A stretch of 64,000 nt of DNA from a virus: IMG/VR virus record IMGVR_UViG_3300022555_000009, one strand, 5' to 3'. How positions within the stretch are numbered: position 1 is the stretch's first letter; the number at the start of each line of letters is the position of its first letter. The position numbers were made by a program, and so were the translations under genes. This document shows positions 1 through 64,000 of this stretch, one piece after another. Below the pieces are notes generated by a model. That model saw only the letters and a list, made by a program, of their open reading frames with translations, searched no databases and was not told the DNA's origin.

Positions 1-2
1 AT

Positions 3-1718
3 GCACAGGGTAGCCTTCTTAGCTATAATGTTGAACAAGATACTTGGGCTACATCAAACGTATTTGACTTTGGCACCGTAAGACAGGCATACATATCAGT
101 TCCCGGTGCTACAGGGTGGCCAGCGCAGCAGGAGCCTATTGGGATTACATCCATAGTAAGAGTAACTACAGGTATACTATCTGGAGTTATAAATGTGGCT
201 GGAACGGGGTACACAATAGGTGATATAGTAACATGTTCAACCTCTGGTACTTTGGGAACATTCATCATAACAGCATGTGCTACTGGCGGTATACCTTCAG
301 CCATAGCACTATGTGCCTCAGGTTCTGGATATGGTGCTGGATCTTCAGCGACCACTGGAGGTACAGGGTCATCATTGACAATAACCCTTACGGTAGGAAC
401 AACTGGACTCGTAACCACAGCAATAAACCATGGTCTTGTCTCTGGTCAGTCAATAGTCATTGGTGGCCTTGCCACTGATACGTGGTGGAACAAGTCCTTT
501 ACTATCCTAGGTGTTGGAGGAACGGCAACATTTTCTCTGGATGGTACAGGAAGCACAGCAACCCCAGCGCTTACAGGAACCCTTAATGCAACCACAGTGA
601 TAGATATGTCAAAGAACTGGTCAGCAACTGGAAACGGTGAGCATGCTGGAAGGCTATGCCTCCTGCAGGCGGCTGGACCAACCCCCGCTGCTGGTACTGG
701 CTTGATGGCAACAAGGATAACATCAAATACAGCGAACACCCTTACAATACTTACCAATAATGCCCCTACAAACGGTACGTGGCGGTACATGATTGTGGAC
801 CCATGCTGCTTTGGCCCCATGACAGTCTACAAGGATACTGGAGGAAGGACCACAGGATATGTAACATCTTCTTCTTCAACTAGCATTACTGATTCCTCAC
901 AAACATGGAACACATCATTAGCTAATGGAAGGTGGGTGGGATATAGGGTTAGGATAGAGTCAGGTACGGGTGTAGGCAGTGAGGCCGCAATAACATCCAA
1001 TACAGCGACTACATTGAATGTAGCCTCTTGGCCCAATGGAACCCCGGATACTACCTCAAGGTACCGGATAATGGATAGCTTCGGGACATTCACCTCTGGT
1101 GCTGCTGGTGTAGGAACAAACACAGCAATGAACCTACCTGCATCTCTATTGGTAAACAAAAGGCTACGTGTATGTGGAGGATCTGCGGCACCTTATGGAC
1201 AGGAAGTTGTAATAACAGCAAATACAGCTACAACAATAACAACAGCCATTGGTACCCCTTCAAATGTCAATAGCTATACTGTTCTAGAGCCCCCAGCTTC
1301 AGGTACAAATTGTGGTCTTCAATGGATATTCGGTGGTACCTCCAACTATAAGGGAAGAGGAATAATAAAAGCAAGAGGAAACCAGCAGCAATTTGACATG
1401 TATGATATTCCAACTGAGAAATGGGATATATCCTTGCAGTTGGACCCACAGCCAGAGACATTGGTGGTAGGTTCTATGTATGCCTACGATGGTGGCAACA
1501 AGCTATACTTCACTGTAGGAGCAACAGGACGTGTATATGTTATAGACATACCAACATGGATGATACGCTCAGCATCATTGACACCATATGCCCAAGGTGT
1601 AGGCTTGGCTGGTAATAGGATGGAAATAGTAACTACTGTGGATAATCTTGATTACTTATATATAATGAGACATACTGGACAGGAGTTCTGGCGATCATTG
1701 ATATACTGGGAGAGTTAA
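3..1718 (+). CDS. Virion structural / tail fibre-like protein (5'-truncated by the window edge)
   Basis: Frame is open from position 3; G/T/S-rich beta-strand repeats (ITSNTATTL) and a propeller-like C-terminus; lies upstream of the neck gene. Confidence 0.6.
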   Translation, partial: AQGSLLSYNVEQDTWATSNVFDFGTVRQAYISVPGATGWPAQQEPIGITSIVRVTTGILSGVINVAGTGYTIGDIVTCSTSGTLGTFIITACATGGIPSAIALCASGSGYGAGSSATTGGTGSSLTITLTVGTTGLVTTAINHGLVSGQSIVIGGLATDTWWNKSFTILGVGGTATFSLDGTGSTATPALTGTLNATTVIDMSKNWSATGNGEHAGRLCLLQAAGPTPAAGTGLMATRITSNTANTLTILTNNAPTNGTWRYMIVDPCCFGPMTVYKDTGGRTTGYVTSSSSTSITDSSQTWNTSLANGRWVGYRVRIESGTGVGSEAAITSNTATTLNVASWPNGTPDTTSRYRIMDSFGTFTSGAAGVGTNTAMNLPASLLVNKRLRVCGGSAAPYGQEVVITANTATTITTAIGTPSNVNSYTVLEPPASGTNCGLQWIFGGTSNYKGRGIIKARGNQQQFDMYDIPTEKWDISLQLDPQPETLVVGSMYAYDGGNKLYFTVGATGRVYVIDIPTWMIRSASLTPYAQGVGLAGNRMEIVTTVDNLDYLYIMRHTGQEFWRSLIYWES

Positions 1719-2228
1719 GTGGCTATTACTATTATCGCTTTAATGACGAGCGGGGGTAGCCCATATAACGGGTATACCCCTCTGATTGATATATACAAGG
1801 TGTCTGATGGCACCCATGTAGTCACCGCAACCTCAATGACCCAGATCGGGTCTACAGGAATATACAAATATGATTTCACTGGGTTTCTATATGGAATAAA
1901 CTATACATACCTAATAACTGGAAACTCGTCAGTTCCTCCAAATGAAAGGTACCAATGGGGCTCGGTCATGCAGGATGTCCCTGACAGGACAGTAGGTACT
2001 GTGCAGACAGATGGTGGTAACTCGGCTACTCAGTTCAAGTCAGACCGTTCCGAGACTACGGTTGACTTCTGGAAGGATGCATTATGCCTATTATTCATAA
2101 ATGGGGCTACCGTACCAGAAGTAAAAAAGGTAACTGCATATGATGGCTCTACAAAGATACTAACCTTCACCAATGGATATACAGGAACACCCTCCAATGG
2201 AGATACTTACGCACTTATAAGCTTCTAA
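1719..2228 (+). CDS. Hypothetical virion protein
   Basis: Abuts the upstream gene; beta-rich, T/G-rich composition. Confidence 0.55.
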   Translation: MAITIIALMTSGGSPYNGYTPLIDIYKVSDGTHVVTATSMTQIGSTGIYKYDFTGFLYGINYTYLITGNSSVPPNERYQWGSVMQDVPDRTVGTVQTDGGNSATQFKSDRSETTVDFWKDALCLLFINGATVPEVKKVTAYDGSTKILTFTNGYTGTPSNGDTYALISF

Positions 2229-2238
2229 GGGGTATTGA

Positions 2239-3594
2239 ATGTCAAGGATACTATTTGATGCGTTTGACACTCAAAGCCCTGTAACCTACCCTGTCTCCAT
2301 AACAGAATCAATATCAAACTCCTCTGACACCTCAAGTGCGGCTACTGGCTCAGCTACCTGGCCAGTAGCCATTGTTGAATCTGGTATAACTTCTGGAGAT
2401 TCTCAGTCCTCTCTTCTGACGGCAGCAGTAACGATTCTTGAAAATGGAACCGTATCTGGCGACTCACAATCCAAGATACTAACGACTTCCGTATCTATTA
2501 CGGAGTCCGGTACTGTTTCAGGCGACTCCTCTTCAGCGATTGCCGGCTCGCCGGTATCTATTACTGAGAGTGGTACAGTATCAGGGGACTCTCAATCCTC
2601 CTCCCTAACAGCCGTGGCGACTATAACGGAGGCTACGAATAGTTCTGATACTGGCGGTGCTACTAGGTACGTACCTGCTTCAATCACAGAGAACGGAGTA
2701 ACCTCAGGGGACTCTTCGACCGGGGTAGCAGGATCTCCTGTTTCCATAACAGAGAGTGGTGTTACTTCCGGTGATACACAATCTAGTTCTTTAATCAATG
2801 TTGTAGCTATCTTAGAAAATGGCACAGTGTCAGGGGATTCCCAGTCAAATACTTTAACTACCACATCTGCGATTGTAGAGCCTACTTCTAGCTCGGATAC
2901 TTCTAGTGCGATCAGATACATTCCTGCCGCTATATCTGAGAGTGGAACTGTGTCAGGAGATTCCTCAACTGGGACCTCAGGTACTCCAGTTGCCGTCGTA
3001 GAGTCAGGAACTGTATCCGGCGATTCTAGCTCAGCTAAGCAAACATTTGTAGTCTCCATTTTAGAAACTAATAATCTTTTAGACTACCCATCTTCTGGTA
3101 GTATTCTAGCTTCAATCGATGAATTTTCTCCTCTCAATGATTCTAGTCAAGTTTATGGCCCTAATAGATTAACTCTCCTAGACGCCGCATCTATTTTTGA
3201 TGTTCTCTCTCATTACCATCGAGGTATTGAAAATTACACAAGATTCTTCGCAGACTTAGTATCTCCGAGGTCTTCTTTGATTGTCTCCAGGATCTTACAC
3301 AGATATGAAAACGATAGCCATGGCGTGACTGATGCTTTATCGCACCCTCCATTATCTCCAAAAAGTCTCATAGCGAGTACAGAATCGATTTATGATGTTC
3401 TTACTTCCTCAAAGTATGGATTAAGCCGAGCTCAGCAAGATAAGGAATCATATACAGATTTTGTTACAGCGTTAAAAATCACCTCATTAAATAGATCTAT
3501 TCACGATACCGAGTCATCTACGGATCGAATGAATAAATCTAACATTATACAGGTGAACCTGTCTACTAATTTAAGTATCAAGGATAACAAATAA
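2239..3594 (+). CDS. Ser/Thr-rich tandem-repeat virion protein
   Basis: About 12-13 repeats of VSITESGTVSGDSxS with ~22-24 aa period. Confidence 0.6.
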   Translation: MSRILFDAFDTQSPVTYPVSITESISNSSDTSSAATGSATWPVAIVESGITSGDSQSSLLTAAVTILENGTVSGDSQSKILTTSVSITESGTVSGDSSSAIAGSPVSITESGTVSGDSQSSSLTAVATITEATNSSDTGGATRYVPASITENGVTSGDSSTGVAGSPVSITESGVTSGDTQSSSLINVVAILENGTVSGDSQSNTLTTTSAIVEPTSSSDTSSAIRYIPAAISESGTVSGDSSTGTSGTPVAVVESGTVSGDSSSAKQTFVVSILETNNLLDYPSSGSILASIDEFSPLNDSSQVYGPNRLTLLDAASIFDVLSHYHRGIENYTRFFADLVSPRSSLIVSRILHRYENDSHGVTDALSHPPLSPKSLIASTESIYDVLTSSKYGLSRAQQDKESYTDFVTALKITSLNRSIHDTESSTDRMNKSNIIQVNLSTNLSIKDNK

Positions 3595-4739
3595 TGACCA
3601 AGCTGGACTTGCTTTTCACGTATACTTTAGCTCAAAGAAGAGACTCTTGGATCCAGATGGGACAAGCGGAGTCTGTTAATACACAAAAAAGCTTCACTAA
3701 TGGGACCTTCCTTCGAGTTGTAGAGCCAGGCGTTCCGCTCAATGGTGCAGTGATATATGTAAATGAAGACTTTACTGACACGGGATTTTCCTGGAATAAT
3801 TACTATGTCAGTAATTTAGCGACCGGGACTATCCAAAGCGCCAACATCATCTCCCCTTATCTTTATATTATATTGACTCAGGCGCAGTTTCAATCCATAA
3901 CTGATCCTTTTAATCCAGCATGGATTCCTTTCACTGAACTAGAAAATCAAAACGACATTACATCTACAATAACTATTACTACTGATGAACTAAATATGAT
4001 TTTCTCAGAGGCTGGAGTTCCCTTCATTAAATTCGAGGAGTTAGAATTTACACAGGAGGAATTCTTAGATAATGTCGTTCGTCCCTGTCTCTATGAGTAC
4101 TACAAATGGTTTCCCATAATAACGATTGGCAAGTACCCTATGACGACACAGGGCTTCGAAATCCCATTTCCTGATCCAGTGGGAGCTCATACGACATTCG
4201 GAGTACATCGTGCTTATGTGAATCCAGGGTATCCTATTTCTATGGACAAGGGTAATCCCATATCTCGTTACTTTGATGAAGTTATTTTATCTACTTCTTC
4301 CCAGGGATCCTTCGCAAACCCCGCTATCAATTGGAAAAAGAAGCAAGGGTATGCTAATACAGGCTCCTTTTCCACCTTTATTATGGAAAGGGCTGTGAGA
4401 CAAGGAGTCATTAATTATGGTGCGAGAACTCGAGTACGGACAGATATTCAAAACGGAAAGGTTATAGGTTACGCCAATAAAATGGGCCTCCTTGAAATAG
4501 AGTGGGCTACTCTTTCTACTGACTGGGACGACATACCTTTTAATCGTCGAAGTGAGGCAAGAGAGCTAGCTACCGCTAAAGTACTAAGAACACTTGCAAT
4601 GTTGAGATCACAAGTCAAGACTACGGATATGGGGACAATTGATTATTCAGGCTTCCTGGCAAGAGCAGACAAACTTGAAGAAAAAGTTATCGCGCTTTGG
4701 CAGGCCGCAAGCAAGGTCATCATCATCCGCGGCAATTAA
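3594..4739 (+). CDS. Neck / head-completion protein (T4 gp13-like)
   Basis: GVPFI-ELEFTQEEFLDNVVRPCLYEY segment resembles the gp13 N-terminus; preceded by ACTAAT late motif at 3565. Confidence 0.5.
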   Translation: MTKLDLLFTYTLAQRRDSWIQMGQAESVNTQKSFTNGTFLRVVEPGVPLNGAVIYVNEDFTDTGFSWNNYYVSNLATGTIQSANIISPYLYIILTQAQFQSITDPFNPAWIPFTELENQNDITSTITITTDELNMIFSEAGVPFIKFEELEFTQEEFLDNVVRPCLYEYYKWFPIITIGKYPMTTQGFEIPFPDPVGAHTTFGVHRAYVNPGYPISMDKGNPISRYFDEVILSTSSQGSFANPAINWKKKQGYANTGSFSTFIMERAVRQGVINYGARTRVRTDIQNGKVIGYANKMGLLEIEWATLSTDWDDIPFNRRSEARELATAKVLRTLAMLRSQVKTTDMGTIDYSGFLARADKLEEKVIALWQAASKVIIIRGN

Positions 4740-4792
4740 TAATATAGAAGAGGATGATAGCCTTAATTACATAAATAGACTTGTATTTATAC

Positions 4793-4821
4793 TAAGGGAT
4801 GCTCGACTAGAGCATCCCTTA
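4793..4821 (+). terminator. Inverted repeat / terminator
   Basis: TAAGGGATGCTC-GACTA-GAGCATCCCTTA hairpin. Confidence 0.6.
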
Positions 4822-4964
4822 ATATTCATATATTTTTATATTATTTATTTTTATATTAATAGATATCAGGATTTCGCAACTCTAGATATGCGAATTTCGC
4901 AGATCTAGGGGTAAAACAATATAATTAGAGCCTAAGTGCTATAATAAAAAAGGATGAAAATCAA

Positions 4965-6236
4965 ATGAACGAAGTCTTTAAGACAGTAATGAAATTCATT
5001 AAGGCAGAGCCATCAAGTCACCACACAAATCCCTGGTTTAGAAGACTAGGATTCCTAGCTGTAGGTCTCGTGGATGTTTTAATCGGGGTGAACTTTTTCT
5101 CTTCATTGGGAGAATCTTGGATTATGCCTTTTGCTGGCGCAATTCTTGTATTCATGAAAATCTGGCAATGGATATCTGCAAACCATGAGAAAAAAAGCCT
5201 CTTCAAAAAGAGGCTCCACTACATAACCTGGTTTACTATTGCAGTAATGTCCATCATAGCTGCCATATCTTTTGGATTGGCTATTTCGTATGCTACAAAT
5301 AGTGATGTCACAAAAATTGTAGGACTACAGTCCGTCAAAGACCAGGCTATAACAACTCAACTTCAGTCTTTAGCAGTTGAGAGAAAATCGATACAAACCC
5401 AAATAGATGATATTCTCGTTAAAGAAAGTCAGTTAACTCAATATGATACCAAAGCAAGAACTGCGATGGAAACTCAGTTAAAGGATGTGCGTAGTCGCGC
5501 AGACTCTTTGGATGCTAAGATTAATGCTTTCAATAGCGGCACAGCATCGGATATTGCTAAGCAGAGGGTGGCAGTGAATGCGCAGTTAATATTCAGCCAA
5601 ATATTCTCTGAAGCTGGAGCCAGACCCGCAATTATGATATTCTTCTTATTGTTCGGTTTAGCAATTGAGTTAACTCTAGCCCTATCTGCTATACCGGCTG
5701 CAGGAGAATTAGAGGTAGTCGTAGAAAAATCACAAAAAGAAACCACAGTAGATTTTATGTCGGAGTTAAGCAAACTTCAATTTCAAATTGAACAACAACA
5801 AAAAGAAATCGAAGCAAGGCGAGCTGAAGCCATGGCGGCACCAATAAAGAAACCTAAAAAGGTATATAATAAGAAGATAAAGTTGAATCAGGAGGAAATG
5901 ACTACATTTGTCGCAAACATTAGTAATCCTCCGGAGCCTTCTGAGGCCTTGAAAGCCATATTTAATCCTCCTGTAGTTGAAGAAGAGCCTGTAATGATAC
6001 GGTTTGCGATGGAGTTATTTGAAAATGGGGTCCATCCATATCTGAAGACCGCAGAAGAGACATCGGATATTCTTAAGATATCTCGAGAAGACGGAAATAG
6101 AATGTTTAAGTTTTTATCTGAATTAAAGGGACCAACTGGCTTTACTCTATTAGAGTTCAGAAAAGAAAGCCAAGCGTGGTATCCTAATTATACTAGTGAA
6201 GTAACAAAGCATTGGCTCAAAGAACTAAAAGATTAA
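4965..6236 (+). CDS. Membrane protein with coiled coil
   Basis: About four hydrophobic segments flanking a coiled-coil region. Confidence 0.6.
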   Translation: MNEVFKTVMKFIKAEPSSHHTNPWFRRLGFLAVGLVDVLIGVNFFSSLGESWIMPFAGAILVFMKIWQWISANHEKKSLFKKRLHYITWFTIAVMSIIAAISFGLAISYATNSDVTKIVGLQSVKDQAITTQLQSLAVERKSIQTQIDDILVKESQLTQYDTKARTAMETQLKDVRSRADSLDAKINAFNSGTASDIAKQRVAVNAQLIFSQIFSEAGARPAIMIFFLLFGLAIELTLALSAIPAAGELEVVVEKSQKETTVDFMSELSKLQFQIEQQQKEIEARRAEAMAAPIKKPKKVYNKKIKLNQEEMTTFVANISNPPEPSEALKAIFNPPVVEEEPVMIRFAMELFENGVHPYLKTAEETSDILKISREDGNRMFKFLSELKGPTGFTLLEFRKESQAWYPNYTSEVTKHWLKELKD

Positions 6237-6252
6237 GCATGAGGAGTACTAC

Positions 6253-6612
6253 ATGGCCAATTTGAGGTTATCTGATTTCGAAAGAAATCTGGTAAATGAA
6301 ATATCAACAATATCAGGCTACCCAGTTTCTATTGTAAGGGAGGTCCTTGAGTTCACTTTTCTTAGACAAATAGAACAGTATATGGACAAAGAGGAGCTAA
6401 TGATTCCTTTTCTAGGGAAAACAAAAGTTGTATATAAAGGAGACACCTTTATCTCTGGGGCTAAGATGGCCGAGATAGATGTTCTATTTCAGCCATCTGA
6501 CCTTTTGAAAAGAGTCATAGGCGATGTAGAGGACGACGAGCCAGGTATTATAGAGGGCTTGTTACAAAAGAAAATAAGAAATTCTTTACAGAATATATTA
6601 GAAGAGAAATAA
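6253..6612 (+). CDS. HU/IHF-like DNA-binding protein
   Basis: LVNEIS..SG....VREVL....I......E.L.IPFLG pattern typical of the HU fold; GAGGAG RBS. Confidence 0.45.
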   Translation: MANLRLSDFERNLVNEISTISGYPVSIVREVLEFTFLRQIEQYMDKEELMIPFLGKTKVVYKGDTFISGAKMAEIDVLFQPSDLLKRVIGDVEDDEPGIIEGLLQKKIRNSLQNILEEK

Positions 6613-6626
6613 GGAGAATAGATTAT

Positions 6627-7115
6627 ATGGTTTTTAATAGTGAGCATGTAATGAAGTGCTTGATCGATCCTCAGGGCTGGGCGACGCCTCAACAGCACGG
6701 GGTTGATCTTAATGTTATCGGCATTATGAAAGTTAATGGTGGACAAATTCTAAAGGAAAAGACTGCGTTGCAGACAGCCACACCCGTTGGTGTCAGCCGA
6801 GATGAGCAGACACATATTACTTATTGGGACTTGGAACCAGGTTATATGTACGCTATAACGTTCTCTCAGGGAATTGAAGTACCAGCTAACGCTAAAGCTA
6901 ATATTATTCATCGTAGTTCTGTGCTTCGAGCAGGCGCAATGTTATTCAGCGCTGAATACGATGCCGGGTTTAAGACGAATAATATGGGGGCATTTATGAT
7001 TACGACTGCGCCTTTGCGTATTGAGCAGCAATCGCGATTGGCTCAGGTCGTAATGTGTGAGACCGAAGAGACATCGAGTCTTTATGACGGCCAATGGCAG
7101 GGTGGGAAGAATTAA
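6627..7115 (+). CDS. Trimeric dUTPase / dCTP deaminase-like protein
   Basis: GVDL, HRSSVLRAG, YDAGF and RLAQVV motifs and C-terminal YDGQWQG. Confidence 0.75.
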   Translation: MVFNSEHVMKCLIDPQGWATPQQHGVDLNVIGIMKVNGGQILKEKTALQTATPVGVSRDEQTHITYWDLEPGYMYAITFSQGIEVPANAKANIIHRSSVLRAGAMLFSAEYDAGFKTNNMGAFMITTAPLRIEQQSRLAQVVMCETEETSSLYDGQWQGGKN

Positions 7116-7504
7116 TGGAATCCCCGAATGTAGATTACAAGAAGATTATGGAAATTCAGAAAGAAAATCTCCCTGACTGGCCCGGGATATACGAGAGTGG
7201 TATCGAGGGTATCGAAAGAGACCTAGATTTCTCAATGGACGTGAGAAATATTTTGCATACTAGGCGTATTTTTGGTCTAGAGAAGTATGGTGAAATGTCT
7301 TACGAGAGCTCCCTTGCAAATACTTTGGTAGCGCCCACAATTGCTTTAGCAAAGGAAGAGCTGCAGGATTGTTTGAATTATATCATGCATGAGATATATA
7401 AGAATGGCATTACAGGTGACTCCGAATTGATAGTGGAGTTAAAGAGAAGCGCCAGACTAGCTTATGCAGTACTGCACGACTTAAATAAATTCTATCCAGG
7501 CTAG
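7115..7504 (+). CDS. All-alpha (MazG-like) nucleotide pyrophosphohydrolase-like protein
   Basis: R..FGLEKYG ... AKEELQDCLNY (EExxD) motif; translationally coupled to the upstream gene. Confidence 0.45.
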   Translation: MESPNVDYKKIMEIQKENLPDWPGIYESGIEGIERDLDFSMDVRNILHTRRIFGLEKYGEMSYESSLANTLVAPTIALAKEELQDCLNYIMHEIYKNGITGDSELIVELKRSARLAYAVLHDLNKFYPG

Positions 7505-7531
7505 CATATTATATCTCTATAAAGGATTAAA

Positions 7532-8365
7532 ATGAATATCGCACATGAGGCACCTCTAAATTACTTAGAGGCAGTAAGAGCAGTAACTGACTACGATTAC
7601 TGCCTTGTACACCGTTTGTCTAACCTCAGATACTTTAATTTCTTTAAGAAAAGTGTGGAGGCTGGAAGAAGAGTTATCCTAGATAACTCTCTGTTTGAGT
7701 TAGGCACCTCCTTCGATCCAGAGCAGTACTTGGAGTGGATTGAAAAATTAGGCCCAACGGAAGTTATAGCTCCTGATGTGTTTAATGATTTCCAGAAAAA
7801 CCTGAATTCTTTAAAAAGTTTCAATCTTATTTTTCGAAAAAGATTTCCACACACGAAATTAATCGGAGCTATTCACGGAGTTTCCAACATAGAGCTCTTG
7901 CATTCATTCGAGACTGCTATACATTATTGTGATAAGATAGCAATACCTTTTGGGTCTAAGGCCTTTGAAGGGCCTGTGTTGGAAGACTTAGACTCCGAAT
8001 TAAGCAGAATGAAAGACGACCTTCTATATAGGAAGTCGATGAATAGAATTTTATTTATTAAAAATGACTTGAAGAAGCGGTATGACTTATCAGTATTTAA
8101 AAAGTTTCCACTGCACCTACTCGGGTGTCACTATGGAATGGAACTCAAGCTATATAAGTATAAAACATCAATGTTTCCCTTCATCGAAACTGCGGATACC
8201 TCTCATCCCGTAGCTGCTGCATTGGAGAATAATTACTACAAAGAAAACTTATATTATTACAAACCTAAGGTCAAGATAGATGAGGTATTTGAAATTCCCT
8301 ATATCGATTCTAGGAAGGACTTAATGGTTATGAACATCGGCCGTTTTAGGAGAGAATTCTTATGA
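7532..8365 (+). CDS. TGT/DpdA-like TIM-barrel guanine transglycosylase
   Basis: ILDNSLFELG, APDV, LHLLG and DTSHP motifs of the TGT fold; sits in the queC/folE2 cluster. Confidence 0.65.
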   Translation: MNIAHEAPLNYLEAVRAVTDYDYCLVHRLSNLRYFNFFKKSVEAGRRVILDNSLFELGTSFDPEQYLEWIEKLGPTEVIAPDVFNDFQKNLNSLKSFNLIFRKRFPHTKLIGAIHGVSNIELLHSFETAIHYCDKIAIPFGSKAFEGPVLEDLDSELSRMKDDLLYRKSMNRILFIKNDLKKRYDLSVFKKFPLHLLGCHYGMELKLYKYKTSMFPFIETADTSHPVAAALENNYYKENLYYYKPKVKIDEVFEIPYIDSRKDLMVMNIGRFRREFL

Positions 8366-8913
8366 TGAAGAGGATTGCTATTTCAGGCGCACAGTGTACA
8401 GGCAAAAGTTCTCTTATAGCAGCCTTGAAGGAAGATAAAGCTTTTAAGGCTTACAAAGTAAGATCCGAAGGAGTGCGATCTCTAAAAGAGAATTTCGGGT
8501 TCGATATCTATTCCGGTAACGCTGAAGTGCAGCTAGCTGTACTAGCTCTACAAGCTAAGGATTCTGGAGAGAACGGTATTCTACTGGATAGAACTGTCTT
8601 GGATTCTTTGACATACGCGCTGTATTATCATGAGCGTCAGAATCCCAGGCTACCGGAACCTATACTTAATTTTCTTACTCACGAGTCTACAGTAATAGCA
8701 AGCAGAATAGATCACTTTATCATTATTCAACCGTCCTTTAATATGATTTGGGATGGGACTAGAGTTATTGACACTGATCAGCAAAATGATATATCTTTAG
8801 GAATGATACGAATGCTGAGGATCCTAGATATTCCAGAAGAGAAAGTCTTCTTTATTCACGGCGGCTCTATTCAGGAAAGAGTCGAGTGGGTAAAAGCGGA
8901 AATATTTAAGTAG
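8362..8913 (+). CDS. P-loop nucleotide kinase (AAA_28 / NadR-Ttd14-like)
   Basis: GAQCTGKS Walker A and LLDRTVLD motif. Confidence 0.75.
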   Translation: MMKRIAISGAQCTGKSSLIAALKEDKAFKAYKVRSEGVRSLKENFGFDIYSGNAEVQLAVLALQAKDSGENGILLDRTVLDSLTYALYYHERQNPRLPEPILNFLTHESTVIASRIDHFIIIQPSFNMIWDGTRVIDTDQQNDISLGMIRMLRILDIPEEKVFFIHGGSIQERVEWVKAEIFK

Positions 8914-8949
8914 TCCTTTGTATATATTACATTCAGAGGTGCAATCAGG

Positions 8950-9273
8950 ATGACTCTTAAAATAGGGTACAAAGACTATAAACTTAAGTTCTTGACGACC
9001 ATCACTAGAGATAAGACAGTGTGTGATGGTCTTTGTTTAAACGATGAGTCGGAAATTCATATAGAGTCTACGATTCATGAAATGGATGCCAGGCAAGCTC
9101 TGTGGCATGAAATATTCCATGCGTTCGAAAATACGAATGGAATACAAATAACGGAGCAAGAAATAGGCGCTCTCGCAAGAGGGATGACTCTATTTATACT
9201 CAACAATCCGGAATTTATGAAGAGGATGATGTCTAGTAAATCTATAAAGGATATGGGAGATAAGAATGCATGA
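8950..9273 (+). CDS. HExxH metallopeptidase-like protein
   Basis: LWHEIFHA motif. Confidence 0.55.
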   Translation: MTLKIGYKDYKLKFLTTITRDKTVCDGLCLNDESEIHIESTIHEMDARQALWHEIFHAFENTNGIQITEQEIGALARGMTLFILNNPEFMKRMMSSKSIKDMGDKNA

Positions 9274-9505
9274 TTTCTTCGGAGCCTTCCAACTACTGAA
9301 GGATGGGCAAAAAGTAACTAGAGGTTTGTGGTCGGAGACCTGGAAGGACGCGTGGATATCAATGACGTATCTTCCTGTACCTGGGGATCCTGATAAGGCC
9401 AAGCGACCTTTTATATATTTTTATAAGAATGGAGAAATGAATCCCTGGGTAATTACTCAAGCAGACGTCTTCGCTGAAGACTACGAAGTAATGCCAATCA
9501 CTTGA
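9266..9505 (+). CDS. DUF2829 / Tad2-like cyclic-nucleotide sponge
   Basis: F..A...LK.G.KV.R..W ... PW...Q.DVFAEDY signature. Confidence 0.65.
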   Translation: MHDFFGAFQLLKDGQKVTRGLWSETWKDAWISMTYLPVPGDPDKAKRPFIYFYKNGEMNPWVITQADVFAEDYEVMPIT

Positions 9506-9518
9506 AAAAGGAGTTTAG

Positions 9519-10238
9519 ATGAAGGAGTACAAGTATCTTAGTTGGTTTGTTACGGCATTCGTAACAATCCTTCTTATCTCAAACGTTATAGCTGGTAGGC
9601 TCGTACAAATGGGTCCATTTGTGGTAACAAGCGCAATGTTCTTATTTCCCCTGTCATACATCCTCTCGGACGTATTCACCGAGGTTTATGGATTTGCAGC
9701 TAGTAGGCGAGTAGTGTGGTACGGAGCTTTGGCAAACGCTATCATGCTTGTTATGTTCGTATTCGCTTCAGCTCTTCCTGCTCCTGGCTTTTTCGCCGAC
9801 GGCAAGAAGGCTTATGACGCCGTGCTCGGGGTAGTACCAAGAGTAGTTCTATTCTCTATCTTAGCGTACATTGTCGGTTCTTTCGCTAATGATGTCTTTA
9901 TGTCCAAGGTGAAGAAGCTCATGGTTGATTGGGATCCCACCCATAAGCATCTCTGGGTCCGTACTATCGGTAGTACTGTGGTGGGCCAGATTTTCGATAG
10001 TGGAATTTTTATCTTCGGCGTATTCCTCTTTACTATGCCTTTCCTCGCAGTTTGTGGAATGTTCATAGTACAGTATATCGTCAAGGTCCTAATTGAGGCT
10101 GTGATGACTCCCGTCACTTACGTGGTTGTTAAGACCTTGAAGAAGAGCGAGGGCATCGACGTAGTAGCTACTGATGCATCTAGTCACACTCCCTTCAGCC
10201 TTGCTACCGAAAATGCAGAAGTGAACTTGAAGTCCTAA
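9519..10238 (+). CDS. yhhQ: Queuosine-precursor (preQ0/preQ1) transporter
   Basis: FPLSYILSDVFTEVYG and RTIGSTVVGQIFDS motifs; about six TM helices. Confidence 0.9.
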   Translation: MKEYKYLSWFVTAFVTILLISNVIAGRLVQMGPFVVTSAMFLFPLSYILSDVFTEVYGFAASRRVVWYGALANAIMLVMFVFASALPAPGFFADGKKAYDAVLGVVPRVVLFSILAYIVGSFANDVFMSKVKKLMVDWDPTHKHLWVRTIGSTVVGQIFDSGIFIFGVFLFTMPFLAVCGMFIVQYIVKVLIEAVMTPVTYVVVKTLKKSEGIDVVATDASSHTPFSLATENAEVNLKS

Positions 10239-10267
10239 AATAACTCATAGCCAAAAGCTATATACTG

Positions 10268-10300
10268 ATAGGGAGGTCAAAGCAGACCTCCCTATTTTTT
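10268..10300 (+). terminator. Rho-independent terminator
   Basis: ATAGGGAGGTC/GACCTCCCTAT hairpin followed by a T-run. Confidence 0.8.
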
Positions 10301-10310
10301 AAAGGAAAGT

Positions 10311-10523
10311 ATGTTACAAGTACTAGATAAATATAGAAAAAGATTCGAGAGGGAGACAGGCAAGTCGCACAGGACAGCTTTGCCCGGTATTCCAAATCAT
10401 CTAACGGAAGAGGAAGCTACTAGATTTCTAACAAATCCCGCGTGGGATTACGTAGTGTGGCTTGAGGCAACACTTCAGGAATATGAGAATGCCTATTTTG
10501 CTTTAAAAGAGGAAGGATTATAA
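10311..10523 (+). CDS. Hypothetical protein
   Basis: AAGGA RBS; adjacent to queC. Confidence 0.55.
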   Translation: MLQVLDKYRKRFERETGKSHRTALPGIPNHLTEEEATRFLTNPAWDYVVWLEATLQEYENAYFALKEEGL

Positions 10524-11342
10524 ATGAGCATGTATGAATCAGTTATCTCGGGAACGGAAAATATTGACAAAGTCCATAAGGTTGTAGTTAGTCTTTCTGG
10601 CGGACTTGATTCCACAACGCTTCTATACTTTATGGTAAAGAAACTTGGTAGAGAAAATGTAGTCGCACTAAGCTTCGATTACAATCAGAGGCACGGTGAT
10701 GTGGAACTCAAGCAGGCATCTAAGACATGTGAGAAGCTCGGGGTCAAGCATAAGATTATTAATCTCTCTTTCCTCGGAGAAATCGCTGCAAACGTATCAG
10801 CGATGGTCAAGGGGTCGGTTGCAACCCCAACAATGGGTGATCTCGACGCTGAGAAGACTGTGCCAACGTATGTACCATTTCGTAATACAATTCTTACGGG
10901 GATCACTTTAGCTTACGCTGAAGCCAATGGAGCAGATGGTATCGCTCTCGGCGTCCAGTATGGTGATTACGAGAACAATGAAGTCTACTTATATTGGGAT
11001 TGTCAGGAAGTTTTCACCAAGGCTATGCAGGCTGTAGCTGATCTCAATAACAAGCACAAGATTACTTTTATCGCTCCCTTCGTTAAATTGAAGAAAGTAG
11101 ATGAGATACAACTCGGCTCAGAACTAAGTATTCCCTACGAGGATTCTTGGACCTGCTATAATCCCACCATAAAGTTTGAAAGAATGGATTATTCTTTCGA
11201 CCCCATGGGAGGCAGAAATGGCCACTCAAGGAATCGATATATCCCTTGTGGCATTTGCCCATCGTGCGCTGGTCGAGCTGATTCTTTCAAGGAGCTCAAG
11301 ATGAAAGATCCTCTCGTAGAGCAGGACGGGGTTGTATATTGA
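10524..11342 (+). CDS. queC: 7-cyano-7-deazaguanine synthase
   Basis: SGGLDSTT, YNQRH, TYVPFRN, SWTCY and CGICPSC motifs. Confidence 0.95.
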   Translation: MSMYESVISGTENIDKVHKVVVSLSGGLDSTTLLYFMVKKLGRENVVALSFDYNQRHGDVELKQASKTCEKLGVKHKIINLSFLGEIAANVSAMVKGSVATPTMGDLDAEKTVPTYVPFRNTILTGITLAYAEANGADGIALGVQYGDYENNEVYLYWDCQEVFTKAMQAVADLNNKHKITFIAPFVKLKKVDEIQLGSELSIPYEDSWTCYNPTIKFERMDYSFDPMGGRNGHSRNRYIPCGICPSCAGRADSFKELKMKDPLVEQDGVVY

Positions 11343-12319
11343 GTCTTCCTGATATGCAAAAATGTACCGACGGCTTTCCTAAGATCCCTATTAGTAAGGT
11401 AGGTATTAGAAATATAGAACTACCAATAAAGGTATACACGAAGGACTCTGTAGCATCGCGATCTTTTTCCACTATAGCTACCATATCCTCATACTGCGAC
11501 TTAGTCGAAGGCGTGAAAGGTATTAATATGTCGAGAATATCTAGAACGATATTCGACATATTCAAAGAGCCTAGAGGATTCATTTTAGATATGGCAGAAG
11601 AGTGCGTATATGCACTCCAGAAGGCGCACGATACGGATGACATTTACCTTAAAGTAAAATTCAAGTATCCCTTCATTCATAATTCGCCGATATCCAAGGA
11701 TCTCAAGTCCCCAGAAATTGTCGACGTGGAAATTGAAACCACGCTTGTGAATAATATTTTGAAGAAGTACTTGACTGTGGATGTAGTTGGTATGTCCTTG
11801 TGTCCGTGTTCTAAGGAAATGAGCCTTCTCATTAATAACCTGACCGAGGAAGAGAGAACTCTATTCGACGTCTGGGACAGTAACGCCGACGACCTCTGGC
11901 CTACTATGAAAAGTCTCGTTAGCAAATTGAAGAAGGCTGGCTTCGGCGCTCATAATCAAAAGTCATTTGTTAAAATTAAAGTAGAAGTAAGAGATGACAT
12001 CGTATGGATAGAAGACTTGGTCAATCTTGTGTATCGATGCACTTCCGCCCCAACCTTCTCGGTTTTAAAGAGACCAGATGAAAAGTGGGTTACAGAGGTA
12101 TCTTATATGGGCGGGTATTACGATGATAATAAACAATTTGTAGAAGTACCTGACGCTGGGCCTAAATTCGTGGAAGATATTTCTCGTCAGTGCGCAGAGA
12201 AGCTGAATGAGATGTGTGCAGTGAAAGATTATGTTGTCGTAGTTCGTAATCAGGAAAGTATTCATAGCGGCGACATAGAAGCAGTCGCCGTGTTGTCAGC
12301 AGGAAAAGAATTACGATGA
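11339..12319 (+). CDS. folE2: GTP cyclohydrolase IB
   Basis: KGINMSR, SLCPCSK, AHNQ, LKRPDEK, FVED and ESIH motifs. Confidence 0.92.
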   Translation: MSLPDMQKCTDGFPKIPISKVGIRNIELPIKVYTKDSVASRSFSTIATISSYCDLVEGVKGINMSRISRTIFDIFKEPRGFILDMAEECVYALQKAHDTDDIYLKVKFKYPFIHNSPISKDLKSPEIVDVEIETTLVNNILKKYLTVDVVGMSLCPCSKEMSLLINNLTEEERTLFDVWDSNADDLWPTMKSLVSKLKKAGFGAHNQKSFVKIKVEVRDDIVWIEDLVNLVYRCTSAPTFSVLKRPDEKWVTEVSYMGGYYDDNKQFVEVPDAGPKFVEDISRQCAEKLNEMCAVKDYVVVVRNQESIHSGDIEAVAVLSAGKELR

Positions 12320-12579
12320 GTAAATGTAAGCATTGTGAATCAACTAGCCATGGCCCTGGATGCCAATATGGGCCTAAGAGAATGCACGAGCACATTGCCG
12401 ATGACGAAACATGCGTATACTGCGGCTCAACAAGTAGAGGCCCTGGATGTCAGTATAGTCCGCACGAACCATATCATGTTCATAAGCATGGCCAAAGCGA
12501 CAACAAGTGCATTTGGTGCGGTTCGACCAGTATTGGACCTGGTTGTCAATATAGTCCAAATCATATACACGAAAAATAG
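12316..12579 (+). CDS. Cys/His-rich triple-repeat (Zn-binding) protein
   Basis: Three copies of CxxC-x-STSxGPGCQY(G/S)P..H.H; ATGA overlap with folE2. Confidence 0.7.
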   Translation: MSKCKHCESTSHGPGCQYGPKRMHEHIADDETCVYCGSTSRGPGCQYSPHEPYHVHKHGQSDNKCIWCGSTSIGPGCQYSPNHIHEK

Positions 12580-12601
12580 AACAAAAGAATCCTCTTTTTT
12601 C

Positions 12602-12643
12602 TTGCCACCGAGCGGTTTCACCGCCTTATATTATATATGTAAG
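12602..12643 (+). promoter_or_regulatory. Putative early promoter (TTGCCACCGA...CTTATATTATATATGTAAG)
   Basis: Conserved motif repeated eight times in the window. Confidence 0.7.
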
Positions 12644-13083
12644 GTGGTGAAACCTTGAAATACAGCAAAGAATTCCTGCGGAGCATGAAAGAGTCCATTG
12701 ATCGGACCGGAATGTACATGCCGCTCGAATACTGGGTTGCGTACAAGGATCTGCGGGAAAAATATCCCCTGGTCAACACCGGATTTGCCGATAAGAATAT
12801 GGCACAGTTCATGCAGCTCGAGGACGCACTATGATTCATAAACTCACAATTCATCTGGGTGAAGATGGTAATCTATATGATACCATTGAATGCAACGCGA
12901 ACCTCAAGCTAAGCTGGGGATCGCGTACCGGAGCCGATACTGATTGCCCCAAGTGTCTTGCTATTATGGCTGCACAGGAGAAACATAATGAGCACACCAA
13001 AAAGTAGTGACGTAGCTTGGCTCTGCTTTTTCTACACCATCGTCATCATTCTACTCGTCGCGCTTTTCTGAAAGGACACCTAA

Positions 13084-14373
13084 ATGAACGAAGACCTTAA
13101 AATTCTCGCTAGGTTCGTGGATGAGGTGAATAAGACCAACTCCTCGAACGAGAAGATCGAGATCCTGCAAAAGTACGAATCCCTCCGGAGGATGTTCAGG
13201 TACGTTTACGACGAGCAGATTCAGTTCGGCGTGACGAGCAAGAATGTCAAGAAGCAAGGTATCTGCAACCGTGTACGGTATAAGGATATTTACGCTCTTC
13301 TTGACGATCTCGCTTCAGGCGAGCTCTCTGGGCACGATGCTCTTGGTCAGGTCAACGGATTCATCGAGGCGAACGGCTTTGCCGATTTGATCTATTGCAT
13401 TCTCGACAAGGACCTCAAGACTCGGACAGGATCTACCCTCATCAACAAGGCTCTTCCCGACTGCATTCCTACTTTCGACGTCGCTCTCGCGCATGTGTAC
13501 GAGGACCGCGCTAAGAAGGTGTTTTTCGGAAAGGAGCCTTGGTACGCGTCGAGGAAGATGGACGGACTCAGGCTCATCACGATCGTAGACAAGCACTCCA
13601 ACGCCAAATTCTTTTCAAGGACAGGCAAGGAGTTTCTTACTCTGTCCAAGATTGCAGCCGAGATTAAGAAGTCCGGAATTATTGATATCGTTTTCGACGG
13701 CGAGCTCTGCATGGTCGATTCCGACGGTATGGAGACCTTTAAGGGCATCATTAAGGAAGCCCGACAGAAAGACCACACCATCGAAAATCCCATGTACATG
13801 ATCTTCGACTGCCTCGATCCCGAGGACTTCTGGTCGAAGAACGGCAAGCAGGTCCTCTCTGAGAGGTACCATGTTCTACAGGCCTTCATGGCTGGGAGGA
13901 CCTTCAAGCATATAAAGAAGGTTGAGCAGACCCTTGTGCGAGATAATGCTCACTTTGAGGAGCTTCGCAAGACTGCCCTCGCCAACCATTGGGAGGGCCT
14001 GGTTATTAGGAAGAACGTCGGATACGAAGGTAAGAGGACCAACAATCTTCTCAAGGCTAAGTACTTTCAGGATACTGAATTGCGTGTCAAGGGAATCATC
14101 ACTGGTCCTTTCCGCATCATCAATAAGGAGACGGGCCTCGAGGACTCTATTACGACCCTGTCCGCAGTTGTTGTGGACTACAAGGGCTTCGAGGTCAACG
14201 TCGGATCCGGCTTTACCCTGGCCGAGAGAAACGAGTTTTATTGGAATCCTAAGTCGATCGTCGGCAAGATGATTAATGTTAGGTACTTCGGTGAGACCAC
14301 TAATGATAAGGGAACGCTTAGTTTGCTGTTCCCTACCTACTGGGGTCTCTATGGCGATGAAAGGGATGTATGA
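13084..14373 (+). CDS. lig: ATP-dependent DNA ligase
   Basis: KMDGLR, FDGEL, EGLVIR, LLKAK and VGSGF motifs. Confidence 0.93.
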   Translation: MNEDLKILARFVDEVNKTNSSNEKIEILQKYESLRRMFRYVYDEQIQFGVTSKNVKKQGICNRVRYKDIYALLDDLASGELSGHDALGQVNGFIEANGFADLIYCILDKDLKTRTGSTLINKALPDCIPTFDVALAHVYEDRAKKVFFGKEPWYASRKMDGLRLITIVDKHSNAKFFSRTGKEFLTLSKIAAEIKKSGIIDIVFDGELCMVDSDGMETFKGIIKEARQKDHTIENPMYMIFDCLDPEDFWSKNGKQVLSERYHVLQAFMAGRTFKHIKKVEQTLVRDNAHFEELRKTALANHWEGLVIRKNVGYEGKRTNNLLKAKYFQDTELRVKGIITGPFRIINKETGLEDSITTLSAVVVDYKGFEVNVGSGFTLAERNEFYWNPKSIVGKMINVRYFGETTNDKGTLSLLFPTYWGLYGDERDV

Positions 14374-14547
14374 AGAAACGAACTAAAGAGGAAATGCTGG
14401 CAGCCGCAGTCTCTAATTCCGAGCGGCGCAGAATAGAGAGGCAAGTTCCTGACGACTCGTGTGCCACGTGCGATGAGTCCGTCGATGGATCTCCCTCTGC
14501 CTCTTGTGTTGGGCAGTGTGCAAAAAGATAAGTGAGGGTAGTATATC

Positions 14548-14937
14548 TTGAGCAAGCTCATTCTAGTCCGAGGTTTGCCGGGCAGCGGGAAGTCCACTTG
14601 GGTCCGCACTAATTTCCCAGGGATATTCCATCTCGAAGCCGACATGTTTTTTATGAAGAACGGCATGTACTTTTTCGAGAAGTCCAAGCTTGCCCAGAAT
14701 CACCTGACCTTACAGCGCATTGCAAAGATGATCTTAGATGAAGGCGCGGATGTCGTTATTTCCAACACATTCGTACATACCTGGGAAATCACAAGCATAA
14801 TCTACCACCCTTCTGTCACGGAATCCGTAGTCTATAGGATGACTTCAATGTACGGCACTACACACGGAGTGCCTGAGGAAACCGTTACTCGAATGAAGGC
14901 TCAGATGGAAGATTGGCCCGGAGAGATACTCATATGA
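14548..14937 (+). CDS. AAA_33 / polynucleotide-kinase-like P-loop protein
   Basis: RGLPGSGKST, EAD, VISNT and HGVP motifs. Confidence 0.8.
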   Translation: MSKLILVRGLPGSGKSTWVRTNFPGIFHLEADMFFMKNGMYFFEKSKLAQNHLTLQRIAKMILDEGADVVISNTFVHTWEITSIIYHPSVTESVVYRMTSMYGTTHGVPEETVTRMKAQMEDWPGEILI

Positions 14938-15251
14938 ACACCGATGGCATGTACGAAGCCACTATGGTTCTTGTGCGCAATTTGCGCGAGTATCCTGCTG
15001 AGTGGCATGACTATGTCAAAGCCTTTCTGAGCAGAATTATGGCTCAGTTTCTCAACGACGGTATTTCACGAGACGATAAAGACTGTAACGAGTATGCCTG
15101 TAACTGCCTGGAAGCCATGCAAGACTGCAATATAAAACCTTCGATTGATAGCCTCATATCCGATCTGGAGTATTTCTCTGATCGGTGGTCATGGGAGCGA
15201 GTTATGTGGATAATGGAGTTAAGCAGGATAGTTAGAGATTCGGAGGAGTAG
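14934..15251 (+). CDS. Hypothetical protein
   Basis: ATGA overlap with the upstream gene. Confidence 0.5.
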   Translation: MNTDGMYEATMVLVRNLREYPAEWHDYVKAFLSRIMAQFLNDGISRDDKDCNEYACNCLEAMQDCNIKPSIDSLISDLEYFSDRWSWERVMWIMELSRIVRDSEE

Positions 15252-15255
15252 TGGA

Positions 15256-15870
15256 ATGCTCATCATAGATAAGAATACAGATTACTACGACCACCTCGGA
15301 AAAATCTACGGGGTGGACAAAAATATAGTATATGATCGAAGGGGGTCTGTTGCTCTATCGGAGAAGGATCTTCTCGTCATCGCAGACAATTCCCATCCAT
15401 TCGGCAATCCCAGAGATTCGTACATCATTGTTGAGATTGGTTATACTCAATATCTTTTCAGTGTTTCCGATTTCAAGTACAGAAAGATTTATTCGGCGTT
15501 TAATGACATAGAGGAACCTTACGCAGCTACTTTTAAACTCATTAAGACCTTTAAGGATCAGAAGCATTACGGAGAGGCCTCGATGTCCTTGATTCCTGTC
15601 GAGAAAGAGTATAGAGGCTGGAGAACATTTAACAAAGTACCTACTTCTTATTCTGAGCTCAAAAAGAGAGGTGGCCCTGTTCTAAATCCTATTTTGAAGG
15701 ATACATCCTTTACAAGCCTTCTAAGTCAACAGGATATTTGGGTGGATTTGTCTAATTACATTTCGTCGAAGTACAACGACAAGACTATCACTATCAAGAA
15801 TACGGATGTTGACAAACTTGTCAATCATGGGTTTGATAAGAGGACTTCTTTTAGACACCCTGTAAAGTAG
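15256..15870 (+). CDS. Conserved phage hypothetical protein
   Basis: GGAGGAG RBS; MLIID...DYYD N-terminus and HGFDKRTSFR C-terminus. Confidence 0.6.
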   Translation: MLIIDKNTDYYDHLGKIYGVDKNIVYDRRGSVALSEKDLLVIADNSHPFGNPRDSYIIVEIGYTQYLFSVSDFKYRKIYSAFNDIEEPYAATFKLIKTFKDQKHYGEASMSLIPVEKEYRGWRTFNKVPTSYSELKKRGGPVLNPILKDTSFTSLLSQQDIWVDLSNYISSKYNDKTITIKNTDVDKLVNHGFDKRTSFRHPVK

Positions 15871-16068
15871 GAGAAAAATGAATACGCCAGAACCCTGTAG
15901 CCGTTGTGGATTTCTTTACTCGGATTGTATGCAACGGGATAATTCCACTTATACGGCAGAATGCATCAAGGAATTGAGGATGGGTGATCTAAATTGTCCA
16001 AGCTTTAAAGACTGGAGACTGGTCACCATGGGAGAGAAGTGGAATCTTCAAAAATAATTTAATTATTT

Positions 16069-16112
16069 TTGCCACGATTGAAGTAGAGATTGGTTATATT
16101 GTATCTGTAGGG
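16069..16112 (+). promoter_or_regulatory. Putative early promoter variant
   Basis: TTGCCAC-N-TTATATTGTATCTGTAG. Confidence 0.55.
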
Positions 16113-16162
16113 AATAAACCCGCGTCAGCAACGGGCAAAAATACACAAAGGAGAATTGAAAG

Positions 16163-16423
16163 ATGGAAATCGTAAAGTACATCCGCAACAGGGACAACCA
16201 GAAGGTCGGAGTGCTCGTTTCAAACGGGTATAATTCGGTTGGTTGGTCGCTCTGCCATATTGGCCTCGAGAGGTTCAACAAGGAGAGGGGCATTGAGATC
16301 GCTCGCGGTCGTGAGGCCAGGGGGACTGAGACTATGATGCCCGTGTCGATCGCAGAGGACTACGCTGAGTTTCTGGAGCGGTCCAGGCGCTACTTCGGTA
16401 AGGATGGTTCAGGCGCTCTCTGA
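16163..16423 (+). CDS. Hypothetical protein
   Basis: AAGGAG RBS; followed by a terminator. Confidence 0.6.
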   Translation: MEIVKYIRNRDNQKVGVLVSNGYNSVGWSLCHIGLERFNKERGIEIARGREARGTETMMPVSIAEDYAEFLERSRRYFGKDGSGAL

Positions 16424-16446
16424 ACTATAATTTAGAATAATATAAG

Positions 16447-16474
16447 CCCCCTTTGTAAAATAAAGGGGGTTTTT
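16447..16474 (+). terminator. Rho-independent terminator
   Basis: CCCCTTT/AAAGGGG hairpin followed by a T-run. Confidence 0.65.
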
Positions 16475-16492
16475 ATTTTATATATTAAAGAT

Positions 16493-17110
16493 ATGCTAGA
16501 AATCAAGAATACAGAAGTCTGCTATCTCGGTCGAGCTATTAAAGCCTCAGGTAATCCTATGACCATAGGAGAAATAGATACAATAACTAATGACGTGAGT
16601 GCCCTAGTTGGCGCTCATATGGGGCGAGCAAAAAAGCTTGGACGCGTCGACGCAGGCTTCGGTCACGATAACTTCCTATCCGGAATCGATGTAATGTACG
16701 ACGTGAAGTACTCGATGTACTGGTCGATGGAATTCCAAAGATACCATTTCAACCAAATAATTTCTTCACAATCAAAAATGCATCGACTCACGACGATGGG
16801 AAAAGATTGGGATAGCTTCTATGCTATGTTTAATGAATATGTAGATTTAGACTGCATTAGAAAAGTATTTGGATTAATTCAAATGTATAATGATGAAGAA
16901 AATTCTGAAATAAAATATACTTTATTTATGAGAATAATTAGTTCTCTTCCTATGGGCTTCGAGATGTGGATGACAGTAAGGACAAACTATTTGCAGCTTA
17001 AAACTATGTACCACCAACGGAAGAACCACAAGCTCAGGGAAGACTGGGGCCCGTTCTGTGAGTGGTGTGAAGGGCTACCTTGGTTCAAAGAACTGGTGGG
17101 AATTGACTAA
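16493..17110 (+). CDS. ThyX-fold-like phage protein
   Basis: GHDNFL, EFQRYHF..ISSQSKMH and NYLQLKTMYHQRKNHKL..W motifs. Confidence 0.5.
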   Translation: MLEIKNTEVCYLGRAIKASGNPMTIGEIDTITNDVSALVGAHMGRAKKLGRVDAGFGHDNFLSGIDVMYDVKYSMYWSMEFQRYHFNQIISSQSKMHRLTTMGKDWDSFYAMFNEYVDLDCIRKVFGLIQMYNDEENSEIKYTLFMRIISSLPMGFEMWMTVRTNYLQLKTMYHQRKNHKLREDWGPFCEWCEGLPWFKELVGID

Positions 17111-17493
17111 TGGAATATAACATAGGACAGCACATTGAGACCCCGGAAGGTGTCTATGTCAGGGTCTTCGCATCTCACGATGGCTCCTACCTTTGTCCTA
17201 AATGCAGCGCAAGCGTCGACAAAGACAGCATCGTAAGACATAATCATGAACACTGGACTGAGCAAGGGTTTCTAGGACTGCCCGAGAGCCGAGATAGTGA
17301 TACGGCTATATATAAATGTAAAAATTGCGGCCACGAAGCAAGCGACGATGATGTTATACAAAAGACCATATTAATTCCACTTAGCGAGTACGAAGAAATT
17401 GAAGAGAGAATTAGAAAGCATAGTGAGGGTATGCTCAAGCTAATTAAGCTAGCATATAGCGGTAAAGAAGATAAACTTTTTAGAGGTATGTGA
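17110..17493 (+). CDS. Zn-ribbon protein
   Basis: Two CxxC pairs. Confidence 0.5.
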   Translation: MEYNIGQHIETPEGVYVRVFASHDGSYLCPKCSASVDKDSIVRHNHEHWTEQGFLGLPESRDSDTAIYKCKNCGHEASDDDVIQKTILIPLSEYEEIEERIRKHSEGMLKLIKLAYSGKEDKLFRGM

Positions 17494-17672
17494 AATGACC
17501 AAGGAAGAGAGCTTACGAATACTCGCGGGAGTATTAGAGAGAATAAAAAATATGACTCAAGAGGAATTTAATATAAGGAGTTTCCTTAGTGTGCATGAAA
17601 CTATGGAAATAAGATACAGAGAAAAAATTGATTTATTTTTATACCAGACAAGGAGCAAATAAAGATATGAGA

Positions 17673-18354
17673 ATGGACCTAGCAGAACTAGTAGTAGTAA
17701 TGGATAAGTCGGGATCAATGGCAGGCGCGCAGAGTGACGCTATTGGTGGAATTTAATCAGTTTTTGAAGGAGCAGAAGGAAGCTCCAGGAGAAGCAAAGC
17801 TTACCGTTGAGCTTTTCGATTCTCAGTGTTCCTTCTATGTCTTGAACGCGGACATTAGGAGTGTTGATCCTCTTAACGAGAAGTCATATAGCCCCAGTGG
17901 TAATACGGCTCTCTACGATGCCATCGGTAAAGCTATCGATGAAACAGGTACTCGCTTGGCTGCCTACGAGGCCGAGTCTCGGCCTGCAAAAGTCATCTTT
18001 GCTATTCTCACTGACGGAGAAGAGAACTCCTCACGAGAGTACGACAAGAAGAAGATTTTTGATATGATTAAGAAGACTCGCGATACCTTGGGCTGGGAGT
18101 TTATCTACCTTGCCGCTGGAGCCGAGGCATTCAAAGGCGGCGCCGATATTGGTATGAACGTATCCAAGATGGCTCTGTACAGGAATGACAATGCTGGTAA
18201 TACTGGAACATATACCGCAACATCTTCTTATGTGACTTCTTTGAGAAGCGCTGTCGATATGGATCAATTCAAGGAATTTTCTATGTCTAATAATATGCAG
18301 GCTGAAGTCAACGCAGCAGTTCTCTCCGAGGAAAACAAAGATCCAGCACCATAA
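17673..18354 (+). pseudogene. vWA-domain protein with a +1 frameshift near 17751
   Basis: MDLAELVVVMDKSGSM (MIDAS DxSGS) ends at TAA and continues in the next frame as FNQFLKEQK...TALYDAIG...LTDGEENSS. Confidence 0.75.
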
Positions 18355-18366
18355 AAGGAGTAGTGG

Positions 18367-18549
18367 GTGAAATATCTTATAGTCTTTGAGTTAGACGACT
18401 CTGAAATGAACTTAGGGCTCGATGAGGCAACAAATAAAACTAGGCTAGTGCGGCATCATCTCAATGAAGGAAATTTAGTCCTGAGTGAAATGTCCTTGGA
18501 AGGTGTTTATGATAGTGAGAACTATGAAGTTGCTGCAACGGACTACTGA
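18367..18549 (+). CDS. Hypothetical protein
   Basis: AAGGAG RBS. Confidence 0.45.
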   Translation: MKYLIVFELDDSEMNLGLDEATNKTRLVRHHLNEGNLVLSEMSLEGVYDSENYEVAATDY

Positions 18550-18588
18550 ATGAGAAATCACACTAAATAAATAAGGAAATTAATAAGA

Positions 18589-19020
18589 ATGTATCCAGCA
18601 GGTATGTTTGACCACGAAGGTGATTTATGTCCGGTTTGTAGTAAGGCTCCGATGTCTACATTTACTTTTGTAGAAGAGCCCTACCCCCATTATGTATGCC
18701 CTTTGTGCGGAGAAGAATTTCCATTGGATCCCGATCAAATGGAACTAGAGGAAGATGCGACAGGTATTGTTAGGCCAGTAACGGCTGGGCCCCCTGTTGC
18801 ATCAGGAGTCTTATCCACTACTCCGGGAACTATGCCTGCTAACTCTGGAACACCTGATCCTACACAAGGGAAAAGAGTGGCAATACAAACAATGCTAGGA
18901 GATGAACAATTAGATTTGAGTCGAGTTCCCGATAATCAGTTAGATGGTATGATAGGTTCTTTAGGGAAGTTGAAAGTGAATCAATCTAGTCCTTTAAATA
19001 CCGGAGCGATGGGTTCATGA
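18589..19020 (+). CDS. Zn-ribbon protein (probably late)
   Basis: Two CPxC motifs; ACTAAATA motif upstream. Confidence 0.55.
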   Translation: MYPAGMFDHEGDLCPVCSKAPMSTFTFVEEPYPHYVCPLCGEEFPLDPDQMELEEDATGIVRPVTAGPPVASGVLSTTPGTMPANSGTPDPTQGKRVAIQTMLGDEQLDLSRVPDNQLDGMIGSLGKLKVNQSSPLNTGAMGS

Positions 19021-19268
19021 GTCCGACGACAGAGGCTTACAAAATGATTTTTGTAAATAAGCCAGTTTGGATCCCAGGAACTCAAACACCCGGGACTCTC
19101 GTCGATATAAGAGAACTCCCAGAGCTGCCCGGTCGCGATGTTGGTATTGTAAGTCACTCTGGAATATCTCCAGTAGACTTTCCAGTTAATTTAACGATTT
19201 TAAAAGTGAGAGGCAAAGACGGATCATTACAGAGTTTTGAACAATATCAAATGGCTGGTGAATTTTAG
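19017..19268 (+). CDS. Hypothetical protein
   Basis: ATGA overlap with the upstream gene. Confidence 0.5.
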   Translation: MSPTTEAYKMIFVNKPVWIPGTQTPGTLVDIRELPELPGRDVGIVSHSGISPVDFPVNLTILKVRGKDGSLQSFEQYQMAGEF

Positions 19269-19291
19269 TGTAATAATGTAAAAACTATACT

Positions 19292-19331
19292 AAAAAAGAC
19301 CACCATATGAAAAGAAAGGTGGTCTTTTTTT
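19292..19331 (+). terminator. Terminator (possibly bidirectional)
   Basis: AAAAAGACCACC/GGTGGTCTTTTT inverted repeat. Confidence 0.65.
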
Positions 19332-19393
19332 ATCGGCAATATTGAATGTGATGACTTTCTATATTGAAAATAAGGAGTTAGATAAACTAACAA

Positions 19394-19684
19394 ATGAGTA
19401 AAAGGAATTTGACCGTGTCTAGTGCTGCAGAGTATCTGAAGAAGATGGGTTTTGAAGTCGACATGAGTCGCAAACTTCTCTGTATGCCCTCTTCTCCCGC
19501 TTTTGGCATTCACACTCTAGGGGTGATGGATTTTCTCGTCCTCGAGGCTCCTGGTCGAAATCATGGATTTCACCTCGTAAATGAGATTCCAAAGATCAAG
19601 TTGGACAAACTTGAGTCCGCTAAGATTGGGGTTTCCAAGGGAACCCCCGTAAAAGGGGTGGGAATCGCAGAAAAGAACATATAA
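19394..19684 (+). CDS. Hypothetical protein
   Basis: ORF with TAAGGAG upstream. Confidence 0.5.
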   Translation: MSKRNLTVSSAAEYLKKMGFEVDMSRKLLCMPSSPAFGIHTLGVMDFLVLEAPGRNHGFHLVNEIPKIKLDKLESAKIGVSKGTPVKGVGIAEKNI

Positions 19685-19718
19685 GGTCTGAAAAAATCGG
19701 GAAATTCCCTGTTTTTTC

Positions 19719-19760
19719 TTGCCACCGAGTTTAAAGTCAATCTTATATTATATACGTAAG
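19719..19760 (+). promoter_or_regulatory. Putative early promoter
   Basis: TTGCCACCGAG-N-CTTATATTATATACGTAAG. Confidence 0.7.
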
Positions 19761-19888
19761 GAAAACAAAAAACGGTCAGAGCGACAGTACAAAACAGGGG
19801 TAGGACAGAGTCCGAATTACCGACGGTGATGCCTAGGTAAACCCACTCTCCTTTAAGAGAGCAAAACTTCCGAGTTGAGGAGCCTAAA

Positions 19889-20257
19889 ATGGCGATATCG
19901 AAAGAGATTTGTGAGAGCTTCAGGACAGACTTTGCGGCCATGTCCAAGCTGTTCGAGGCCAAATACGGGCTTCGCCTCGATCTCGGCAGGATCACGTACA
20001 ACATGACGGAGCTTCGGGTCAAGTTGACCGGCACCGATATGTCCGCACAGCCAGCGAAGACTTCGGTCTACGGCGTCGCTGTCCATGTTCCTGCAATCGG
20101 CATCAAGTTCAAGTTTCCCGGTAAGCAGGCTGTCTACACGGTTATGCGTATCAACGAGCGAGCTTCGAAGAACAAGATTCAGGTCCAGACGGACCGCGGA
20201 GCGCGGTACGTGCTCTCCCTGGAGCAGTATCAGCGGGCGATCATCGTAACTAAGTAA
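19889..20257 (+). CDS. Hypothetical early protein
   Basis: GAGGAG RBS; GC-richer codon usage. Confidence 0.65.
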   Translation: MAISKEICESFRTDFAAMSKLFEAKYGLRLDLGRITYNMTELRVKLTGTDMSAQPAKTSVYGVAVHVPAIGIKFKFPGKQAVYTVMRINERASKNKIQVQTDRGARYVLSLEQYQRAIIVTK

Positions 20258-20393
20258 AGAAAAATATAAGGGATGCAAACGCCTTAGGTGCCCGAGTAGC
20301 CTCCGTGAAATAGCGGTAAGGGGCGGGACGAACACCTCAAACGGATAGCCTGTGGATAGCAATCGTCCACTCCGGTACGAGTAAGCCGGGTAG

Positions 20394-20469
20394 TTCTTGG
20401 GGTTGGAGGCGCAACCGCTCAGCGAGGATTGATCATCTCGCTGAGAGACACGTTCGAGTCGTGAAAGAA
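20394..20469 (+). ncRNA. tRNA-like RNA with an extended anticodon stem (loop TTGATCA)
   Basis: CTCAGCGAG/CTCGCTGAG stem and CACG-TTCGAGT-CGTG T-arm. Confidence 0.45.
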
Positions 20470-20761
20470 TTGTCTGACAACATGTACGGGCCACCCACTG
20501 CATGCGTAAGGTTTTGGTCGGTGGATAAAGTGCTAAAGGGGATCGCCGTCAGAAGCGTAATCTCTGCATAAAGTTGGGTGTGAGTCCTGATGCGTGTCTA
20601 CGAGTACGGTAGGAAACTCGTAGGGCAGATCGCGTGTACTAAGTCAGCGACGGGAAGGTGGAAGGCCCTCGTATTTTTCTGATGAGGTCCTAGCTGAAGG
20701 AGCTAGAGACATACTCCCAAAATCGGCGATAGCCCATCATACTAATTACTATATTAAACAT

Positions 20762-20830
20762 AGCAGGGAGAATGGGATTCAGTGAGGTCTCATAAGCCTT
20801 ATCTCGTCGGTCCGACTCCGACCTCTGCTA
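20762..20830 (+). tRNA. tRNA-Met(CAT), short D-arm
   Basis: AGCAGGG/CTCTGCT acceptor; CT-CAT-AA loop. Confidence 0.75.
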
Positions 20831-21183
20831 TAGGTACTAGCGAGTTTTGACCTCGCCATCAGACCGAAGGTAGCAACTCGCCTCAAGTAGTTGCCATCGT
20901 AGGTACCGGATGATTACGGTTCGCGAGTCCTTCTTCTTCGTTTCTCTCCTTTGAAGCTGGCCAGCTTCTCTTTTTCTCAAATCTGTTTTCTAAGGAATGT
21001 ATCGTGGTTACTAAGGAACTTGGTGAGTGTAAGATTTGTGGCGTGCCGCTTTTTGCTGAGGGGCTTAGTCCTCGCCAGCTTGAGGCTTTCGGGGCCACAG
21101 GAATGTGTCCTGATTGCAGTCGCAAGACGTACAAGTCGATGAAGGATGATCCCTACCCTGATTGGGACGATTAAACGAACGAA

Positions 21184-21305
21184 GGGGGTGTGTTGATTCG
21201 AAGCTTATGAAGATTAGATCCAACGGAAATGCCTAAAACACGAACGGATCTGTACCTTAAACGGTTGCTTTGTAAGTTGACGGGGAGTCAAATCCCCCAC
21301 CTCCA
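21184..21305 (+). ncRNA. Miniature tmRNA-like RNA (tRNA-like domain with almost no mRNA domain)
   Basis: GGGGGTG/CACCTCC-A acceptor with G3-U70, GATTCGA, long P2 helix, GAC then T-arm. Confidence 0.7.
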
Positions 21306-21315
21306 CTATTACTAT

Positions 21316-21388
21316 GCGTCATTCGTATAATGGCTAATTATTCCATCCTTCCAAGTTGGAGATAAGGGTTCAATTCCCTTATGACGCT
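21316..21388 (+). tRNA. tRNA-Gly(TCC)
   Basis: Cloverleaf; CT-TCC-AA loop. Confidence 0.85.
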
Positions 21389-21389
21389 T

Positions 21390-21897
21390 TCACTGATTTG
21401 TTTTCGAGGGTCAATACCTGAAGGCCCGCCAAAGATGACTACTAAGCCAGGTAGAGAGATCGGAGCTGCTCAAATCGTGCAGCGGTGATGATTGAACTCT
21501 ATTTGAGGCCATCTAGATTATGAATCAGAATCCTCGCATTCGTGTGAGACTAATAATTTGTAAAAGAAGGTGTAGGCTACATAAGATCGGTCGTCGAAGT
21601 TAGCCGAAACAAACTATGTGCATGACCCGTCCCACAGAGAACGTTGTTCTCTACCGGAAAGCTCGCGTGGCAAGCGTTAATCGCGAGACGGTTTCAATCA
21701 CCGTAAAGTGTTGTGAGCCTTAGAGTATTGAGGCAAGAGTGATATACTAATATCGACTATTATGGTACAATCTCCCTCGTGATTCATGGGGACTGCCTTA
21801 GCGAGCCTACTGAGGAGGAAGCAGTATTTTGGGGAGAATCACGTAACACTTATTGACAACCATATCTAAGTGCACCCGTACGATAACCGGGTTCTTT
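21390..21897 (+). ncRNA. Candidate large structured ncRNA (~500 nt)
   Basis: No ORF of 60 aa or more in any frame, many hairpins, inside the tRNA array, ends in hairpin plus T-run. Confidence 0.45.
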
Positions 21898-21912
21898 TTA
21901 AGGTAGCAATAA

Positions 21913-22395
21913 TTGAAGTCAAAAGATGTATCTAAGTTCGATATTGATTGGCAAGTTTTTAGGGTTAGCTTAAAGAAGCTAACAACGAATATAGATAAGG
22001 CCGAGGCGTCCGCCGAATACTTAATGGAGCATCCTAACCGAGCAGATCGGGAAAGGATACTGAATTACTTGCAGGGACTCGCGATCGCTTATCGAGGCCA
22101 AGAAAGGAAAGATGTAGAGGATATTGCCGAATCTTTATCTGAATTACCCGTATCGGATGAGAACAAGATAAATGTAGACTTTAGTAAGTATGATAAGAAA
22201 ACTCTGCTAGGTGTTGCACGTGATCTAATGTCTCGTACAGTAAAGTGGTTGAAAAAGGGATATAGACACGAGGAGCAAATATCGTTTTTGAAGAGTCTTC
22301 TTAAGTATATTGGTGCTACCAATATTGAAGACGAGTTAGATGATCAGATACTACTTTCAAAGACTGTGCCAAACACACATAAGTTTCTATTTTAA
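21913..22395 (+). CDS. Hypothetical protein
   Basis: 160-aa ORF with TAAGG RBS. Confidence 0.6.
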   Translation: MKSKDVSKFDIDWQVFRVSLKKLTTNIDKAEASAEYLMEHPNRADRERILNYLQGLAIAYRGQERKDVEDIAESLSELPVSDENKINVDFSKYDKKTLLGVARDLMSRTVKWLKKGYRHEEQISFLKSLLKYIGATNIEDELDDQILLSKTVPNTHKFLF

Positions 22396-22397
22396 AT

Positions 22398-22469
22398 GCA
22401 GTATTAACTCAGTGGTAGAGTACGTGCTTGCCAAGTACGAGGCCAAGGGTTCAAATCCCTTATACTGCT
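22398..22469 (+). tRNA. tRNA-Gly(GCC)
   Basis: Cloverleaf; TT-GCC-AA loop. Confidence 0.9.
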
Positions 22470-22475
22470 CTCAAT

Positions 22476-22546
22476 GGCCCATTCTTCTAAAGGTAGGAAG
22501 GGAGACTTTCAATCTTCAAACGTCGGATCGTTACCGGCATGGGCTA
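22476..22546 (+). tRNA. tRNA-Glu(TTC)
   Basis: Cloverleaf; CT-TTC-AA loop. Confidence 0.8.
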
Positions 22547-22570
22547 TATCTACAATGTGAGGTTCTCTAA

Positions 22571-22750
22571 ATGAAGACTAAATTGTACAAAATTGTTACT
22601 GCAAAGGACGACCAGTGGCTTGAATCGAAGGTCAATGATCTTCTGCCAAAGGGATGGGAACCCCTGGGGGCCCCTTTTGTGGGCCAGAGTTACGCCCATC
22701 AGGCAATGGTTATGATCTCCGAAGATTCTTGGACAGGCGGCCCGAGATAA
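22571..22750 (+). CDS. DUF1737-like small protein
   Basis: YKIV....LESKVNDLL.KGWEPLG......HQAMV pattern; GAGG RBS. Confidence 0.6.
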   Translation: MKTKLYKIVTAKDDQWLESKVNDLLPKGWEPLGAPFVGQSYAHQAMVMISEDSWTGGPR

Positions 22751-22760
22751 TATAATTTAT

Positions 22761-22834
22761 GGCTCTGTAGTGGAATGGTTAACACACCTGTTTCTCAGAC
22801 AGCGAGAGTCCCGGTTCGAATCCGGGTAGAGCTA
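22761..22834 (+). tRNA. tRNA-Glu(CTC)
   Basis: Cloverleaf; TT-CTC-AG loop. Confidence 0.8.
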
Positions 22835-22883
22835 AATTCTATAATAGCTAAGGCGATATCTCCGACTAATTAATTTAGGAGCG

Positions 22884-23219
22884 TTGAATAAAATGGGTAA
22901 GTTTGATATTGGAGTAAACCAGGAACTTTTCGATCCTGAGGATATTACAGGACATATTGACGAGAAATCATATCTCAAATATATCAGGAAATTCCAGGGA
23001 CTCGGTCACAGATACGGAGATGAAATTTCCGATCAGATTATGTCGGACGCTTTAGATATTCTCACTGCAACTGCTCGAGCGAAAAATTGGGAAGGTGTTT
23101 TGGAAGACCTGGCTGAATCCGATGCCTTCTATGAGATCACTACAGTACTAGCGCAGAATTTTATCGACGGCATCGAGGATAATTGGATCGGTCCTATTCA
23201 GGGATCCAATAGTCGCTGA
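22884..23219 (+). CDS. Hypothetical protein (late motif upstream)
   Basis: ACTAATTA at 22865 and AGGAG RBS. Confidence 0.55.
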   Translation: MNKMGKFDIGVNQELFDPEDITGHIDEKSYLKYIRKFQGLGHRYGDEISDQIMSDALDILTATARAKNWEGVLEDLAESDAFYEITTVLAQNFIDGIEDNWIGPIQGSNSR

Positions 23220-23281
23220 AAATAGAAAATAGTATGGAGCTCGACGCTCTATATTGTATACATACAAAGGAGAACCTATAT

Positions 23282-23467
23282 ATGAAGGCAAAGAGAACGA
23301 ACCGCAAGGGGCGTATTGCGGGATCGACCTCAGTCACTATTGATGAGGCGGAGACCATCGAGAAGATGTATGCGAAGGCTCAGGCGACTATCGTCCGAGA
23401 CATCGCGAGGGACACCGATCGATCCGTCAGTACTGTCAGGCGCGTAGTTTTCGGCACTCTCGGTTAA
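23282..23467 (+). CDS. Small HTH-like protein
   Basis: IVRDIARDTDRSVSTVRRVV helix-turn-helix-like segment; AAGGAG RBS. Confidence 0.5.
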   Translation: MKAKRTNRKGRIAGSTSVTIDEAETIEKMYAKAQATIVRDIARDTDRSVSTVRRVVFGTLG

Positions 23468-23500
23468 ATTACAAACAAGGGGCTTAATCGCCCCTAATAT

Positions 23501-23574
23501 GACTCCATCGTTTACGTTGGCTAAGACATCACCCTGTCACGGTGAAGTAGGCGGATCGACACCGCCTGGGGTCG
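23501..23574 (+). tRNA. tRNA-Asp(GTC)
   Basis: Cloverleaf; CT-GTC-AC loop. Confidence 0.85.
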
Positions 23575-23914
23575 TCAAAGTCCAACCGCAGTCGGGAAAC
23601 GCGGCACTGGCAGCTACAGAGTGTATCCTTCACTCATAAGGATGTAGTACTTTCAAACCGGCAAAGAGTTCAAAGCTTGAGAAAGGGATCGGATCCCCGG
23701 AGGCAGGAAGAGACGTACGTCGGTATTCCAGACTCTTTTTTTAATTAAAACAATTAAGATTAAATAAATAAGGTTGCTGGTTGATTCTACCTCGCGCCTA
23801 AACCAACATATGAGCGGGGTTCGTTGCAAAGAATCGGAAAACCTTGAGGAGCATAATGCTCACGAAGGAAACAAGATGTGGTTTTCGAAGTTTCCATTCC
23901 AGTAATTTTCTTAT

Positions 23915-23996
23915 GGGTAGGTCACCTAGTGGCGATGGTAGCGGTCTGTAAAACCGTGACGTAGAAACACCGAAGGTTCGAGTCCTTCTCTGCCCA
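23915..23996 (+). tRNA. tRNA-Tyr(GTA)
   Basis: Cloverleaf with variable arm; CT-GTA-AA loop. Confidence 0.9.
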
Positions 23997-24210
23997 GTAC
24001 CAGTCTAATTCACTGCGGACTTAAATTCAAGTGACGTCATGATGCCCGAGAATTATCCGTTCAAATTACTGCTGGTCAAAACGTAAAAAGAAAAGCAGCG
24101 CATTGTGGGTCCCTGCGTCATGTGCCCATAAAAAAAGAGGTGGTTGTCAGGCGCCTCGTCCGGTAGAACTGATACGAGGGTGGTTCCTTGTGCAGCTGAC
24201 TATTTTTTAT

Positions 24211-24290
24211 GCCTCGGTGGTGGAATGCATACATGCTGGTCTTAGAAACCAGTGCCGAAAGGATTGAGGGTTCAAATCCCTCTCGGGGCA
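24211..24290 (+). tRNA. tRNA-Leu(TAG)
   Basis: Cloverleaf with variable arm. Confidence 0.9.
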
Positions 24291-24454
24291 ATATAAGGTT
24301 ATCCGATCGACTAGTATACAGGCCAAGAGAGGTCGAGTCCAGGTTCGGATTAAAGCGATTACTCGTGGCGAGGCCTTGCTAGCTTCCCGGGTGCTTGAGC
24401 GTAAGGGGGCCAGAACACAGCCCCGCAGCTTGTATATGGTAACCTTTTGTTTTT

Positions 24455-24571
24455 CGGGTGGTGGCCCAGCGGTAGAGGCGGAAGTTATAAAAATGTGTCT
24501 CGTTCAGTAGACATTAACCGCAGCATAAAATAAGGAACTTCTAGTCGTAGGTTCGAATCCTACCTGCCCGG
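24455..24571 (+). tRNA. tRNA interrupted by a ~44-nt hairpin element; spliced anticodon probably AAG (Leu)
   Basis: CGGGTGG/CTGCCCG acceptor, GAAGT/ACTTC anticodon stem with a 51-nt loop; removing 24487-24530 leaves TT-AAG-GA. Confidence 0.7.
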
Positions 24572-24575
24572 CCTA

Positions 24576-24633
24576 TAGACACTTGCAGCAATCAAATAAA
24601 AACAAATCTGTAAAATTTGAAAAAGCGTGTCTA
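24576..24633 (+). ncRNA. Permuted hairpin element enclosing an isolated Tyr(GTA) anticodon stem-loop
   Basis: TAGACAC..CAGCAA..[CAAAT-CTGTAAA-ATTTG]-AAAAA..GTGTCTA. Confidence 0.65.
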
Positions 24634-24655
24634 GTTTTTAAAGTAAGGAGTACAT

Positions 24656-24826
24656 ATGGGAATTGGTGATATGGTTAAACTGAAGAGCGGTGGGCCTAAT
24701 ATGGTGGTGGTATCCTCAATAACCAGAGATGGCTTATGCTGGGTCACAACTAATTGGTTTGGGAAAGATTCAGACGTTAATGTTTACGAAGATTCCTTCC
24801 CAGTAGACTGTCTTTATACTCCATAA
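24656..24826 (+). CDS. YodC / DUF2158 family protein
   Basis: GDMVKLKSGGPNMVV...WF motif; TAAGGAG RBS. Confidence 0.75.
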   Translation: MGIGDMVKLKSGGPNMVVVSSITRDGLCWVTTNWFGKDSDVNVYEDSFPVDCLYTP

Positions 24827-24832
24827 GATTAC

Positions 24833-24905
24833 GGCGTCGTAGCCCAAAGGCAGAGGCAATGGACTTAAAATCCATACAGTTTGGGTTCGAGTCCCAATGG
24901 CGCTA
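24833..24905 (+). tRNA. tRNA-Leu(TAA), short variable loop
   Basis: Cloverleaf; CT-TAA-AA loop. Confidence 0.85.
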
Positions 24906-24909
24906 TTGT

Positions 24910-24982
24910 GGCTTCTTAGCCCAAAGGCAGAGGCGATAGTTTCAAAAACTATACAGTCTGGGTTCGAGTCCCAGAGGAGCTA
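24910..24982 (+). tRNA. tRNA-Leu(CAA), short variable loop
   Basis: Cloverleaf; TT-CAA-AA loop. Confidence 0.85.
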
Positions 24983-25020
24983 TTTTTAGCGGTTCCGTCA
25001 GAAGATGATTGTTGTAAAAC

Positions 25021-25105
25021 GACCCCCGTTCTGGACATCGGTCTTCTAAACCGATTCCATTAAATAGTTCAGCGGAGGTGTGAGGTTCAACTCCTCCGGG
25101 GGCCA
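25021..25105 (+). tRNA. Atypical D-arm-less tRNA-Arg(TCT)
   Basis: Acceptor, ATCGGT-CTTCTAA-ACCGAT arm and T-arm present; no D-arm; long variable region. Confidence 0.6.
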
Positions 25106-25180
25106 TCGAGAGTAAATGAAATTAGGGTTCGAGTCCCTTCGAAATCACTGAGAACTAATTACATTACAAAAGGAATACTA

Positions 25181-25771
25181 TTGAAGAAATTCACCTGTGT
25201 TTTCGTATTGATCTTTGCGTTATGTAATGGTTATGCAGCTCCGTTCTTTCCTGATTTTCAATGGCCCATGGGAAACGGATATGGTAATGATGTAAAGATA
25301 ACTAGTCCTTTCGGTTACAGAAGCGATGTCTTTTTACCTGGTCAAGGCGGCGATGATAGCTCAATGCACTTCGCCTTAGACATGATTCCGAAGGATGGAT
25401 CGTATAAAGTAGTACCTATCCTGGCAGCTTACGACGGTACAGCAGTTGATGTGTACCCTGCACCAGGCGGCAAGTTTAGAGGTCATCCCACTTTCGGTGG
25501 ATGTGTACTTCTGAAGCATGATTTGGGTATTGTAGATGGTAAGCATATATATGCATACACCTTCTATGCTCATATGAAAGAAGTAGATATTTCTACGAAA
25601 GAGAAAGTTAAGAAAGGCGAACTTATAGGAGTTATGGGTAGTACTGGTAAGTCTGACGGAGCTCACTTACATTTTGAGATCAGGTTTGATCCACGGAATT
25701 TCCTGCAGGTTACCTCGCCTCCTAAAATATTCATGACATGCACGTCTCTTATACAGTTTAATAGGAAATGA
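25181..25771 (+). CDS. M23 family peptidase with signal peptide (endolysin-like)
   Basis: ITSPFGYR, HFALD, YAHM and GSTGKSDGAHLHFE motifs. Confidence 0.88.
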   Translation: MKKFTCVFVLIFALCNGYAAPFFPDFQWPMGNGYGNDVKITSPFGYRSDVFLPGQGGDDSSMHFALDMIPKDGSYKVVPILAAYDGTAVDVYPAPGGKFRGHPTFGGCVLLKHDLGIVDGKHIYAYTFYAHMKEVDISTKEKVKKGELIGVMGSTGKSDGAHLHFEIRFDPRNFLQVTSPPKIFMTCTSLIQFNRK

Positions 25772-25772
25772 A

Positions 25773-25967
25773 ATGGATGAAGTGAAAGATGTACCTATTG
25801 TACCCCCTAAAGAAGAGAAGGTAACGTACACCGTCTTAGGATCGACAGGTCTTTTCAGAGAGGAAGGTATTGTCAATGAGCGATGGACTTATAATGGAAT
25901 GACTTTAGTATCCTTTAAAAATAAATCTATTGTGGTGAATTCTGATATTTGCGTTCCTGTAGAGTAA
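25773..25967 (+). CDS. Hypothetical protein
   Basis: ORF directly after the M23 gene. Confidence 0.45.
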   Translation: MDEVKDVPIVPPKEEKVTYTVLGSTGLFREEGIVNERWTYNGMTLVSFKNKSIVVNSDICVPVE

Positions 25968-25973
25968 TTACAA

Positions 25974-26044
25974 TCTTCCTTAGATCAATGGTAGATCGCA
26001 GGCCTTTGGATCCTGCTACGCTTGTTCGATTCAGGCAGGGAGAA
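25974..26044 (+). tRNA. tRNA-Gln(TTG)
   Basis: Cloverleaf; CT-TTG-GA loop. Confidence 0.8.
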
Positions 26045-26058
26045 TTAGCTATTTTCGA

Positions 26059-26289
26059 TGTTCTGTAGCTCAACTGGAAGACCAGAGACTTCGAGTCTCA
26101 CTTAGTCTGATCCAATTAAGAGAAATCAATCCTCGTTCGTATAAAAGTGGTACAAGGGTCTCTGAAACCCTAGGAGGTTGGTCAGTACAACCACGGGGAA
26201 TAAATTGAACTTCGCCGAAAAGTAACTACCAATTATAGTAGAGGTTCAATATGAAATGTTTGAAGTTAGGTTCAAGCCCTAGCAGGACA
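26059..26289 (+). pseudogene. Split tRNA-Arg(TCG): 5' part 26059-26100 and T-arm/acceptor 26262-26289, with tRNA-Gln nested inside
   Basis: TGTTCTG/CAGGACA acceptor halves about 220 nt apart. Confidence 0.6.
26130..26200 (+). tRNA. tRNA-Gln(CTG)
   Basis: TCCTCGT/ACGGGGA acceptor; CT-CTG-AA loop; atypical T-loop. Confidence 0.75.
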
Positions 26290-26297
26290 ATCAACAT

Positions 26298-26370
26298 CTA
26301 GATGTAGCTCAGTTGGTAGAGCGGGTGGTTTGGGACCATCAGGTCGGAGGTTCGACCCCTCTTATCTAGA
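26298..26370 (+). tRNA. tRNA-Pro(TGG)
   Basis: Cloverleaf; TT-TGG-GA loop. Confidence 0.9.
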
Positions 26371-26396
26371 CTAAGTATTTATATGAGGGTAGAGTT

Positions 26397-26735
26397 GTGA
26401 TTATAAGAAAATTCTTGTTAGGAGCAGAGAAAGAGGGAGTTGCCTTAGCCAGCGGCATCAGTGATTTTATCACTGGTCTTGAGTCGACCCCTGGAGTCAA
26501 GGTTCTTGAAAAGACGACTAAGCATATCGTCGTGGCTTTAGAAGCCAACATCGATATTATTTCTTCGCGGGCGCCTTTTCAGAAGGCATTCGATGACTTG
26601 GAAGCTAAGGTCAAGAAAGACATCGAGGCTTTAGGTAACGTTACTGTGAGGGACGTTGTGGACTTTGACATTAACGTGGTGAAGCGTCTGTACTTGTTCG
26701 TCAAAAAGGTAGTCCAGAAGATTTTTAAAAAGTAA
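26397..26735 (+). CDS. Hypothetical protein
   Basis: ACTAAGTA motif and GAGG RBS upstream. Confidence 0.55.
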   Translation: MIIRKFLLGAEKEGVALASGISDFITGLESTPGVKVLEKTTKHIVVALEANIDIISSRAPFQKAFDDLEAKVKKDIEALGNVTVRDVVDFDINVVKRLYLFVKKVVQKIFKK

Positions 26736-26745
26736 AGTCCAATAT

Positions 26746-26859
26746 TAAGACACCTACAGCATAAAAGTTCCGGTTTCGGAAAGTAGCTCAGCAGGTAGAG
26801 CACAGGACCTCCATAAGTACTGGGTCGTTGGTTCGAATCCAACCTAAAAAGGTGTCTTG
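26746..26859 (+). tRNA. Circularly permuted tRNA (anticodon loop contains CAT/CCA) inside a permuted hairpin element
   Basis: 3' acceptor piece TTCCG-G precedes 5' CGGAAAG; gene body ends at CCAAC-CT; flanked by TAAGACACC/GGTGTCTTG. Confidence 0.7.
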
Positions 26860-26878
26860 AATTTAAATCGAAAAATAT

Positions 26879-26920
26879 TTGCCACGGATCTATCATATAA
26901 TCTTATATGATATACATAAG
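26879..26920 (+). promoter_or_regulatory. Putative early promoter variant
   Basis: TTGCCAC-N-CTTATATGATATACATAAG. Confidence 0.5.
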
Positions 26921-27084
26921 AGTGGGAAAGCACACTAATTAAACATGGGAGGAGAAAGTACAATGAAAAAGTCCGAGACTATAGTCACAGCAACTAATAC
27001 AAGTTTCTCTTTCTGGGCCAATCATAATAAAGGATGGGTGTCTACGGATATAGCATGATAATATTTCATGTACAGACCGAAGAC

Positions 27085-27111
27085 ACCAGAGACTAAAATC
27101 TCTGGTTTTTT
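27085..27111 (+). terminator. Rho-independent terminator
   Basis: ACCAGAGA/TCTCTGGT hairpin followed by a T-run. Confidence 0.6.
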
Positions 27112-27114
27112 AAT

Positions 27115-27187
27115 GGGCTTATAGTATAACGGCATATTATGGTAGCCTTGCAAGCTTCAGATCAGAGTTCGACTCTCTGTAGGTCCA
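27115..27187 (+). tRNA. tRNA-Ala(TGC)
   Basis: G3-U70 pair; CT-TGC-AA loop. Confidence 0.85.
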
Positions 27188-27196
27188 CTTTTTCAT

Positions 27197-27270
27197 TTCA
27201 CAGTAGTTCAGCTGGAAGTAACGTCTGACTGTTAATCAGAAGGTCCCTGGTTCGATCCCAGGCTGTGGAG
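27197..27270 (+). tRNA. tRNA-Asn(GTT)
   Basis: Cloverleaf; CT-GTT-AA loop. Confidence 0.9.
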
Positions 27271-27281
27271 CTCTTTTTTTT

Positions 27282-27357
27282 GCGAGCATATCCCCTCACT
27301 CTGATAAGGTGTTGAAAGGGTAGTTGGCGCAGGGAGGTTCAATTCCTCCGGCTCGCA
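27282..27357 (+). tRNA. Atypical D-arm-less tRNA-Ile(GAT)
   Basis: GCGAGC/GCTCGC acceptor, CACT-CTGATAA-GGTG arm, TAGTTGG in the variable region, T-arm. Confidence 0.6.
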
Positions 27358-27400
27358 TCAGGGAGGTAAGCGGGCACGTACGGGCAGCGCACTCCCGCAT

Positions 27401-27471
27401 AGGCCTTTGGTGAAATGGTATCACTTCGGTTTCCAAGTCCGACGTTGTGGGTTCGATTCCTACAAGACCTG
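27401..27471 (+). tRNA. tRNA-Trp(CCA)
   Basis: Cloverleaf; TT-CCA-AG loop. Confidence 0.8.
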
Positions 27472-27486
27472 TCTCAGTTTTTCATC

Positions 27487-27557
27487 GCCAGATTAGTATA
27501 GTGGCATTACGAGTGACTTGTAATCTTTAAACAGGGGTTCGATTCCTCTATCTGGCT
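27487..27557 (+). tRNA. tRNA-Thr(TGT)
   Basis: Cloverleaf; CT-TGT-AA loop. Confidence 0.8.
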
Positions 27558-27565
27558 TCTTCATT

Positions 27566-27640
27566 GCTCGGTTCGCCTAGCGGCTATGGCACCACCCCTA
27601 CAAGATGGCAATACCGGAGGTTCGAGTCCTCCACCGAGCA
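27566..27640 (+). tRNA. tRNA-Val(TAC)
   Basis: Cloverleaf; CC-TAC-AA loop. Confidence 0.8.
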
Positions 27641-27883
27641 CTACGAGAGGGATTATAAATGGACATTGAAGAGATCCGAAACTTTATAGATAGGTACGAA
27701 GCAGGCCTTGTCGACGCTGCTGACTTTGTTGATAATTGTAATGAAATAATTGATGTGTTTAAAAGATATATTGATTTATACGCAGCAACACATAGCTAAT
27801 AAAAGGTAGGTATAGGAAATGGTAATTTTCCGATTAGGTAAACGCCCTAGAAAAGCAATCGTTAAGCGACCTTAAATTCTAGG

Positions 27884-27932
27884 GCCTATTACGGATAGCA
27901 TGGTCGAATCCAGAAGACTTTTAATCTTCCAC
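27884..27932 (+). pseudogene. Truncated tRNA-Lys(TTT), no T-arm
   Basis: GGAT/ATCC D-stem and GAAGA-CTTTTAA-TCTTC arm, then runs into an RNA-ligase fragment. Confidence 0.55.
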
Positions 27933-28031
27933 AAACGAAAATTAGCAACGGTCCAGGTAATCAAGACCGTGGAACCTATTGAAAATGCTGACAGCATTGT
28001 TAAGCTCACCTTTGAAAGCATGGGTTGATCT
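27933..28031 (+). pseudogene. Dead 5' fragment of the RNA ligase gene
   Basis: KRKLATVQVIKTVEPIENADSIVKLTFESMG*S aligns with KRKLATIQSIDKVIPIEGADNIVKITFKNIGWS of 28828. Confidence 0.85.
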
Positions 28032-28087
28032 TTTCTCGGTCTCCTACTAATTGGTTAGAGATTGATACCAATTTAGCAGGAGACATA

Positions 28088-28819
28088 ATGTATAACATTC
28101 TTTATGAAACTACGAATTTAGCAAATAACAAGATCTACATTGGGGTTCATTGTACAGATGACCTCGAAGATGGATATTTCGGCTCTGGCACCGTGTTACG
28201 ACGCGCCATAAAAAAGTATGGCTTAGCTTCTTTCAAAAGACGAATTTTGGAACAATTTGAAACTATCGAAGCTGCGTTTGTTAGAGAAGCAGAAATTGTA
28301 AATATGTCTTTTCTTGCAAGAAAGGATATCTACAATATTCGATTGGGCGGGGACGGAGGGGATTATCTCGGGTGGCTCAGAACTGCAGACCCTCAAAAAT
28401 ATGAGAATATACGACAAAAGCTTAGAGAGGCTGCTCCTAAAACAAAATCAGAAGCTCACAAACGAGCAATCAGCAAAAGTAAAAAGGGTAAGCCGAGAAC
28501 TTGGAAGACAAGAGGTAACACAGGGAACAAGCATAGCGAAGAATTCAAAGCATGGCAAGCAGAGAGAACTAAAAATAGAAGATGGTATACAAACGGAATA
28601 GACAATCTCTATTTATGGCTTTCGGATATCCCTCCTGAAGGTTTCTATCCCGGTAGAAAAGTAACTTGGGATCACCCAAGCCCGCCGTCGAGCAAGGGGA
28701 TACCGAAATCAGAAGAATCAAAAAAGAAGTTGTCCGAAACACGAAAAGCAAAACATATCGTGCCAGGTAATAAGGGAAAAAAGAAGATAATTATAGATGG
28801 TGAAATCCACTATCTATAG
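28088..28819 (+). mobile_element. GIY-YIG (Seg-like) homing endonuclease with NUMOD3-like repeats
   Basis: ILYETTNLANNKIYIG.H......GYFGSG; KHSEE/KSEESKKK repeats; AGGAG RBS and ACTAATT upstream. Confidence 0.88.
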
Positions 28820-28827
28820 GAGAAGGT

Positions 28828-29874
28828 ATGAGTGAAATAAAAAGAAAGCTGGCGACAATTCAAAGTATTGACAAGGTGATTCCAATTGAAGGAGCGGACA
28901 ATATCGTCAAGATTACCTTCAAGAATATCGGATGGTCTTGCGTAACTAATAAAAATTCCAATCCATATGAAGGGAAACAAGTAGTATATCTGGAAGTCGA
29001 TTCCGTTCTCCCTCTTACGAATTCCGCTTTCGCTTTCATGGAGCCTTATCACTATCGCGTTAAGACTATTAAGCTTCGAGGCCAGGTTAGTCAGGGACTT
29101 ACTTTGCCTCTGTCGGATTTCGTTGGAATGTTAACAAACTTCGACCTCGAGGAAGGATATGACCTCACTGATGCACTTGGAATCATTAAATACGAAGCGC
29201 CAGAGCCTGGTCAGCCAGGTATGTGCAAGGGGTCTTTCCCCGGATTCATTATAAAGACAGATGAGGAAAGGGCTCAGAATCTGGGTAACAAGACTATAGA
29301 GAGACTTCTTGCTGAGCATGAATTCGACGCCACTGTTAAGATGGACGGAACAAGCGTCACCTTCTATATCAATGGTATTACAGACGACCCTACTTCCGGA
29401 GAGTTCGGTGTCTGTAGTAGGAATCAGGAACTAAAAAATACAGAAGGAAACGTGTACTGGGGAATGGCTCGTAAATACAACATCGAGGAGCGCCTTCGGG
29501 GCTTGGGCCGAAATCTTGCTATTCAAGGAGAAGTTGCAGGCCCTGGAATTCAGGCTAATAGAGCTAAGCTTAAAGAAGTACAGTTATTTGTTTTTACTGT
29601 CCAGGATATTGATAAGACAACGAGATTCAGCAACGACGAAATTGAACGAATTCTTACCACGATGAATGAATTTGCTGATGGGGAAGAACTTAAGATGGTC
29701 CCTAGGCTAGCAGTACCAACCCTGGCTACCCTTGATGACATTGCGACCCTCGCAGAAGGCACCTGTGTCGTATCTGATTCTATCCGAGAGGGAGTTGTAT
29801 TGCGGGCTAAGGATGACGCAAGTATTAGCTTTAAATTCATTAATCCGAAATATCTCTTGAAACACGATCTATAA
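28828..29874 (+). CDS. ATP-dependent RNA ligase (DRB0094 / Rnl2-like family)
   Basis: N-terminal RKLATIQ..IEGAD OB-like module; KMDGTS, IQGE, EGVV and SFKFIN motifs. Confidence 0.9.
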   Translation: MSEIKRKLATIQSIDKVIPIEGADNIVKITFKNIGWSCVTNKNSNPYEGKQVVYLEVDSVLPLTNSAFAFMEPYHYRVKTIKLRGQVSQGLTLPLSDFVGMLTNFDLEEGYDLTDALGIIKYEAPEPGQPGMCKGSFPGFIIKTDEERAQNLGNKTIERLLAEHEFDATVKMDGTSVTFYINGITDDPTSGEFGVCSRNQELKNTEGNVYWGMARKYNIEERLRGLGRNLAIQGEVAGPGIQANRAKLKEVQLFVFTVQDIDKTTRFSNDEIERILTTMNEFADGEELKMVPRLAVPTLATLDDIATLAEGTCVVSDSIREGVVLRAKDDASISFKFINPKYLLKHDL

Positions 29875-30557
29875 TATAAGAGAATAAAAAACAGCAAGAG
29901 CCGAGCTAAAGCGAGGAAGTCGGTTGTTAATCCTAGTGCTAGCCTAGGTTGAGACGCGGATGTGGGCGGAAGTAGACTTGCAAGGCTTAGCGGCTGAACA
30001 AGACTCATACCCAATTCATAAGACGGTGCATTGCCGCGTCAAAAAGAGAATCTATCCGATAGGGATCAAGGAGCACCTCTTTTCAAGTTCTCTCTTCATA
30101 AGGAACGAAAATGGCTATCATATTTATTCTTTTAGGGATACTTGCTTTTGGGATTTTTTGTGCGGTATTCTTTTCGTGCTTATCTGATGGCTGGTCTGCG
30201 GGAGAGATAGTCGGCGTAATTTTTGTTTCATTTTTTGCATAGCACTACTTCTAGTTCCTCTTATTCGTAATGGAGAAGTTCGATCTATAGATAACAGAAC
30301 TATAACTACCGATTACTACGAGGGAATAAAGTATAGCAAGCCTGTGATAATTCGTACCACCAGGATTAATCACCATTGGTGGACTTACGCTGCCTTATCT
30401 GATAACCAGACCCAGACTTATGAAGTGGATGTAGGTAAGTAAAATGCCTGAGTATCCTTTCGGAGTTTTCGTGCTCCTCGTGTGTCTACTTCCTCTCACT
30501 ATTTGGAAGATAATAGAGATCATCATTTATATGTGTTCTCACATAAGGATTATATAA

Positions 30558-30776
30558 ATGGGTCACTACGATAGTTCATACGCTTCAGATGACTACAGAG
30601 AATTGTCAAAGAAAGGCAAATCAGAACTTCATAAGTCCTTCCGCGCAGAACTTAAAGAGCAGGGTTGTGTTTGGGGTACTTATGATGATGTACACGGGAT
30701 AGCTTTAGCTCACTGGGCTGAAGAGAAAGGATATAGAATAGAAGGAACTCATACATTTTTAGTATACAAAAAATAA
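30558..30776 (+). CDS. Hypothetical protein
   Basis: TAAGGA RBS. Confidence 0.45.
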   Translation: MGHYDSSYASDDYRELSKKGKSELHKSFRAELKEQGCVWGTYDDVHGIALAHWAEEKGYRIEGTHTFLVYKK

Positions 30777-30782
30777 AATTAC

Positions 30783-30854
30783 GTGGAGATGGTGTAACTG
30801 GTAGCACCTCTGATTGAAGGTCAGACTGTCCGGGTTCGAGTCCCGTTCTCCGCA
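30783..30854 (+). tRNA. tRNA-Phe(GAA)
   Basis: Cloverleaf; TT-GAA-GG loop. Confidence 0.85.
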
Positions 30855-30856
30855 AT

Positions 30857-30926
30857 GTGTCATTAGCTCAGTGGTAGAGCGCTTGACTGTGAATCAAGAG
30901 ACAAGGGTTCGATCCCCAATGACACC
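30857..30926 (+). tRNA. tRNA-His(GTG)
   Basis: Cloverleaf; CT-GTG-AA loop; C discriminator. Confidence 0.85.
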
Positions 30927-30994
30927 CTGAAAAAAAGGAGAACACGATGTATTAGGTTTGAAAAAGATATAGAAATTATACCAATATACAACAC

Positions 30995-31071
30995 AGGAGC
31001 CTAGCTCATCGTAGGTCAGTAGCGCAATCCTTATAAGGTTGATGTGCCGAGTTCAAGCCTCGGGGCTCCTA
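30995..31071 (+). tRNA. tRNA-Ile(TAT)
   Basis: AGGAGCC/GGCTCCT acceptor; CT-TAT-AA loop. Confidence 0.8.
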
Positions 31072-31072
31072 T

Positions 31073-31188
31073 TGAACGATAGCTCAGTGGGTAGAGCACG
31101 AAAAAATTAGGTCTTGACAAGACCTAAACTGCAATCCAAAATTAGCCTATTAAGCTCGTGGTCGTGGGTTCGAATCCCACTCGTTCAA
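31073..31188 (+). tRNA. tRNA-Asn(ATT) interrupted by a 43-nt hairpin element in the anticodon stem
   Basis: Removing 31102-31144 restores CGAGC-CTATTAA-GCTCG and a full cloverleaf. Confidence 0.75.
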
Positions 31189-31376
31189 AGTGGGGTCTTG
31201 TTTTACGCGTCATTACGAAGAATTTGTCAGAATAGAAGGTTCGACAGTAAAGCGAAAGCTTTTCATTCTCTCCGTAAAAGAAGCATGATATGCGTAATGA
31301 CGCTTTTGAAAATGGAAGGGTCGGATAATGGTATTCCAGTAGATTGACTTCTGGTATTCCATCAGACTAATTATAT

Positions 31377-32000
31377 ATGAATTGTCGATACTGTGGAAGA
31401 GAGTGTAAGAATCCTAATAGTTTACGTAACCATGAAAGGTTATGTAAGTCTAATCTAAATAGGCAGCAAACTAAAGGGAACGTGGGGGGAGTTCCTTGGA
31501 ACAAAGGACTTACGATAGCCTCTTCGGAAAAACTTAAATTCCTTAGTGAAAGACTTTCGTTAAAATATAAGAATCAAGAACTTCAACCCTCCTTTAAAGG
31601 GAAAACACATACGGTGGCTTATAAGGTTCGTATGTCGGATCTTATCAAAAGTAGGTACGAGGATGGATGGCAACCCAAAGCTGGCCGATGTAAGAAAATT
31701 AAGTATGAAAGCTCAATTGCGGGGTCAATAAGTGTGGATGGTACCTGGGAGTTGGCAACAGCAAAGTACCTTGATACCCTTGGGGTTCAGTGGATCAGAA
31801 ACACAAAGAGATTTGATTATGTTGATGATGTAGGAGTAAGCAGAAAATACACTCCCGACTTCTATGTGAAAGATTGGAGTTCTTACCTCGAAGTAAAAGG
31901 GTATGAGACTGATCTGGATAGAGCTAAGTGGAGGGGTTTTCCAGAGAAGCTTATTATCTGGAAAGAGAGAGAATTGAGAAACTTAAATATATTGGAATAG
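31377..32000 (+). mobile_element. PD-(D/E)xK homing-endonuclease-like gene
   Basis: C2HC Zn finger, PWNKGL / FKGKTHT NUMOD-like motifs, YTPDF...YLEVKG nuclease core. Confidence 0.8.
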
Positions 32001-32078
32001 AGAAGCATTGGGGAAATGCACGAACCCGCTAAGTTCGAGGCTGGGCAACCGGCAGTGGATCGTAACCACCTTATTCCG
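31994..32078 (+). tRNA. tRNA-Ser(GCT), divergent, nested inside the split tRNA-Ser
   Basis: GGAATAG/TTATTCC-G acceptor, CGAAC-CCGCTAA-GTTCG arm, GCTGG-GCAA-CCGGC variable arm. Confidence 0.7.
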
Positions 32079-32179
32079 GCGCAACAGCAGTGGGGCATAC
32101 GAGTTCGAGTCTCGTTCCTTCCGTAATTTAACAATATATTAATTCATGACCTTATATTAATAATGATATAGGAGTTACC

Positions 32180-32401
32180 ATGAGTACACGTCTAAAAGTA
32201 GTATTTAATTTTAAGCAGCCTTCCGAAAGAAATGGCACCATCCTTCAGTTCACTCCCGTTACTATGGGCAGCTCCGAAAACGAAGCTTTCTTCAAATTCA
32301 CTCCCGGCGGTCAGATTTCTTTCTATTGTGCCAATCCTGTTGTAGCCGATGAGTTTGAGATGGGAAAGCAGTATTACGTAGATATTACGCCTGCTGAGTA
32401 A
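32180..32401 (+). CDS. Conserved small phage protein
   Basis: SENEAFFKFTPGGQI......F..GK.YYVDIT motif; AGGAG RBS. Confidence 0.6.
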   Translation: MSTRLKVVFNFKQPSERNGTILQFTPVTMGSSENEAFFKFTPGGQISFYCANPVVADEFEMGKQYYVDITPAE

Positions 32402-32603
32402 TCTATGGAATATGCACTAGAAAAAATCATAGGCACGGCATTTGAAATTCTCATATCGGGATTTCTTTAGCTTGTCTTGCTAAGTACTTGTGGAATATAT
32501 GGAGGAATTCATGACCTTTTGGTCTGAAATCTTAGCAATAACTCTGGGATGTTTGGGAATGGAACTCGCTCGCAGACTTGAGAAAAATCCAACCTAATTA
32601 GGT

Positions 32604-32975
32604 ATGAATAAAAGAACCATTCTTCTTGTCGAGGCTGAAGCAACAAGCATCGTAATACAGCGAAATCTTTTAGAGAGCTGTGGTTACAGCGTGGTAGTAG
32701 CGGAATCAGGGGAACAAGCTATAGAAATAACCAACGTCCTAAATAAAATAGATCTTATTTTAATGGACATATTTCTACCTGGAATAGGTGGGATAGAGGC
32801 AGCTAAGAAGATTTTACAAAAGAAAAAAATTCCGCTTGTGTTCCTTTCTTTTCATCCTCAGAGTTTGATGATAGAACGCCTAGAGTGTCTTTCTTATCAG
32901 GGCTATATAGAAAAGCCTTTATGTCGAAATTCGATTTGCGCCTGCATTGAGAGAATTTTGAATCGACCCCACTAA
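32604..32975 (+). CDS. Stand-alone response-regulator receiver (CheY-like)
   Basis: ILLVE, DLILMDI.LPGIGG, PLVFLS and YIEKP motifs. Confidence 0.85.
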   Translation: MNKRTILLVEAEATSIVIQRNLLESCGYSVVVAESGEQAIEITNVLNKIDLILMDIFLPGIGGIEAAKKILQKKKIPLVFLSFHPQSLMIERLECLSYQGYIEKPLCRNSICACIERILNRPH

Positions 32976-32994
32976 TTAAAAAGAAGAGGGCCTT

Positions 32995-33432
32995 ATGTTA
33001 CATACCGCTATTTCAAAGTTAACTATGAATTTTCCATCGCACCGTATTTACGCGGAAGGCGAAGGGGCATATGTTTTGAATATCGATGGTATTCCTTCAG
33101 GAGTATCATGGACTCAGACTCTTGAGCAGGAGCTGGAATCCGCTTTGGGTAAAGACCTAGCTAATAATCAGCTGTGTACTTATTTGACTTCTCTGGTATA
33201 TGAGTACTTTAACAAGTTGAGAGAAAAAGAGAAGTCTACCGCCCCTGTTCAATTTCAGACTTTTGTGCCTACGCCTTTGGAAATGAATTTGAAAGGTATG
33301 GACCAAGAAATATCAGTTAACGCCCTAACGTCCTCAGATGTTGTAACTACTATGGCTGACATTAAGAAGGACGAGGTTGTTGTAGAGGAAGTTCAGGTAA
33401 AGGATACGTCGACTTCATCTCGCAAGGGCTAA
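32995..33432 (+). CDS. Hypothetical protein (late motif upstream)
   Basis: ACTAATTA at 32971; N-terminus similar to ORF 42192-42467. Confidence 0.55.
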   Translation: MLHTAISKLTMNFPSHRIYAEGEGAYVLNIDGIPSGVSWTQTLEQELESALGKDLANNQLCTYLTSLVYEYFNKLREKEKSTAPVQFQTFVPTPLEMNLKGMDQEISVNALTSSDVVTTMADIKKDEVVVEEVQVKDTSTSSRKG

Positions 33433-33453
33433 AGAGTAGGCTTTTGGAAAATA

Positions 33454-33482
33454 AAAGCCTACTTGAGAAAGTAGGCTTTTTT
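33454..33482 (+). terminator. Terminator
   Basis: AAAAGCCTACTT/AAGTAGGCTTTT inverted repeat. Confidence 0.65.
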
Positions 33483-33485
33483 AAT

Positions 33486-33570
33486 GGAGCAGTATGCTAG
33501 CGGCTATGCACGCGGCTTTGAATACCGTTTATCTCGCAAGGGATCGCAGGTTCGAGTCCTGCCTGCTCCG
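33486..33570 (+). tRNA. tRNA-Ser(TGA)
   Basis: Cloverleaf with variable arm. Confidence 0.85.
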
Positions 33571-33580
33571 CGGATGACTT

Positions 33581-33666
33581 GGAAGTGTGTGATAATTGGT
33601 AGTCAGCTTGATTCGAAATCAAGTGCTCCGTAAAAGGGGTTGGGGGTTCAAGTCCGCCCACTTCCG
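33581..33666 (+). tRNA. tRNA-Ser(CGA)
   Basis: Cloverleaf with variable arm. Confidence 0.85.
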
Positions 33667-33905
33667 TAAAAGGATTGATATGCTTGCTGTAAAAAAGTTC
33701 ATCCCCGTAAAAGGTATTAAAGTTCTACTCTATAGGCCTGATCGTCCTTGGTGGAAGTGGGAATTGGTTACTCCTTCTACCTGGTGGTGGTACCAAAAAT
33801 ATTACTTTACGAATTTTGTCAAACAATCCTCCCTGTATTATAAAATCTGGTTTTACTTTCATATTCAAAGAAAGCGTAATAAAACCACCAATTGAACATA
33901 AATCT

Positions 33906-33977
33906 GCTGATATCGTATAAAGGCTATTACGAGTCCTTGGTAAGGATTAAATCATAGTTCAATTCTATGTATCAGCT
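33906..33977 (+). tRNA. tRNA-Thr(GGT)
   Basis: Cloverleaf; TT-GGT-AA loop. Confidence 0.85.
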
Positions 33978-33983
33978 TTCAGT

Positions 33984-34059
33984 GCCCGTATAGTTTAACT
34001 CTTTGGTAGAATTGCTGTCTCGTAAACAGCGGGTCTCCGGACAATGCGGAGTGTGGGCT
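33984..34059 (+). tRNA. tRNA-Thr(CGT), atypical T-loop
   Basis: GCTGT-CTCGTAA-ACAGC arm. Confidence 0.7.
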
Positions 34060-34069
34060 TTTGGTTTTT

Positions 34070-34154
34070 GGAGCTGTATGTTAGCGGCTATACAACTTGC
34101 TTGGAAAGCAAGAGCTATCGTAAGGTAGCGCAGGTTCGAGTCCTGTCGGCTCCG
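34070..34154 (+). tRNA. tRNA-Ser(GGA)
   Basis: Cloverleaf with variable arm. Confidence 0.85.
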
Positions 34155-34253
34155 TCGATTCAAATCTATAGTGGGGATTGACTGTAATCAATACCCTTAG
34201 CGTTACAGAGCTAACCCAAAAGGTCTTTAGAAAGTAGATCAAAGTTTTTTAGT

Positions 34254-34331
34254 AAGCATGTAAGTTCTTGGCAGAACGTCGCGCGGATGTAAAGCCTGGT
34301 GGAGGAGGGGTTCAATTCCCCTGCGTGCTTC
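34254..34331 (+). tRNA. Atypical tRNA-like RNA, irregular anticodon arm (loop contains GTA)
   Basis: AAGCATG/CGTGCTT acceptor, D-arm and T-arm present. Confidence 0.45.
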
Positions 34332-34336
34332 TTCTT

Positions 34337-34408
34337 AGGTCCGTAGCCAAGTGGTAAGGCAGTTGACTGCAAATCCTCTATACATCGGTTCAATTCCGAT
34401 CGGGCCTT
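34337..34408 (+). tRNA. tRNA-Cys(GCA)
   Basis: Cloverleaf; CT-GCA-AA loop. Confidence 0.8.
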
Positions 34409-34416
34409 TTCTTTTT

Positions 34417-34492
34417 GGGAGTATATCGGCACTGTCTTCGAAACAGGAAGCACGTAATTGGATGAATGCAGGTTCGAGTCCTGTTACTCTCA
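34417..34492 (+). tRNA. Atypical D-arm-less tRNA-Arg(TCG)
   Basis: GGGAGTA/TACTCTC acceptor, CTGT-CTTCGAA-ACAG arm, TAATTGG in the variable region. Confidence 0.6.
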
Positions 34493-34554
34493 TATAGTAA
34501 ATCTCATATCTTTACAACTCTGTTCTAAAAAATCAACAAAAATTCGCCTTTTTC

Positions 34555-34597
34555 TCGCCACCGACATATGGGTGTCTTCTTATATTATATACGTAAG
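34555..34597 (+). promoter_or_regulatory. Putative early promoter
   Basis: TCGCCACCGAC-N-CTTATATTATATACGTAAG. Confidence 0.7.
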
Positions 34598-34617
34598 CAC
34601 AAGAAAAGGAGCGCGAG

Positions 34618-34791
34618 ATGCTCGATAAGGCAATCGAACATGGCAAAGAAAGGCGCAAGCCCTTCTACCGTGCAGGTAAATTCGACAGGACTTGTCGGTG
34701 TCACGGTGGATGCCCATACTGCGAGAGCAACCGCTTTCATAGTACTCGAATTCGTGAAATGAAAGCGAACGACCAACTAAAGGAAATATAA
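34618..34791 (+). CDS. Small conserved Zn-binding phage protein
   Basis: MLDKAIEHGKERRKPF....DRTCRCHGGCPYCESNR; AAGGAG RBS. Confidence 0.65.
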   Translation: MLDKAIEHGKERRKPFYRAGKFDRTCRCHGGCPYCESNRFHSTRIREMKANDQLKEI

Positions 34792-34792
34792 A

Positions 34793-37033
34793 GTGCAGCT
34801 ACATTCTGCAGACAAGAATACTGTTCAGACCAATGTTGGTAACTCCCGCGAGTTCACCATCAAGGCGTCTGGTAAGGCGTTCGAGATTCTGTCCGCCAAT
34901 CTGTATAAGGATAAGATTGGCGCCCCGATCCGGGAGCTAGCCTGCAACGCTCTCGACGCGCACGCGATGGCGAAGAACAAGGATCCCATCGTCGTTCATC
35001 TTCCCACTACGTTTGAGCCCTACTTCAGCGTTGAGGACAAGGGCACCGGTATGACTCCTGATCAAATCGAGGACCTATACACTTCGTACTTTTCTTCTTC
35101 CAAGGAGCACAGCAACAACCAGATCGGCGCTCTTGGCCTCGGTTCGAAGTCTCCTTTCGCCTACACCGATACGTTCTCTGTGGACTCGGTCTGCGAGGGC
35201 GTGCATACTTCCTATAGTGCCGTTATCGCAAAGAACGGCACTCCTACAATCATGACTCTGAATTCAAAGCCGAGTGATGCTCACCCCGGCGTGAAGATTA
35301 CTTTTCCTGTCAAGGAGCAGGACTTCCGCACTTTCGTGAATCGCGCTGTGCACATTTTCTGGGCTTTTGACAAGAAGCCTACGTTCATCGGCGCAGTCAA
35401 GACTTACGAGGAGTATGTTAGGTCCGACAAGTCCTCCACCATCTACGAGGGCCGGGGCTGGAAGTTCTACAAGGAGTACCCCTCTTGGTGGAACGGTACT
35501 TCGAATTCGCTCATTAAAATGGGCAATATCCTGTACCCATTCAACCCTCCAGGCGACATCAGAAGTAAGCTCGCGACCAATTATGGTCTGTACCTAGACA
35601 ACAAGTTCATCATTGAGATGAAACTCGGGGAGTGCGATATCGCTCCATCCCGCGAGGAGCTCTCCTACGATGAACTTACCGTCTCTAACATCGAGAGGCG
35701 CCTTCAGATCATCAATGCTGACTTCGATGAGAAGCTTAGGAAGACCTTGGACGAAAGCCCCTCAGAGTGGGTTGCTGCACAGAAAGCTTTCGAGTTTTAC
35801 AACTCGTTCGGCTCCAGAAACTCGTATAAAGATAAAATAGTCACTTATCCTTTCACTTACAAAGGAGCTAATTACAAGTACGGCGAGGCCTTCAAGGTAG
35901 CTTTCCCAGAGAGCTATACTCAGATTACTCCTTTTAGGAGAAGGAGAGTGGCGACTTCTCTCACTGCAATAGCTATCGTCGCCGGTCAAGTTGAACTGAA
36001 GTTGGGCTCAAACGTATTCATTATTCTCGAGCCCAGGAAAGTCATTGACTGGAACTCTGCGAATACTAGGAAGAGGGTCGGCAAGTATATTACTAACAAC
36101 AAAGTATCTACTTCCGGGTTGGTCATTTACGCGATGAGGAGTCTCCCTGAGTCTCTGCGAAAGCAGCTTCATGGAATTCCTGTCGTCAATTACGATGACC
36201 TCCCGAAGAATCCCAACAACAATTACGTTTCAAAGAAATTGAGGGCGTCGAGTACCAAAATAAGGGTGACGAATTGGGAATCGGGACCGGGACCGATTTG
36301 CGAAGAGGAGTCCTCTGAGCTCAGTCAAGACAAAAAGATTTTCATCATCTCCAAGGCCAAGAAGTACTATGTTGATTGGGAAGCCCTCGAGGATGCGAAT
36401 GCCAATGCCGATCTCAAAACGTGTCAGTACCTCCGAAAACCTCTGAATGCGTTCGGAATTAGTTTGGCAAAGGTCTATGTTGTGACCAGCCTTGAGTTTA
36501 AAAGGACTCGATTGGATCTTAGTACCGATTGGATTTCCTTCAAGGATTTCATCGCTCAGAATCTTAAGGTTCTTGATGATAAGTATAAAGAATCTTACAT
36601 AGCGCGGACTAAAAATCATATCCTTAATAATTTCTACAGCCGCCTTTTGAATCAGAAAGACTCCGCTATACAATATATTAAAAGGGGTGTTGGACCCGAC
36701 AGCGACTTCACCAAGAAGTACGATCAGATTGCGCTTTTGGGAAAGATCGACAAGATGACAGAGCAGTATGGTGAACTAAAGAAATGTGTTACCGCGCATA
36801 ACTTGGTCCCTTATACTATCACCTCCAACACAATCGTCGAAAAGGATACCATAGGAATGTATGCTAAGTACCCTATGCTGAAAGTTATGCTGGAAGTTAT
36901 CCGGTACGAGAGCGATCTGGGGAGTGGGACATTACAGGTCCTTGTGACGGAAAAGAATACTTCAAATATAAAATATCTTGATCTAGTCGTTGACTATATT
37001 AAAATGGTAGACACTCGGGTCGTATCCGAGTGA
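34793..37033 (+). CDS. rIIA: rIIA-like protein (GHKL ATPase N-terminus)
   Basis: LYKDKIGAPIRELACNALDA, DKGTG, IGALGLGSKSPFAY and APSREELSY motifs. Confidence 0.88.
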   Translation: MQLHSADKNTVQTNVGNSREFTIKASGKAFEILSANLYKDKIGAPIRELACNALDAHAMAKNKDPIVVHLPTTFEPYFSVEDKGTGMTPDQIEDLYTSYFSSSKEHSNNQIGALGLGSKSPFAYTDTFSVDSVCEGVHTSYSAVIAKNGTPTIMTLNSKPSDAHPGVKITFPVKEQDFRTFVNRAVHIFWAFDKKPTFIGAVKTYEEYVRSDKSSTIYEGRGWKFYKEYPSWWNGTSNSLIKMGNILYPFNPPGDIRSKLATNYGLYLDNKFIIEMKLGECDIAPSREELSYDELTVSNIERRLQIINADFDEKLRKTLDESPSEWVAAQKAFEFYNSFGSRNSYKDKIVTYPFTYKGANYKYGEAFKVAFPESYTQITPFRRRRVATSLTAIAIVAGQVELKLGSNVFIILEPRKVIDWNSANTRKRVGKYITNNKVSTSGLVIYAMRSLPESLRKQLHGIPVVNYDDLPKNPNNNYVSKKLRASSTKIRVTNWESGPGPICEEESSELSQDKKIFIISKAKKYYVDWEALEDANANADLKTCQYLRKPLNAFGISLAKVYVVTSLEFKRTRLDLSTDWISFKDFIAQNLKVLDDKYKESYIARTKNHILNNFYSRLLNQKDSAIQYIKRGVGPDSDFTKKYDQIALLGKIDKMTEQYGELKKCVTAHNLVPYTITSNTIVEKDTIGMYAKYPMLKVMLEVIRYESDLGSGTLQVLVTEKNTSNIKYLDLVVDYIKMVDTRVVSE

Positions 37034-37068
37034 GAAACAAGGTTTCCAACAAAATGGAGGTTGGTACG

Positions 37069-38115
37069 ATGCGTATTCCCTTTGTGACTTCTAATAGTGG
37101 CCTGACGGCCTATGTCGGTGGTGAGGCCAAGATGGTCGCTAAGGACCACATCAAGTATGAGCTGATTCTCAGTAGTCTGCTCAATGACGTTCTTGACGAG
37201 GACTCGTTCAATCTCATGTACGACGCGGCATCGGCTATATTTCAGTTCTCGGATGGCAAAGTCAAGGTCGGGGGCGACAGGCTCTTCTACGACGGTGTCG
37301 AGATGCACAACGCCCTTGTTACGAGGACTATCGATTTAATCAAGAAGAATCAGTCCATTCAGAGCCTCGTCAATTTCATGAACAACCTTGTCGACAATCC
37401 GTCGTTCAGGGCTGTTACAGAGCTCTTTGACTTCCTTGACGCCTGCAGTCTGCCAATCACACCTAGTGGTTGCTTCCTCGCGTATAAGAAGGTTAACGGG
37501 GAGTATAAGTCCATTCACGCGAACCCTGACGGCACGTATCTCGATAACTCGATCGGCAAGGTCGTGGAGATGAGGCGTAATTTGGTCGACGAGAATTCCG
37601 AGCAGACCTGTTCCTCTGGCCTCCACTGTTGTTCCTTCGACTATCTGAAGAACTATGGTGACTCTTCTTGGGATAAGGTCGTTATCGTTCAGGTCAATCC
37701 TCGTGATGTTGTCGCCGTTCCTAAGGATTACGGCAACCAGAAGATGCGCGTGTGCAAGTACGTGGTTGTAGGAGAGATTCCTAACGACCAGGTCACCCAG
37801 CTTAAGGATAAGTACTCCACCTCTGACTACTCCGATGAGGATTACGATGAGGACGAGGATTATGACTGCAATCCTTGCGAGTGCGACGATCCTTGCGATT
37901 GGGTTCCTCCTGTGCCAAAGAATATTCCGCCCAAGACTCTTCCTGCTCCTGTCTCTACAGGAAATTGGATCTGCTCTGATGGTGGATTCGAGGATAAGTA
38001 CGGTAGCTGGACGACTATGGAGTACTACGGCGTTACCAAGAACCAGGCTAAGGCTGCATTCGCAAAGGAATTTGACATCGATTATATCGATGTAAGGGTG
38101 AGGAAGATTCGATAA
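37069..38115 (+). CDS. rIIB: rIIB-like protein
   Basis: NPSFRAVTELFDFL, LPITPSGCFLAYKKV, CSSGLH, VNPRDVVAVP.DY...KMRVCKY. Confidence 0.88.
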   Translation: MRIPFVTSNSGLTAYVGGEAKMVAKDHIKYELILSSLLNDVLDEDSFNLMYDAASAIFQFSDGKVKVGGDRLFYDGVEMHNALVTRTIDLIKKNQSIQSLVNFMNNLVDNPSFRAVTELFDFLDACSLPITPSGCFLAYKKVNGEYKSIHANPDGTYLDNSIGKVVEMRRNLVDENSEQTCSSGLHCCSFDYLKNYGDSSWDKVVIVQVNPRDVVAVPKDYGNQKMRVCKYVVVGEIPNDQVTQLKDKYSTSDYSDEDYDEDEDYDCNPCECDDPCDWVPPVPKNIPPKTLPAPVSTGNWICSDGGFEDKYGSWTTMEYYGVTKNQAKAAFAKEFDIDYIDVRVRKIR

Positions 38116-38396
38116 TGAAGAAGCACGTAATGGTGCTGATGATGGCCCTGCTTATCGTGGGGCCATCATTTGGCAAGGGTGGAAGTTCCGGTGGTCATGC
38201 AGCTAGTGCGCACTCTAGTTTTAGTGCTCACCCCTCTTCGGGCATAAGTTCTAGTCGAAGTTCAAGTATCAGTTCCAGTAAGAGTTCGGGATTCAGCAGC
38301 ACCTCTCACAGCTCTTTTACCGCTACGAGTAGTTCATCTACGAGTAGCGCCTTCACTATGTCATCCCCTTCTAAACAGAACCAGGTGAGTACCTGA
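38115..38396 (+). CDS. Secreted Ser/Gly-rich small protein (possibly truncated)
   Basis: Signal-peptide-like N-terminus followed by low-complexity Ser tract. Confidence 0.4.
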   Translation: MKKHVMVLMMALLIVGPSFGKGGSSGGHAASAHSSFSAHPSSGISSSRSSSISSSKSSGFSSTSHSSFTATSSSSTSSAFTMSSPSKQNQVST

Positions 38397-38637
38397 AAGA
38401 GCACAGGTGTTGTATGAATGGCGGGTGGAGTCTAGGCAAAACGAACTTTGAATGCTCAAAGAGAAACAGAGAAAGCTGCTGGGGATGGGTGTTGAGTCAT
38501 CCTCTTCCTAAAGATAAGTAGAATCAACTAATTCTATATTAAAAGAAAGGAGGTTAACTCATGACGTAGGGCAAATCCAGAAGTCCTCCAAAGTATGTAA
38601 ACAATTTCAATTTTATATAACTCAAAGGAGGCAACAA

Positions 38638-39108
38638 ATGAGTGATACAATTGAGACTACAAGGAATTGGATTGTCGATCGAGATACTTATCTTACGATG
38701 CGTCAAGACCAAATAGCAATCATGGACGACGCCAGGCATAATACCCTGACGGATATATACACGGGCCTTCTCCATACTTGGATGATCTCTCAGTCCGCTC
38801 AAGTAGTGAGATTCATAGAAGGATCCAGGGGTGAAAATCCTCGTTACGCAGATTATCTTGCGAAATATAAGGCGTGGGGAGAGCTGCGACCTAAGCAACC
38901 AATTTTTCTTGGTTGGCCTAGAGAGATGAACATTGTCTACTCTATTATCAGAGGCAAGCCTTACGAAAAGATTGAAGCAAAGGTTAGAGAGCATAACGGT
39001 CCTTCACGGTATGGATTGAAAAAACTCTGTGAATATTACAAGATTGACTACGCCGCTATTGAGGCCCAGATTCAACTAGTGTTTGATTCGCGGAGCCAAG
39101 AATGGTAA
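38638..39108 (+). CDS. Hypothetical protein
   Basis: AAGGAGG RBS; YSIIRGKPYEKIE motif. Confidence 0.6.
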   Translation: MSDTIETTRNWIVDRDTYLTMRQDQIAIMDDARHNTLTDIYTGLLHTWMISQSAQVVRFIEGSRGENPRYADYLAKYKAWGELRPKQPIFLGWPREMNIVYSIIRGKPYEKIEAKVREHNGPSRYGLKKLCEYYKIDYAAIEAQIQLVFDSRSQEW

Positions 39109-39458
39109 AGCAACTGATAGTAGTCAATATGGCTGTACCGATGGGGTTCTCTCAGCTTACGGTACAAATAGCTCACGCTTCTATGCTAGGCATATTACAT
39201 CAGGGATCTTGGGACGACGGTACATTTTGGCTCCAAGCAGATGATAACCCAGAGCTGCAAACTTGGCTCAAAGATCACTTTACATTGATTGTCTGTAAGG
39301 TTTGGGCTAAAGAAGCCATTATGAAGCTTAAAGAGGAAGCGGAGAGCTTAGGTTTAGCTACAGCGGTTATGGAAGACTACGGTATGGTAACTGCTTTATC
39401 AATAGGACCAGCAGAAGAAGATAAGCTAAAATCATTTAAGAGACTGACATTGCTCTGA
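39102..39458 (+). CDS. pth2: Peptidyl-tRNA hydrolase, Pth2 type
   Basis: KQLIVV, QIAHAS, W.....LIV and TALSIGP...LTLL motifs. Confidence 0.8.
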   Translation: MVKQLIVVNMAVPMGFSQLTVQIAHASMLGILHQGSWDDGTFWLQADDNPELQTWLKDHFTLIVCKVWAKEAIMKLKEEAESLGLATAVMEDYGMVTALSIGPAEEDKLKSFKRLTLL

Positions 39459-39489
39459 AAGAATAGGGGGTTCATCAGAACCCCCTCCT

Positions 39490-39560
39490 GTATCCATAGC
39501 CTAGTGGCAAGGTGGGGATCTCTAAAATCCCACACGCGGGTCCGATTCCCGCTGGATGCA
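39490..39560 (+). tRNA. Amber suppressor tRNA (anticodon CTA)
   Basis: GTATCCA/TGGATGC acceptor; GGGAT-CTCTAAA-ATCCC arm. Confidence 0.8.
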
Positions 39561-39561
39561 T

Positions 39562-39927
39562 ATGAAGTATATTTTTGATTTGTATAAGATAGATAAAAGG
39601 TGGTTCTTTGATGACCCGTCGAAAAATATTTATCAAGAAGAATTTATTGACGGCGTACCAGAAATTATAGAAGCATATGTAGGCGATAAAGCAGTCACCG
39701 CTAAAATCATTCTAAATGATTCTGTTCCCGACGATGCCTCTGGAGAAATTCAGTACCACAGCCTTCATTATGCGGGATCTCTAGGGGAATGGACTAGATA
39801 TGAGGATACGGATTTCGATGGCAGCGAGGAGATAGTTTATGGTGAAGGTTGGTTCTGTCCTACCTTCTGGAAGTACTTTTCAAAACCCGCGCCTGAAGTC
39901 CTTTATTTCAGAATCATGGCGATGTAA
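39562..39927 (+). CDS. DUF6717-like protein
   Basis: WFFDD...EEF..G..EII ... GWFCP...KYF..AP.VLY pattern. Confidence 0.55.
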   Translation: MKYIFDLYKIDKRWFFDDPSKNIYQEEFIDGVPEIIEAYVGDKAVTAKIILNDSVPDDASGEIQYHSLHYAGSLGEWTRYEDTDFDGSEEIVYGEGWFCPTFWKYFSKPAPEVLYFRIMAM

Positions 39928-40490
39928 GCATCTCGTGATCAAACACGAGAAAACTAATATAATCACTTGACACACGGCTATCGCCGGTGAGTAATTCCCA
40001 CCCCATCTTCTTTGCTATTAATCTGGAGAACCTCTCATAGAGTAGTAATCGCCCATGATCTTCTCTGGAAGAGAAAAATTCTACTCCGTCGATATCTTGC
40101 TCTTTTCTCTCAAAGAAGAGTGTCACGGCCTCAATGACTGTGTTCATAATGGTTGTGGAGGACTTGCGATCCCCTAGGTCTAGCATAGAATATTTGCCGT
40201 TAGCACTAAAGAAGATTTCCCAGATATTAAATTCAGGCTCTTCCTTATATAGCATCATTTCTAGTAGCTCGGGGTAAACAACTGACTGATAATCTACAAA
40301 CAAACCGAGAAGATCCCTGGGATCCTTTTGAGGTAGAGCTAAAGTCTACCTCAAATACCAGTATTTGATAAGCAAACGGCCCCGTCTCCGGCATAACTGT
40401 AAATGTATACATTTGCTTGAACTTTTCGTCTACTGCCAGCTCTAGATCATCGGCTTTCAACTCACCCATTTCTAATAATTGTTTTAGCAT
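39914..40490 (-). pseudogene. Hypothetical gene with a +1 frameshift near 40342
   Basis: Two overlapping minus-strand ORFs join if one T is removed (FEVD|LALPQKDPRDLLGLFVDY). Confidence 0.5.
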
Positions 40491-40702
40491 CGTATCTAAT
40501 TAGTCAACTAATTATATTATGGATAAGCTATACAATGATTTGAATCCGGTTATGATACGTATTTTACAATTAGACGCCAATTATACAAAATTACCAGCTG
40601 CAAAGAAAGCTATGGAACAAATTGAAACTCGACAAGAGATGGACAAAGTATTCGCGGACTACCTAGGGAGGCATTTCGACGCTTTTGCTTGACTAATTAT
40701 CA

Positions 40703-41038
40703 ATGAGAGCAAGAGATACAAGCACCGACCAAGTAAAGAAACTCATATACTTTTTAGACGAGACTACTGTATTCGTCGTATCAGTGGTATCCATCATTTT
40801 TTCAGATGTGCTACAAAAAAGTATCCAAGGCGGAGTCCTAGTTGCACAAGATTTTAGTCATCTTTCCTGGACAAAGATAATAGTTGCTTCGTTTATTTCT
40901 ATAATATTATATGGAAACACGAACGAGAGCTTCAAGTACAACGATCGCCATAAGCCACCCTTTATGAAAAGAGTGTACAACGCAATCCTACACGGACTAG
41001 CTTGGAAGACAATCATTGGAATCGCGGGAGTTGGATGA
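40703..41038 (+). CDS. Small membrane protein (holin-like)
   Basis: Two to three hydrophobic segments; ACTAATTA upstream. Confidence 0.45.
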   Translation: MRARDTSTDQVKKLIYFLDETTVFVVSVVSIIFSDVLQKSIQGGVLVAQDFSHLSWTKIIVASFISIILYGNTNESFKYNDRHKPPFMKRVYNAILHGLAWKTIIGIAGVG

Positions 41039-41372
41039 TATGGTGGAGTTAGATGAGATCTCATTTTCCTTCCTTGCATTTGACGATAAGAATAGGTTCT
41101 TAGGACTCAGGTCGGCCATAATAGAATTTAGCGCGCCTTGGTGTGGTCCATGTAAAGTCTTGACTCCTCGCCTAGAAGAATTGTCCAGGAAATACCAAGG
41201 TAGAGTAGACATTTATTCCGTAGATGTTGATGCACATCCCGATTTAGCGAGTCGTTTCAATATCTTTTCTATACCGACAATGCTGTTCATACCGCTAAGC
41301 GGGGAGTATAAGATTACTGTGGGTTCAGTAGCAACACAGGCTATTGAAGATTTGATACAAGAAATCCTTTAA
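41039..41372 (+). CDS. Thioredoxin
   Basis: FSAPWCGPCK and SIPT motifs. Confidence 0.9.
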
Positions 41373-41842
41373 GGATACAAAGTATTCATTAGATTAATGA
41401 GTCCTTGTTTATCCGCATCAGTCATCTGATCAAGAGGCTTTAATTTGCCTGCTTCAATTTCCTTGTATCGCGTACTTTCTTTTATAGCTTGAGCAGTCTG
41501 CCCTTGCATGCTAGCCACGTCTTTTCTAACATCTAAATTAGCTTCTTTAAAGTTTCCAGCATGACCCAAAAGAAGATGATGATTATCCGCGGGATGTCCT
41601 TTCTCATCCTCACATAGAGTAATGAGATTTCGATCATCCAACTCAAGTTCAGGTCGTCCGAGAGCTATGACATAATGGAAGGGTATGACATGATGTACTT
41701 GTACTTTTATGTTCTTATCCATAGTGGGCCCACAAGCTTCACAATAAGGGTGTTTTAACAGATGCCTTTTTTCAGCCAATGGCCAGTGAGGGGATCTTTC
41801 GACTCCGGCTTTTTTAATTTCTTCGTTTATTGTTACTGACAT
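41369..41842 (-). CDS. HNH-endonuclease-like protein
   Basis: CEACG, VHHVIP, NLITLCE and HHLLLGH motifs. Confidence 0.75.
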   Translation of the reverse strand: MSVTINEEIKKAGVERSPHWPLAEKRHLLKHPYCEACGPTMDKNIKVQVHHVIPFHYVIALGRPELELDDRNLITLCEDEKGHPADNHHLLLGHAGNFKEANLDVRKDVASMQGQTAQAIKESTRYKEIEAGKLKPLDQMTDADKQGLINLMNTLYP

Positions 41843-41925
41843 ATTAATCTCTTCTTACTAAGTTAGTAAGAGGATACCCAAAAAGGAGGACACAATGTTA
41901 TGTTTTAAGTAAAGGAGCAAACATT

Positions 41926-42219
41926 ATGTCTCGTTCACGAAAGAAGAATTGGTTCGCTAGCGTTAATTCCCGACGGGCAAAAACCTTAGCGAATAGAATC
42001 AATCGGAGACAGCTTATCTTAGCAAGGAATGGCGAAGATGAGAATTATCTCTGTGGCAAAAACACCAAGTATAAGAGGTCCTACGACAGGTGGAATATCA
42101 GAGACTATGGTGGGAGCTGGGGAGTCATTTCTTTCACTCATAATTTTGTAGATAGGAGGGACTCCCCTTACTGGGACGAAAGAAAGAAAAATTGGCACTA
42201 CTTGATGTGGATGAAGTGA
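41926..42219 (+). CDS. Basic hypothetical protein
   Basis: MSRSRKK..K..ANR..R; AAGGAG RBS. Confidence 0.55.
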   Translation: MSRSRKKNWFASVNSRRAKTLANRINRRQLILARNGEDENYLCGKNTKYKRSYDRWNIRDYGGSWGVISFTHNFVDRRDSPYWDERKKNWHYLMWMK

Positions 42220-42566
42220 GGAAAAATATGGAGAGTGGTACTTGTGCTCTGTTGAAGGAGCGATTCCCGGGTCATTATTTTTGGATTATCATGAGTTCTA
42301 AGAAAAGAGACCTCGTGGTAGACGGGAGTATGCCAGGAATACAATGGGAAGTTGCAGAGGAGCCTAACGTTTCTTTATTGGAAGGCGTTGTGACTTCTTT
42401 CGTAGATCAAATCTCTCCGTTGTTGCAAACCTATATTTCTTTTAAGGAGAAGAAACGCGATGTATAAGTTTTTCAAGACAATTGGACTAATTATCAAAGA
42501 TGTCTGGTTTGGCGAAGACTCGCATTCCGCTAATAGATATCGCAACCAAAAGAATTTTCACTTTCC

Positions 42567-42610
42567 TCGCCACATGTGGCTCCCCTAAACTTATATTATA
42601 TACACGTACA
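42567..42610 (+). promoter_or_regulatory. Putative early promoter
   Basis: TCGCCAC-N-CTTATATTATATAC. Confidence 0.6.
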
Positions 42611-42626
42611 AACGCGGAGGACATAA

Positions 42627-43079
42627 ATGCCTAAGAAAGGTCGACCTCTCTCTAAGGACCATAAAAAGAAGATGGCTGACGGGCGAGAGAAAGCGAAGTC
42701 CAAGAAAGTTTTCCAGGAGAAGGAAGTCATAACGATGGCAGGCGAAAAGCCCACCGTTATCATAACTGGCAAGGAAATGAATGGCTTCGACTTTTGGCCT
42801 TGTCTCCGCGATGCGCTTCGACCGATACATCAGTATAGGTCCTGCCGCTTGATCGAACGCGAAATCGCAGATCCCGCTGTGTGGAACAATCTTGACCTCG
42901 TCAAAAGTATGCTCTCCAAGTATGTCGTTCTTCAGGTCGGTCCTACGGTGAAGCCGAAAAAAGCGAAGAAAGAAAAAGAAAAGAAGCCAAAGAAGCCTAT
43001 GTCTGATGAGAGAAAAGCACAACTTGTGTCTCAAATGGCGAAGGCCCGCGCGGCAAAAATCGCTAAAAATACCATATAA
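42627..43079 (+). CDS. Basic hypothetical protein
   Basis: GGAGG RBS; Lys-rich. Confidence 0.6.
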   Translation: MPKKGRPLSKDHKKKMADGREKAKSKKVFQEKEVITMAGEKPTVIITGKEMNGFDFWPCLRDALRPIHQYRSCRLIEREIADPAVWNNLDLVKSMLSKYVVLQVGPTVKPKKAKKEKEKKPKKPMSDERKAQLVSQMAKARAAKIAKNTI

Positions 43080-43102
43080 GTTCTAAAAAATCAGCTTTTT
43101 CT

Positions 43103-43145
43103 TTGCCGCCGACGTTTAATGCGGTCTTATATTATATATGTAAGC
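43103..43145 (+). promoter_or_regulatory. Putative early promoter
   Basis: TTGCCGCCGAC-N-CTTATATTATATATGTAAG. Confidence 0.7.
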
Positions 43146-43179
43146 ACGGAAAACGAAAGAAATACGAGCGGAGGACCGA

Positions 43180-43653
43180 ATGGATATGAAGATGGCGAGG
43201 AAGCTGGCCGAGGTTCTGGACGATGTCTCCGGTAACGGTGATCTTGGCAGGGCCGAAGCGGCCGCAGTCCTCCTTCTTATTGAGGTCAAGCGTCTTGAGA
43301 GGGAACTCGCTCAGAAGAACGATCGCATCGAGGACCTTTCAGAAAAGGTTGCTCGCGCCCGATACGCAATAAACGCAATAAAGGTTGCGGTTCCAGTTCG
43401 AACTCCCGAGCAGTGTGCACTCGATTTCAGTAAGCAGGTCTATGAGGATCTTTGCAGGCGATACCCTTCCGGCACCGTACCCATGGAGGTTTTCAATCGT
43501 CTCGAGAACCAGATTCGTCCGTACATGCGTTCAAAGGGTCTCCGGGTCATCTATCGCGGTCCGCGCAAATCAAATAACGTCCATTCGTGGTCGAAGCCTT
43601 CAATGACTAGGCGCTGTGATGCGACTGGCGCGAGCATCGTTTACTCGAAGTAA
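43180..43653 (+). CDS. Hypothetical early protein
   Basis: GGAGG RBS. Confidence 0.6.
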   Translation: MDMKMARKLAEVLDDVSGNGDLGRAEAAAVLLLIEVKRLERELAQKNDRIEDLSEKVARARYAINAIKVAVPVRTPEQCALDFSKQVYEDLCRRYPSGTVPMEVFNRLENQIRPYMRSKGLRVIYRGPRKSNNVHSWSKPSMTRRCDATGASIVYSK

Positions 43654-43664
43654 GGGAGAGATAC

Positions 43665-43865
43665 GTGCTGACTAAGCTTGACAAGCGCACTGGACGCAGA
43701 GTTGTCATCGAGGATGGAAGTGTCTTCAGTATGACTCGCATAACTTGTTTCTGCGGCTCCGAGTTCGATCTTATTTCCGAGTGTTCTTGTCCCCGGTGCG
43801 GGGAACGGTTTAATATCTTCGGACAGAATCTCAAGTCCGATGAAGACTACGATGAGGACTACTAA
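43665..43865 (+). CDS. Small Zn-ribbon protein
   Basis: CFCG and CPRCG motifs. Confidence 0.55.
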   Translation: MLTKLDKRTGRRVVIEDGSVFSMTRITCFCGSEFDLISECSCPRCGERFNIFGQNLKSDEDYDEDY

Positions 43866-44506
43866 GATGAAGGAAGAGAAAGACATCACGATATGGCGGG
43901 CGGCTCTGGAGCTTATCTCTTTCTTGTTTTGTGTGCTCGTCATCTTCTCATTCGCACTATTTAGGTAATAGAAAAATTGTCTATCACAGTGACGCTCCGA
44001 CCGTGCAGGAAGGAGATGATGGTTTCCCCATAAGGAAGGCCCAGCCAAAGTAGCTCTTCTGCAAAATGGTTCACCGTGATAGATTGTTTTAAGTTGGAGA
44101 TTTTACATCGAAGCCTAGGCTAACGCCCATCAGGCAGAGCGATCTGATTTTGACGAATCGACGTCAAGAGCTTTGGTGCGAAATCTTCAAACTAGGTCCC
44201 CGTTACACTTGCTGTGGTTACACTTGCTGTGTGGCGGAGAGCAGGACTAATCACCCTGGGGCCTGGGAGGCTGATTACCTCATGAAGCGGTCTTGGTTTC
44301 CCACTTCCCGTTCTGCGCAGAAGAATGGAAAGTGGCTGAAAATACTTTGAGGCTTAGTAATCTTGTTGTGTATATCGGTACCGTAGTGCACGACCGGGTG
44401 ATAGGTGGAAATGCTGAGAAGTCGACCAGCCTAAGCCTCTGAGTATTTTCAAAGGGTAAGACGTAAAGGAGGTATCCGGGTTCAAATCCCGGGGAATAAC
44501 ACATAG

Positions 44507-44590
44507 GGGAGATTAGTGTAAGGGCAGCACGGAGGATTATGGCCTGTCTAGACGTCCACCTCCAGAGCCGGTTCGAATCCGGCACTCCCA
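44507..44590 (+). tRNA. Atypical tRNA-like RNA with enlarged anticodon arm
   Basis: D-arm GTGT/GCAC, T-arm GCCGG-TTCGAAT-CCGGC, GGAGG/CCTCC stem enclosing ~23 nt. Confidence 0.5.
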
Positions 44591-44686
44591 CATTAGACGG
44601 GTCTTATTTTCTATCCCTGGCAGGAAAAGGAGATGAGTATCGTCCTACTTTAGTTCAGAGACATGCCAGTGTTGAGAACGGAGCAG

Positions 44687-44757
44687 ATTCGCTTATTGTT
44701 AATGGTAGCAAACCTCCGGTTCAGGGGGTAGAGCAGGTTCGATTCCTGCAGCGAATA
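44687..44757 (+). tRNA. Atypical tRNA, anticodon unassignable (loop GGTTCA)
   Basis: ATTCGCT/AGCGAAT acceptor, D- and T-arms present. Confidence 0.5.
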
Positions 44758-44769
44758 GAGATTACTTAC

Positions 44770-45006
44770 ATGACTGAGAAAGAAAAGAATATTCAGTTGA
44801 AAAAAATCCGCGCTAAGATAGCCAATCTTACCGAGGCGTATGAGAAGTCTGTAGGCTCCTTAGAAGATCAGCTTTATACCCTCGAGGCTGTGGTGACCGA
44901 AGAAGAAAAAGTCAGGATAGAACTTGCTGGGGTCGCCGAGGCCTACTATGATGAAGTGAAGTGGCGAAAGCACGTCGAAGAAAACCAGATTCATAATCTT
45001 TGTTAA
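44770..45006 (+). CDS. Hypothetical coiled-coil protein
   Basis: Start moved to the ATG after the tRNA. Confidence 0.45.
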   Translation: MTEKEKNIQLKKIRAKIANLTEAYEKSVGSLEDQLYTLEAVVTEEEKVRIELAGVAEAYYDEVKWRKHVEENQIHNLC

Positions 45007-45016
45007 CATTATTTTT

Positions 45017-45090
45017 GGCCTTATAGTATAACTGGATAGTACGGCAGTTTCCTAAACTGTCAAGTGGGGGTTCGAGTCCTCTTAGGGCTA
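45017..45090 (+). tRNA. tRNA-Arg(CCT)
   Basis: Cloverleaf; TT-CCT-AA loop. Confidence 0.88.
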
Positions 45091-45092
45091 TT

Positions 45093-45494
45093 TTGGGGGA
45101 TTTGATGACAAGCGAGAGAGAACAATATCTTGTCGAAATGTACTCTAAGCTTTTTCCTCCTATGCCAAATATCCGACGGTTTGGTTTCGAGCATGGCGAC
45201 GGCTGGTTTGGACTTATCGAAGGTCTCTGTAAGGAGATCGATTCCTTGGGCGATATCGGCTTCGAATTCGACCAGATCAAGGAAAAGTTCGGCTCCTTAC
45301 GCATCTACTACCACGGCGTAAATGATATGCTCAGAAGCCGACTCGTGGATTACCTAATTGATAAGTATGAGAACATGAGCAAGTCAACCTGCGAGGAATG
45401 TGGTGATGTTGCCCAGATAGAAAATGTCAACGGTTGGCTTACGACATTGTGTCCGTGTCATCTTGAATCGTTCAAGAGGGAGAGCCTCAAATGA
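45093..45494 (+). CDS. Conserved phage hypothetical protein
   Basis: GDGW..LI, QIKEKFGSLRIY, CEECG and GWLTTLC motifs. Confidence 0.65.
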   Translation: MGDLMTSEREQYLVEMYSKLFPPMPNIRRFGFEHGDGWFGLIEGLCKEIDSLGDIGFEFDQIKEKFGSLRIYYHGVNDMLRSRLVDYLIDKYENMSKSTCEECGDVAQIENVNGWLTTLCPCHLESFKRESLK

Positions 45495-45817
45495 AGCGGT
45501 TGTTTTTAATTCTTACTATATCTCTTTTCTCCATGTACCTGTTTGCTCAAGATCCCTTTATCGGTAAGACATTTCGCGTAGAATGTATGCCGCCAGATTT
45601 GGTCACAGCCACGCTCATAAAGGTGTATCCAGATTGGATGCGCTTTTTGAATGACAAAGGTGTGACCAAGTCTTATCCTTATCGAGTCAGTGAAAACTTG
45701 GTGTGGATCAGCAATATGGCGTACAGGTTCAAGACTCTGAAGACAGGGGTTGAACTGGTGCCATGTTTTGATTTCGCGGAGTACAAATCTCTGAAGCTTA
45801 TTGAGGTAAAGAAGTGA
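45491..45817 (+). CDS. Secreted hypothetical protein
   Basis: Signal-peptide-like N-terminus. Confidence 0.5.
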   Translation: MKRLFLILTISLFSMYLFAQDPFIGKTFRVECMPPDLVTATLIKVYPDWMRFLNDKGVTKSYPYRVSENLVWISNMAYRFKTLKTGVELVPCFDFAEYKSLKLIEVKK

Positions 45818-45991
45818 TCAAAGCTACTATCATTTTCGACAATAAGATGGCCTCGAGCATGGGGCATTATTACTTAACTGCAGGTCAATATGAAAATCTA
45901 GACCTACTATAAATAAAGGATTTTCAGGATGGCAACCTTAACTCGCCAGAGTTCTTTTCCAGTAAGACTTAAACCGTGTCTAGGTTCTAAA

Positions 45992-46027
45992 AATCCCGCT
46001 TCCCCTAACACGAGGCGGGATTTTTTC
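45992..46027 (+). terminator. Rho-independent terminator
   Basis: AATCCCGC/GCGGGATT hairpin followed by a T-run. Confidence 0.7.
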
Positions 46028-46053
46028 TTTATACTAATTCAAAGAGGGTGTAA

Positions 46054-46482
46054 ATGCGAATATCTGCCGGATTGATCCTATATACAAAAAATAAAGAGAT
46101 GTTGGCATGTATACCTTACGGTAAAGCTAAGTTTAATCATAATAACCTTGACCTTCCTAAGGGTGGTATTGAACCAGGAGAATCTCCTAAGGAAGGTGTT
46201 GTTCGAGAGGTCAAGGAAGAGACAGGATTGGACGTATCGAAGTGGGACCTCGTAGACGTAGGTGAATTTCCTTACATGGAAGAGAAAAGGTTACATCTAT
46301 TTATTTGTAAGGTGCCCAATTTAAACTTTGTGTCGGCCTTGAGTTGTCACTCCACCTTTAGTTACTTTGGTCGTATAGTTCCGGAGCATGTAGGCTACCG
46401 GGTTATAAAGTTTGAAGATATAAGGACCTCCTTCTATCGGAAGTTAGTTCCTATTTTAGAGAAAATATGTCAGAAGCTGTGA
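46054..46482 (+). CDS. NUDIX hydrolase
   Basis: PKGGIEPGESPKEGVVREVKEETG Nudix box. Confidence 0.9.
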   Translation: MRISAGLILYTKNKEMLACIPYGKAKFNHNNLDLPKGGIEPGESPKEGVVREVKEETGLDVSKWDLVDVGEFPYMEEKRLHLFICKVPNLNFVSALSCHSTFSYFGRIVPEHVGYRVIKFEDIRTSFYRKLVPILEKICQKL

Positions 46483-46497
46483 GGATATAATATATTT

Positions 46498-46782
46498 ATG
46501 AAGCCCATACACGACGTCTACCGCGATTTTATCAATGACCCCAGAACCCTGACCAACTTGACAGCCATGGGATTCTCCCATGTGTGTGAACAAAAGCAGC
46601 AGGGGTTTACTACTATGGAATTTGTTCCAGGACAAGGATTGGTGGAAGTAACGTCCTTCGATTATGGGAGTAGATATAAAGCCTTAACTTCGATGCTGTT
46701 GACTCTTATTCAGACCGAGTACCCGGAGTTCCTTGTATCTCCAGAGGATTTAAAAAGTGACAGTTCTAATAGATCTGGATAA
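46498..46782 (+). CDS. Hypothetical protein
   Basis: ORF within the operon. Confidence 0.45.
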   Translation: MKPIHDVYRDFINDPRTLTNLTAMGFSHVCEQKQQGFTTMEFVPGQGLVEVTSFDYGSRYKALTSMLLTLIQTEYPEFLVSPEDLKSDSSNRSG

Positions 46783-47308
46783 TACTTGTAATGATTTCAC
46801 CGGCTTGTTTATCAAGTGGGTCGAAAAATTAGGTTACGAGTTTGATTATGATAAATACGATTCCTGGGATATTGAGGATGCTATCGTCGCAGATAATCCC
46901 AGGAAAGTTTTAGCTGAGATTCTTGACAATCTTAAGTTCTGGGATGAGCTGACGCCCCTGCCTGGGTGTGTCGAAGCCATGAGAAAAATCAATAGCAAGT
47001 ATACTGTAAAAATAGTCACGATCCCCTGGAAGCCTGAATCTGCGTTTCAAAATCAAAAGAAAAAATGGGTCCGCAAGTACTTCCCCTTCATATCAAATAA
47101 TCAAATCTCTTTCGAATCTAAAAAATGGTTAGTAGATGGCGATGTCATTATAGACGATAAACCTGCTATTCTTAAAAAATCTGCCGACCTAAAACTAACT
47201 ATAAAGCACATACAGCCTTACAACGAAGATACTGACACGGACTATGAATTTTCTAACTGGTCTGAGGTTCCTAGCATTCTAAGAAAAGCTGAGAAGGACT
47301 TGGCATAA
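46757..47308 (+). CDS. 5'(3')-deoxyribonucleotidase (HAD family)
   Basis: IDLDNT, KKKWV, IIDD and PYN motifs. Confidence 0.85.
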   Translation: MTVLIDLDNTCNDFTGLFIKWVEKLGYEFDYDKYDSWDIEDAIVADNPRKVLAEILDNLKFWDELTPLPGCVEAMRKINSKYTVKIVTIPWKPESAFQNQKKKWVRKYFPFISNNQISFESKKWLVDGDVIIDDKPAILKKSADLKLTIKHIQPYNEDTDTDYEFSNWSEVPSILRKAEKDLA

Positions 47309-47352
47309 TTTTCTACAAATCTCTCTATATTAAAAATTAAGAGGATATACTC

Positions 47353-47628
47353 ATGGTCAAAGACAGCTCCGGTATGCACTTCGATTCTTGGGATCGAGCT
47401 ATAGATTACTTATCTCAAAATAACATAGGGCTAAAAATCAATAGAAATAAGTACTTATGGGTATGGAATGAAAACACTGAGTCCATAAGTTACTTAGGTG
47501 AAGAAGGGGACGACGATAATCTCCTACGAGCTCTGGAAAGAGCTATAGACAACCTCTTCTATAAGGTAGAAACAGGTCGACTAGGAAAAACAATTGGTGA
47601 AGATATTTCAGGAGAAATAAATGTATAA
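47353..47628 (+). CDS. Hypothetical protein
   Basis: GAGG RBS. Confidence 0.5.
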   Translation: MVKDSSGMHFDSWDRAIDYLSQNNIGLKINRNKYLWVWNENTESISYLGEEGDDDNLLRALERAIDNLFYKVETGRLGKTIGEDISGEINV

Positions 47629-48166
47629 TATTACGAAAGAGTTTGAATTCGCCTACGCTCATAGAATCTGGAATCAGAAATTAAATGGCCCACAAAGTCT
47701 CAATGCTAAGCCTAAGTGTAGAAACATACACGGACATAATGCTAGAGTTATTGTGGCCCTAAGTTCGCCAGGACTACAAAGCCATGGTGTGGTCCTGGAT
47801 TATAACGAGCTAAACTTCTTCAAGAAGTTCCTAGATGAGGTTCTTGATCACAAGTACATCATCGATGAGTCAGACCCTCTTCTTCCTCAAGATGTGCTTA
47901 TGAGAAATAAGTCTTCCTACAAAGTATTCGACACCTCTAATTTTCGAGAGAGCTGGGGGCGTGATGTAGATGATTTCGATCAGCCCCATCTAGAGTATCT
48001 CGAGTCCTTTGTAATTGTTCCTTTCGTTCCTACCTCTGAAAACTTGGCCAAATGGTTGTTTGAGAACATTGAGCAGTATTTGGGCAAGATGGTGGCTAGT
48101 GTTACGTTCTCTGAGTCTGCAAAGACGACAGCAACTTACTTCAAAGATATATCGGCAGGAGCTTAA
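47621..48166 (+). CDS. queD: 6-carboxy-5,6,7,8-tetrahydropterin synthase
   Basis: FAYAHR, CRNIHGHN, LDH, PTSENLA and ES motifs. Confidence 0.9.
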   Translation: MYNITKEFEFAYAHRIWNQKLNGPQSLNAKPKCRNIHGHNARVIVALSSPGLQSHGVVLDYNELNFFKKFLDEVLDHKYIIDESDPLLPQDVLMRNKSSYKVFDTSNFRESWGRDVDDFDQPHLEYLESFVIVPFVPTSENLAKWLFENIEQYLGKMVASVTFSESAKTTATYFKDISAGA

Positions 48167-48167
48167 A

Positions 48168-48449
48168 ATGAGTAAAAATACAGCAGATCAACTAGTGAAG
48201 TGTCCTGTGTGCAACGCGATGTCTTATCCCTTGGTTAATAAATCTCAAATAGATTTTCTTAAGGATGGCGAAGAGATTCTTCTTATGTGTGGAGCCTGTA
48301 AGCGGATCATGAATCCCTTCTTCAAATTGTTTCAGAAGTATGCTGCAGAGTTTGAGGAGCTGAAGAAAGCAACAGATCCTGAACCAGAGGAAAAGCAAGA
48401 GGAATTTGAAAAGACCGAAGAGGCAAAGGTAGCTACTACCGATGTTTGA
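48168..48449 (+). CDS. Small Zn-ribbon protein
   Basis: CPVC and CGAC motifs; AGGAG RBS. Confidence 0.55.
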   Translation: MSKNTADQLVKCPVCNAMSYPLVNKSQIDFLKDGEEILLMCGACKRIMNPFFKLFQKYAAEFEELKKATDPEPEEKQEEFEKTEEAKVATTDV

Positions 48450-49269
48450 GCATAATATGCCTCCAGTGAGGTTTGCATTCATAGAGGGATATGAATCTTT
48501 TCCTCCTAGAAGAGGAACACCTGATTCTGCAGGGATGGATGTATATATTCCAATGTTTAACGACGCTTTCAATTTTGAATTCTTGGACAAGAATCAAGAT
48601 CACAATAAAAGAGCTTTAATCGTTTCTTCAGCCGACAAGATTATAGTAAAGGCTGGTGGACATATTCTTATCCCCACAGGGTTGAAATTAGATATTCCCA
48701 AAGGCACATATATTGACGTGTGCACCAAGTCAGGTCACTTCGCTAATTTCGGGATGAAGGTTGGCAGTCATGTTATCGATGCCGACTACCAGGGACAAGT
48801 TTACATATCCTTGTTTAATACCAACCCATACGAAGTACTTTTAGTACCAGGCAAAGCATGCGCCCAACTTATACATAAGCCCTGCATTATTCAAGACTGG
48901 GAGTTTACCACTGAAGACCACTTACATGAAGTCACGTCAGTGAGAGGCACTGGGGGTTTCGGTAGCACAGGAGAATCGGGCGGGAACGATGGAAGTTTCG
49001 ATCCTTCAGCTTTACCAAATCACCTGAGGCGAGCGCCGTCTCTAAAGAATACTCTCGGCAAACCAGTGAAAGAACAGCGAGAAACTCCTGCTGACAAATT
49101 AAGACCTCCTCCTGATACTCCGGAGGAGATTCGAAAAGCCCTCGCGAATAAAAAGGGATCTAATATGGTTGATGGGGTTGATATTAGTTCGTGGGAAGGT
49201 TCGTGGGAAGAGGAAGATCAGCTAAGCCAAGATATAGACTGGGCTGACGAAGCTCGTCGGGTACTCTGA
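48442..49269 (+). CDS. dut: dUTPase with C-terminal extension
   Basis: AGMD, PTGL, KSG, VIDADYQG, AQLI and RGTGGFGSTG motifs. Confidence 0.9.
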   Translation: MFEHNMPPVRFAFIEGYESFPPRRGTPDSAGMDVYIPMFNDAFNFEFLDKNQDHNKRALIVSSADKIIVKAGGHILIPTGLKLDIPKGTYIDVCTKSGHFANFGMKVGSHVIDADYQGQVYISLFNTNPYEVLLVPGKACAQLIHKPCIIQDWEFTTEDHLHEVTSVRGTGGFGSTGESGGNDGSFDPSALPNHLRRAPSLKNTLGKPVKEQRETPADKLRPPPDTPEEIRKALANKKGSNMVDGVDISSWEGSWEEEDQLSQDIDWADEARRVL

Positions 49270-50072
49270 TGGGAGCTTCCTACAGCTACAGTAAGATAGG
49301 AACTTTTGAGTCTTGCCCTCTTGCCTATGATCTGCAGTACGTCAGAAAAATTAAGTTGCTAAAAGACTTCGACTACGACGTCATTAAGGGAATAATCTTT
49401 CATCATTACGCAGAAGTATACAAGGGAAATTCTAGGGAGGCAGCAGATAAAGCTTTCCATGAACCAGAAGAAGTAAAGCCAGAGTTTCTTCAAATGATAA
49501 CTCCAGTACAGCACAAGGCTATACAAGAAGCATTCGCCTCTTTTAATCACTTTTATGATACCTTCTTAAAGTCCCGAGAAAACTTTACCATGAAGGAATT
49601 TAGAATTTCTAGTAAGACTCCAAAAGGTCATACCTTCACGGGCTTCTTAGACCTAGTGGTCTTGCAGCCTAAGGAATACTGGATTATAGATTATAAGACT
49701 CCGAAGGGGTCAAAAGCTTCCTTTTATTCAGGCCAGCTGTACACGTATATCCATTACATTATGGAGAAGTATAAGATACCAGTAGAAGAAGTGCGAGCTG
49801 GAGTATTCTTTCCTTTCGCTACGGATGTCAAAAGTGATGATGATAGATTTAAAGAAATAAAAGTCACAGGCAAAAAGATAGAGGAGCAGATAACCAAATT
49901 AGACGACACCATTGCTTTATTGGAGTCGCCCGATAGATCCAAGGAAGCTAATATGCAATGGCTTTGTAACTACTGCCAGTATAAAGGTGTCCAAGAATTG
50001 TGTCCTCTATCAGTAATCGCAGGCGCCAGGCCTGTGAAGCACTATGACGAAATTACAAAAACTCTAACCTGA
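49269..50072 (+). CDS. PD-(D/E)xK / Cas4-RecB-like exonuclease
   Basis: SYSK...CP, GFLD, IIDYKT, QLYTY and C..C motifs. Confidence 0.8.
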   Translation: MGASYSYSKIGTFESCPLAYDLQYVRKIKLLKDFDYDVIKGIIFHHYAEVYKGNSREAADKAFHEPEEVKPEFLQMITPVQHKAIQEAFASFNHFYDTFLKSRENFTMKEFRISSKTPKGHTFTGFLDLVVLQPKEYWIIDYKTPKGSKASFYSGQLYTYIHYIMEKYKIPVEEVRAGVFFPFATDVKSDDDRFKEIKVTGKKIEEQITKLDDTIALLESPDRSKEANMQWLCNYCQYKGVQELCPLSVIAGARPVKHYDEITKTLT

Positions 50073-50100
50073 TTTGTACTGTCGCACTGGCTAAGTCAGG

Positions 50101-50130
50101 AAGGTCCCTAGCAATACTAGGGACCTTTTT
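50101..50130. terminator. Terminator between convergent genes
   Basis: AAGGTCCCTAG/CTAGGGACCTT hairpin. Confidence 0.7.
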
Positions 50131-53100
50131 TATGCTGGTGCTCCTTCCGAAAGAACAAATCCTATTTTAGATATAAAGGCCTGAGCGCTATCTTTCAATT
50201 GTTTGGGAGTCAAAATAATATTATTGTCATCCCACACCTGAGTTAAACATCGAGGTTCCGTCGCTAATTTCATCCTAGCCAAGTACACTGCCCCGGCTAC
50301 AGCGTCTGAGACGTCCTTCGCATTTATACCTAAAAGTGAGGTGTCCCAGTTTGTATCTGCGCCATTGGGATTAATAGTATCTCCTGGAGTATGATCTACT
50401 TTTAAAGTCCTTGTTTCCTTTCGCTGGACAATACGTAAGCTACGTAAATTATTCTTAAAGAAAATATTACGCCCTATTTTTAAATTACCTTGTTCGATTA
50501 ATTGAGTCAAGAACAAGTAAGGATCCATAGTCTTATCTACTGACAACTGTTCCATCTCTACACCATAACGCTCCAGGAACTGAATATTAGCCTCTGACTG
50601 AAAACTATCAAAGGAACCAAATTCTATTGGCATATTGCCTTCAGATATAAAATCAGTTATGCATTCCTTAATGGAGTCCAGATTAATTCGGCCACCAAAA
50701 GGATGGATAGGTATAACAGCATCAATAACATATACGAGATCAGTTAATAAATCAAAAGCTTTTCCAGTAACTGCAGAGTCATATTTCTTTTCGACATGAC
50801 AAAAAGCTATGGCTGCCATGTCTCCCGATATAGCTTGGTCAACATGAAATACTCTGGGAATTGTAGGCTTATAGTAGAAGTAATATCTATCACCAGATTT
50901 AATGAAGAAGGTATTTTTGACCTGATTCCATATCAATTTCTGCGGTGCCATTTTAGCATCGGATTTGATACAGGTATAGAGAGATTTTAATTGGTCAAAG
51001 AAACAATTCTCTATCTTATCCACTTGATAGAATAATTTATCTATGGAGCCTTGAGGAATACCTGCAGTGTTCTTTAAAGCCTCGACTATATTATCCTTAA
51101 ACAACTGCTCAATCTCTCTGGGCACCATTATAATGTCAGAAGGGTCGTATCCTTCTGTTGAATATAGTATCTCTGGCGGCTTACCATTACTACCCTTAAA
51201 TACAGGGAACTTGTCATCTAAGTTTTTAAAGTCCTCAGGGGCCCATTCCCATCTAGACCCCTTCACTACGTAATTGGTTTTATCTTTGCTCGCTTCAAAC
51301 ATGCAATACTTATCAATAGGAGACTCGAGATCGTTAGGAGAGGAGTCCAAGATAGACCGGCCCCAGAATTTACCGAGAGGCGTCTTATCCATACGAGAAC
51401 CAATACGTTCTTTTAATGACGTATAGAATTTCATTATGTATTCGTCACTGTTGGATGTAACAATAAAGTCATTAGCTAAAAATAGATGATCTTCATCCTC
51501 TATAGTGATGCATTGAGTTTCTTCCGACTCAATCTCTTTAATAGAGGAAAGTCTTAAGATCTGGCGATGACTCCGCTGCTTGCCTCTCCAGTACTCATCT
51601 ATCCTTTTTTGTTTTCTACTCATCTTGAATAGAGGGATAGAGTTATCTTTAAAATGAATACAAACATGGTAGCCGTCGAAAAATATCTGCTCTCTTTTCT
51701 TTTGCATACTTAAAGTTGCAAAAGCCCCCAAACTTCTAGCTAAATATACCACGTCTTCGGCCAAGGTTTTTGATACTGAGGAGAATACACCGCCTCCCTT
51801 GTTGACAGATCCATCGGTATCCATTAAGCCCTGCAATAATTCTATTCGATTAAGAATGGAATCATATAGATATTCTTTGGGGATAAATTTATCATTGCTT
51901 CTCTTGTCGACCAGCCCTAATTTAATTATTTCTTCAGCATACAAATTTTTAATCTTAGTATTTTTTTCTTTTTTAATTATTCTAATATATCTACTAGGAT
52001 ATCCGCTGAAAGACCAGGTATAGTCTTTATTCAGGTCTTTTGATACATTTAAAATACTCTCTTCCCTATCACCGTCAGAGCCCACGGACAAGATAAAAGT
52101 ATTGTGTCTAAAACTCCCGTCTCCTAAGGCAAACCCCATAATATATGGGGCTATGAAGTGACTTTTTTCGTTAAAGGGGGCGGGCTTAGACAGAGGAATA
52201 CCCCACATATTTTTTAGGTTTGTAGATCCTTCAAATATTTCTTGAGTTGTTTTTTTATACCAGTATCTATCTTTTTTTATTATCCACTCGTGTTCTGGAT
52301 TTGCTTTTATTTCTCTTCCATCTGAAAATACTAGTTTAAAGACTCTCGTTTTTCCCTGGGGGATTACTCGGGAAACTTTTGAGACAGTACCCTTATGGGT
52401 AAGAACACTGTCTCCTACTTGTATATCTCTCATCAATGTAAATCCAGACGGAGTGATTACTTCACTATCCATTGATAGTGCTTTGCCTGCCTCCCTGAAG
52501 AAGGCTAACTCCGTCATTGTTCCTGCGACAACCGTCAATCCTAAGAGATTATGTACGGATGATATGAGTTTAATATTTGTATTGTTGCTAAATTGTATAG
52601 CTGAAGTACCATTAGGAGAAGCTGTTGTCCAATAGATTCTATCGATAGAAGTTTTTCGCTGATAATCCTTTTCCATCTTAATCATGTCTTCTTTTGTTCT
52701 TACTTTTTCGAAGAAATCAGATACTTCTAGAAGACTTGTAAATGGCTCCAAGAGTACTTCTGAGGCCTTCTTCAGGGAGTAAGACGCTAAGACTATAGCT
52801 AGCTGAGCAGAGGGTGCCTGAGCGAATGTCCTCTTAGCGTCTCTCATCATAGAAAGATGTGTTATGATGTATAAGTTTATAAGAACGGCGAGGGTAGAGT
52901 TATGTGTTACGGTATAATCGTCGACAAGAAATAGTTTTTCGTCTCCGCTTACCTCTATGCACAGACCCTCATCGTTAGGAGTTCGCTCAATCTTTTTTAG
53001 ATAAAGATACATAGGCTTTCTTTTAATTCGGCTTCTATTGAAGTGATTGTCGATCAGTATTTGCTTTCTAAGAAGTGAGAAGATAGGAAAACTATTAGTT

Positions 53101-54371
53101 GGAAAAGTAATAAAAATTACATACCCCTCTTTTCCATTTTCACAGTGGGGCCGCTTTCTGCTGTCTACATGATATGAAGATTTGCCTCCGAGGCCTCGAA
53201 CCAAAGTAAGCATATTATCTCTTAAAAAGGGACTGGTAGTATAATAAGAGGCGAGTCCTGATCTCTTCGACACAGTTCCATCTGTGTCCATCAGACCTTG
53301 TAATAGTGCTATTCTATTGGCTAGGCTATCATACAAGTATTCTTCGGGAATAAACTTAGTATGACTTCGAGTACGCCTCAAATCCAATCTCTCTAGTTCT
53401 ACTTTATAAAGATTCAGAGTAGATTTTTCCTGAACCAAAGTTGTTATATAATTACAAGACGCATTAGGTCGCGTGTGAGTAAAAACTCCCTCAGGCACTT
53501 CAGATTTGATTCTAGAATGGATTTCCAGGTCATCCCCACAAAGAAATAGCGTGTTACCAAAATGACCGCCACCGAGGAGTGCTCCTAGGGTGTAAGAAGG
53601 TATGACGTGAATCCGCTGCTTATGTTCTACAGGATTCGTGAGAGGAATAAACCACCGTGCCTTGGGATTTTTTTCAATATCTTTTAGGATTTCACGAGAT
53701 GATATTATTTTCCAACAAGGTTCCGGATACGCTGTTTTTATATATTTTTTTTGAGATGAGTCCCATCTCTTTGTATTATATGATTTTGCGGCTTTCCAAT
53801 AGTGATCCAGTCCCGATGAGACCGATCGCCCATCTGCAAACTGCATATCGCAGAACTCATCATTAGACCAAGTCGCCCTGTTTATAACTCGGGCGATGTC
53901 GCCAGCAGGGGTACAAACTTCATCTCCCACACGTATATCATCTGCGATCTTATAGCCCTCAGGAGTACAAATCTTTGTCTTATAACGATTTATTTCTTTC
54001 CCCCAACCGATGTGAGGATACAAGACAGCATTTCTATATGAAGATTTAGGGTCCAAGAATTCTTGGAAGCATCTACTGATCTTAGGTTGTACCATAGGAG
54101 CCATTCTACCGATATACTTATCGGTAAGAAATTCCTCTGGCGCTGGTGGCCTATCTCTATAATTGATTCTCCAACTATTAGACATCAGGTATAACTTTTG
54201 CTGATTTGATAATTTGGGGTTATTTAGTATAAAATCTAAAGCTAATCCTATTTTCCTAAGATCCACGTTTTCAAATACTTGGTATTTATCAAGTAAACTA
54301 GTATCTCCAGATATAACATCTATTAAAACAGGAATGAGTTCTTTTTTATTGGTAATACGAGAAGCTTCCAT
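50130..54371 (-). CDS. Terminase large subunit with two inteins (~703 aa after splicing)
   Basis: Walker A GWGK|S split by an intein; RNase H-like HVDQAISGD, SFDSFQS, KVDH and KDVSDAVAG motifs. Confidence 0.85.
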   Translation of the reverse strand: MEASRITNKKELIPVLIDVISGDTSLLDKYQVFENVDLRKIGLALDFILNNPKLSNQQKLYLMSNSWRINYRDRPPAPEEFLTDKYIGRMAPMVQPKISRCFQEFLDPKSSYRNAVLYPHIGWGKEINRYKTKICTPEGYKIADDIRVGDEVCTPAGDIARVINRATWSNDEFCDMQFADGRSVSSGLDHYWKAAKSYNTKRWDSSQKKYIKTAYPEPCWKIISSREILKDIEKNPKARWFIPLTNPVEHKQRIHVIPSYTLGALLGGGHFGNTLFLCGDDLEIHSRIKSEVPEGVFTHTRPNASCNYITTLVQEKSTLNLYKVELERLDLRRTRSHTKFIPEEYLYDSLANRIALLQGLMDTDGTVSKRSGLASYYTTSPFLRDNMLTLVRGLGGKSSYHVDSRKRPHCENGKEGYVIFITFPTNSFPIFSLLRKQILIDNHFNRSRIKRKPMYLYLKKIERTPNDEGLCIEVSGDEKLFLVDDYTVTHNSTLAVLINLYIITHLSMMRDAKRTFAQAPSAQLAIVLASYSLKKASEVLLEPFTSLLEVSDFFEKVRTKEDMIKMEKDYQRKTSIDRIYWTTASPNGTSAIQFSNNTNIKLISSVHNLLGLTVVAGTMTELAFFREAGKALSMDSEVITPSGFTLMRDIQVGDSVLTHKGTVSKVSRVIPQGKTRVFKLVFSDGREIKANPEHEWIIKKDRYWYKKTTQEIFEGSTNLKNMWGIPLSKPAPFNEKSHFIAPYIMGFALGDGSFRHNTFILSVGSDGDREESILNVSKDLNKDYTWSFSGYPSRYIRIIKKEKNTKIKNLYAEEIIKLGLVDKRSNDKFIPKEYLYDSILNRIELLQGLMDTDGSVNKGGGVFSSVSKTLAEDVVYLARSLGAFATLSMQKKREQIFFDGYHVCIHFKDNSIPLFKMSRKQKRIDEYWRGKQRSHRQILRLSSIKEIESEETQCITIEDEDHLFLANDFIVTSNSDEYIMKFYTSLKERIGSRMDKTPLGKFWGRSILDSSPNDLESPIDKYCMFEASKDKTNYVVKGSRWEWAPEDFKNLDDKFPVFKGSNGKPPEILYSTEGYDPSDIIMVPREIEQLFKDNIVEALKNTAGIPQGSIDKLFYQVDKIENCFFDQLKSLYTCIKSDAKMAPQKLIWNQVKNTFFIKSGDRYYFYYKPTIPRVFHVDQAISGDMAAIAFCHVEKKYDSAVTGKAFDLLTDLVYVIDAVIPIHPFGGRINLDSIKECITDFISEGNMPIEFGSFDSFQSEANIQFLERYGVEMEQLSVDKTMDPYLFLTQLIEQGNLKIGRNIFFKNNLRSLRIVQRKETRTLKVDHTPGDTINPNGADTNWDTSLLGINAKDVSDAVAGAVYLARMKLATEPRCLTQVWDDNNIILTPKQLKDSAQAFISKIGFVLSEGAPA
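51450..52481 (-). mobile_element. Intein 2 (LAGLIDADG, class-3-type; begins with Ala, ends Ser-Asn)
   Basis: ALSMDSEVITP...EHEW...LLQGLMDTDG...QCITI...VTSN|S. Confidence 0.85.
52899..53996 (-). mobile_element. Intein 1 (LAGLIDADG, class-3-type; begins with Glu)
   Basis: EINRYKTKICTP...DHYW...LLQGLMDTDG...LCIEV...VTHN|S. Confidence 0.85.
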
Positions 54372-54380
54372 TTAATGTCC

Positions 54381-54400
54381 CACTAATTATATAGTTAGTG
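54381..54400. promoter_or_regulatory. Back-to-back putative late promoters
   Basis: CACTAATTATATAGTTAGTG gives ACTAA(T/C)TA on both strands between the divergent terminase and scaffold-like genes. Confidence 0.55.
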
Positions 54401-54527
54401 ATTCTTTTATTCCGCCTCATATAGGCACATCTAAATCTCAAATTATCTATATATGACTTGAGAAGAGCAATGTCTTTTATTTAAGAATTGCGAGAAGCAT
54501 AACAAACAATCTAAATGGAGGATTGCA

Positions 54528-56093
54528 ATGTCAGGTTATAGAACTTTTAAGCGGAAGCTTGAGTGGTGGAGAGAGGCGGGCGAGAGGCCGGCCGATACAA
54601 GAATTACAGAAGGAACTAATACGGATAGTCATCCCTTGAGTGTTAATGAAACTTATAGTGGTGTGGCTACGAAACCTGGTTGGGACGGAGTAGGCGGTGC
54701 CAAGCTCAAGTATGCAAGTGGCAAGGGCGCTGTCAGAGGGTCCGGCCAGCCTAGTTTCGGCAAGGATGGATACAACGCTTCTAAGGGTGTGGATATGAAA
54801 GACAACACCAAGAAGAAAGTTTCCTTGAAGAAGAAAGTAATCAAAGAAATGTTCGGAGATGAGGAACCAGAAGAGGACGAGTTTGAGCCTGCTGGTGGTG
54901 AATTTGAAGATCCCGATATGGGTGGAGATATGGAAGGGATGGAAGGGATGGAAGGCGGCGATGAGCTTCCTCCTGATCTAGAGAATCCCGATGAGCTCGA
55001 GGGCGGCATGGGCGACGAAGTTAATCCAGAAGATATCGTTATTACTATTAACGGCGTGGATTACGGAGTTACTCCTCTTCCTGGAGCTGGTGCAGAAGGC
55101 ATCGGCGGAGAGGGAGAATTCGAGGACGGGGGCGAGATGCCTGGCGAGGATATGGGTATGGGCGATGAAGACGACATGCCTGGCGAAGGCGAGGAAATGG
55201 AGTCTCCTGAGGAAGAAGAAGAGGAGCATCAGTTCGAGTCTCGCAAGAAAGTACAGAAGAGAGTTAAGGAAGCTAACAAGGTTGCTGAACTTCCCGACGG
55301 CGCACTATCAGGCACTGGTGACGGCCAGGTTCCCGAAGTTGCGGTTATGGGTAACCAGGCCTCAATGACTAAAGAATCAAGGAAGATTCTCATAAAGAGG
55401 AAGCTTGAGACTATTAGGAGAAAGAAAGTCCTAGAGAAGATCGCTCGGGCTAAGGAAGAGCGAGATACTCTGGGCGGCAAGAGAATCATGATATCTACAG
55501 AAGATGATACTCTTGAGAATGATACGGGTAAGCATGGCGATTGGGGCCAGGCGCCAAGAACACAAGGCGCGGCTTCCAAGAGGTCTGCTGTAAAGTTCTC
55601 TAAGTCCTCAGGTCAGCAAGAGCCCGGTGGAAATGGTGTTGGTCAGAAGGCCTCCGAGTCCACGAAGAAGCAGACTGCTGAGCAGAAGGAATTCAATGAG
55701 GCCCTTGCTAAGATTCGAGCTCGCAAGGCTCTGAAGGAGAAGGATCTAGATAACCTGGAGCTGAGGGATGGCAACGGCACCGGAACTGTTAATAATAAAC
55801 TTCTTCACCAGTTAGGCGATCTTCCTTTCGACGTGGGAGCAGATCAGGGAACAGTAACAACACCTAAGAGTGCTTCCGGTGGAAATTATGCTGACTCTGA
55901 TACAACTGTGAGGCACATGGTTACCGAGGCTAACTTCGATATGCGCGTAGATCCCAGCGTTGCTAGGAGAATCGAGAATATTCGAATTCGTCGAGAGCAG
56001 AGAGTCACGGAATCCAAAGCTGCCCCTAAGGCTGAGGAGACTTTGAACTTCAAGAAGCTTTTAGAGAACGGTTATAGCGGCTCAAAGAGATAA
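54528..56093 (+). CDS. Acidic prohead core / scaffold-like protein
   Basis: E/G/M-rich low complexity with recurring xxE|S/A motifs typical of T4-like head-maturation substrates. Confidence 0.5.
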   Translation: MSGYRTFKRKLEWWREAGERPADTRITEGTNTDSHPLSVNETYSGVATKPGWDGVGGAKLKYASGKGAVRGSGQPSFGKDGYNASKGVDMKDNTKKKVSLKKKVIKEMFGDEEPEEDEFEPAGGEFEDPDMGGDMEGMEGMEGGDELPPDLENPDELEGGMGDEVNPEDIVITINGVDYGVTPLPGAGAEGIGGEGEFEDGGEMPGEDMGMGDEDDMPGEGEEMESPEEEEEEHQFESRKKVQKRVKEANKVAELPDGALSGTGDGQVPEVAVMGNQASMTKESRKILIKRKLETIRRKKVLEKIARAKEERDTLGGKRIMISTEDDTLENDTGKHGDWGQAPRTQGAASKRSAVKFSKSSGQQEPGGNGVGQKASESTKKQTAEQKEFNEALAKIRARKALKEKDLDNLELRDGNGTGTVNNKLLHQLGDLPFDVGADQGTVTTPKSASGGNYADSDTTVRHMVTEANFDMRVDPSVARRIENIRIRREQRVTESKAAPKAEETLNFKKLLENGYSGSKR

Positions 56094-56113
56094 GTCCAAA
56101 TCTCTTTAAATAT

Positions 56114-56147
56114 AAAGTCCTCTCGAAAGAGAGGACTTTTCTTTTTA
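56114..56147 (+). terminator. Rho-independent terminator
   Basis: AAAGTCCTCTC-GAAA-GAGAGGACTTT. Confidence 0.8.
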
Positions 56148-56183
56148 TTTGCAATTAAAAGTTGGACTAATCATATATTATAT

Positions 56184-56963
56184 ATGAGAGGTAACATGAC
56201 ACTTATACTGACATCAGATATACACTATGGCCACAGCACTCTCGGCGATAAGTCCTTGTTTAAGGTGATCGATGAAATCAAGACTAAAAGTCCAGATGTT
56301 CTTATTATAGCGGGTGACTTTGGGTCCTCCTCCGAAGCAGAGCGAGCGGACTTTCTCCGAAGAATGAGAGAGGACCATGAGTTCAGTGCTCCTGTAGGTA
56401 TTGTAAATGGGAATCATGATTTTTGGGACTGGGATGGAGTTCGAACTAGCGCTGAAGAAGTATCGGCAATAAATGATTCCTTTTTTCTTCATAGGAATAT
56501 CACTCATCTTCAAGAGAAGGATATGGTTACCGGTAATGTAGTCATTACCGGATTCGACGGTTGGTACTCGAGTGATCCTCCCGTCAACGACCCCAGGTAT
56601 ATTCCAGGCTATTCTCGAGGAGGAAAGGAGTGGCTTAGGACTCGGGCTGAGACGGGCTTTGCTAGATGCCTAGGTACTTGTGCGGCAGCTAAGGCAGGTG
56701 GAAAAACTACTGTCATAGTTACGCACTTTGGATTCTTCGATCACATAAAGGATTGGAAGTCTGGAACTATGAGAAACTGGGGCGCCGAGCCTGACTGGTT
56801 TGGGGGAAATCCCAAGTGGGAAGATTTCCTGGGGGACGTCGATTATGTTCTCTTTGGGCATTCCCACCGAGCTTTCGATGGTCTTTCTAAGAATGGTCAC
56901 ACACGGTTGATCAATTGTGGTAGCGATTATAATAATCCCAAGTACGTAGAGATTAAGATGTGA
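56184..56963 (+). CDS. Calcineurin-like metallophosphoesterase
   Basis: SDIH, AGD, GNHD, TH and GHSH motifs. Confidence 0.88.
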   Translation: MRGNMTLILTSDIHYGHSTLGDKSLFKVIDEIKTKSPDVLIIAGDFGSSSEAERADFLRRMREDHEFSAPVGIVNGNHDFWDWDGVRTSAEEVSAINDSFFLHRNITHLQEKDMVTGNVVITGFDGWYSSDPPVNDPRYIPGYSRGGKEWLRTRAETGFARCLGTCAAAKAGGKTTVIVTHFGFFDHIKDWKSGTMRNWGAEPDWFGGNPKWEDFLGDVDYVLFGHSHRAFDGLSKNGHTRLINCGSDYNNPKYVEIKM

Positions 56964-57232
56964 AGGAAAATTAGATGACAGACAAAGAGTATGCTGAGGA
57001 AGCAAAGAACATAGAAGTTCATATCGATATGATGGTCGATGATACTATGAGGGCAGCTGCTTTTTGTTCTGTTGAGCATGATCTGCACTTCCAGGTATTC
57101 CGGCTTATTCAAGGTTACCGTGAGGCTCTTGAAGAGCTTGCTGAGTTGAAAAAGACCGTAAAAGATACGGTATAGAATTTCATATATACGGAAGAAAAAG
57201 AACAAAATAATTCCAAAAAATTCGACTTTTAG

Positions 57233-57274
57233 TTGCCACCGAAGGACTTCGTAAACTTATATTATATATGTAAG
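57233..57274 (+). promoter_or_regulatory. Putative early promoter
   Basis: TTGCCACCGAA-N-CTTATATTATATATGTAAG. Confidence 0.7.
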
Positions 57275-57560
57275 GGGGTCAGGAAATGAAAGAGTTCACG
57301 ATTCAGTCCTTGACTGGTTGTACGCGCGGCATGGTTCAGAAAGTGTACGGCAACCGCGATTGGGTTCCTGGGCAGGAAGTCAAGCTCAACGCACTTCCGA
57401 CCGCCATTCTTTACAAAGTCATCAAGGTGGCCCAAGCATGAAACTTTACTCAATCCGGTTCGTAAAGCCCTATAAGTGGAGCATCTGGTATGAGGGATGA
57501 CTCTTGTAAAAAGGAGTTCTTCTCCATCGATCTCACTTCCATCCATAACGAGGAGCCACT

Positions 57561-57833
57561 ATGAACTCACGCAAAGGCGACTGCCCTGAGACCGACGAAG
57601 AGCTGTACCGCACTCTCGACAAAAGGAATAAGAAGCCTATGAAAATCAAGCCGTCGAAAATGTCTTTGGAAGAGTTTCTCGGGACTCTTGTTCTCGAGCG
57701 CGCCAAGTACAACGAGGACTTTAAACTCTCGGAGGTCGGATTCTGGATTGACCAGTATGAACTCTACCAGAGGGGTTTCAGGGACGGGGACATGCACGAC
57801 AGCACCCTCGTCATTCTTTCGAGAATGGAGTAA
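57561..57833 (+). CDS. Hypothetical early protein
   Basis: GAGGAG RBS. Confidence 0.5.
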   Translation: MNSRKGDCPETDEELYRTLDKRNKKPMKIKPSKMSLEEFLGTLVLERAKYNEDFKLSEVGFWIDQYELYQRGFRDGDMHDSTLVILSRME

Positions 57834-57836
57834 ATT

Positions 57837-58046
57837 ATGAACGTGGCCATCACCATAAAAATCCCGTCTGAGGATGTTGCGGAGATACTGCGGACTTACT
57901 TTGCTGGCCAGTACCCAGGGTTGCGGCCGCTCGGAGCTGCGAGGATTGATATCGAGATGGTAACAGCGGACCGCCCAGGGGAGGTCGACAAGGCTATCTT
58001 CAAGGGAATCTCCATTGATTTCACGAAGAATCTTCCCGAAAGGTGA
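57837..58046 (+). CDS. Hypothetical early protein
   Basis: GGAG RBS. Confidence 0.5.
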   Translation: MNVAITIKIPSEDVAEILRTYFAGQYPGLRPLGAARIDIEMVTADRPGEVDKAIFKGISIDFTKNLPER

Positions 58047-58048
58047 TC

Positions 58049-58331
58049 ATGAAAACATGGCTTCACTGTTGGTCAGCCAGCCACAATCGCGATAGGCAGC
58101 GACTCTTACCCTGCAGTCGTTGTAAGGGTTACACCTAAGACAGTCATAGTCCAGCATGTCAAGACCGGACCGAATAAGTGCCAGTGGCCTAATCAGGACT
58201 TCGAGGCCTACCTTGATCAGCCCGATGGATTCGATAAGATATTCTATAAGAACACGCGCGGCGGTTACCAGTCCGGTTGCTACCGACTTTATATTGGTCG
58301 GGCCGTGTTTTATCAGGACCCGGGCTTCTAA
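58049..58331 (+). pseudogene. Conserved phage protein with a +1 frameshift just after the start (missed by the ORF track)
   Basis: ATG AAA a CAT GGC...: HGFTVGQPATIAIGSDSYPAVV...GRAVFYQDPGF*. Confidence 0.55.
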
Positions 58332-58342
58332 GGAGTGGAGAA

Positions 58343-58690
58343 ATGAGTACACGAGCCGTTATCGTTCTCAGGGACTACTCTCAGCACGAATTGAGGTTCT
58401 ACAAACATGGTGATGGTGGCCCGTCGGATACCCTACCTACTCTCGAGAAATTTCTCGACTGGGTTGAAACCCGACGGATTCGCAGCAATCTCCAGCAGGC
58501 GGCTGGCTGGCTCGTAATCCTTGGTAATACTGAACTCGGTGGATTCAGAGAGCCGAATCCCGACGATAAGTTCATGGGCTGGAAAGCCAGTATTTTCGAA
58601 CCCATGCCCGATTATGACAGCGGCGATGATGCTAGGTTCCAGTACATCATCGACCTCGAAAAAAAGACTATTGAAGTAAAGGGAGAATAA
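58343..58690 (+). CDS. Conserved phage protein
   Basis: MSTRA......FYKHGDG.P motif; GGAG RBS. Confidence 0.6.
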   Translation: MSTRAVIVLRDYSQHELRFYKHGDGGPSDTLPTLEKFLDWVETRRIRSNLQQAAGWLVILGNTELGGFREPNPDDKFMGWKASIFEPMPDYDSGDDARFQYIIDLEKKTIEVKGE

Positions 58691-58692
58691 AG

Positions 58693-58896
58693 GTGAGTAA
58701 TGAGACGTCGACCTCGAATAATGGTGGTATTGGATTTACCGGGCTTTTGACGATAGTATTTATCGTCCTCAAGCTCTTGGGTAAGATAGACTGGTCCTGG
58801 TTCTGGGTGCTGAGTCCCCTTATTTTTAGCGCAGGTCTTGTAGTCCTGATTCTTATCATCGCTCTTATCATCGCTCTTCTCATCGAGCTTTCCTAA
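58693..58896 (+). CDS. Small membrane protein
   Basis: GIGFTGLLTIVFIVLKL.GKIDWSWFWVLSPL motif. Confidence 0.65.
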   Translation: MSNETSTSNNGGIGFTGLLTIVFIVLKLLGKIDWSWFWVLSPLIFSAGLVVLILIIALIIALLIELS

Positions 58897-58944
58897 TAAT
58901 AATTCAATAGACGATCTATATTCTTAAGGTACAAGGAGACATAT

Positions 58945-59832
58945 ATGTCAGATGTTCTTAATCGTAGACTGAGGGGTTCAGATCATAGTCTGGACCCCTA
59001 TTTCTCTGTAAAAAGAGAGAGGCTACTTACTTCCAGTGGTGAGTATGTGGGATTCGATGCCCTCATCAATTCAAAACTCAACAAGACGCTCAGTGTCGTG
59101 GGAGAATCCTATCACTTCGTTCCTCACAAAACGGCATCTCAGACGGTGCATGATTTTCTCGACGCGACAAAACTTAACTACGTGATTAAGTTTATTAGAA
59201 CCGCCGCCAACGGAGCTCAGTACTTCGAGGTCATCGAATTCCCAGATCTGAAGTTCGAGGTTCTACCGAAGGGAAAGGATACGTCCTTAGACGCTGACAA
59301 GCATAAGCCAGACGAGTACGTGCCCACCATCACTGTTCGTAGCTCCTACGACAAGTCCTACCCGACTCAGTTTGCCTACGGCGCTTTCCGCTACATCTGC
59401 ATCAACGGGGTAATGGTTGGAATCGATATCAGTAAGCTTTCGATTCGTCATAATCAGAAACTCGTGGTCGGAGACGTCCAGAATAGCTTCGAGGAGAACC
59501 TCGAGAAGTCTATCGAAAGCTTGAAGGTTAGAATTCCTGAGCTCAACGAACTTGAGGGTCAGGAATTCGCTGAAGAGTTCCTTTTCAACAGGACCCTTCC
59601 TGCTAAGTTCAAGAAGGATATTGTAGAGATGGCGGGACCTGCAATCTCTAGCTACTACGACACTATGACTTCACCTTCTGGTCGCACGAAGCAGGTTCTG
59701 AAGTCCATCGATACGGACATGTCTGCTTACGCAGTCATGAATATCATCACCAGCCTTGTTTCCCATAAGGCTAAGAACGCTGCAAAGCAGCAGGGAATGT
59801 ATAATATGGTGGCTAAAGTCTTTGATCTTTAA
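58945..59832 (+). CDS. DUF932-like protein
   Basis: LSVVG..Y..V.H, SSYDKS, FRYICINGV and IRH motifs. Confidence 0.7.
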   Translation: MSDVLNRRLRGSDHSLDPYFSVKRERLLTSSGEYVGFDALINSKLNKTLSVVGESYHFVPHKTASQTVHDFLDATKLNYVIKFIRTAANGAQYFEVIEFPDLKFEVLPKGKDTSLDADKHKPDEYVPTITVRSSYDKSYPTQFAYGAFRYICINGVMVGIDISKLSIRHNQKLVVGDVQNSFEENLEKSIESLKVRIPELNELEGQEFAEEFLFNRTLPAKFKKDIVEMAGPAISSYYDTMTSPSGRTKQVLKSIDTDMSAYAVMNIITSLVSHKAKNAAKQQGMYNMVAKVFDL

Positions 59833-59843
59833 AAGGGGGTAAA

Positions 59844-60161
59844 GTGGGGCCTAACAACTACATAACAGCGAGTACAACGACTTACGCGACAAATACAGGG
59901 TATTACTATGATGCGCAGCCTCAGTATGTTTACTACGTTAATTCGGGCTTTGCAGCAAATAATCAAATATCGCCCGGGCCGATTTTCGAGCCGGTAGAGA
60001 AATCAGAACCAGAAAAACTATCGATTCGACAAACTATGATGGAGGAATTGATAAAGAGGTTGGAGTCTATATACATTAGTATAAGCAGTATTGAAATGCC
60101 TAAGCAGCGCTCAGACCTACGTGCAGACCTACGTGCCGAGCTACTACTTAGGCTAGCTTAA
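59844..60161 (+). CDS. Hypothetical protein
   Basis: GGGGG RBS with GTG start. Confidence 0.4.
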   Translation: MGPNNYITASTTTYATNTGYYYDAQPQYVYYVNSGFAANNQISPGPIFEPVEKSEPEKLSIRQTMMEELIKRLESIYISISSIEMPKQRSDLRADLRAELLLRLA

Positions 60162-60176
60162 AAGTGAGGAGAGAAT

Positions 60177-60485
60177 ATGAAGATGATTGATAAGATTCGT
60201 AAGGCTACGGATGAGGTGATCGATGAGCTCAAGTGGCCTCTTCGTGTAAAGCAGATTGAGAGGGCGGCCGAGTCCTTCCAAGACACCATCGAGAGTGATC
60301 GCCTGACATCAGAGCAGAAGCTGGTCGATCTCCAGAAGAAGCTTACCGAGGTGAAGACCGAGGACGAAGCTCGGAAGATTTGGAAGAGCATCGCAGAGGC
60401 TCGTATTGCCCTCGAGGAGACTGATCGCCTTGCCCAGATCGTTAAGAAGGAGCGTGATCTCCTCTTCGGCACTGTAAAGGAGTAA
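60177..60485 (+). CDS. Coiled-coil hypothetical protein
   Basis: GAGGAG RBS. Confidence 0.6.
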   Translation: MKMIDKIRKATDEVIDELKWPLRVKQIERAAESFQDTIESDRLTSEQKLVDLQKKLTEVKTEDEARKIWKSIAEARIALEETDRLAQIVKKERDLLFGTVKE

Positions 60486-60656
60486 CATGAGGGTGCCTAA
60501 GCATATTAAATTTCAACGCAAGTTGGAAATCTACGCCAAGGTGCTACCTCTTCTCGAGGCCGGCTTGAAGCACTCCGAGGCATATAAGTGTGCTTCTCTT
60601 CTAACAGGGTATTCATACAGTACAGTATATAGATACTGCGAAATACCTAATTACTG

Positions 60657-60689
60657 AAAAAAAACCCCGTCATTGAGACGGGGTTTTTT
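60657..60689. terminator. Bidirectional terminator
   Basis: AAAAAAACCCCGTC/GACGGGGTTTTTT between convergent genes. Confidence 0.8.
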
Positions 60690-60694
60690 ATACG

Positions 60695-63600
60695 TTAAAA
60701 ATCTGTAATTTTTACGAATGGTGCTGATGTGTCAGTATTCTTTTTAGAGGCTATGAGCCACGACGTAGCTAGGTCATCTAATAGATTGTCATTTTTAGCC
60801 TTAGCGAATAATTCTCCATATACTAGGATTTGAAAAGTATTAAGAAAAGTTCTCATTTGATCAGGAGTTACTTTTTTAGGATTTGAGAACTGAGCAAGAT
60901 AGTCTTTCAGATCTGAAGCCTCATAGCGAACTCCCGGAAGCATTTTTTTAACAACTGAGGCTTTTTTAGAAAAATCTATCAGCACTTCTGGCGACAGTGT
61001 TTTCCACTTGGCCGTATCTACTCCATTGGGTTTATGCATCCCATACTTCGCAAACCACTCAGCAACCTCTGGAGATCCCGTTGCCTTGCCTAAAGCAGCT
61101 TGGGCTCCTTTTTTCTTAAACTCTACTGTTACAGATCTGACCTCCGAAGAATTACTACCAATTCTCACGGTGTAGTCTCCGGATCCATTTAAATCTTTCA
61201 TGACACCAGTTACTGTTACTGTTCCTAGATTAATAGGAAAAGAAATGAATTCTAGTTTAGGTAGAATGTGAGACTCTGGATCATCTCCGTACTCTACTTT
61301 TGCGGCCTTTTTAACTTTCTTTAAGCTAACCCCAATAATAGTTTTGCTCTCCAAAGCTTTAGCTAAGAAGTCATTTACTAACTGTAATTTTTCTTCTTTA
61401 GAATCGGTCGAATTTCCTATTCTCTCGAAAACACTGCGAATGTTATCTAGCTTAGTAGATTTACATATATAAATATCCGATGGATTCCAACTATCTGCAG
61501 ATTTAAATCCCAAAGAAGTGGCCATGTGTTTTACTAGGTCGTGTATATCTCCACCGGCAGTTTTTGGGAACGTTGTCCGGCCCCTAGAGTAGATATACTC
61601 TTTTCTATTTCCTATCCATTTAGTAAAAGCTCTAGCAGATTCAGTTATGGAATGATGCCACCCCTTGTCGCAATCAGGAAATAATTTCTGAAGTTCTTTC
61701 AGAGAAGCTTCTACTCCTAATTCGTTTAATTTATATAAAGCAAACGCTGTAGCAGTCTCCTGCTGCTCTGTTCTAGCCGTGGCGTCGCCCATCTTATTTC
61801 CTACTCCAGGGGTTGGTTTAAACTGGAGGGAGAAGGGATCTAAGGAAGGATCTTCTATGACAGGTCTATCACCTATTTTCATTACATGAATATGTAACTT
61901 AGCTGCAACTAAGTCAGCTGCTTCATTTCTATCAATGCCTGCGGTTGACCTAACATTCAATCTGATCTTTCCATCTTTACTATTTACCTTCTTAATAGTC
62001 TGCAGATTGTTCTTTGCTAAGAATTTATCCATTTGGTCTTGGGTCGTTTTTTCCTTTAAAGATTCGTGTACCTGCTGGAAATTCAAGGCAGAGAAAGTCA
62101 ACCTGTCTACCAGTTTTATTATATTTCCGTCGATATCAGATACGGCGAAACCCTCTTGTCCGGTCAGCTTGAATGATCCATCAGGTTCCCGTATGAAGGG
62201 AGTCACTCTAGGTAAATTATTTAACTTACCTATCAGGTAGTTCTTTAATTCAACAAGTCCAGCTTGAAACATAAGTAGGTTGCCGAATTCCTCTCGTTTT
62301 GTTTGTCCAAAGTATTCCTGCACACTCGCTATTTTAGACTTCGCTGAGTAATTTTCTGGTAGCCATTTCAAAAATTCTTCCACATATTTATTGATATCTC
62401 CGAACTGGAAATTCTGGCCTACGCCGTAATTTTCAAATCTGATCAATAGGTCTCTTAAAGTAGGCTTTGCAGCTACCTCATTAGCGAAGTCTTTACACTT
62501 TTCAAAAGCTTCTGATGTCTTGTTCTGCAATCCGACGCACTCATAGGATTCTTCTTCAGTTAAGGTTACTTTGCCAACCAGGGAAGGCAGATTAGAGTCT
62601 ACCGCAAATAATCCTTGCACAGGATTTAATTTAGATATATCTACATCTCCGAAAGACTTTGTTTCGGCTGCTGTCCTTAAGTCATTACCCCTTACGATTG
62701 TATGGAAGGCAACACCGGCATCACTAGATAAGATTCTCTGACCCAGATCCGTGTCTATTTCAACAGCGTACGTTAAGGTGTTAGGTGTAAATATAACCCA
62801 TTGCTTACCCTGCTCATCCGTTCTTTGTTCTAGGTCTTCCTTTGTGAATAAGAAATCGCCGCACCATAACTCGCCATCAGGAATTCCTAATTGAGGAATA
62901 TAATGCAAAGAGATTTTCAATTCATTAGCAAGGTTAGGCTTATCTCCATATCGTGCGTCTATCTCTTCATCAGTTTGAAAAATCTGCGGCTGCTTGGGAG
63001 AAAATGTATTCTTCATACCGACGAAAGGCCCATTGACACCAGGATAATTATTACCGAATACTGTAAAATGAGAACCATCCCATTTCATAGTAGCAGTGAC
63101 TTCTTCTTCAGGGGTGTTGCCTTGTAGCTCCGAAAATAAAGAGCCGAGGTAGCGCATAGCCTTCTCACCGCCAATGGCACCTTCGTTGTATACAAGATCC
63201 TCTATGTGAGGGATATTAGCTCCACCTTTCTCGTTGAGCTCATCTACTTTTCCAAGCCCTTGGCAATAAGAGCATTCGACTACTTCTCCGTTTAATTTTT
63301 GCCGGGTACCTTTGCCCTGGCATACAGGACACTTACCTACCATCTCTGTCAGCCCAATAGGTGCTTTCTGATGCGTCAAGAAATCGTCAACGTAAGCTCT
63401 AAAATTCTCAGCTAGATCAGGGGGGAATGTCTGCTTTACTTTATCCCAAATATATTCTAAGGGCTGCACTAAGTCTGTTGCGGTCCAGGGTTCACTAGAC
63501 TCAGAAGAAATAAGTCCTGCTACCTCATCTGGATTCGTTATCAAAGGGATAGAGGGATCTTTCTTCCCATTCGCATCTCGCTTAAAGACTCCTTGATTAT

Positions 63601-64000
63601 TTATGCCATAGCCTAGTTGTTTCATGATAGCTGCAAGAGCCCCTACTCTTCCAATAGGGCCATACTTAGACTCACCAAGGCCAAATCCAGCATACTTAAA
63701 TGACAACCAGTTAAGCTCACCTAGCATTAAGTCTATCTGAACATGCTTGTCTGTCTCATTACCGGCCTCATCGAATTGAGGAAACAATACACTCACCTGA
63801 TTAAATCCTACAGATGGTGCACACTTAAAGCCTTCTTTTTCAAAAGCTGCCGTTATAGTTTTCAGATCTAAATCGCTTTGTACGCCTAAGTCGATATCTC
63901 CATTGTCAGGTTTCTTACCTGTAGATCCGATAGGCCGGTACTCAACTCCAGGTATGAGTCTTTGAAGAAAAGGGTCGAATTTCTCCAAAGTTGGCAGAAT
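60695..64000 (-). CDS. Multidomain protein (Pol-beta-like nucleotidyltransferase + Zn finger + ligase-like/DUF6267-like + PD-(D/E)xK-like nuclease); 5'-truncated
   Basis: GSTGKK.D.GDIDL; CPVCQGKG..CSYCQGLG; HIEDL..KWDG..GDFLF..EGF..KLVDR; WNPSDIY..GVSLKK. Confidence 0.65.
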   Translation of the reverse strand: MLPTLEKFDPFLQRLIPGVEYRPIGSTGKKPDNGDIDLGVQSDLDLKTITAAFEKEGFKCAPSVGFNQVSVLFPQFDEAGNETDKHVQIDLMLGELNWLSFKYAGFGLGESKYGPIGRVGALAAIMKQLGYGINNQGVFKRDANGKKDPSIPLITNPDEVAGLISSESSEPWTATDLVQPLEYIWDKVKQTFPPDLAENFRAYVDDFLTHQKAPIGLTEMVGKCPVCQGKGTRQKLNGEVVECSYCQGLGKVDELNEKGGANIPHIEDLVYNEGAIGGEKAMRYLGSLFSELQGNTPEEEVTATMKWDGSHFTVFGNNYPGVNGPFVGMKNTFSPKQPQIFQTDEEIDARYGDKPNLANELKISLHYIPQLGIPDGELWCGDFLFTKEDLEQRTDEQGKQWVIFTPNTLTYAVEIDTDLGQRILSSDAGVAFHTIVRGNDLRTAAETKSFGDVDISKLNPVQGLFAVDSNLPSLVGKVTLTEEESYECVGLQNKTSEAFEKCKDFANEVAAKPTLRDLLIRFENYGVGQNFQFGDINKYVEEFLKWLPENYSAKSKIASVQEYFGQTKREEFGNLLMFQAGLVELKNYLIGKLNNLPRVTPFIREPDGSFKLTGQEGFAVSDIDGNIIKLVDRLTFSALNFQQVHESLKEKTTQDQMDKFLAKNNLQTIKKVNSKDGKIRLNVRSTAGIDRNEAADLVAAKLHIHVMKIGDRPVIEDPSLDPFSLQFKPTPGVGNKMGDATARTEQQETATAFALYKLNELGVEASLKELQKLFPDCDKGWHHSITESARAFTKWIGNRKEYIYSRGRTTFPKTAGGDIHDLVKHMATSLGFKSADSWNPSDIYICKSTKLDNIRSVFERIGNSTDSKEEKLQLVNDFLAKALESKTIIGVSLKKVKKAAKVEYGDDPESHILPKLEFISFPINLGTVTVTGVMKDLNGSGDYTVRIGSNSSEVRSVTVEFKKKGAQAALGKATGSPEVAEWFAKYGMHKPNGVDTAKWKTLSPEVLIDFSKKASVVKKMLPGVRYEASDLKDYLAQFSNPKKVTPDQMRTFLNTFQILVYGELFAKAKNDNLLDDLATSWLIASKKNTDTSAPFVKITDF

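Follow-up and report, generated by a model that had tools for sequence, protein, structure and literature searches.

The 122-nt element at positions 21184–21305 of the stretch of phage DNA analysed here (64,000 nucleotides, referred to as the window) is a tmRNA of the 'TLD only' or CDS-less kind, in its long form. It consists of a complete tRNA-like domain (TLD) closed by helix P2, with a short insert replacing the message and the pseudoknots. The element lies in the genome of an uncultured phage known from an IMG/VR record (170,592 bp, with terminal repeats) that bears rIIA/rIIB. Comparison with relatives from other phages shows that this mini-tmRNA is a real gene under selection as a structured RNA, and that its inner 55 nt form a conserved module and not a spacer. 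On balance, it is probably a functional phage gene for a tag-less decoy of the host tmRNA–SmpB system, in which a two-hairpin module replaces the message.

Structure and family assignment of the mini-tmRNA

The gene and its parts are listed below in window coordinates.

21184–21305, + strand: mini-tmRNA gene, 122 nt in total
21184–21190, + strand: 5′ strand of the acceptor stem, GGGGGUG, with seven of seven pairs to 21298–21304; G3 is position 21186
21191–21201, + strand: D-loop UGUUGAUUCGA, 11 nt, unpaired and stemless, ending in GAUUCGA
21202–21212, + strand: 5′ strand of P2, AGCUUAUGAAG, 11 bp with 21268–21278 in the register of the covariance-model alignment
21215–21221 and 21246–21252, + strand: stem of hairpin A, UAGAUCC and GGAUCUG, 7 bp
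21222–21245, + strand: loop of hairpin A, 24 nt, with the motif ACG.AAAUGC...CGAA
21254–21265, + strand: hairpin B, with a 3-bp stem ACC/GGU and the loop UUAAAC
21268–21278, + strand: 3′ strand of P2, CUUUGUAAGUU, pairing with 21202–21212
21279–21281, + strand: GAC linker before the T-arm, invariant in long-form alignments; the tmRNA consensus has GGAC there
21282–21297, + strand: T-arm, 16 nt, with the stem GGGGA/UCCCC and the 6-nt loop GUCAAA
21298–21304, + strand: 3′ strand of the acceptor stem, CACCUCC; U70 is position 21302
21305, + strand: discriminator A73; CCA is not encoded, the next bases being CUA

Two unpaired bases separate the 5′ strand of P2 from hairpin A, a single one lies between hairpins A and B, and two more precede the 3′ strand of P2. 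The first-pass annotation of this DNA, which was made from the letters, had listed G3-U70, A73, a stemless D-loop with GATTCGA, an 11-bp P2, GAC and a T-arm, all of which are present in the sequence. It had also placed about 55 nt inside P2; the number is exactly 55, folded as two simple hairpins, and the register of P2 is supported by covariation. What that annotation did not recognise is that this inner segment is a conserved two-hairpin module and no leftover spacer. The D-loop carries the tmRNA hallmark ..UUCGA, aligns to the D-loop of tmRNA-type models and is identical in the homologous element of another phage contig, L193. The unconstrained minimum-energy fold of the mini-tmRNA has −37.9 kcal/mol (z = −2.7), with part of the D-loop paired with the 3′ strand of P2. 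At −37.2 kcal/mol the tmRNA-type fold is practically isoenergetic with this minimum, and it is preferred because it is supported by the comparative evidence.

The Rfam tmRNA model RF00023 aligns end to end with the mini-tmRNA, and the 3′ part is a near base-for-base match to the tmRNA consensus GGACGcGGGUUCGAuUCCCgCCacCUCCA. The score of 28.4 bits (E 8e-11 per genome) lies below the curated gathering cut-off of 47 bits, and neither Rfam at curated thresholds nor ARAGORN makes a call at the locus. The earlier proposal of a 122-nt tmRNA tRNA-like domain with almost no message, for which Infernal-type and ARAGORN searches had been suggested, was right as to identity, the RNA having no usable message. 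A covariance model (R1) was built from seven other phage mini-tmRNAs, with the element under study left out. RNAalifold predicts 22 pairs on those seven sequences, 15 of which show compensatory change. R1 matches the window at exactly 21184–21305 with 45.1 bits (E 1.2e-8), the runner-up in the window scoring 20.5 bits. The model additionally recovers the RNA of mycobacteriophage DS6A (50.5 bits) and about 25 further phage examples. An alignment with the RNAs of DS6A and 26 other phages covers the whole of the mini-tmRNA, and the structure is kept through compensatory change.

Set against a canonical tmRNA, the element has the tRNA-like domain, with acceptor G3:U70, a stemless UUCGA D-loop and a T-arm, the T-loop being one base short. 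Pseudoknots PK1–PK4 and a long helix 2 are absent from the mini-tmRNA. So is a conserved tag frame, the loop of hairpin A holding only a one-codon GCC-UAA that is identical in this phage and in L193. No reading frame is shared between the mini-tmRNA and its relatives G003, L191, L102 and L060: the frame has 9 codons in G003 and 16 in L191, and it runs without a stop in L102 and L060. A conserved tag frame was rejected since the frames differ among relatives.

According to the first-pass annotation, a second piece elsewhere would make the element a known two-piece tmRNA, and a deletion artefact had to be considered as well. The permuted tmRNA model RF04321 gives a best match of only 10.2 bits in the 170.6-kb genome, which reveals no second piece. 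The Rfam tmRNA model RF00023 finds none over the whole 170.6-kb genome either, and ARAGORN, run on the whole genome in linear and circular mode, reports no tmRNA. A two-piece, permuted tmRNA is ruled out: the order is the standard 5′ to 3′ one, and the genome holds no coding piece. A deletion artefact is disfavoured by the conservation of the element in other phages. A trans-pairing partner for the 16-nt inner single strand was looked for in the window, with no result. Having no message, pseudoknots or second piece, the mini-tmRNA is therefore neither a canonical nor a two-piece tmRNA. The phage genome contains no gene for SmpB and none for a CCA-adding enzyme. CCA is encoded in none of the 26 ARAGORN-called tRNAs, nor in the mini-tmRNA, which would depend on host SmpB and host CCA addition.

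Relatives and covariation

A loose pattern scan for a tmRNA head enclosing 50–80 nt returned more than 120 viral contigs, from which 29 matches with perfect acceptor pairing were identified as mini-tmRNAs of 89–116 nt. In total, at least 27 further phage contigs with tag-less mini-tmRNA genes were found, all of which are missed by standard annotation tools. In a 28-sequence alignment of phage mini-tmRNAs, 95.7% of the cells are paired, compared to 64% after shuffling and 41–54% when the partners are slid, a figure that is biased towards the structure because the alignment was fitted to the model. The parts of the tmRNA head that are kept across the 28 sequences are G3:U70 (28 of 28), A73, the UUCGA D-loop, the GAC linker and the 12-bp acceptor/T stack. 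Other phage mini-tmRNAs include L079, L101, L102 and L068. Most members of the class have 89–116 nt, one inner hairpin and a T-loop of the canonical 7 nt; the 122-nt element belongs to a rarer long form.

Other searches were less productive. A first pattern scan of viral contigs for close copies gave no matches, and a first scan of the contigs of prokaryote assemblies gave none either. A second scan of the latter returned 106 stretches, L237 being the only real one. Matches of about 120 nt in Actinobacteria were rejected because their 'acceptor' pairs at only 4–5 of 7 positions. L017, from a metagenome scan, is a chance match with unpaired acceptor ends and no tRNA nearby. Against cultured phages, blastn of the region gave a tRNA match only, and blastn of L102 and L079 gave matches to the T-arm and acceptor only, including the genuine two-piece tmRNA of phage Marzo. 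An rIIA single-query search for related phages found nothing, and an rIIA alignment search found two contigs, both lacking the mini-tmRNA. An alignment search with DNA ligase yielded 42 phage loci, three of which (L165, L171 and L189) have a mini-tmRNA at most 10 kb away. The closer relatives came from a scan for the 16-nt T-arm and from a whole-record search of a ligase-related phage, which gave G003.

The element at L193:7222–7343 is a true orthologue of the mini-tmRNA. It has the same length of 122 nt and is identical at 95 of 122 positions (78%). Outside the element, the DNA of the two loci cannot be aligned, and those few proteins that they have in common are 25–44% identical. The 27 differences fall predominantly in stems, with 24 in the 66 paired positions and three in the 56 unpaired positions. 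Ten pairs are changed on both sides and are still paired, and two are changed on one side via G-U. Altogether 31 of 33 pairs are kept; when the same number of stem substitutions is scattered at random, 18 survive on average and 29 at most (20,000 trials; P below 5e-5 by simulation). P2 retains 10 of its 11 pairs, most of them after two-sided changes. The loop of hairpin A is identical at 21 of 24 positions and that of hairpin B at all of them.

The layout of P2, hairpin A, hairpin B and the 16-nt T-arm is common to the mini-tmRNA, L193, G003 (126 nt, from a complete 168-kb phage) and L191 (127 nt). In the alignment of these four, 87% of the cells are paired compared to 69% after shuffling, and 21 pairs show two-sided changes, a number reached by none of 500 shuffles; the test uses four sequences only, one of which supplied the structure. 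In all four, pairing is complete (100%) in hairpin B and the T-stem, almost every pair covarying, including all three in hairpin B. The stem of hairpin A covaries as well in the comparison with L193, G003 and L191.

The D- and T-loops of the mini-tmRNA have peculiarities of their own. The D-loop has one G where the 27 other aligned mini-tmRNAs have GG, and the T-loop, GUCAAA, has 6 nt instead of 7 and is closed by A-U. Both the single-G D-loop and the GUCAAA T-loop are confined to the mini-tmRNA among the 28 aligned sequences, and occur otherwise only in L193. At the elbow, G replaces U54 and A53-U61 replaces G53-C61, deviations which could weaken contacts with SmpB, EF-Tu or AlaRS. The 16-nt T-arm, i.e., a 5-bp stem with the 6-nt loop N-U-C-R-A-N that directly abuts the 7-bp acceptor stem, defines a clade of the mini-tmRNA, L193, G003, L191, L194, L195, L196, L197 and L237. 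In this clade the T-loop is usually UUCGAU closed by C-G, and the closing pair covaries between A-U and C-G. Being common to at least nine sequences, the 6-nt T-loop has been maintained as a variant and is not the result of damage.

The loop of hairpin A shares all invariant positions, ACG.AAA.GC...CGAA, with the other long forms in a six-sequence alignment. It is colinear with G003 over 40 nt at the same offset (p 0.015 in local-alignment shuffles) and with L079 over 26 nt (p 0.0125; 0.06 with the maximum statistic), and L237 joins both versions of the motif. A position weight matrix of the motif ranks the mini-tmRNA 52nd of 341,136 genome positions, and a profile HMM search with nhmmer does not list the loop. 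The shuffles (p about 0.01–0.06) are no more than suggestive of a relationship to the loops of other long forms, and the outcome for the matrix and the profile is weak or negative. By eye, there is a faint likeness between the motif and the 5′ strand of helix 2 in E. coli tmRNA, which is noted as a lead only. A 16-nt exact match of the L102 loop at window position 63018 lies inside a coding region and was taken as chance.

Genomic setting and proposed function

The mini-tmRNA heads an array of at least 26 tRNA genes. The genes around it, and a further tRNA gene of the same phage, are the following.

20761–20831: tRNA-Met, upstream of the mini-tmRNA
21004–21174, + strand: Cys-rich ORF of 56 aa (CxxC...CxxC), ending 9 nt upstream of the mini-tmRNA
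21316–21388, + strand: tRNA-Gly(UCC), the first tRNA after the mini-tmRNA, 10 nt downstream
27115–27188: ordinary tRNA-Ala(UGC) of the same phage

Proximity to tRNAs recurs in other phages. The element of L102 is also found at the head of a tRNA array, in a phage that shares the upstream DNA ligase (38% identity), those of L101 and L081 lie within a few bases of tRNAs, and that of G003 precedes its four tRNAs by about 1.1 kb, provided that the contig is circularly permuted. The L193 element stands alone. Co-processing with tRNAs is likely, but not obligatory. The 56-aa Cys-rich ORF has no family match, the protein database holding only identical copies; the identical protein is encoded by about 28 contigs. 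G003 has a Cys-rich ORF of 32 aa in the same position upstream of its element. A role as conserved companion was rejected for this ORF, which is present only here and in G003, and not in other members. As to the host, L237 lies in a contig of a gammaproteobacterial MAG, the one match in a prokaryote assembly, and is a weak hint at a gammaproteobacterial host.

In bacteria, tmRNA–SmpB is the main ribosome-rescue system. G3:U70 is an identity element for AlaRS and, together with A73, makes the acceptor helix an AlaRS substrate, and a 12-bp acceptor/T stack is recognised by RNase P and EF-Tu. As a decoy within this host system, the mini-tmRNA would be transcribed with the tRNA array and excised in the manner of a tRNA, with RNase P acting at the 5′ end and trimming and host CCA addition at the 3′ end. 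It would then be charged with alanine by the host AlaRS via G3:U70 and A73, and would bind host SmpB, possibly also EF-Tu and stalled ribosomes. Since there is no conserved reading frame, trans-translation would not be completed and the RNA would act as a competitor or decoy of host tmRNA. This would dampen both the tagging of phage products by host tmRNA–SmpB and the RNase R-linked decay of truncated phage transcripts.

Published work on related RNAs is consistent with such interference. In the accounts given of Mao et al. (2009) in PMC4131195 and PMC11915505, a DS6A-type TLD-only RNA is a strong inhibitor of tmRNA when expressed in E. coli, which may be due to SmpB titration. A truncated TLD-only tmRNA undergoes peptidyl transfer in vitro, as cited in PMC3895274 (Shimizu and Ueda, 2006). 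Of the two functions suggested in the first-pass annotation, rescue without a tag and sequestration of SmpB, both are hypotheses for the mini-tmRNA, the second having indirect support from the DS6A-type RNA. Some phages, Marzo among them, carry full tmRNAs instead (PMC9004378), which weighs against a gain for the phage from blocked ribosome rescue. For mere titration of SmpB, the short form of about 65–85 nt would be enough, as in DS6A, yet the 56 unpaired bases of the mini-tmRNA are under strong constraint, with three changes in L193, which argues for an extra or different activity. Judging from this constraint on their sequence, the loops of hairpins A and B probably dock a further partner.

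Alternatively, the alanine tRNA-like head and the conserved loops would together serve as a decoy or handle for another protein of host or phage, with interference with SmpB being incidental. Such a partner could be RNase R, a Ro60-type ring, a defence nuclease that targets tRNAs or an accessory factor of CRISPR. The greater conservation of the extension loops compared to the stems suggests docking sites beyond the needs of SmpB, and both RNase R and a phage anti-CRISPR protein have been found to interact with TLD-containing fragments of tmRNA (PMC11662646). However, the 28 phage sequences preserve what defines the tmRNA head, as expected if recognition by AlaRS and SmpB matters, and the examined loci offer no linked candidate gene for such a partner. 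This explanation is considered rather unlikely, though it deserves to be kept in mind.

Productive rescue without a tag is a further alternative, to which a somewhat smaller chance is given. Here, the charged RNA would take over the stalled peptide and the ribosome would then terminate, leaving phage proteins unmarked for degradation. Termination could follow GCC-UAA in the loop of hairpin A, which would add Ala-Ala, or proceed by drop-off or other release factors. GCC followed by UAA does lie in a 24-nt single-stranded loop, is identical in L193, and the loop is strongly constrained in sequence, as a resume region would be. Moreover, bacterial tmRNAs with two-residue (Ala-Ala) tags have been reported, and the CDS-less tmRNAs of mitochondria are found together with SmpB and are presumed to be helpful (PMC11915505). 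On the other hand, no frame is common to the other long forms, with 9 codons in G003, 16 in L191 and stopless frames in L102 and L060. Pseudoknots are absent, P2 has only 11 bp, and the threading of a loop closed by a 7-bp stem into the mRNA channel would be doubtful. In the summary of PMC4131195, furthermore, DS6A-type RNA acted in E. coli as an inhibitor of tmRNA, not as a substitute for it. A minimal rescue device that uses the loop of hairpin A as a one-codon message, so that Ala-Ala is added before termination, phage proteins stay untagged and host tmRNA is outcompeted, is more doubtful still.

The two remaining explanations are essentially excluded. That the element is what decay has left of a once full-length phage tmRNA gene, and is without function today, is very improbable. 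Its sub-threshold Rfam score, its deviant T-loop and D-loop and its sporadic presence (within 10 kb in three of 42 DNA-ligase-related phage loci) would fit decay, and so would the faint resemblance by eye of the loop motif to the 5′ strand of tmRNA helix 2. However, all 33 base pairs are intact, and L193 shows 10 compensatory pair changes and 53 of 56 identical unpaired bases in otherwise unrelated DNA. The 6-nt T-loop with its covarying closing pair, present in at least nine sequences, speaks against decay as well, and this reading has already been largely refuted by covariation. A tRNA-Ala of unusual build, its anticodon arm replaced by a long insertion or intron, would account for G3:U70, A73 and the position in a tRNA array in which other tRNAs carry insertions, but it can practically be dismissed: there is no D-stem and no anticodon stem-loop, the tRNA model RF00005 has no match at E up to 10 in 21100–21400 except the neighbouring tRNA-Gly, the phage already has its ordinary tRNA-Ala(UGC) at 27115–27188, and the UUCGA D-loop and GAC linker are tmRNA-specific and align to tmRNA models.

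How phages handle rescue by tmRNA–SmpB is poorly understood, with DS6A as the one tag-less phage tmRNA in the literature. If RNAs such as the mini-tmRNA block tagging or non-stop decay, they would be a widespread RNA-based tool for takeover or counter-defence. For studies that take trans-translation apart, they would in addition provide minimal ligands of natural origin for AlaRS, SmpB, EF-Tu and the ribosome, and their conserved extra loops are a testable handle for finding a new partner.

Comparison with known systems

The best counterpart of the mini-tmRNA is the 'TLD only' tmRNA of DS6A (JN698994.1, 28478–28560; tmID 11587; PMC4131195, PMC11915505), whose publication contradicts the premise, implied by the first-pass annotation, that such an RNA is unheard of. 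Both RNAs are phage-encoded and have an acceptor starting with GGGG, G3:U70, A73, a stemless D-loop ending in UCGA, P2 and a T-arm. Both lack a tag frame and pseudoknots, and no gene annotation exists for either. The Rfam tmRNA model aligns with each of them end to end below the cut-off, at 43.2 bits for DS6A and 28.4 bits for the mini-tmRNA, and the corresponding R1 scores are 50.5 and 45.1 bits. The two differ in the insert, as DS6A has 83 nt with one short P2 hairpin, whereas in the 122 nt of the mini-tmRNA an 11-bp P2 opens into two conserved hairpins. In contrast to DS6A, the mini-tmRNA has a 6-nt T-loop closed by A-U and a single G in the D-loop. The identity over aligned columns is only about 42%, and the settings differ too, DS6A being a 60-kb actinophage and the mini-tmRNA lying in the large tRNA array of a 170-kb phage bearing rIIA/rIIB.

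With canonical ssrA (RF00023; E. coli K-12), the mini-tmRNA shares the acceptor with G3:U70, the D-loop motif, GAC, the T-arm and the base of helix 2. Canonical ssrA has about 360 nt, compared to 122 nt without PK1–PK4 here, and the mini-tmRNA additionally lacks helix 5 and the resume codon with a tag frame ending in ..LAA. Two-piece tmRNAs (RF04321) are found in Alphaproteobacteria, cyanobacteria and marine or large phages, one example being phage Melnitz (PMC9004378). They too can be phage-encoded and can lie in tRNA clusters, as in Stenotrophomonas phage Marzo. These genes, however, are permuted, with the acceptor 3′ piece first, and comprise a coding piece with the tag, as seen in Marzo, while the head of the mini-tmRNA is continuous. 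An alanine TLD without a tag frame is likewise found in CDS-less tmRNAs of organelles, namely the mitochondria of jakobids and oomycetes and the plastids of Mallomonadaceae (PMC11915505, PMC3590771). Unlike the mini-tmRNA, these organellar RNAs are vertically inherited, work with imported SmpB, and have about 65 nt without the two-hairpin extension.

The kind of RNA is thus already known, both the 'TLD only' RNA of DS6A and organellar CDS-less tmRNAs having been published. A description of the long form of 122–127 nt was not found in the literature searched, which covers few subscription journals. New are this 122–127-nt form itself, its three-way layout with support from covariation, its loops that are conserved more tightly than its stems, and the 6-nt T-loop that is specific to its clade, L193 being the orthologue and G003 and L191 sharing P2, hairpins A and B and the 16-nt T-arm.

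Surroundings of the mini-tmRNA

A short cysteine-rich reading frame lies immediately upstream of the mini-tmRNA both in the studied phage and in G003, a complete 168-kb phage with the 126-nt long form of the element.

Window 21004-21174, +: 56-aa CxxC...CxxC ORF, its stop 9 nt 5′ of the mini-tmRNA
L190:624-722 (G003), -: 32-aa Cys-rich ORF (..C.C...CQDC..), its end 15 nt 5′ of the G003 mini-tmRNA

Such an ORF is absent upstream of the mini-tmRNA in the family members other than these two. The 56-aa protein has no family match, and its only database homologues are identical copies. On the other side, tRNA-Gly is directly followed by approximately 500 nt without an ORF (window 21390-21897, +), in which Rfam searches at gathering thresholds gave no match and neither a tmRNA coding piece nor a sequence complementary to the mini-tmRNA's inner strand was found.

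CUA-anticodon tRNAs and a long terminase-like ORF

A tRNA with a CUA anticodon is encoded in the window as well as in the distantly related phage contig L193, where it lies beside homologues of the ORF pair preceding the window's copy (genome 89338-90158).

Window 39489-39561, +: tRNA, anticodon CUA, labeled 'Pyl' by ARAGORN
L193:3631-3702: tRNA, anticodon CUA
Window 50130-54371, -: 1413-aa ORF, matched by large-terminase families (PHROGs) at residues ~560-990 only

The window's CUA tRNA is most simply read as an amber suppressor, and its presence in both phages may be a sign that this group of phages reads through or recodes TAG. As the 1413-aa ORF is unusually long for a terminase, it may have arisen by fusion or contain insertions.

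Look-alikes and other phage tmRNAs

Within the window, a 116-nt tRNA-model match with a large insertion (31073-31188, +) is probably an interrupted tRNA look-alike; inside it, at 31099-31188, lies a weak match (20.5 bits) to the covariance model built from seven other phages' mini-tmRNAs. A 16-nt stretch, CCGACGAAAGGCCCAT (63018-63033, +), exactly matches the loop motif of the L102 phage mini-tmRNA, within a long ORF of the opposite strand. Because no helix flanks this copy, the match is probably due to chance.

The loose tmRNA-head pattern additionally matches many actinobacterial genomes (Streptomyces, Nocardia, Rhodococcus), among contigs L198-L277, over a stretch of exactly 120 nt, in which only 4-5 of the 7 'acceptor' positions pair. 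These matches probably represent another conserved feature, possibly adjacent tRNA genes.

Among phages, the feature annotated as 'tmRNA' in Stenotrophomonas phage Marzo (L144; MZ326868.1 70994-71368) has a tag frame and is a true tmRNA of the two-piece (permuted) type. As annotated, it overlaps both neighboring tRNA features, tRNA-Leu and tRNA-Thr. Mini-tmRNAs of ~102-103 nt each form a separate, tightly conserved phage sub-family (L040, L067, L100, L103, and L110). Their inner module, ..AACACCGCUAAAU..GGGCAAU.., differs and bears no relation to the long forms' loop motif.

What the first reader, a model, noticed from the sequence alone, without database searches (positions are those of the whole stretch)
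24455..31188. Family of ~45-nt A5-hairpin-C(A/T)GCA elements that interrupt or permute tRNAs: candidate new tRNA splicing/circularisation system
Seen: four copies of one motif, AAAAA-(0-2 nt)-helix ending GTCT / AGAC helix partner-short spacer-C(A/T)GCA(A/T)-A-rich tail. Two are linear insertions in tRNAs: 24487-24530 in an anticodon loop and 31102-31144 in the 5' strand of an anticodon stem. Deleting them restores clean cloverleaves. Two are permuted (AGAC half first, GTCT half last): 26746-26859 around a permuted tRNA and 24576-24633 around a bare anticodon stem-loop. The helix covaries (GTGTCT/AGACAC, GGTGTCT/AGACACC, TAGGTCT/AGACCTA). Known: too small for group I/II introns, and no archaeal bulge-helix-bulge is evident. 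Inference: insertion at different tRNA positions and in both topologies implies the element defines its own cut/join sites, either as a small ribozyme or as the target of a phage nuclease plus ligase; an Rnl2-like ligase lies in the same array at 28828.
Basis: partly seen in the sequence, partly recalled or inferred. Interest (0 to 1): 0.93.

Follow-up and report, generated by a model that had tools for sequence, protein, structure and literature searches.

The report
Ro60-type RNA handle on phage tRNAs
The four repeats are real members of a widespread, uncatalogued phage RNA module (a short helix plus ACNGCAA), but the evidence favours a kept protein-docking handle that turns tRNA pieces into tRNA mimics, not a new kind of intron.

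Summary
All four copies exist as described. ARAGORN restores two tRNAs once the inserts are removed. The third gene is a circularly permuted tRNA, and the fourth copy encloses a bare 17-nt anticodon hairpin.

They belong to a large family: a 6-9 bp covarying helix followed by ACNGCAA. I found it only inside tRNA arrays of large phages, in both topologies. Members include the KVP40 "pseudo-tRNAs", GAP32/CBB-size phages and many IMG/VR contigs. No Rfam family, BHB motif, ribozyme or EndA matches.

Splicing is not the best reading.
- Nine of nine other sizeable phages with the element encode DUF2828, whose model folds like Ro60.
- Phages with a different insert class instead carry TROVE Ro60, mostly with RtcB.
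- Carrier tRNA bodies often have non-decoding anticodon loops.
- Distances from the element to the junctions vary.
- Stem-closed copies have the architecture of Y RNAs and dictyostelid Class I RNAs.

The most likely function is a kept protein-docking handle on tRNA mimics.

One oddity remains. This phage's record has no DUF2828 or TROVE gene, but it has an Rnl5 nick-sealing ligase in the array. Splicing stays possible at about 25%.

The scan met this handle before on other DNA. I re-tested its main claims here.

The parts
24455..24573 (+). tRNA-shaped gene carrying copy A in its anticodon loop
   Evidence: ARAGORN -i calls tRNA(aag) i(33,44). Rfam tRNA scores 36.9 bits. Several splice frames fit.
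24487..24530 (+). Copy A of the handle: A-rich linker, helix GTGTCT/AGACAT with an 8-nt loop, CCGCAGCAT, A-rich tail
   Evidence: Sequence. Model R2 gives only 9.5 bits, E 8. It resembles the L020/L023 anticodon-loop copies that begin TATAAAA-(A)GTGTG.
24576..24633 (+). Copy B: stem-closed handle RNA (AGACAC...GTGTCT) with GCAGCAAT next to the 5' stem strand. Its cargo is a 17-nt anticodon-stem-loop mimic (loop CTGTAAA, GTA) at 24603-24619.
   Evidence: Sequence. The MFE fold shows the closing stem, z -2.6. It aligns with the same unit in nt-1, D482, D479 and L023 (A7).
26746..26859 (+). Copy C: stem-closed handle around a circularly permuted tRNA body. The acceptor stem is capped by G-TTT and the handle enters at 67/68.
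   Evidence: The junction CT+TTCCG complements CGGAAAG. Rfam tRNA covers model positions 6-65 at 26782-26845. The MFE shows a 10-11 bp closing helix, z -4.4.
31072..31189 (+). tRNA-shaped gene (Lys/Asn-type body, loop CTATTAA) carrying copy D between positions 28 and 29 of the anticodon stem
   Evidence: ARAGORN -i calls i(33,43). It is 75% identical over 117 nt to KVP40-like 'Pseudo-3' genes. It is included in the 9-phage alignment A6.
31101..31143 (+). Copy D of the handle: AAAAAAT, helix TTAGGTCT/AGACCTAA, A, CTGCAAT, CCAAAATT
   Evidence: Model R2, trained only on other phages, gives 26.7 bits, E 3.5e-4 over the whole window with filters off. The nearest relative is the L027 insert.
28828..29874 (+). 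ATP-dependent nick-sealing RNA ligase, Rnl5 (NgrRnl/DraRnl) type, inside the tRNA array
   Evidence: Pfam RNA_ligase plus PHA02142 OB domain. Full-length match to the Naegleria gruberi RNA ligase 5cot, E 4e-51. The KMDG motif is readable. It is the only PF09414 hit in the genome.
28025..28819 (+). GIY-YIG homing endonuclease directly upstream of the ligase. It is context and probably not part of the system.
   Evidence: PHROG 314 homing endonuclease, E 3e-41. Homologues lie in other phage tRNA arrays, L007 and L019.

Best explanation
The four elements are copies of a conserved RNA 'handle'. It is a 6-9 bp helix with single-stranded (A)C-N-G-C-A-(A/U) directly 3' of it and an A-rich strand 5' of it.

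In the stem-closed layout (copies B and C) the helix joins the two ends of a small RNA, and the cargo sits inside. The cargo is a 17-nt tyrosine-type anticodon hairpin in B and a capped tRNA body in C. In the grafted layout (copies A and D) the same handle is a side arm in the anticodon arm of a complete tRNA shape.

I think these RNAs are made from the tRNA operon and are kept unspliced. They would act as tRNA mimics whose handle docks a Ro60-type ring protein, as Y RNAs dock Ro60. In other phages that protein is DUF2828. Here it is not encoded in the held record, so it may be supplied by the host, lost or replaced.

The displayed anticodon arms would then serve one of two purposes. They could act as bait or blockers for host tRNA-cutting enzymes, or they could bring broken tRNAs to the Rnl5 ligase for resealing.

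Shown here: family membership, RNA-level structure, restriction to tRNA arrays, co-occurrence with a Ro60-fold protein elsewhere, and the ligase type.

Inferred: binding, absence of splicing, and the decoy or repair role.
For: 1. The family is real.
- KVP40-like copies align without gaps.
- In 21 copies from at least 8 phages the 7-bp helix is 98.6% paired, with compensatory changes at all 7 pairs and many G-U pairs.
- The covariation score is 1.10 against 0.30 in shuffles, 0/500.
- C, G, C and A of the motif are invariant.

2. Copy D is a member by a model trained elsewhere (26.7 bits, E 3.5e-4).

3. In whole genomes of KVP40, D479, two phages of 359-378 kb and G007, every model hit lies in the tRNA array.

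4. DUF2828 (PF11443) is found in 9 of 9 other sizeable phages with the element and in 0 of 5 phages with other insert classes.
- In G007 it lies 0.5 kb from the elements.
- In G001 and G002 it is adjacent to the RNA ligase.

5. A DUF2828 model (pLDDT 70.8) has Ro60/TROVE structures, at full length, as 12 of its 13 best listed PDB matches. These include phage phiLo Ro60, Deinococcus Rsr and human and frog Ro60, E 1.5e-8 to 8.6e-5.

6. Phages with the other insert class carry TROVE Ro60 (5/5) and RtcB (4/5) instead. This is the known Rsr/Y-RNA/RtcB partnership, named from my own knowledge.

7. Stem-closed copies with 17-nt anticodon-hairpin cargo recur in three other lineages: Lys UUU, Gln UUG and Ser UGA. 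These cannot be tRNA exons.

8. Of 21 carrier tRNA bodies, 8 allow no canonical 7-nt U33 anticodon loop. Several others have A34. This fits mimics, not decoders.

9. There is no conserved intron-exon helix and no fixed distance to the junctions.

10. The architecture matches dictyostelid Class I RNAs. Those have a 6-bp stem joining the ends and an 11-nt motif next to the 5' stem strand, with C, C, A, A fixed at positions 6, 9, 10 and 11 (PMC7919456).
Against: - This phage's 170.6-kb record has direct terminal repeats, but CheckV rates it 71% complete. It shows no DUF2828 or TROVE gene by Pfam six-frame search. A phage-specific HMM at maximum sensitivity and profile comparison of all 43 ORFs of 330-900 aa also found none. 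It is the one exception among ten phages.
- Removing the inserts gives perfect cloverleaves. The acceptor stems covary across nine phages, as expected for working tRNAs.
- Several carrier tRNAs elsewhere have fully canonical Lys, Asn or Arg loops.
- A nick-sealing ligase in the array is just what exon joining in a stem would need.
- Binding of DUF2828 to the handle is untested.
- My sample of phages is small and partly related.
Confidence: 0.5

Rival explanations
1. True RNA introns and permuted genes. An unidentified protein endonuclease, from host or phage, recognises the helix plus ACNGCAA and cuts at both junctions. The Rnl5 ligase seals the resulting nick in the anticodon or acceptor stem. 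For copy C this circularises the cargo, which RNase P and RNase Z then open into a tRNA.
For: - Exact restoration of cloverleaves.
- The CT+TTCCG junction of copy C.
- Covarying acceptor stems.
- The insertion sites 28/29 and 67/68 lie in duplexes, the substrate of Rnl5 and Rnl2 nick sealing (PMC4408790).
- Phages with the element carry ATP-dependent ligases and never RtcB.
- This phage has the ligase inside the array and no Ro60-like gene.
Against: - No nuclease candidate is shared between the arrays.
- No EndA, RtcB or Rnl1 is present.
- There is no BHB or other conserved intron-exon pairing.
- Linker and tail lengths vary.
- The hairpin-only cargos cannot yield tRNAs.
- Many carrier bodies have non-decoding loops.
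- The ligase link is equally explained by a Ro60-type repair module.
Confidence: 0.25
2. A processing signal only. Host RNases cut beside the helix and release the cargo without any ligation, for example a free 17-nt anticodon hairpin decoy. The grafted copies would give two-piece tRNAs.
For: AU-rich single strands flank the helix on both sides. The units sit in inter-tRNA spacers of polycistronic arrays.
Against: It does not explain the invariant C-N-G-C-A motif, or the DUF2828 co-occurrence. It also does not explain why complete tRNA bodies are kept intact.
Confidence: 0.1
3. A small self-cleaving or self-splicing ribozyme of about 45 nt.
For: A conserved unpaired motif lies next to a helix. 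The motif lies 6-20 nt upstream of the 3' junction.
Against: - No match to any Rfam ribozyme family at E up to 5.
- There is only one helix.
- The loop is dispensable, since it is opened in the stem-closed copies.
- ATP-dependent ligases need 3'-OH and 5'-PO4 ends, which small nucleolytic ribozymes do not make (established chemistry).
Confidence: 0.05
4. A DNA-level selfish element or recombination scar in decaying tRNA pseudogenes.
For: The same element sits at several positions and in rearranged order. Homing endonucleases lie in the array. KVP40 annotates its copies as pseudo-tRNAs.
Against: - All copies lie on the tRNA sense strand.
- The helix keeps G-U pairs, which would be A-C on the other strand.
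- Exon stems covary.
- No insert-free allele appears in DNA contigs of four runs from two studies. Contigs can miss rare variants.
Confidence: 0.07

Closest known systems
Ro60/Rsr with Y RNAs, especially bacterial and phage YrlA (Rfam RF02553; Chen et al. 2014, cited from my own knowledge and from earlier scan notes, not read here)
   Same: A helix that joins the RNA ends serves as a protein dock, next to a tRNA-like module with a capped acceptor stem. The genes sit beside RNA ligases. The partner in other phages has the Ro60 fold.
   Different: - The motif is ACNGCAA. The YrlA model does not score here; the best hit is 29.8 bits on a tRNA part in KVP40, with a cut-off of 69.
- The partner is DUF2828, not TROVE.
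- The handle can be grafted into a complete tRNA, or hold only an anticodon hairpin.
- This phage encodes no Ro60-type protein.
Dictyostelid Class I RNAs (PMC7919456)
   Same: They are 42-65 nt long. A 6-bp covarying stem joins the ends. A conserved unpaired 11-nt motif lies next to the 5' stem strand, with C, C, A, A fixed at positions 6, 9, 10 and 11. The remainder is variable. Copy B is 58 nt with this layout.
   Different: They are eukaryotic, carry no tRNA cargo, and their known binder is an RRM protein. The paper's text does not print the motif letters, and I recall CCUUACAGCAA only from memory.
Archaeal and eukaryal protein-spliced tRNA introns, split tRNAs and permuted tRNA genes (BHB motif, EndA/TSEN, RtcB)
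   Same: Inserts occur at several tRNA positions, and there is a permuted gene whose flanks pair.
   Different: There is no bulge-helix-bulge, no EndA and no RtcB. The setting is bacterial viruses.
KVP40 tRNA-Pseudo-3/4/5 and the 'enigmatic' tRNA introns of Lak megaphages (10.1101/356790)
   Same: The KVP40 pseudo-tRNAs are members of this very family. Lak phages were reported to have unexplained small tRNA inserts.
   Different: Neither source describes the motif, the stem-closed forms or a protein partner. I did not test whether the Lak inserts belong to this class or to the second class.

Membership tests
Helix + ACNGCAA handle family (defined here; models R1 and R2) | Covarying 6-9 bp helix | tested here: met
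   GTGTCT/AGACAT, AGACAC/GTGTCT, AGACACC/GGTGTCT and TTAGGTCT/AGACCTAA. Family covariation is shown.
Helix + ACNGCAA handle family (defined here; models R1 and R2) | C-N-G-C-A(-A/U) lying 1-6 nt 3' of the helix | tested here: met
   CAGCAT, CAGCAA, CAGCAT and CTGCAA in copies A-D.
Helix + ACNGCAA handle family (defined here; models R1 and R2) | Significant score with a covariance model trained on other phages | tested here: inconclusive
   Copy D scores 26.7 bits, E 3.5e-4. Copy A scores 9.5 bits, E 8. Copies B and C are permuted, so the model cannot score them.
Helix + ACNGCAA handle family (defined here; models R1 and R2) | Lies in a phage tRNA array on the tRNA strand | tested here: met
Ro60-type RNP (Y-RNA-like, DUF2828 branch) | A Ro60-fold protein (DUF2828 or TROVE) encoded in the same genome | tested here: not met
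   None in the held record of this phage. Present in 9/9 other phages with the element.
Ro60-type RNP (Y-RNA-like, DUF2828 branch) | The RNA stays unspliced and binds the protein | not testable with these tools
   No RNA run holds the window.
YrlA (Rfam RF02553) | Score at or above the gathering cut-off | tested here: not met
   No YrlA hit in the window at E up to 5.
BHB-dependent tRNA introns and permuted tRNAs | Bulge-helix-bulge at both junctions | tested here: not met
   The RNAalifold consensus of 9 pre-tRNAs shows only the cloverleaf and the insert hairpin.
BHB-dependent tRNA introns and permuted tRNAs | EndA endonuclease and RtcB ligase | tested here: not met
   PF01974 and PF01139 are absent from this genome. 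The host was not examined.
Group I introns in tRNA genes | A P1-P9 core of about 200 nt or more | tested here: not met
   The inserts are 43-44 nt and there is no Intron_gpI hit.
Known small self-cleaving ribozymes | Match to an Rfam ribozyme model | tested here: not met
   None at E up to 5 in 20-46 kb of the window, and none at E up to 1 in L003, L027, L030 and L045.
Rnl5 nick-sealing RNA ligases (for ORF 28828-29874) | N-terminal OB domain plus nucleotidyltransferase domain, homologous to NgrRnl over the full length, with KxDG | tested here: met
   KMDG is read. The activity itself was not tested.

The most novel reading that the evidence does not exclude
In this phage, which has the handle and an Rnl5 ligase but no Ro60-type gene, the handle marks real RNA cut-and-join sites. 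That would be a protein-dependent tRNA splicing and circularisation pathway in bacterial viruses, with permuted tRNA genes. It would give Rnl5 and Rnl2 ligases their long-sought natural substrate.
Probability: 0.22. Interest if true: 0.95.

Novelty: new variant of a known kind. Interest (0 to 1): 0.7.

Why it matters
If the handle reading holds, large phages of many lineages carry a second, undescribed branch of the Ro60/Y-RNA system. It would have its own RNA signature and a DUF2828 partner. It would display whole tRNA bodies or bare anticodon hairpins of Lys, Asn, Tyr, Gln and Ser types, which (from my own knowledge) are among the usual targets of host anticodon nucleases.

That would give a testable function to three things:
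- DUF2828 proteins;
- the 'pseudo-tRNAs' annotated in the KVP40 genome record;
- perhaps dictyostelid Class I RNAs.

It also ties nick-sealing RNA ligases (Rnl5 and Rnl2), whose physiological role is still called uncharted (PMC5397189), to tRNA-centred conflict.

This window adds an informative exception: a phage with the RNAs and the ligase but without the protein.

If the inserts are instead spliced, it would be the first non-group-I tRNA splicing system and the first permuted tRNA genes known to me in bacterial viruses.

Tried and rejected
- No RNA holder is listed for the window, so expression and splicing could not be examined.
- DNA contigs of four lake or freshwater runs show no insert-free allele. 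The listed joints are cross-matches between tRNAs.
- The loose motif count (9 against 4.3 expected) and a loose composite pattern (5 against 2.0) were not significant. Only the specific pattern was.
- Model R1, trained on KVP40-like copies only, was too narrow: copy D scored 15.3 bits. Its best hit elsewhere in this genome is a terminator.
- T4 rnaC and rnaD show no such motif by eye.
- The ligase found no close relatives in IMG/VR by peptide patterns.
- tblastn of all ORFs of this phage against 40 array loci found only two homing endonucleases and one ligase shared. No common nuclease emerged.
- The tRNA-anchored pattern in 596 Gb of cellular genomes gave 102 hits. That is at or below my rough chance estimate of about 500. 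Of the 80 loci fetched, one is an interrupted tRNA, and it belongs to the other insert class.
- A small AAA_33 kinase next to the DNA ligase is not followed by a recognisable 3'-phosphatase.
- A profile of DUF2828 against PDB sequences gave only insignificant TROVE hits, E 0.8. The fold search was needed.
- Literature searches found no description of the element.
- The KVP40 genome paper was not held.
- I considered RNase P, RNase Z, RNase E, RNase III and flap-endonuclease models for the cuts and dropped them, because none places cuts at all observed junction types.

Full report
**The observation.** The window is part of a 170.6-kb lake or freshwater phage record with direct terminal repeats. 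It holds a tRNA array of about 30 genes. The four copies are present at the stated coordinates.

ARAGORN in intron mode calls a tRNA with a 44-nt insert at 24455-24573 and one with a 43-nt insert at 31072-31189. Copy C is a permuted gene. Its order is AGACACC, TA, CAGCAT, AAAAG, then TTCCG-G, TTT, CGGAAAG, the D, anticodon and T arms, CT, then AAAAA and GGTGTCT. Joining CT to TTCCG gives the exact complement of CGGAAAG. Copy B encloses only CAAAT-CTGTAAA-ATTTG.

A specific composite pattern finds exactly these four sites against a mean of 0.03 in shuffles. Looser patterns are not significant. Predicted folds show the closing helix for B and C and the side hairpin for D, with z-scores of -2.6, -4.4 and -3.3. 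Copy A is not better than shuffles.

**A large family.** BLAST of copy D hit a 110-nt 'tRNA' in KVP40-like vibriophages at 75% identity over the whole gene, insert included. Those phages have three to five such genes. In KVP40 they are annotated tRNA-Pseudo-3, -4 and -5.

Their inserts align without gaps:
- a 7-bp helix closed by U-A with a GNNA loop;
- three nucleotides;
- then C-N-G-C-A, which is invariant.

A tRNA-anchored pattern scan of IMG/VR gave 31 loci, most of them real interrupted Lys/Asn-type tRNAs in phages of up to 422 kb.

Twenty-one copies from at least eight phages give 98.6% pairing, compensatory changes at all seven pairs and many G-U pairs. A model built from them, with no window sequence, scores copy D at 26.7 bits (E 3.5e-4) on the whole window with filters off. 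Copy A scores 9.5 bits.

In five whole phage genomes every hit lies in the tRNA array. The same pattern in 596 Gb of cellular genomes gave a hit count at or below my chance estimate, and one interrupted tRNA of another class. Rfam has no family for the element.

**Both topologies recur.** Stem-closed copies exist in other lineages:
- a 17-nt anticodon-hairpin cargo with loop AUUUUAA (Lys) in nt-1, VS1 and TCU-VP04;
- loop AUUUGAA (Gln) in D482 and D479;
- loop CUUGAAA (Ser) in L023 and L024;
- a permuted tRNA-like cargo with a capped acceptor stem in D482 and VS1, whose acceptor pairs covary;
- a plain hairpin cargo in KVP40.

Copy B aligns with these units (A7).

**Testing the splicing reading.** The 28828 gene is a full-length homologue of the Naegleria nick-sealing ligase, so it belongs to the Rnl5 family (PMC4408790, PMC5397189). 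The genome has no RtcB, Rnl1 or EndA.

Phages with this element carry ATP-dependent ligases and never RtcB. That first looked like support for exon sealing. Four findings count against it:
- RNAalifold on nine homologous pre-tRNAs shows only the cloverleaf and the insert hairpin. There is no BHB or other intron-exon helix.
- The linker is 4-15 nt and the tail 6-20 nt.
- No candidate nuclease is shared between arrays.
- Eight of 21 carrier bodies cannot form a canonical 7-nt U33 loop, and others have A34. In the window the loops are ATT, AAG or ATA, and an 8-nt loop.

**The lead that changed my reading.** Earlier notes of this scan on other genomes describe a 'hairpin + ACAGCAA' handle beside a Ro60-like DUF2828 protein. 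I tested this.
- PF11443 is present in 9 of 9 other sizeable phages with the element: KVP40, D479, G001, G002 and G004-G008.
- It is absent from the five phages with other insert classes.
- Those five carry TROVE Ro60 instead, and four of them carry RtcB.
- In G007 DUF2828 lies 0.5 kb from the elements. In G001 and G002 it is adjacent to the ligase.
- An AlphaFold model of a DUF2828 protein (pLDDT 70.8, pTM 0.62) has Ro60/TROVE structures as 12 of its 13 best listed PDB matches, aligned at full length, ahead of vWA/MIDAS domains. TM-scores are low (0.26-0.41), so the fold assignment is good but not tight.

The stem-closed layout also equals that of dictyostelid Class I RNAs (PMC7919456).

**The exception.** This phage shows no DUF2828 or TROVE gene by four tests:
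- Pfam six-frame search;
- a phage-specific HMM with filters off;
- profile comparison of all 43 ORFs of 330-900 aa.

CheckV rates the record 71% complete although it has terminal repeats. The partner may therefore be missing from the record, supplied by the host, or absent.

**Verdict.** The element is real, conserved at the RNA level and specific to phage tRNA arrays. The best-supported reading (about 0.5) is a kept Ro60-type docking handle on tRNA mimics and anticodon-hairpin RNAs, linked to RNA repair or counter-defence. Splicing and circularisation remain a live rival (about 0.25). That rival is somewhat stronger here than elsewhere, because the protein is missing and a nick-sealing ligase sits in the array. 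Ribozyme, processing-only and DNA-element readings are minor.

Noticed in passing
L016, L018, L028, L030, L037, L039, L040, L043, L044, L065 (other phages): A second class of 55-60-nt tRNA inserts has two helices with a CCC-GCAA-GGG hairpin and ends in TTACTTA. It sits at the same 28/29 site and elsewhere. The four phages of this class that I tested carry TROVE Ro60 and RtcB, and carry neither DUF2828 nor a PF09414 ligase.
   Followed up: partly
window 26059-26290: A tRNA-like gene has complementary acceptor strands TGTTCTG (26059-65) and CAGGACA (about 26284-90). They are separated by about 150 nt that contain a second tRNA-like fold (about 26136-26205). ARAGORN finds tRNAs after many internal deletions.
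   Followed up: partly
window 31313-32124: A tRNA (Ser/Sec-like by ARAGORN) is interrupted by 721 nt that hold an endonuclease ORF (31377-32000; PHROG endonuclease/resolvase; homologue in L039). ACAGCA occurs at 32084-32089, just before the 3' tRNA part.
   Followed up: partly
window 25020-25105: A tRNA-like gene has a 6-bp anticodon stem and loop CTTCTAA. It matches only the Rfam tRNA-Sec model, below the cut-off (27.4 bits).
   Followed up: no
window 39102-39561: A PTH2 peptidyl-tRNA hydrolase gene (39102-39458) lies directly upstream of a tRNA with the amber-reading anticodon CTA (39489-39561).
   Followed up: no
window 24833-24983: Two tRNAs with the Leu anticodons TAA and CAA are only 73-75 nt long and have no long variable arm.
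   Followed up: no
window 13084-14937: An ATP-dependent DNA ligase (13084-14373) is followed by a small P-loop AAA_33 kinase (14548-14937; weak match to polynucleotide kinase). No recognisable 3'-phosphatase follows.
   Followed up: partly
L006 9166-9764 (Vibrio phage D479): A tRNA-Ile-like gene is interrupted by 522 nt that contain an HNH endonuclease ORF. The insert starts with a long perfect hairpin.
   Followed up: no
G001 105133-106803 and G002 101360-103603: In the 359-kb and 378-kb phages the PF09414 RNA ligase and the DUF2828 gene are adjacent. This recalls the Rsr-RtcB pairing in bacteria.
   Followed up: partly
L022 1788-1864, L035 1704-1772: A truncated 5' half of a tRNA is followed at once by a complete related tRNA. 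This looks like a partial tandem duplication and not an insert.
   Followed up: no

Follow-up and report, generated by a model that had tools for sequence, protein, structure and literature searches.

A Y-RNA-like handle RNA with a putative tRNA-Tyr anticodon-arm payload in a phage tRNA cluster

The IMG/VR record IMGVR_UViG_3300022555_000009 is a 170.6-kb phage genome with terminal repeats, and its DNA is present in five DNA metagenome runs from lakes. The 64,000-nt stretch of this genome analysed here (hereafter the window) carries more than 26 plus-strand tRNA genes, which are clustered (Table 1). At 24576-24634 lies a short element preceded by a tRNA, whose discriminator base (24571) stands 4 nt ahead of TAGACAC, and followed by a T5 run and the ribosome-binding site (RBS) of a small DUF2158 gene. 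The ends of the element, TAGACAC and GTGTCTA, form 7 perfect pairs in a continuous helix that lacks 3-nt bulges and encloses 44 nt. On rereading the sequence, all sequence details given in the first-pass annotation were confirmed, the hairpin included: CAAAT-CTGTAAA-ATTTG, with the loop of the phage's own tRNA-Tyr, lies between two element halves. In addition, the loop-adjacent pair (positions 31-39) is T-A in both the tRNA and the hairpin. Two further observations of that annotation were confirmed, namely that AGACAC (24577-24582) is complementary to GTGTCT inside the insert of the upstream tRNA, and that this interrupted tRNA is real, being recognised both by ARAGORN with introns allowed and by the Rfam tRNA model. 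A terminator scan found no intrinsic terminator at 24576-24634, where the stem encloses 44 nt and not a loop of 3-8 nt, and the terminator and promoter scans gave no signal exceeding shuffle level. Searches for close relatives by blastn against a phage collection returned tRNA-Leu matches only, and a protein-based scan using the M23 peptidase encoded 550 nt downstream found none.

Table 1. Features of the element at 24576-24634 and of related loci in the window.
Feature	Sequence and position	Strand	Remarks
Terminal stem, 5' strand	TAGACAC, 24576-24582	+	7-bp stem; invariant core AGAC
Bulge motif	TTG 24583-85 and CAGCAA 24586-91	+	Family consensus NNA-CAGCAA; CAGCA invariant (alignment A3)
A/T-rich linker	TCAAATAAAAA, 24592-24602	+	Includes TCAAAT (24592-97), a competing pairing partner
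Putative anticodon-arm mimic	CAAAT 24603-07, loop CTGTAAA 24608-14, ATTTG 24615-19	+	5-bp stem
A-run and 2 nt	AAAAAGC, 24620-24626	+	A3 consensus AAAAAAn ahead of GTGTCT
Terminal stem, 3' strand	GTGTCTA 24627-33, then near-invariant G 24634	+	
tRNA-Tyr(GTA) of the phage	23914-23997, anticodon loop 23946-52	+	7-nt loop identical to CTGTAAA of 24608-14
Small DUF2158 gene	24656-24826		RBS 12 nt beyond the terminal stem
tRNA interrupted in the anticodon loop by a closed-hairpin handle	24455-24573	+	ARAGORN -i; Rfam tRNA 36.9 bits
44-nt insert of tRNA 24455-24573	24487-24530	+	A-run, GTGTCT 24495-500, AGACAT 24509-14, CAGCA 24521-25
Second terminal-stem handle copy	26746-26859	+	R1 23.2 bits, R2 23.4 bits
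RNA ligase (PHA02142 OB domain and RNA_ligase)	28828-29874	+	Sole RNA-repair-type gene found near the handle RNAs of the phage
tRNA with a handle hairpin in the 5' strand of its anticodon stem, between nt 29 and 30	31072-31189 (hairpin ~31102-31144)	+	

The paired ends and the motifs beside them form what we call the handle, which consists of a 7-bp stem with an AGAC/GUCU core, an unpaired NNN-CAGCAA, an A-run 1-3 nt ahead of the 3' strand, and a trailing G one base past the stem (alignment A3). In an alignment of 55 copies, 98.7% of the terminal-stem cells are paired and four of the pairs covary. The seventh pair, which was not imposed by the searches, is AU in 28 copies, UA in 17, GC in 3, CG and GU in 1 each, and unpaired in 5, and in matches found by the core only, positions 5-6 are paired in 28 of 29 cases. 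Neighbouring units of an array differ in their stem variants, as in L367, where AGACGT/ACGTCT stands beside AGACAT/ATGTCT; therefore, the pairing spans the cargo and not the spacer between units, and thus the unit is strand-CAGCAA-payload-A-run-strand, which is the design of a Y RNA. The first-pass annotation had instead regarded the locus as the permuted form of a splicing element. We found no support for this framing, or for excision, circularisation or trans-splicing of the cargo: the b-cargo-a order is the native and common form of the family, with a terminal stem and a bulge as in Y RNAs, and the units form tandem arrays on the strand of Ro60-like genes, with stem variants covarying across the cargo and not across the spacer. 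A reading of the short cargo as an exon between two introns was also rejected, given this covariation and the absence of the partner halves here and in most relatives.

Pattern scans of IMG/VR revealed the closed form of the handle within tRNA genes of many large phage contigs, a split form with cargos of 60-98 nt that encloses tRNA parts, and, likewise common, a split form with short cargos; further copies came from a metagenome scan. In about two thirds of the family members the payload is not an anticodon arm. One lineage carries a T-arm, a closed acceptor hairpin and a D-arm as payload inside the handle, which the YrlA model (RF02553) scores at 37-44 bits. At L136, the payload of the handle RNA at 1664-1792 matches YrlA (RF02553, 44.5 bits) and is followed by an additional handle unit with a tRNA part (1856-1969); a RAGATH-33 RNA (RF03102, 128.6 bits, above threshold) is located at 1353-1480, 200 nt upstream of the first unit. 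At L315, handle RNAs stand on either side of the Ro60-like gene (1218-1278 and 3076-3142); the payload of the first ends at its 3' side in GTGCGTAGGT, which is complementary to ACCTA..TGCAT at the 5' start of its counterpart in the second RNA, at a distance of 1.8 kb. Rfam searches at the gathering score and at E <= 10 yielded only tRNA and a 13-bit match to Class I RNA. The handle RNAs are a widespread phage RNA family for which we found neither an Rfam entry nor a description in the literature on phage tRNA introns, permuted phage tRNAs, anticodon stem-loop decoys and DUF2828.

The copy at 24576-24634 belongs to this family. All handle features are present (TTG-CAGCAA, AAAAA-GC and G 24634), and the sole deviation is a G before CAGCAA, where most family members have an A. 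Covariance model R2, built from 115 copies located beside Ro60-like genes of other phages and from no others, gives its best match in the 64-kb window at 24575-24634 (47.9 bits, E 6e-9), a test that is not fully independent because the seed rows of R2 were picked with model R1, which contained the sequence of this copy. R1 itself scores the copy at 56.3 bits.

A regular-expression scan found four handle copies in this phage, two as closed hairpins within tRNA genes and two in the terminal-stem form, with the order AGAC-strand, CAGCA, A-run, GTCT-strand (24576-24634 and 26746-26859). The second terminal-stem copy encloses a tRNA-like body (Rfam tRNA 31.8 bits on 26782-26845) with an acceptor stem closed by G-TTT and an 8-nt anticodon loop, CTCCATAA; its topology recalls YrlA, and the Rfam YrlA model does not match it. 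Removal of the 44-nt insert from the tRNA at 24455-24573 would leave the loop TTAAGGA (anticodon AAG) on a body whose variable loop is short, unlike that of a normal bacterial tRNA-Leu, and the locus may be a tRNA body carried on a handle rather than a spliced tRNA. At 31072-31189, removal of the insert restores CGAGC/GCUCG with the loop CTATTAA (anticodon ATT), and a handle between nt 29 and 30 is also found in tRNA-Asn(GTT) of more than 15 IMG/VR contigs (e.g. L003). Pfam and PHROG scans of the neighbouring ORFs identified only homing endonucleases and the RNA ligase; a splicing endonuclease was not found. Homologues of the ligase directly follow a handle RNA in two other phage lineages, an arrangement that is rare overall (7 of 80 Ro60-like loci).

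In many other phages, the handle RNAs adjoin a gene for a protein of ~500 aa with Pfam domains DUF2828 and DUF7788, a weak vWA_Ro60 match and a C-terminal ...RY..VE.A motif. At least 24 of the 39 distinct short copies found by DNA pattern lie within ~600 nt of a DUF2828/DUF7788 ORF, many at a distance of 3-60 nt, and all 21 scored copies are on the strand of this gene, 13 upstream and 8 downstream. As a reverse test against ascertainment bias, 80 loci were fetched by the Ro60-like protein alone, and 75 of them were searched with R1, which had been built from A3. This gave 182 matches, 181 of them on the gene strand, with matches at E <= 1e-3 in at least 48 of the 75 loci and at E <= 0.05 in ~64. 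They are typically located just upstream or downstream of the Ro60-like gene and are frequently tandem. An AlphaFold model of the DUF2828/vWA protein, based on a 37-row alignment, has a pLDDT of 88, and its top Foldseek matches consist entirely of Ro60/TROVE structures (full-length alignments, probability 1.0, TM scores of 0.55-0.62), among them the Ro60 proteins of Xenopus, human and Thermus phage phiLo and the Rsr of Deinococcus. A sequence search against the PDB gave no match for the protein, and the fold search alone succeeded. On the basis of the predicted structure, the handle-adjacent DUF2828 protein is Ro60-like. No such gene was found in the 170.6-kb genome studied here by tblastn, by the three Pfam models TROVE, DUF2828 and DUF7788, or by profile A2; all five other handle-bearing phages tested have one.

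The first-pass annotation had suggested checking whether homologous elements carry other anticodon loops or random loops, and we found canonical loops of several tRNAs, far above chance. In a set of 75 distinct short copies, an HU-NNN-R-N loop on a stem of 4 bp or more occurs in 24, compared to 5.1 +/- 2.1 in shuffles, and on a stem of 5 bp or more in 21 (vs. 1.9 in shuffles). In the unbiased set collected beside Ro60-like genes, a stem of at least 5 bp and a 7-nt loop of the anticodon type occur in 37 of 115 copies, compared to 3.7 after shuffling (maximum 11). The identities of these 37 are Lys UUU (10), Ser UGA (7-8), Asn GUU (4), Ser GCU (2-3), Ile GAU (2-4), Cys GCA (2), and Thr, Pro and Phe (one each). 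The stems in this set are mostly exactly 5 bp long, several of them contain GA...UC pairs of the kind often seen in genuine anticodon stems, and single phages hold more than one anticodon identity. Loops of the family include CTTTTAA (Lys), CTGTTAA (Asn), CTTGTAA (Thr), CTGCTAA and CTTGAAA (Ser), CTGATAA (Ile), CTGCAAA (Cys), TTTGGGA (Pro), CTTCTAA (Arg) and TTGTAAA (Tyr), and examples among the early short cargos are TTCAA-CTTTTAA-TTGAA and TTTGA-CTTTTAA-TCAAA (both Lys), TTCAA-CTTCTAA-TTGAA (Arg UCU) and TATAA-TTTGGGA-TTATA (Pro). Since relatives carry canonical anticodon loops, a bait or decoy role directed at proteins that read anticodons remains a live idea.

The Tyr hairpin at 24603-24619 likewise exceeds chance. 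Of 200,000 shuffles of the cargo, 0.5% yielded a hairpin of at least 5 bp with a 7-nt HU-NNN-R-N loop, and 0.01% yielded such a hairpin with a loop equal to that of any tRNA anticodon loop of the phage. The predicted ensemble (ViennaRNA) gives the anticodon-arm register a probability of 0.00, the arm stem having no stability on its own, and a rival register that pairs UCAAAU (24592-97) with AUUUGA (24615-20) reaches 0.88-0.99. In 11 of 17 relatives the anticodon arm has a probability above 0.5. At 24603-24619, the anticodon-arm register is favoured by comparison with relatives only.

Several known RNA systems share features with the handle RNAs. To our knowledge, the Ro60-Y RNA particle is conserved and poorly understood, and the tRNA-like part of bacterial Y RNAs is without a known role. 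Y RNAs that mimic tRNA adjoin Ro60 genes in bacteria and phages (PMC4201824), and the Ro60 gene of phage phiLo is preceded by two Y-like RNAs (Yrl1 and Yrl2), in which a bulge motif accompanies the 5'-3' stem (PMC12135203). As in these Y RNAs (YrlA/YrlB, RF02553; phiLo), the ends of the handle RNAs pair into a stem beside a conserved unpaired motif, the genes lie beside and on the same strand as a gene of the Ro60 fold, frequently in several copies, and the variable part mimics tRNA. Their handle (AGAC/GUCU stem, ACAGCAA and A-run), however, differs from the Ro-binding helix of YrlA, their predicted protein partner belongs to the DUF2828/DUF7788 branch and not to Pfam TROVE, and their payload is frequently no more than an anticodon arm bearing a specific anticodon, for which YrlA has no counterpart. 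Even at E <= 10, no YrlA match was obtained at 24400-24700, and relatives with tRNA-like payloads score 37-44 bits against a YrlA threshold of 69; no member of the family reaches the Rfam threshold. The payload of 24576-24634 is a 17-nt hairpin without a T-arm, D-arm or closed acceptor-like stem of the YrlA type.

A second likeness is to the Class I RNAs of Dictyostelium, which, like the handle copy described here, are ~60 nt long and combine a short 5'-3' stem and an adjacent 11-nt motif with a variable remainder (PMC7919456). These eukaryotic RNAs are reported in dictyostelids only and bind the RRM protein Rnp1A (PMC7919456). The sequence CUUGCAGCAAU (24582-24592) matches the RF01414 motif consensus CUUACAGCAAU at 10 of 11 positions and occupies the same place beside the 5' stem strand, and the RF01414 model scores the copy at 24576-24634 at 13.2-13.8 bits against a threshold of 41.5. 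The two families have in common only this design of a stem plus an 11-nt motif. Class I RNAs have no reported anticodon-arm payloads or link to Ro60, and their dictyostelid origin and DUSE promoter contrast with the phage context found here. The near-identity of the two motifs is an unexplained lead.

Permuted and intron-containing tRNA genes, as known from archaea and Cyanidioschyzon merolae (PMC3978253, PMC3218864), also have conserved pairing sequences on both sides of a tRNA part, and in this phage a single motif is found in a closed (intron-like) as well as a split (permuted) arrangement. In contrast to those genes, a bulge-helix-bulge motif and a splicing endonuclease are absent here, and the cargo is 17-33 nt long and not a tRNA. 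Finally, the tRNAs Lys, Thr and Asn of phage T5 rescue infection from PARIS (PMC11464382, PMC12409363). Such rescue tRNAs share their identities with the handle arms (Lys UUU, Thr UGU and Asn GUU; Tyr for Septu), and both are found with phage tRNA clusters. However, rescue tRNAs are complete and functional and replace the cut host tRNAs, whereas the handle payload is a bare arm, which cannot be charged and so could at most act as bait. The PARIS nuclease AriB targets the tRNAs Lys UUU, Thr UGU and Asn GUU (PMC12409363), and Septu targets tRNA-Tyr (PMC13096335). The overlap between the mimicked identities (Lys UUU, Thr UGU, Asn GUU and Tyr) and the targets of tRNA-cutting defence is circumstantial.

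On balance, we lean towards the interpretation of 24576-24634 as a small non-coding RNA in which a Y-RNA-like handle is combined with a mimic of the Tyr anticodon arm that engages an anticodon-reading factor. Judging from the gene neighbourhood in other phages, the handle would most likely be a docking site for a ring protein of the Ro60 family (DUF2828 and vWA). The payload would copy nothing but the anticodon arm of tRNA-Tyr(GUA) and engage a protein that reads or cuts such arms, with a tRNA-targeting defence nuclease, a modification enzyme or a repair ligase as candidates. The handle RNA may thereby act as bait or tether in a conflict over tRNAs, the most attractive specific role being that of a nuclease bait, and it probably derives from the same transcript as the upstream tRNA 4 nt away. 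With no Ro60-like protein encoded by the phage itself, a Ro60-like partner would need to be supplied by the host, or this copy would work with another protein, e.g. the nearby RNA ligase.

A more specific scenario, which we put forward only tentatively, would make the handle RNAs counter-defence bait for nucleases or sensors of the PARIS, PrrC, Septu or retron type, with the Ro60-like ring, sometimes together with an RNA ligase, trapping the nuclease or repairing the damage. The copy described here would then be a Tyr bait in a phage without its own Ro60, and its handle would have a second partner. The occurrence of the handle within tRNA genes is not fully explained by the Y-RNA reading; these closed-hairpin copies may be tRNA bodies on a handle, or true inserts that are later removed.

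The alternative that survives best, which we nevertheless regard as unlikely, is that the copy is a true family member in decay, a functionless relic that was left after loss of the Ro60-like gene or that arrived with shuffled DNA of the tRNA cluster. The Ro60-like gene is indeed absent from this genome and present in 5/5 other handle-bearing phages, the weak stem of the anticodon arm is out-competed by another register, a G replaces the consensus A before CAGCAA, and homing endonucleases and rearrangements abound in the tRNA cluster. However, the handle is intact, with a perfect 7-bp stem, CAGCAA, A5 and the trailing G, and has the top model score in the window; the loop is still the exact tRNA-Tyr loop, and the persistence of four handle copies in the phage argues for use.

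We consider it distinctly unlikely that the locus is a permuted element resembling a tRNA intron, from which an endonuclease and a ligase (e.g. 28828-29874) would release the anticodon arm as a circle, serving as a nuclease-resistant decoy or an exchangeable cassette. The closed hairpin does interrupt tRNA genes and its removal gives a clean anticodon stem (31072-31189; tRNA-Asn(GTT) in many IMG/VR contigs), the halves also bracket tRNA-like bodies, and an RNA ligase is encoded in the tRNA cluster, with a homologue directly after a handle RNA in two other lineages. Yet in the three cases with fixed borders, the presumed splice sites precede the A-run by 0 or 7 nt and follow CAGCA at a distance of 6 to 13 nt, and since these unique exon borders lie at varying distances from the motifs, no cutting rule emerged from them. 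The lack of a bulge-helix-bulge motif and of a splicing endonuclease, noted above, argues against processing as well. Rnl5-like ligases (DraRnl, NgrRnl) seal nicked duplexes, and the ends of a hairpin cargo would not form such a substrate; furthermore, the terminal-stem form is the common one and tracks Ro60-like genes, and a ligase is adjacent in only seven of the 80 Ro60-like loci.

Even less probable is a signal acting in cis, which would mark the 3' end of the tRNA transcript or control the DUF2158 gene, with the loop read by a tRNA-binding regulator as in the thrS operator. A location after a tRNA and ahead of an RBS, where the stem is followed by a T5 run, would suit such a signal, as would the many copies in other phages that lie in the leader of the Ro60-like gene (13 of 21 are upstream). 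On the other hand, the downstream gene varies among phages, 8 of the 21 copies are downstream of the Ro60-like gene, a leader would not be expected to form tandem arrays of units, and the scan found no terminator-like site. That an A/T-rich intergenic inverted repeat merely happens to contain CTGTAAA is scarcely credible: the hairpin has no predicted stability and the region is A/T-rich, but the R2 E-value of 6e-9, the shuffle probabilities of 0.5% and 0.01%, and the family-wide enrichment of anticodon arms speak against chance.

If the handle RNAs are phage Y-like RNAs that present exact anticodon arms, swapped between phages, this would give the tRNA-like part of such RNAs a testable role, namely recognition by an anticodon reader. 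With Lys, Thr, Asn and Tyr among the known targets, there is a direct link to work on tRNA-cutting defence. To this, the window contributes a handle copy that is an orphan, its phage having no gene for the ring protein. The window further shows the handle as a terminal stem and as a hairpin within tRNA genes side by side, and this dual use alters the reading of supposed tRNA "introns" and "permuted tRNAs" in such phages.

Further observations concern other parts of the window. On the minus strand, opposite to all tRNAs, 23728-23790 gives a weak match to the models (31 and 22 bits); we treat it as doubtful, a degenerate copy or a chance match, because AGAA replaces the invariant AGAC and there is no stable fold. 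Two tandem paralogous tRNAs of 73 and 75 nt at 24833-24983 have Leu anticodons (TAA and CAA) and short variable loops, whereas a long-arm tRNA-Leu is usual in bacteria. Finally, the tRNA at 39489-39561 has the anticodon CTA of the amber suppressor type (ARAGORN: Pyl), which hints at stop-codon reassignment or suppression in this phage.
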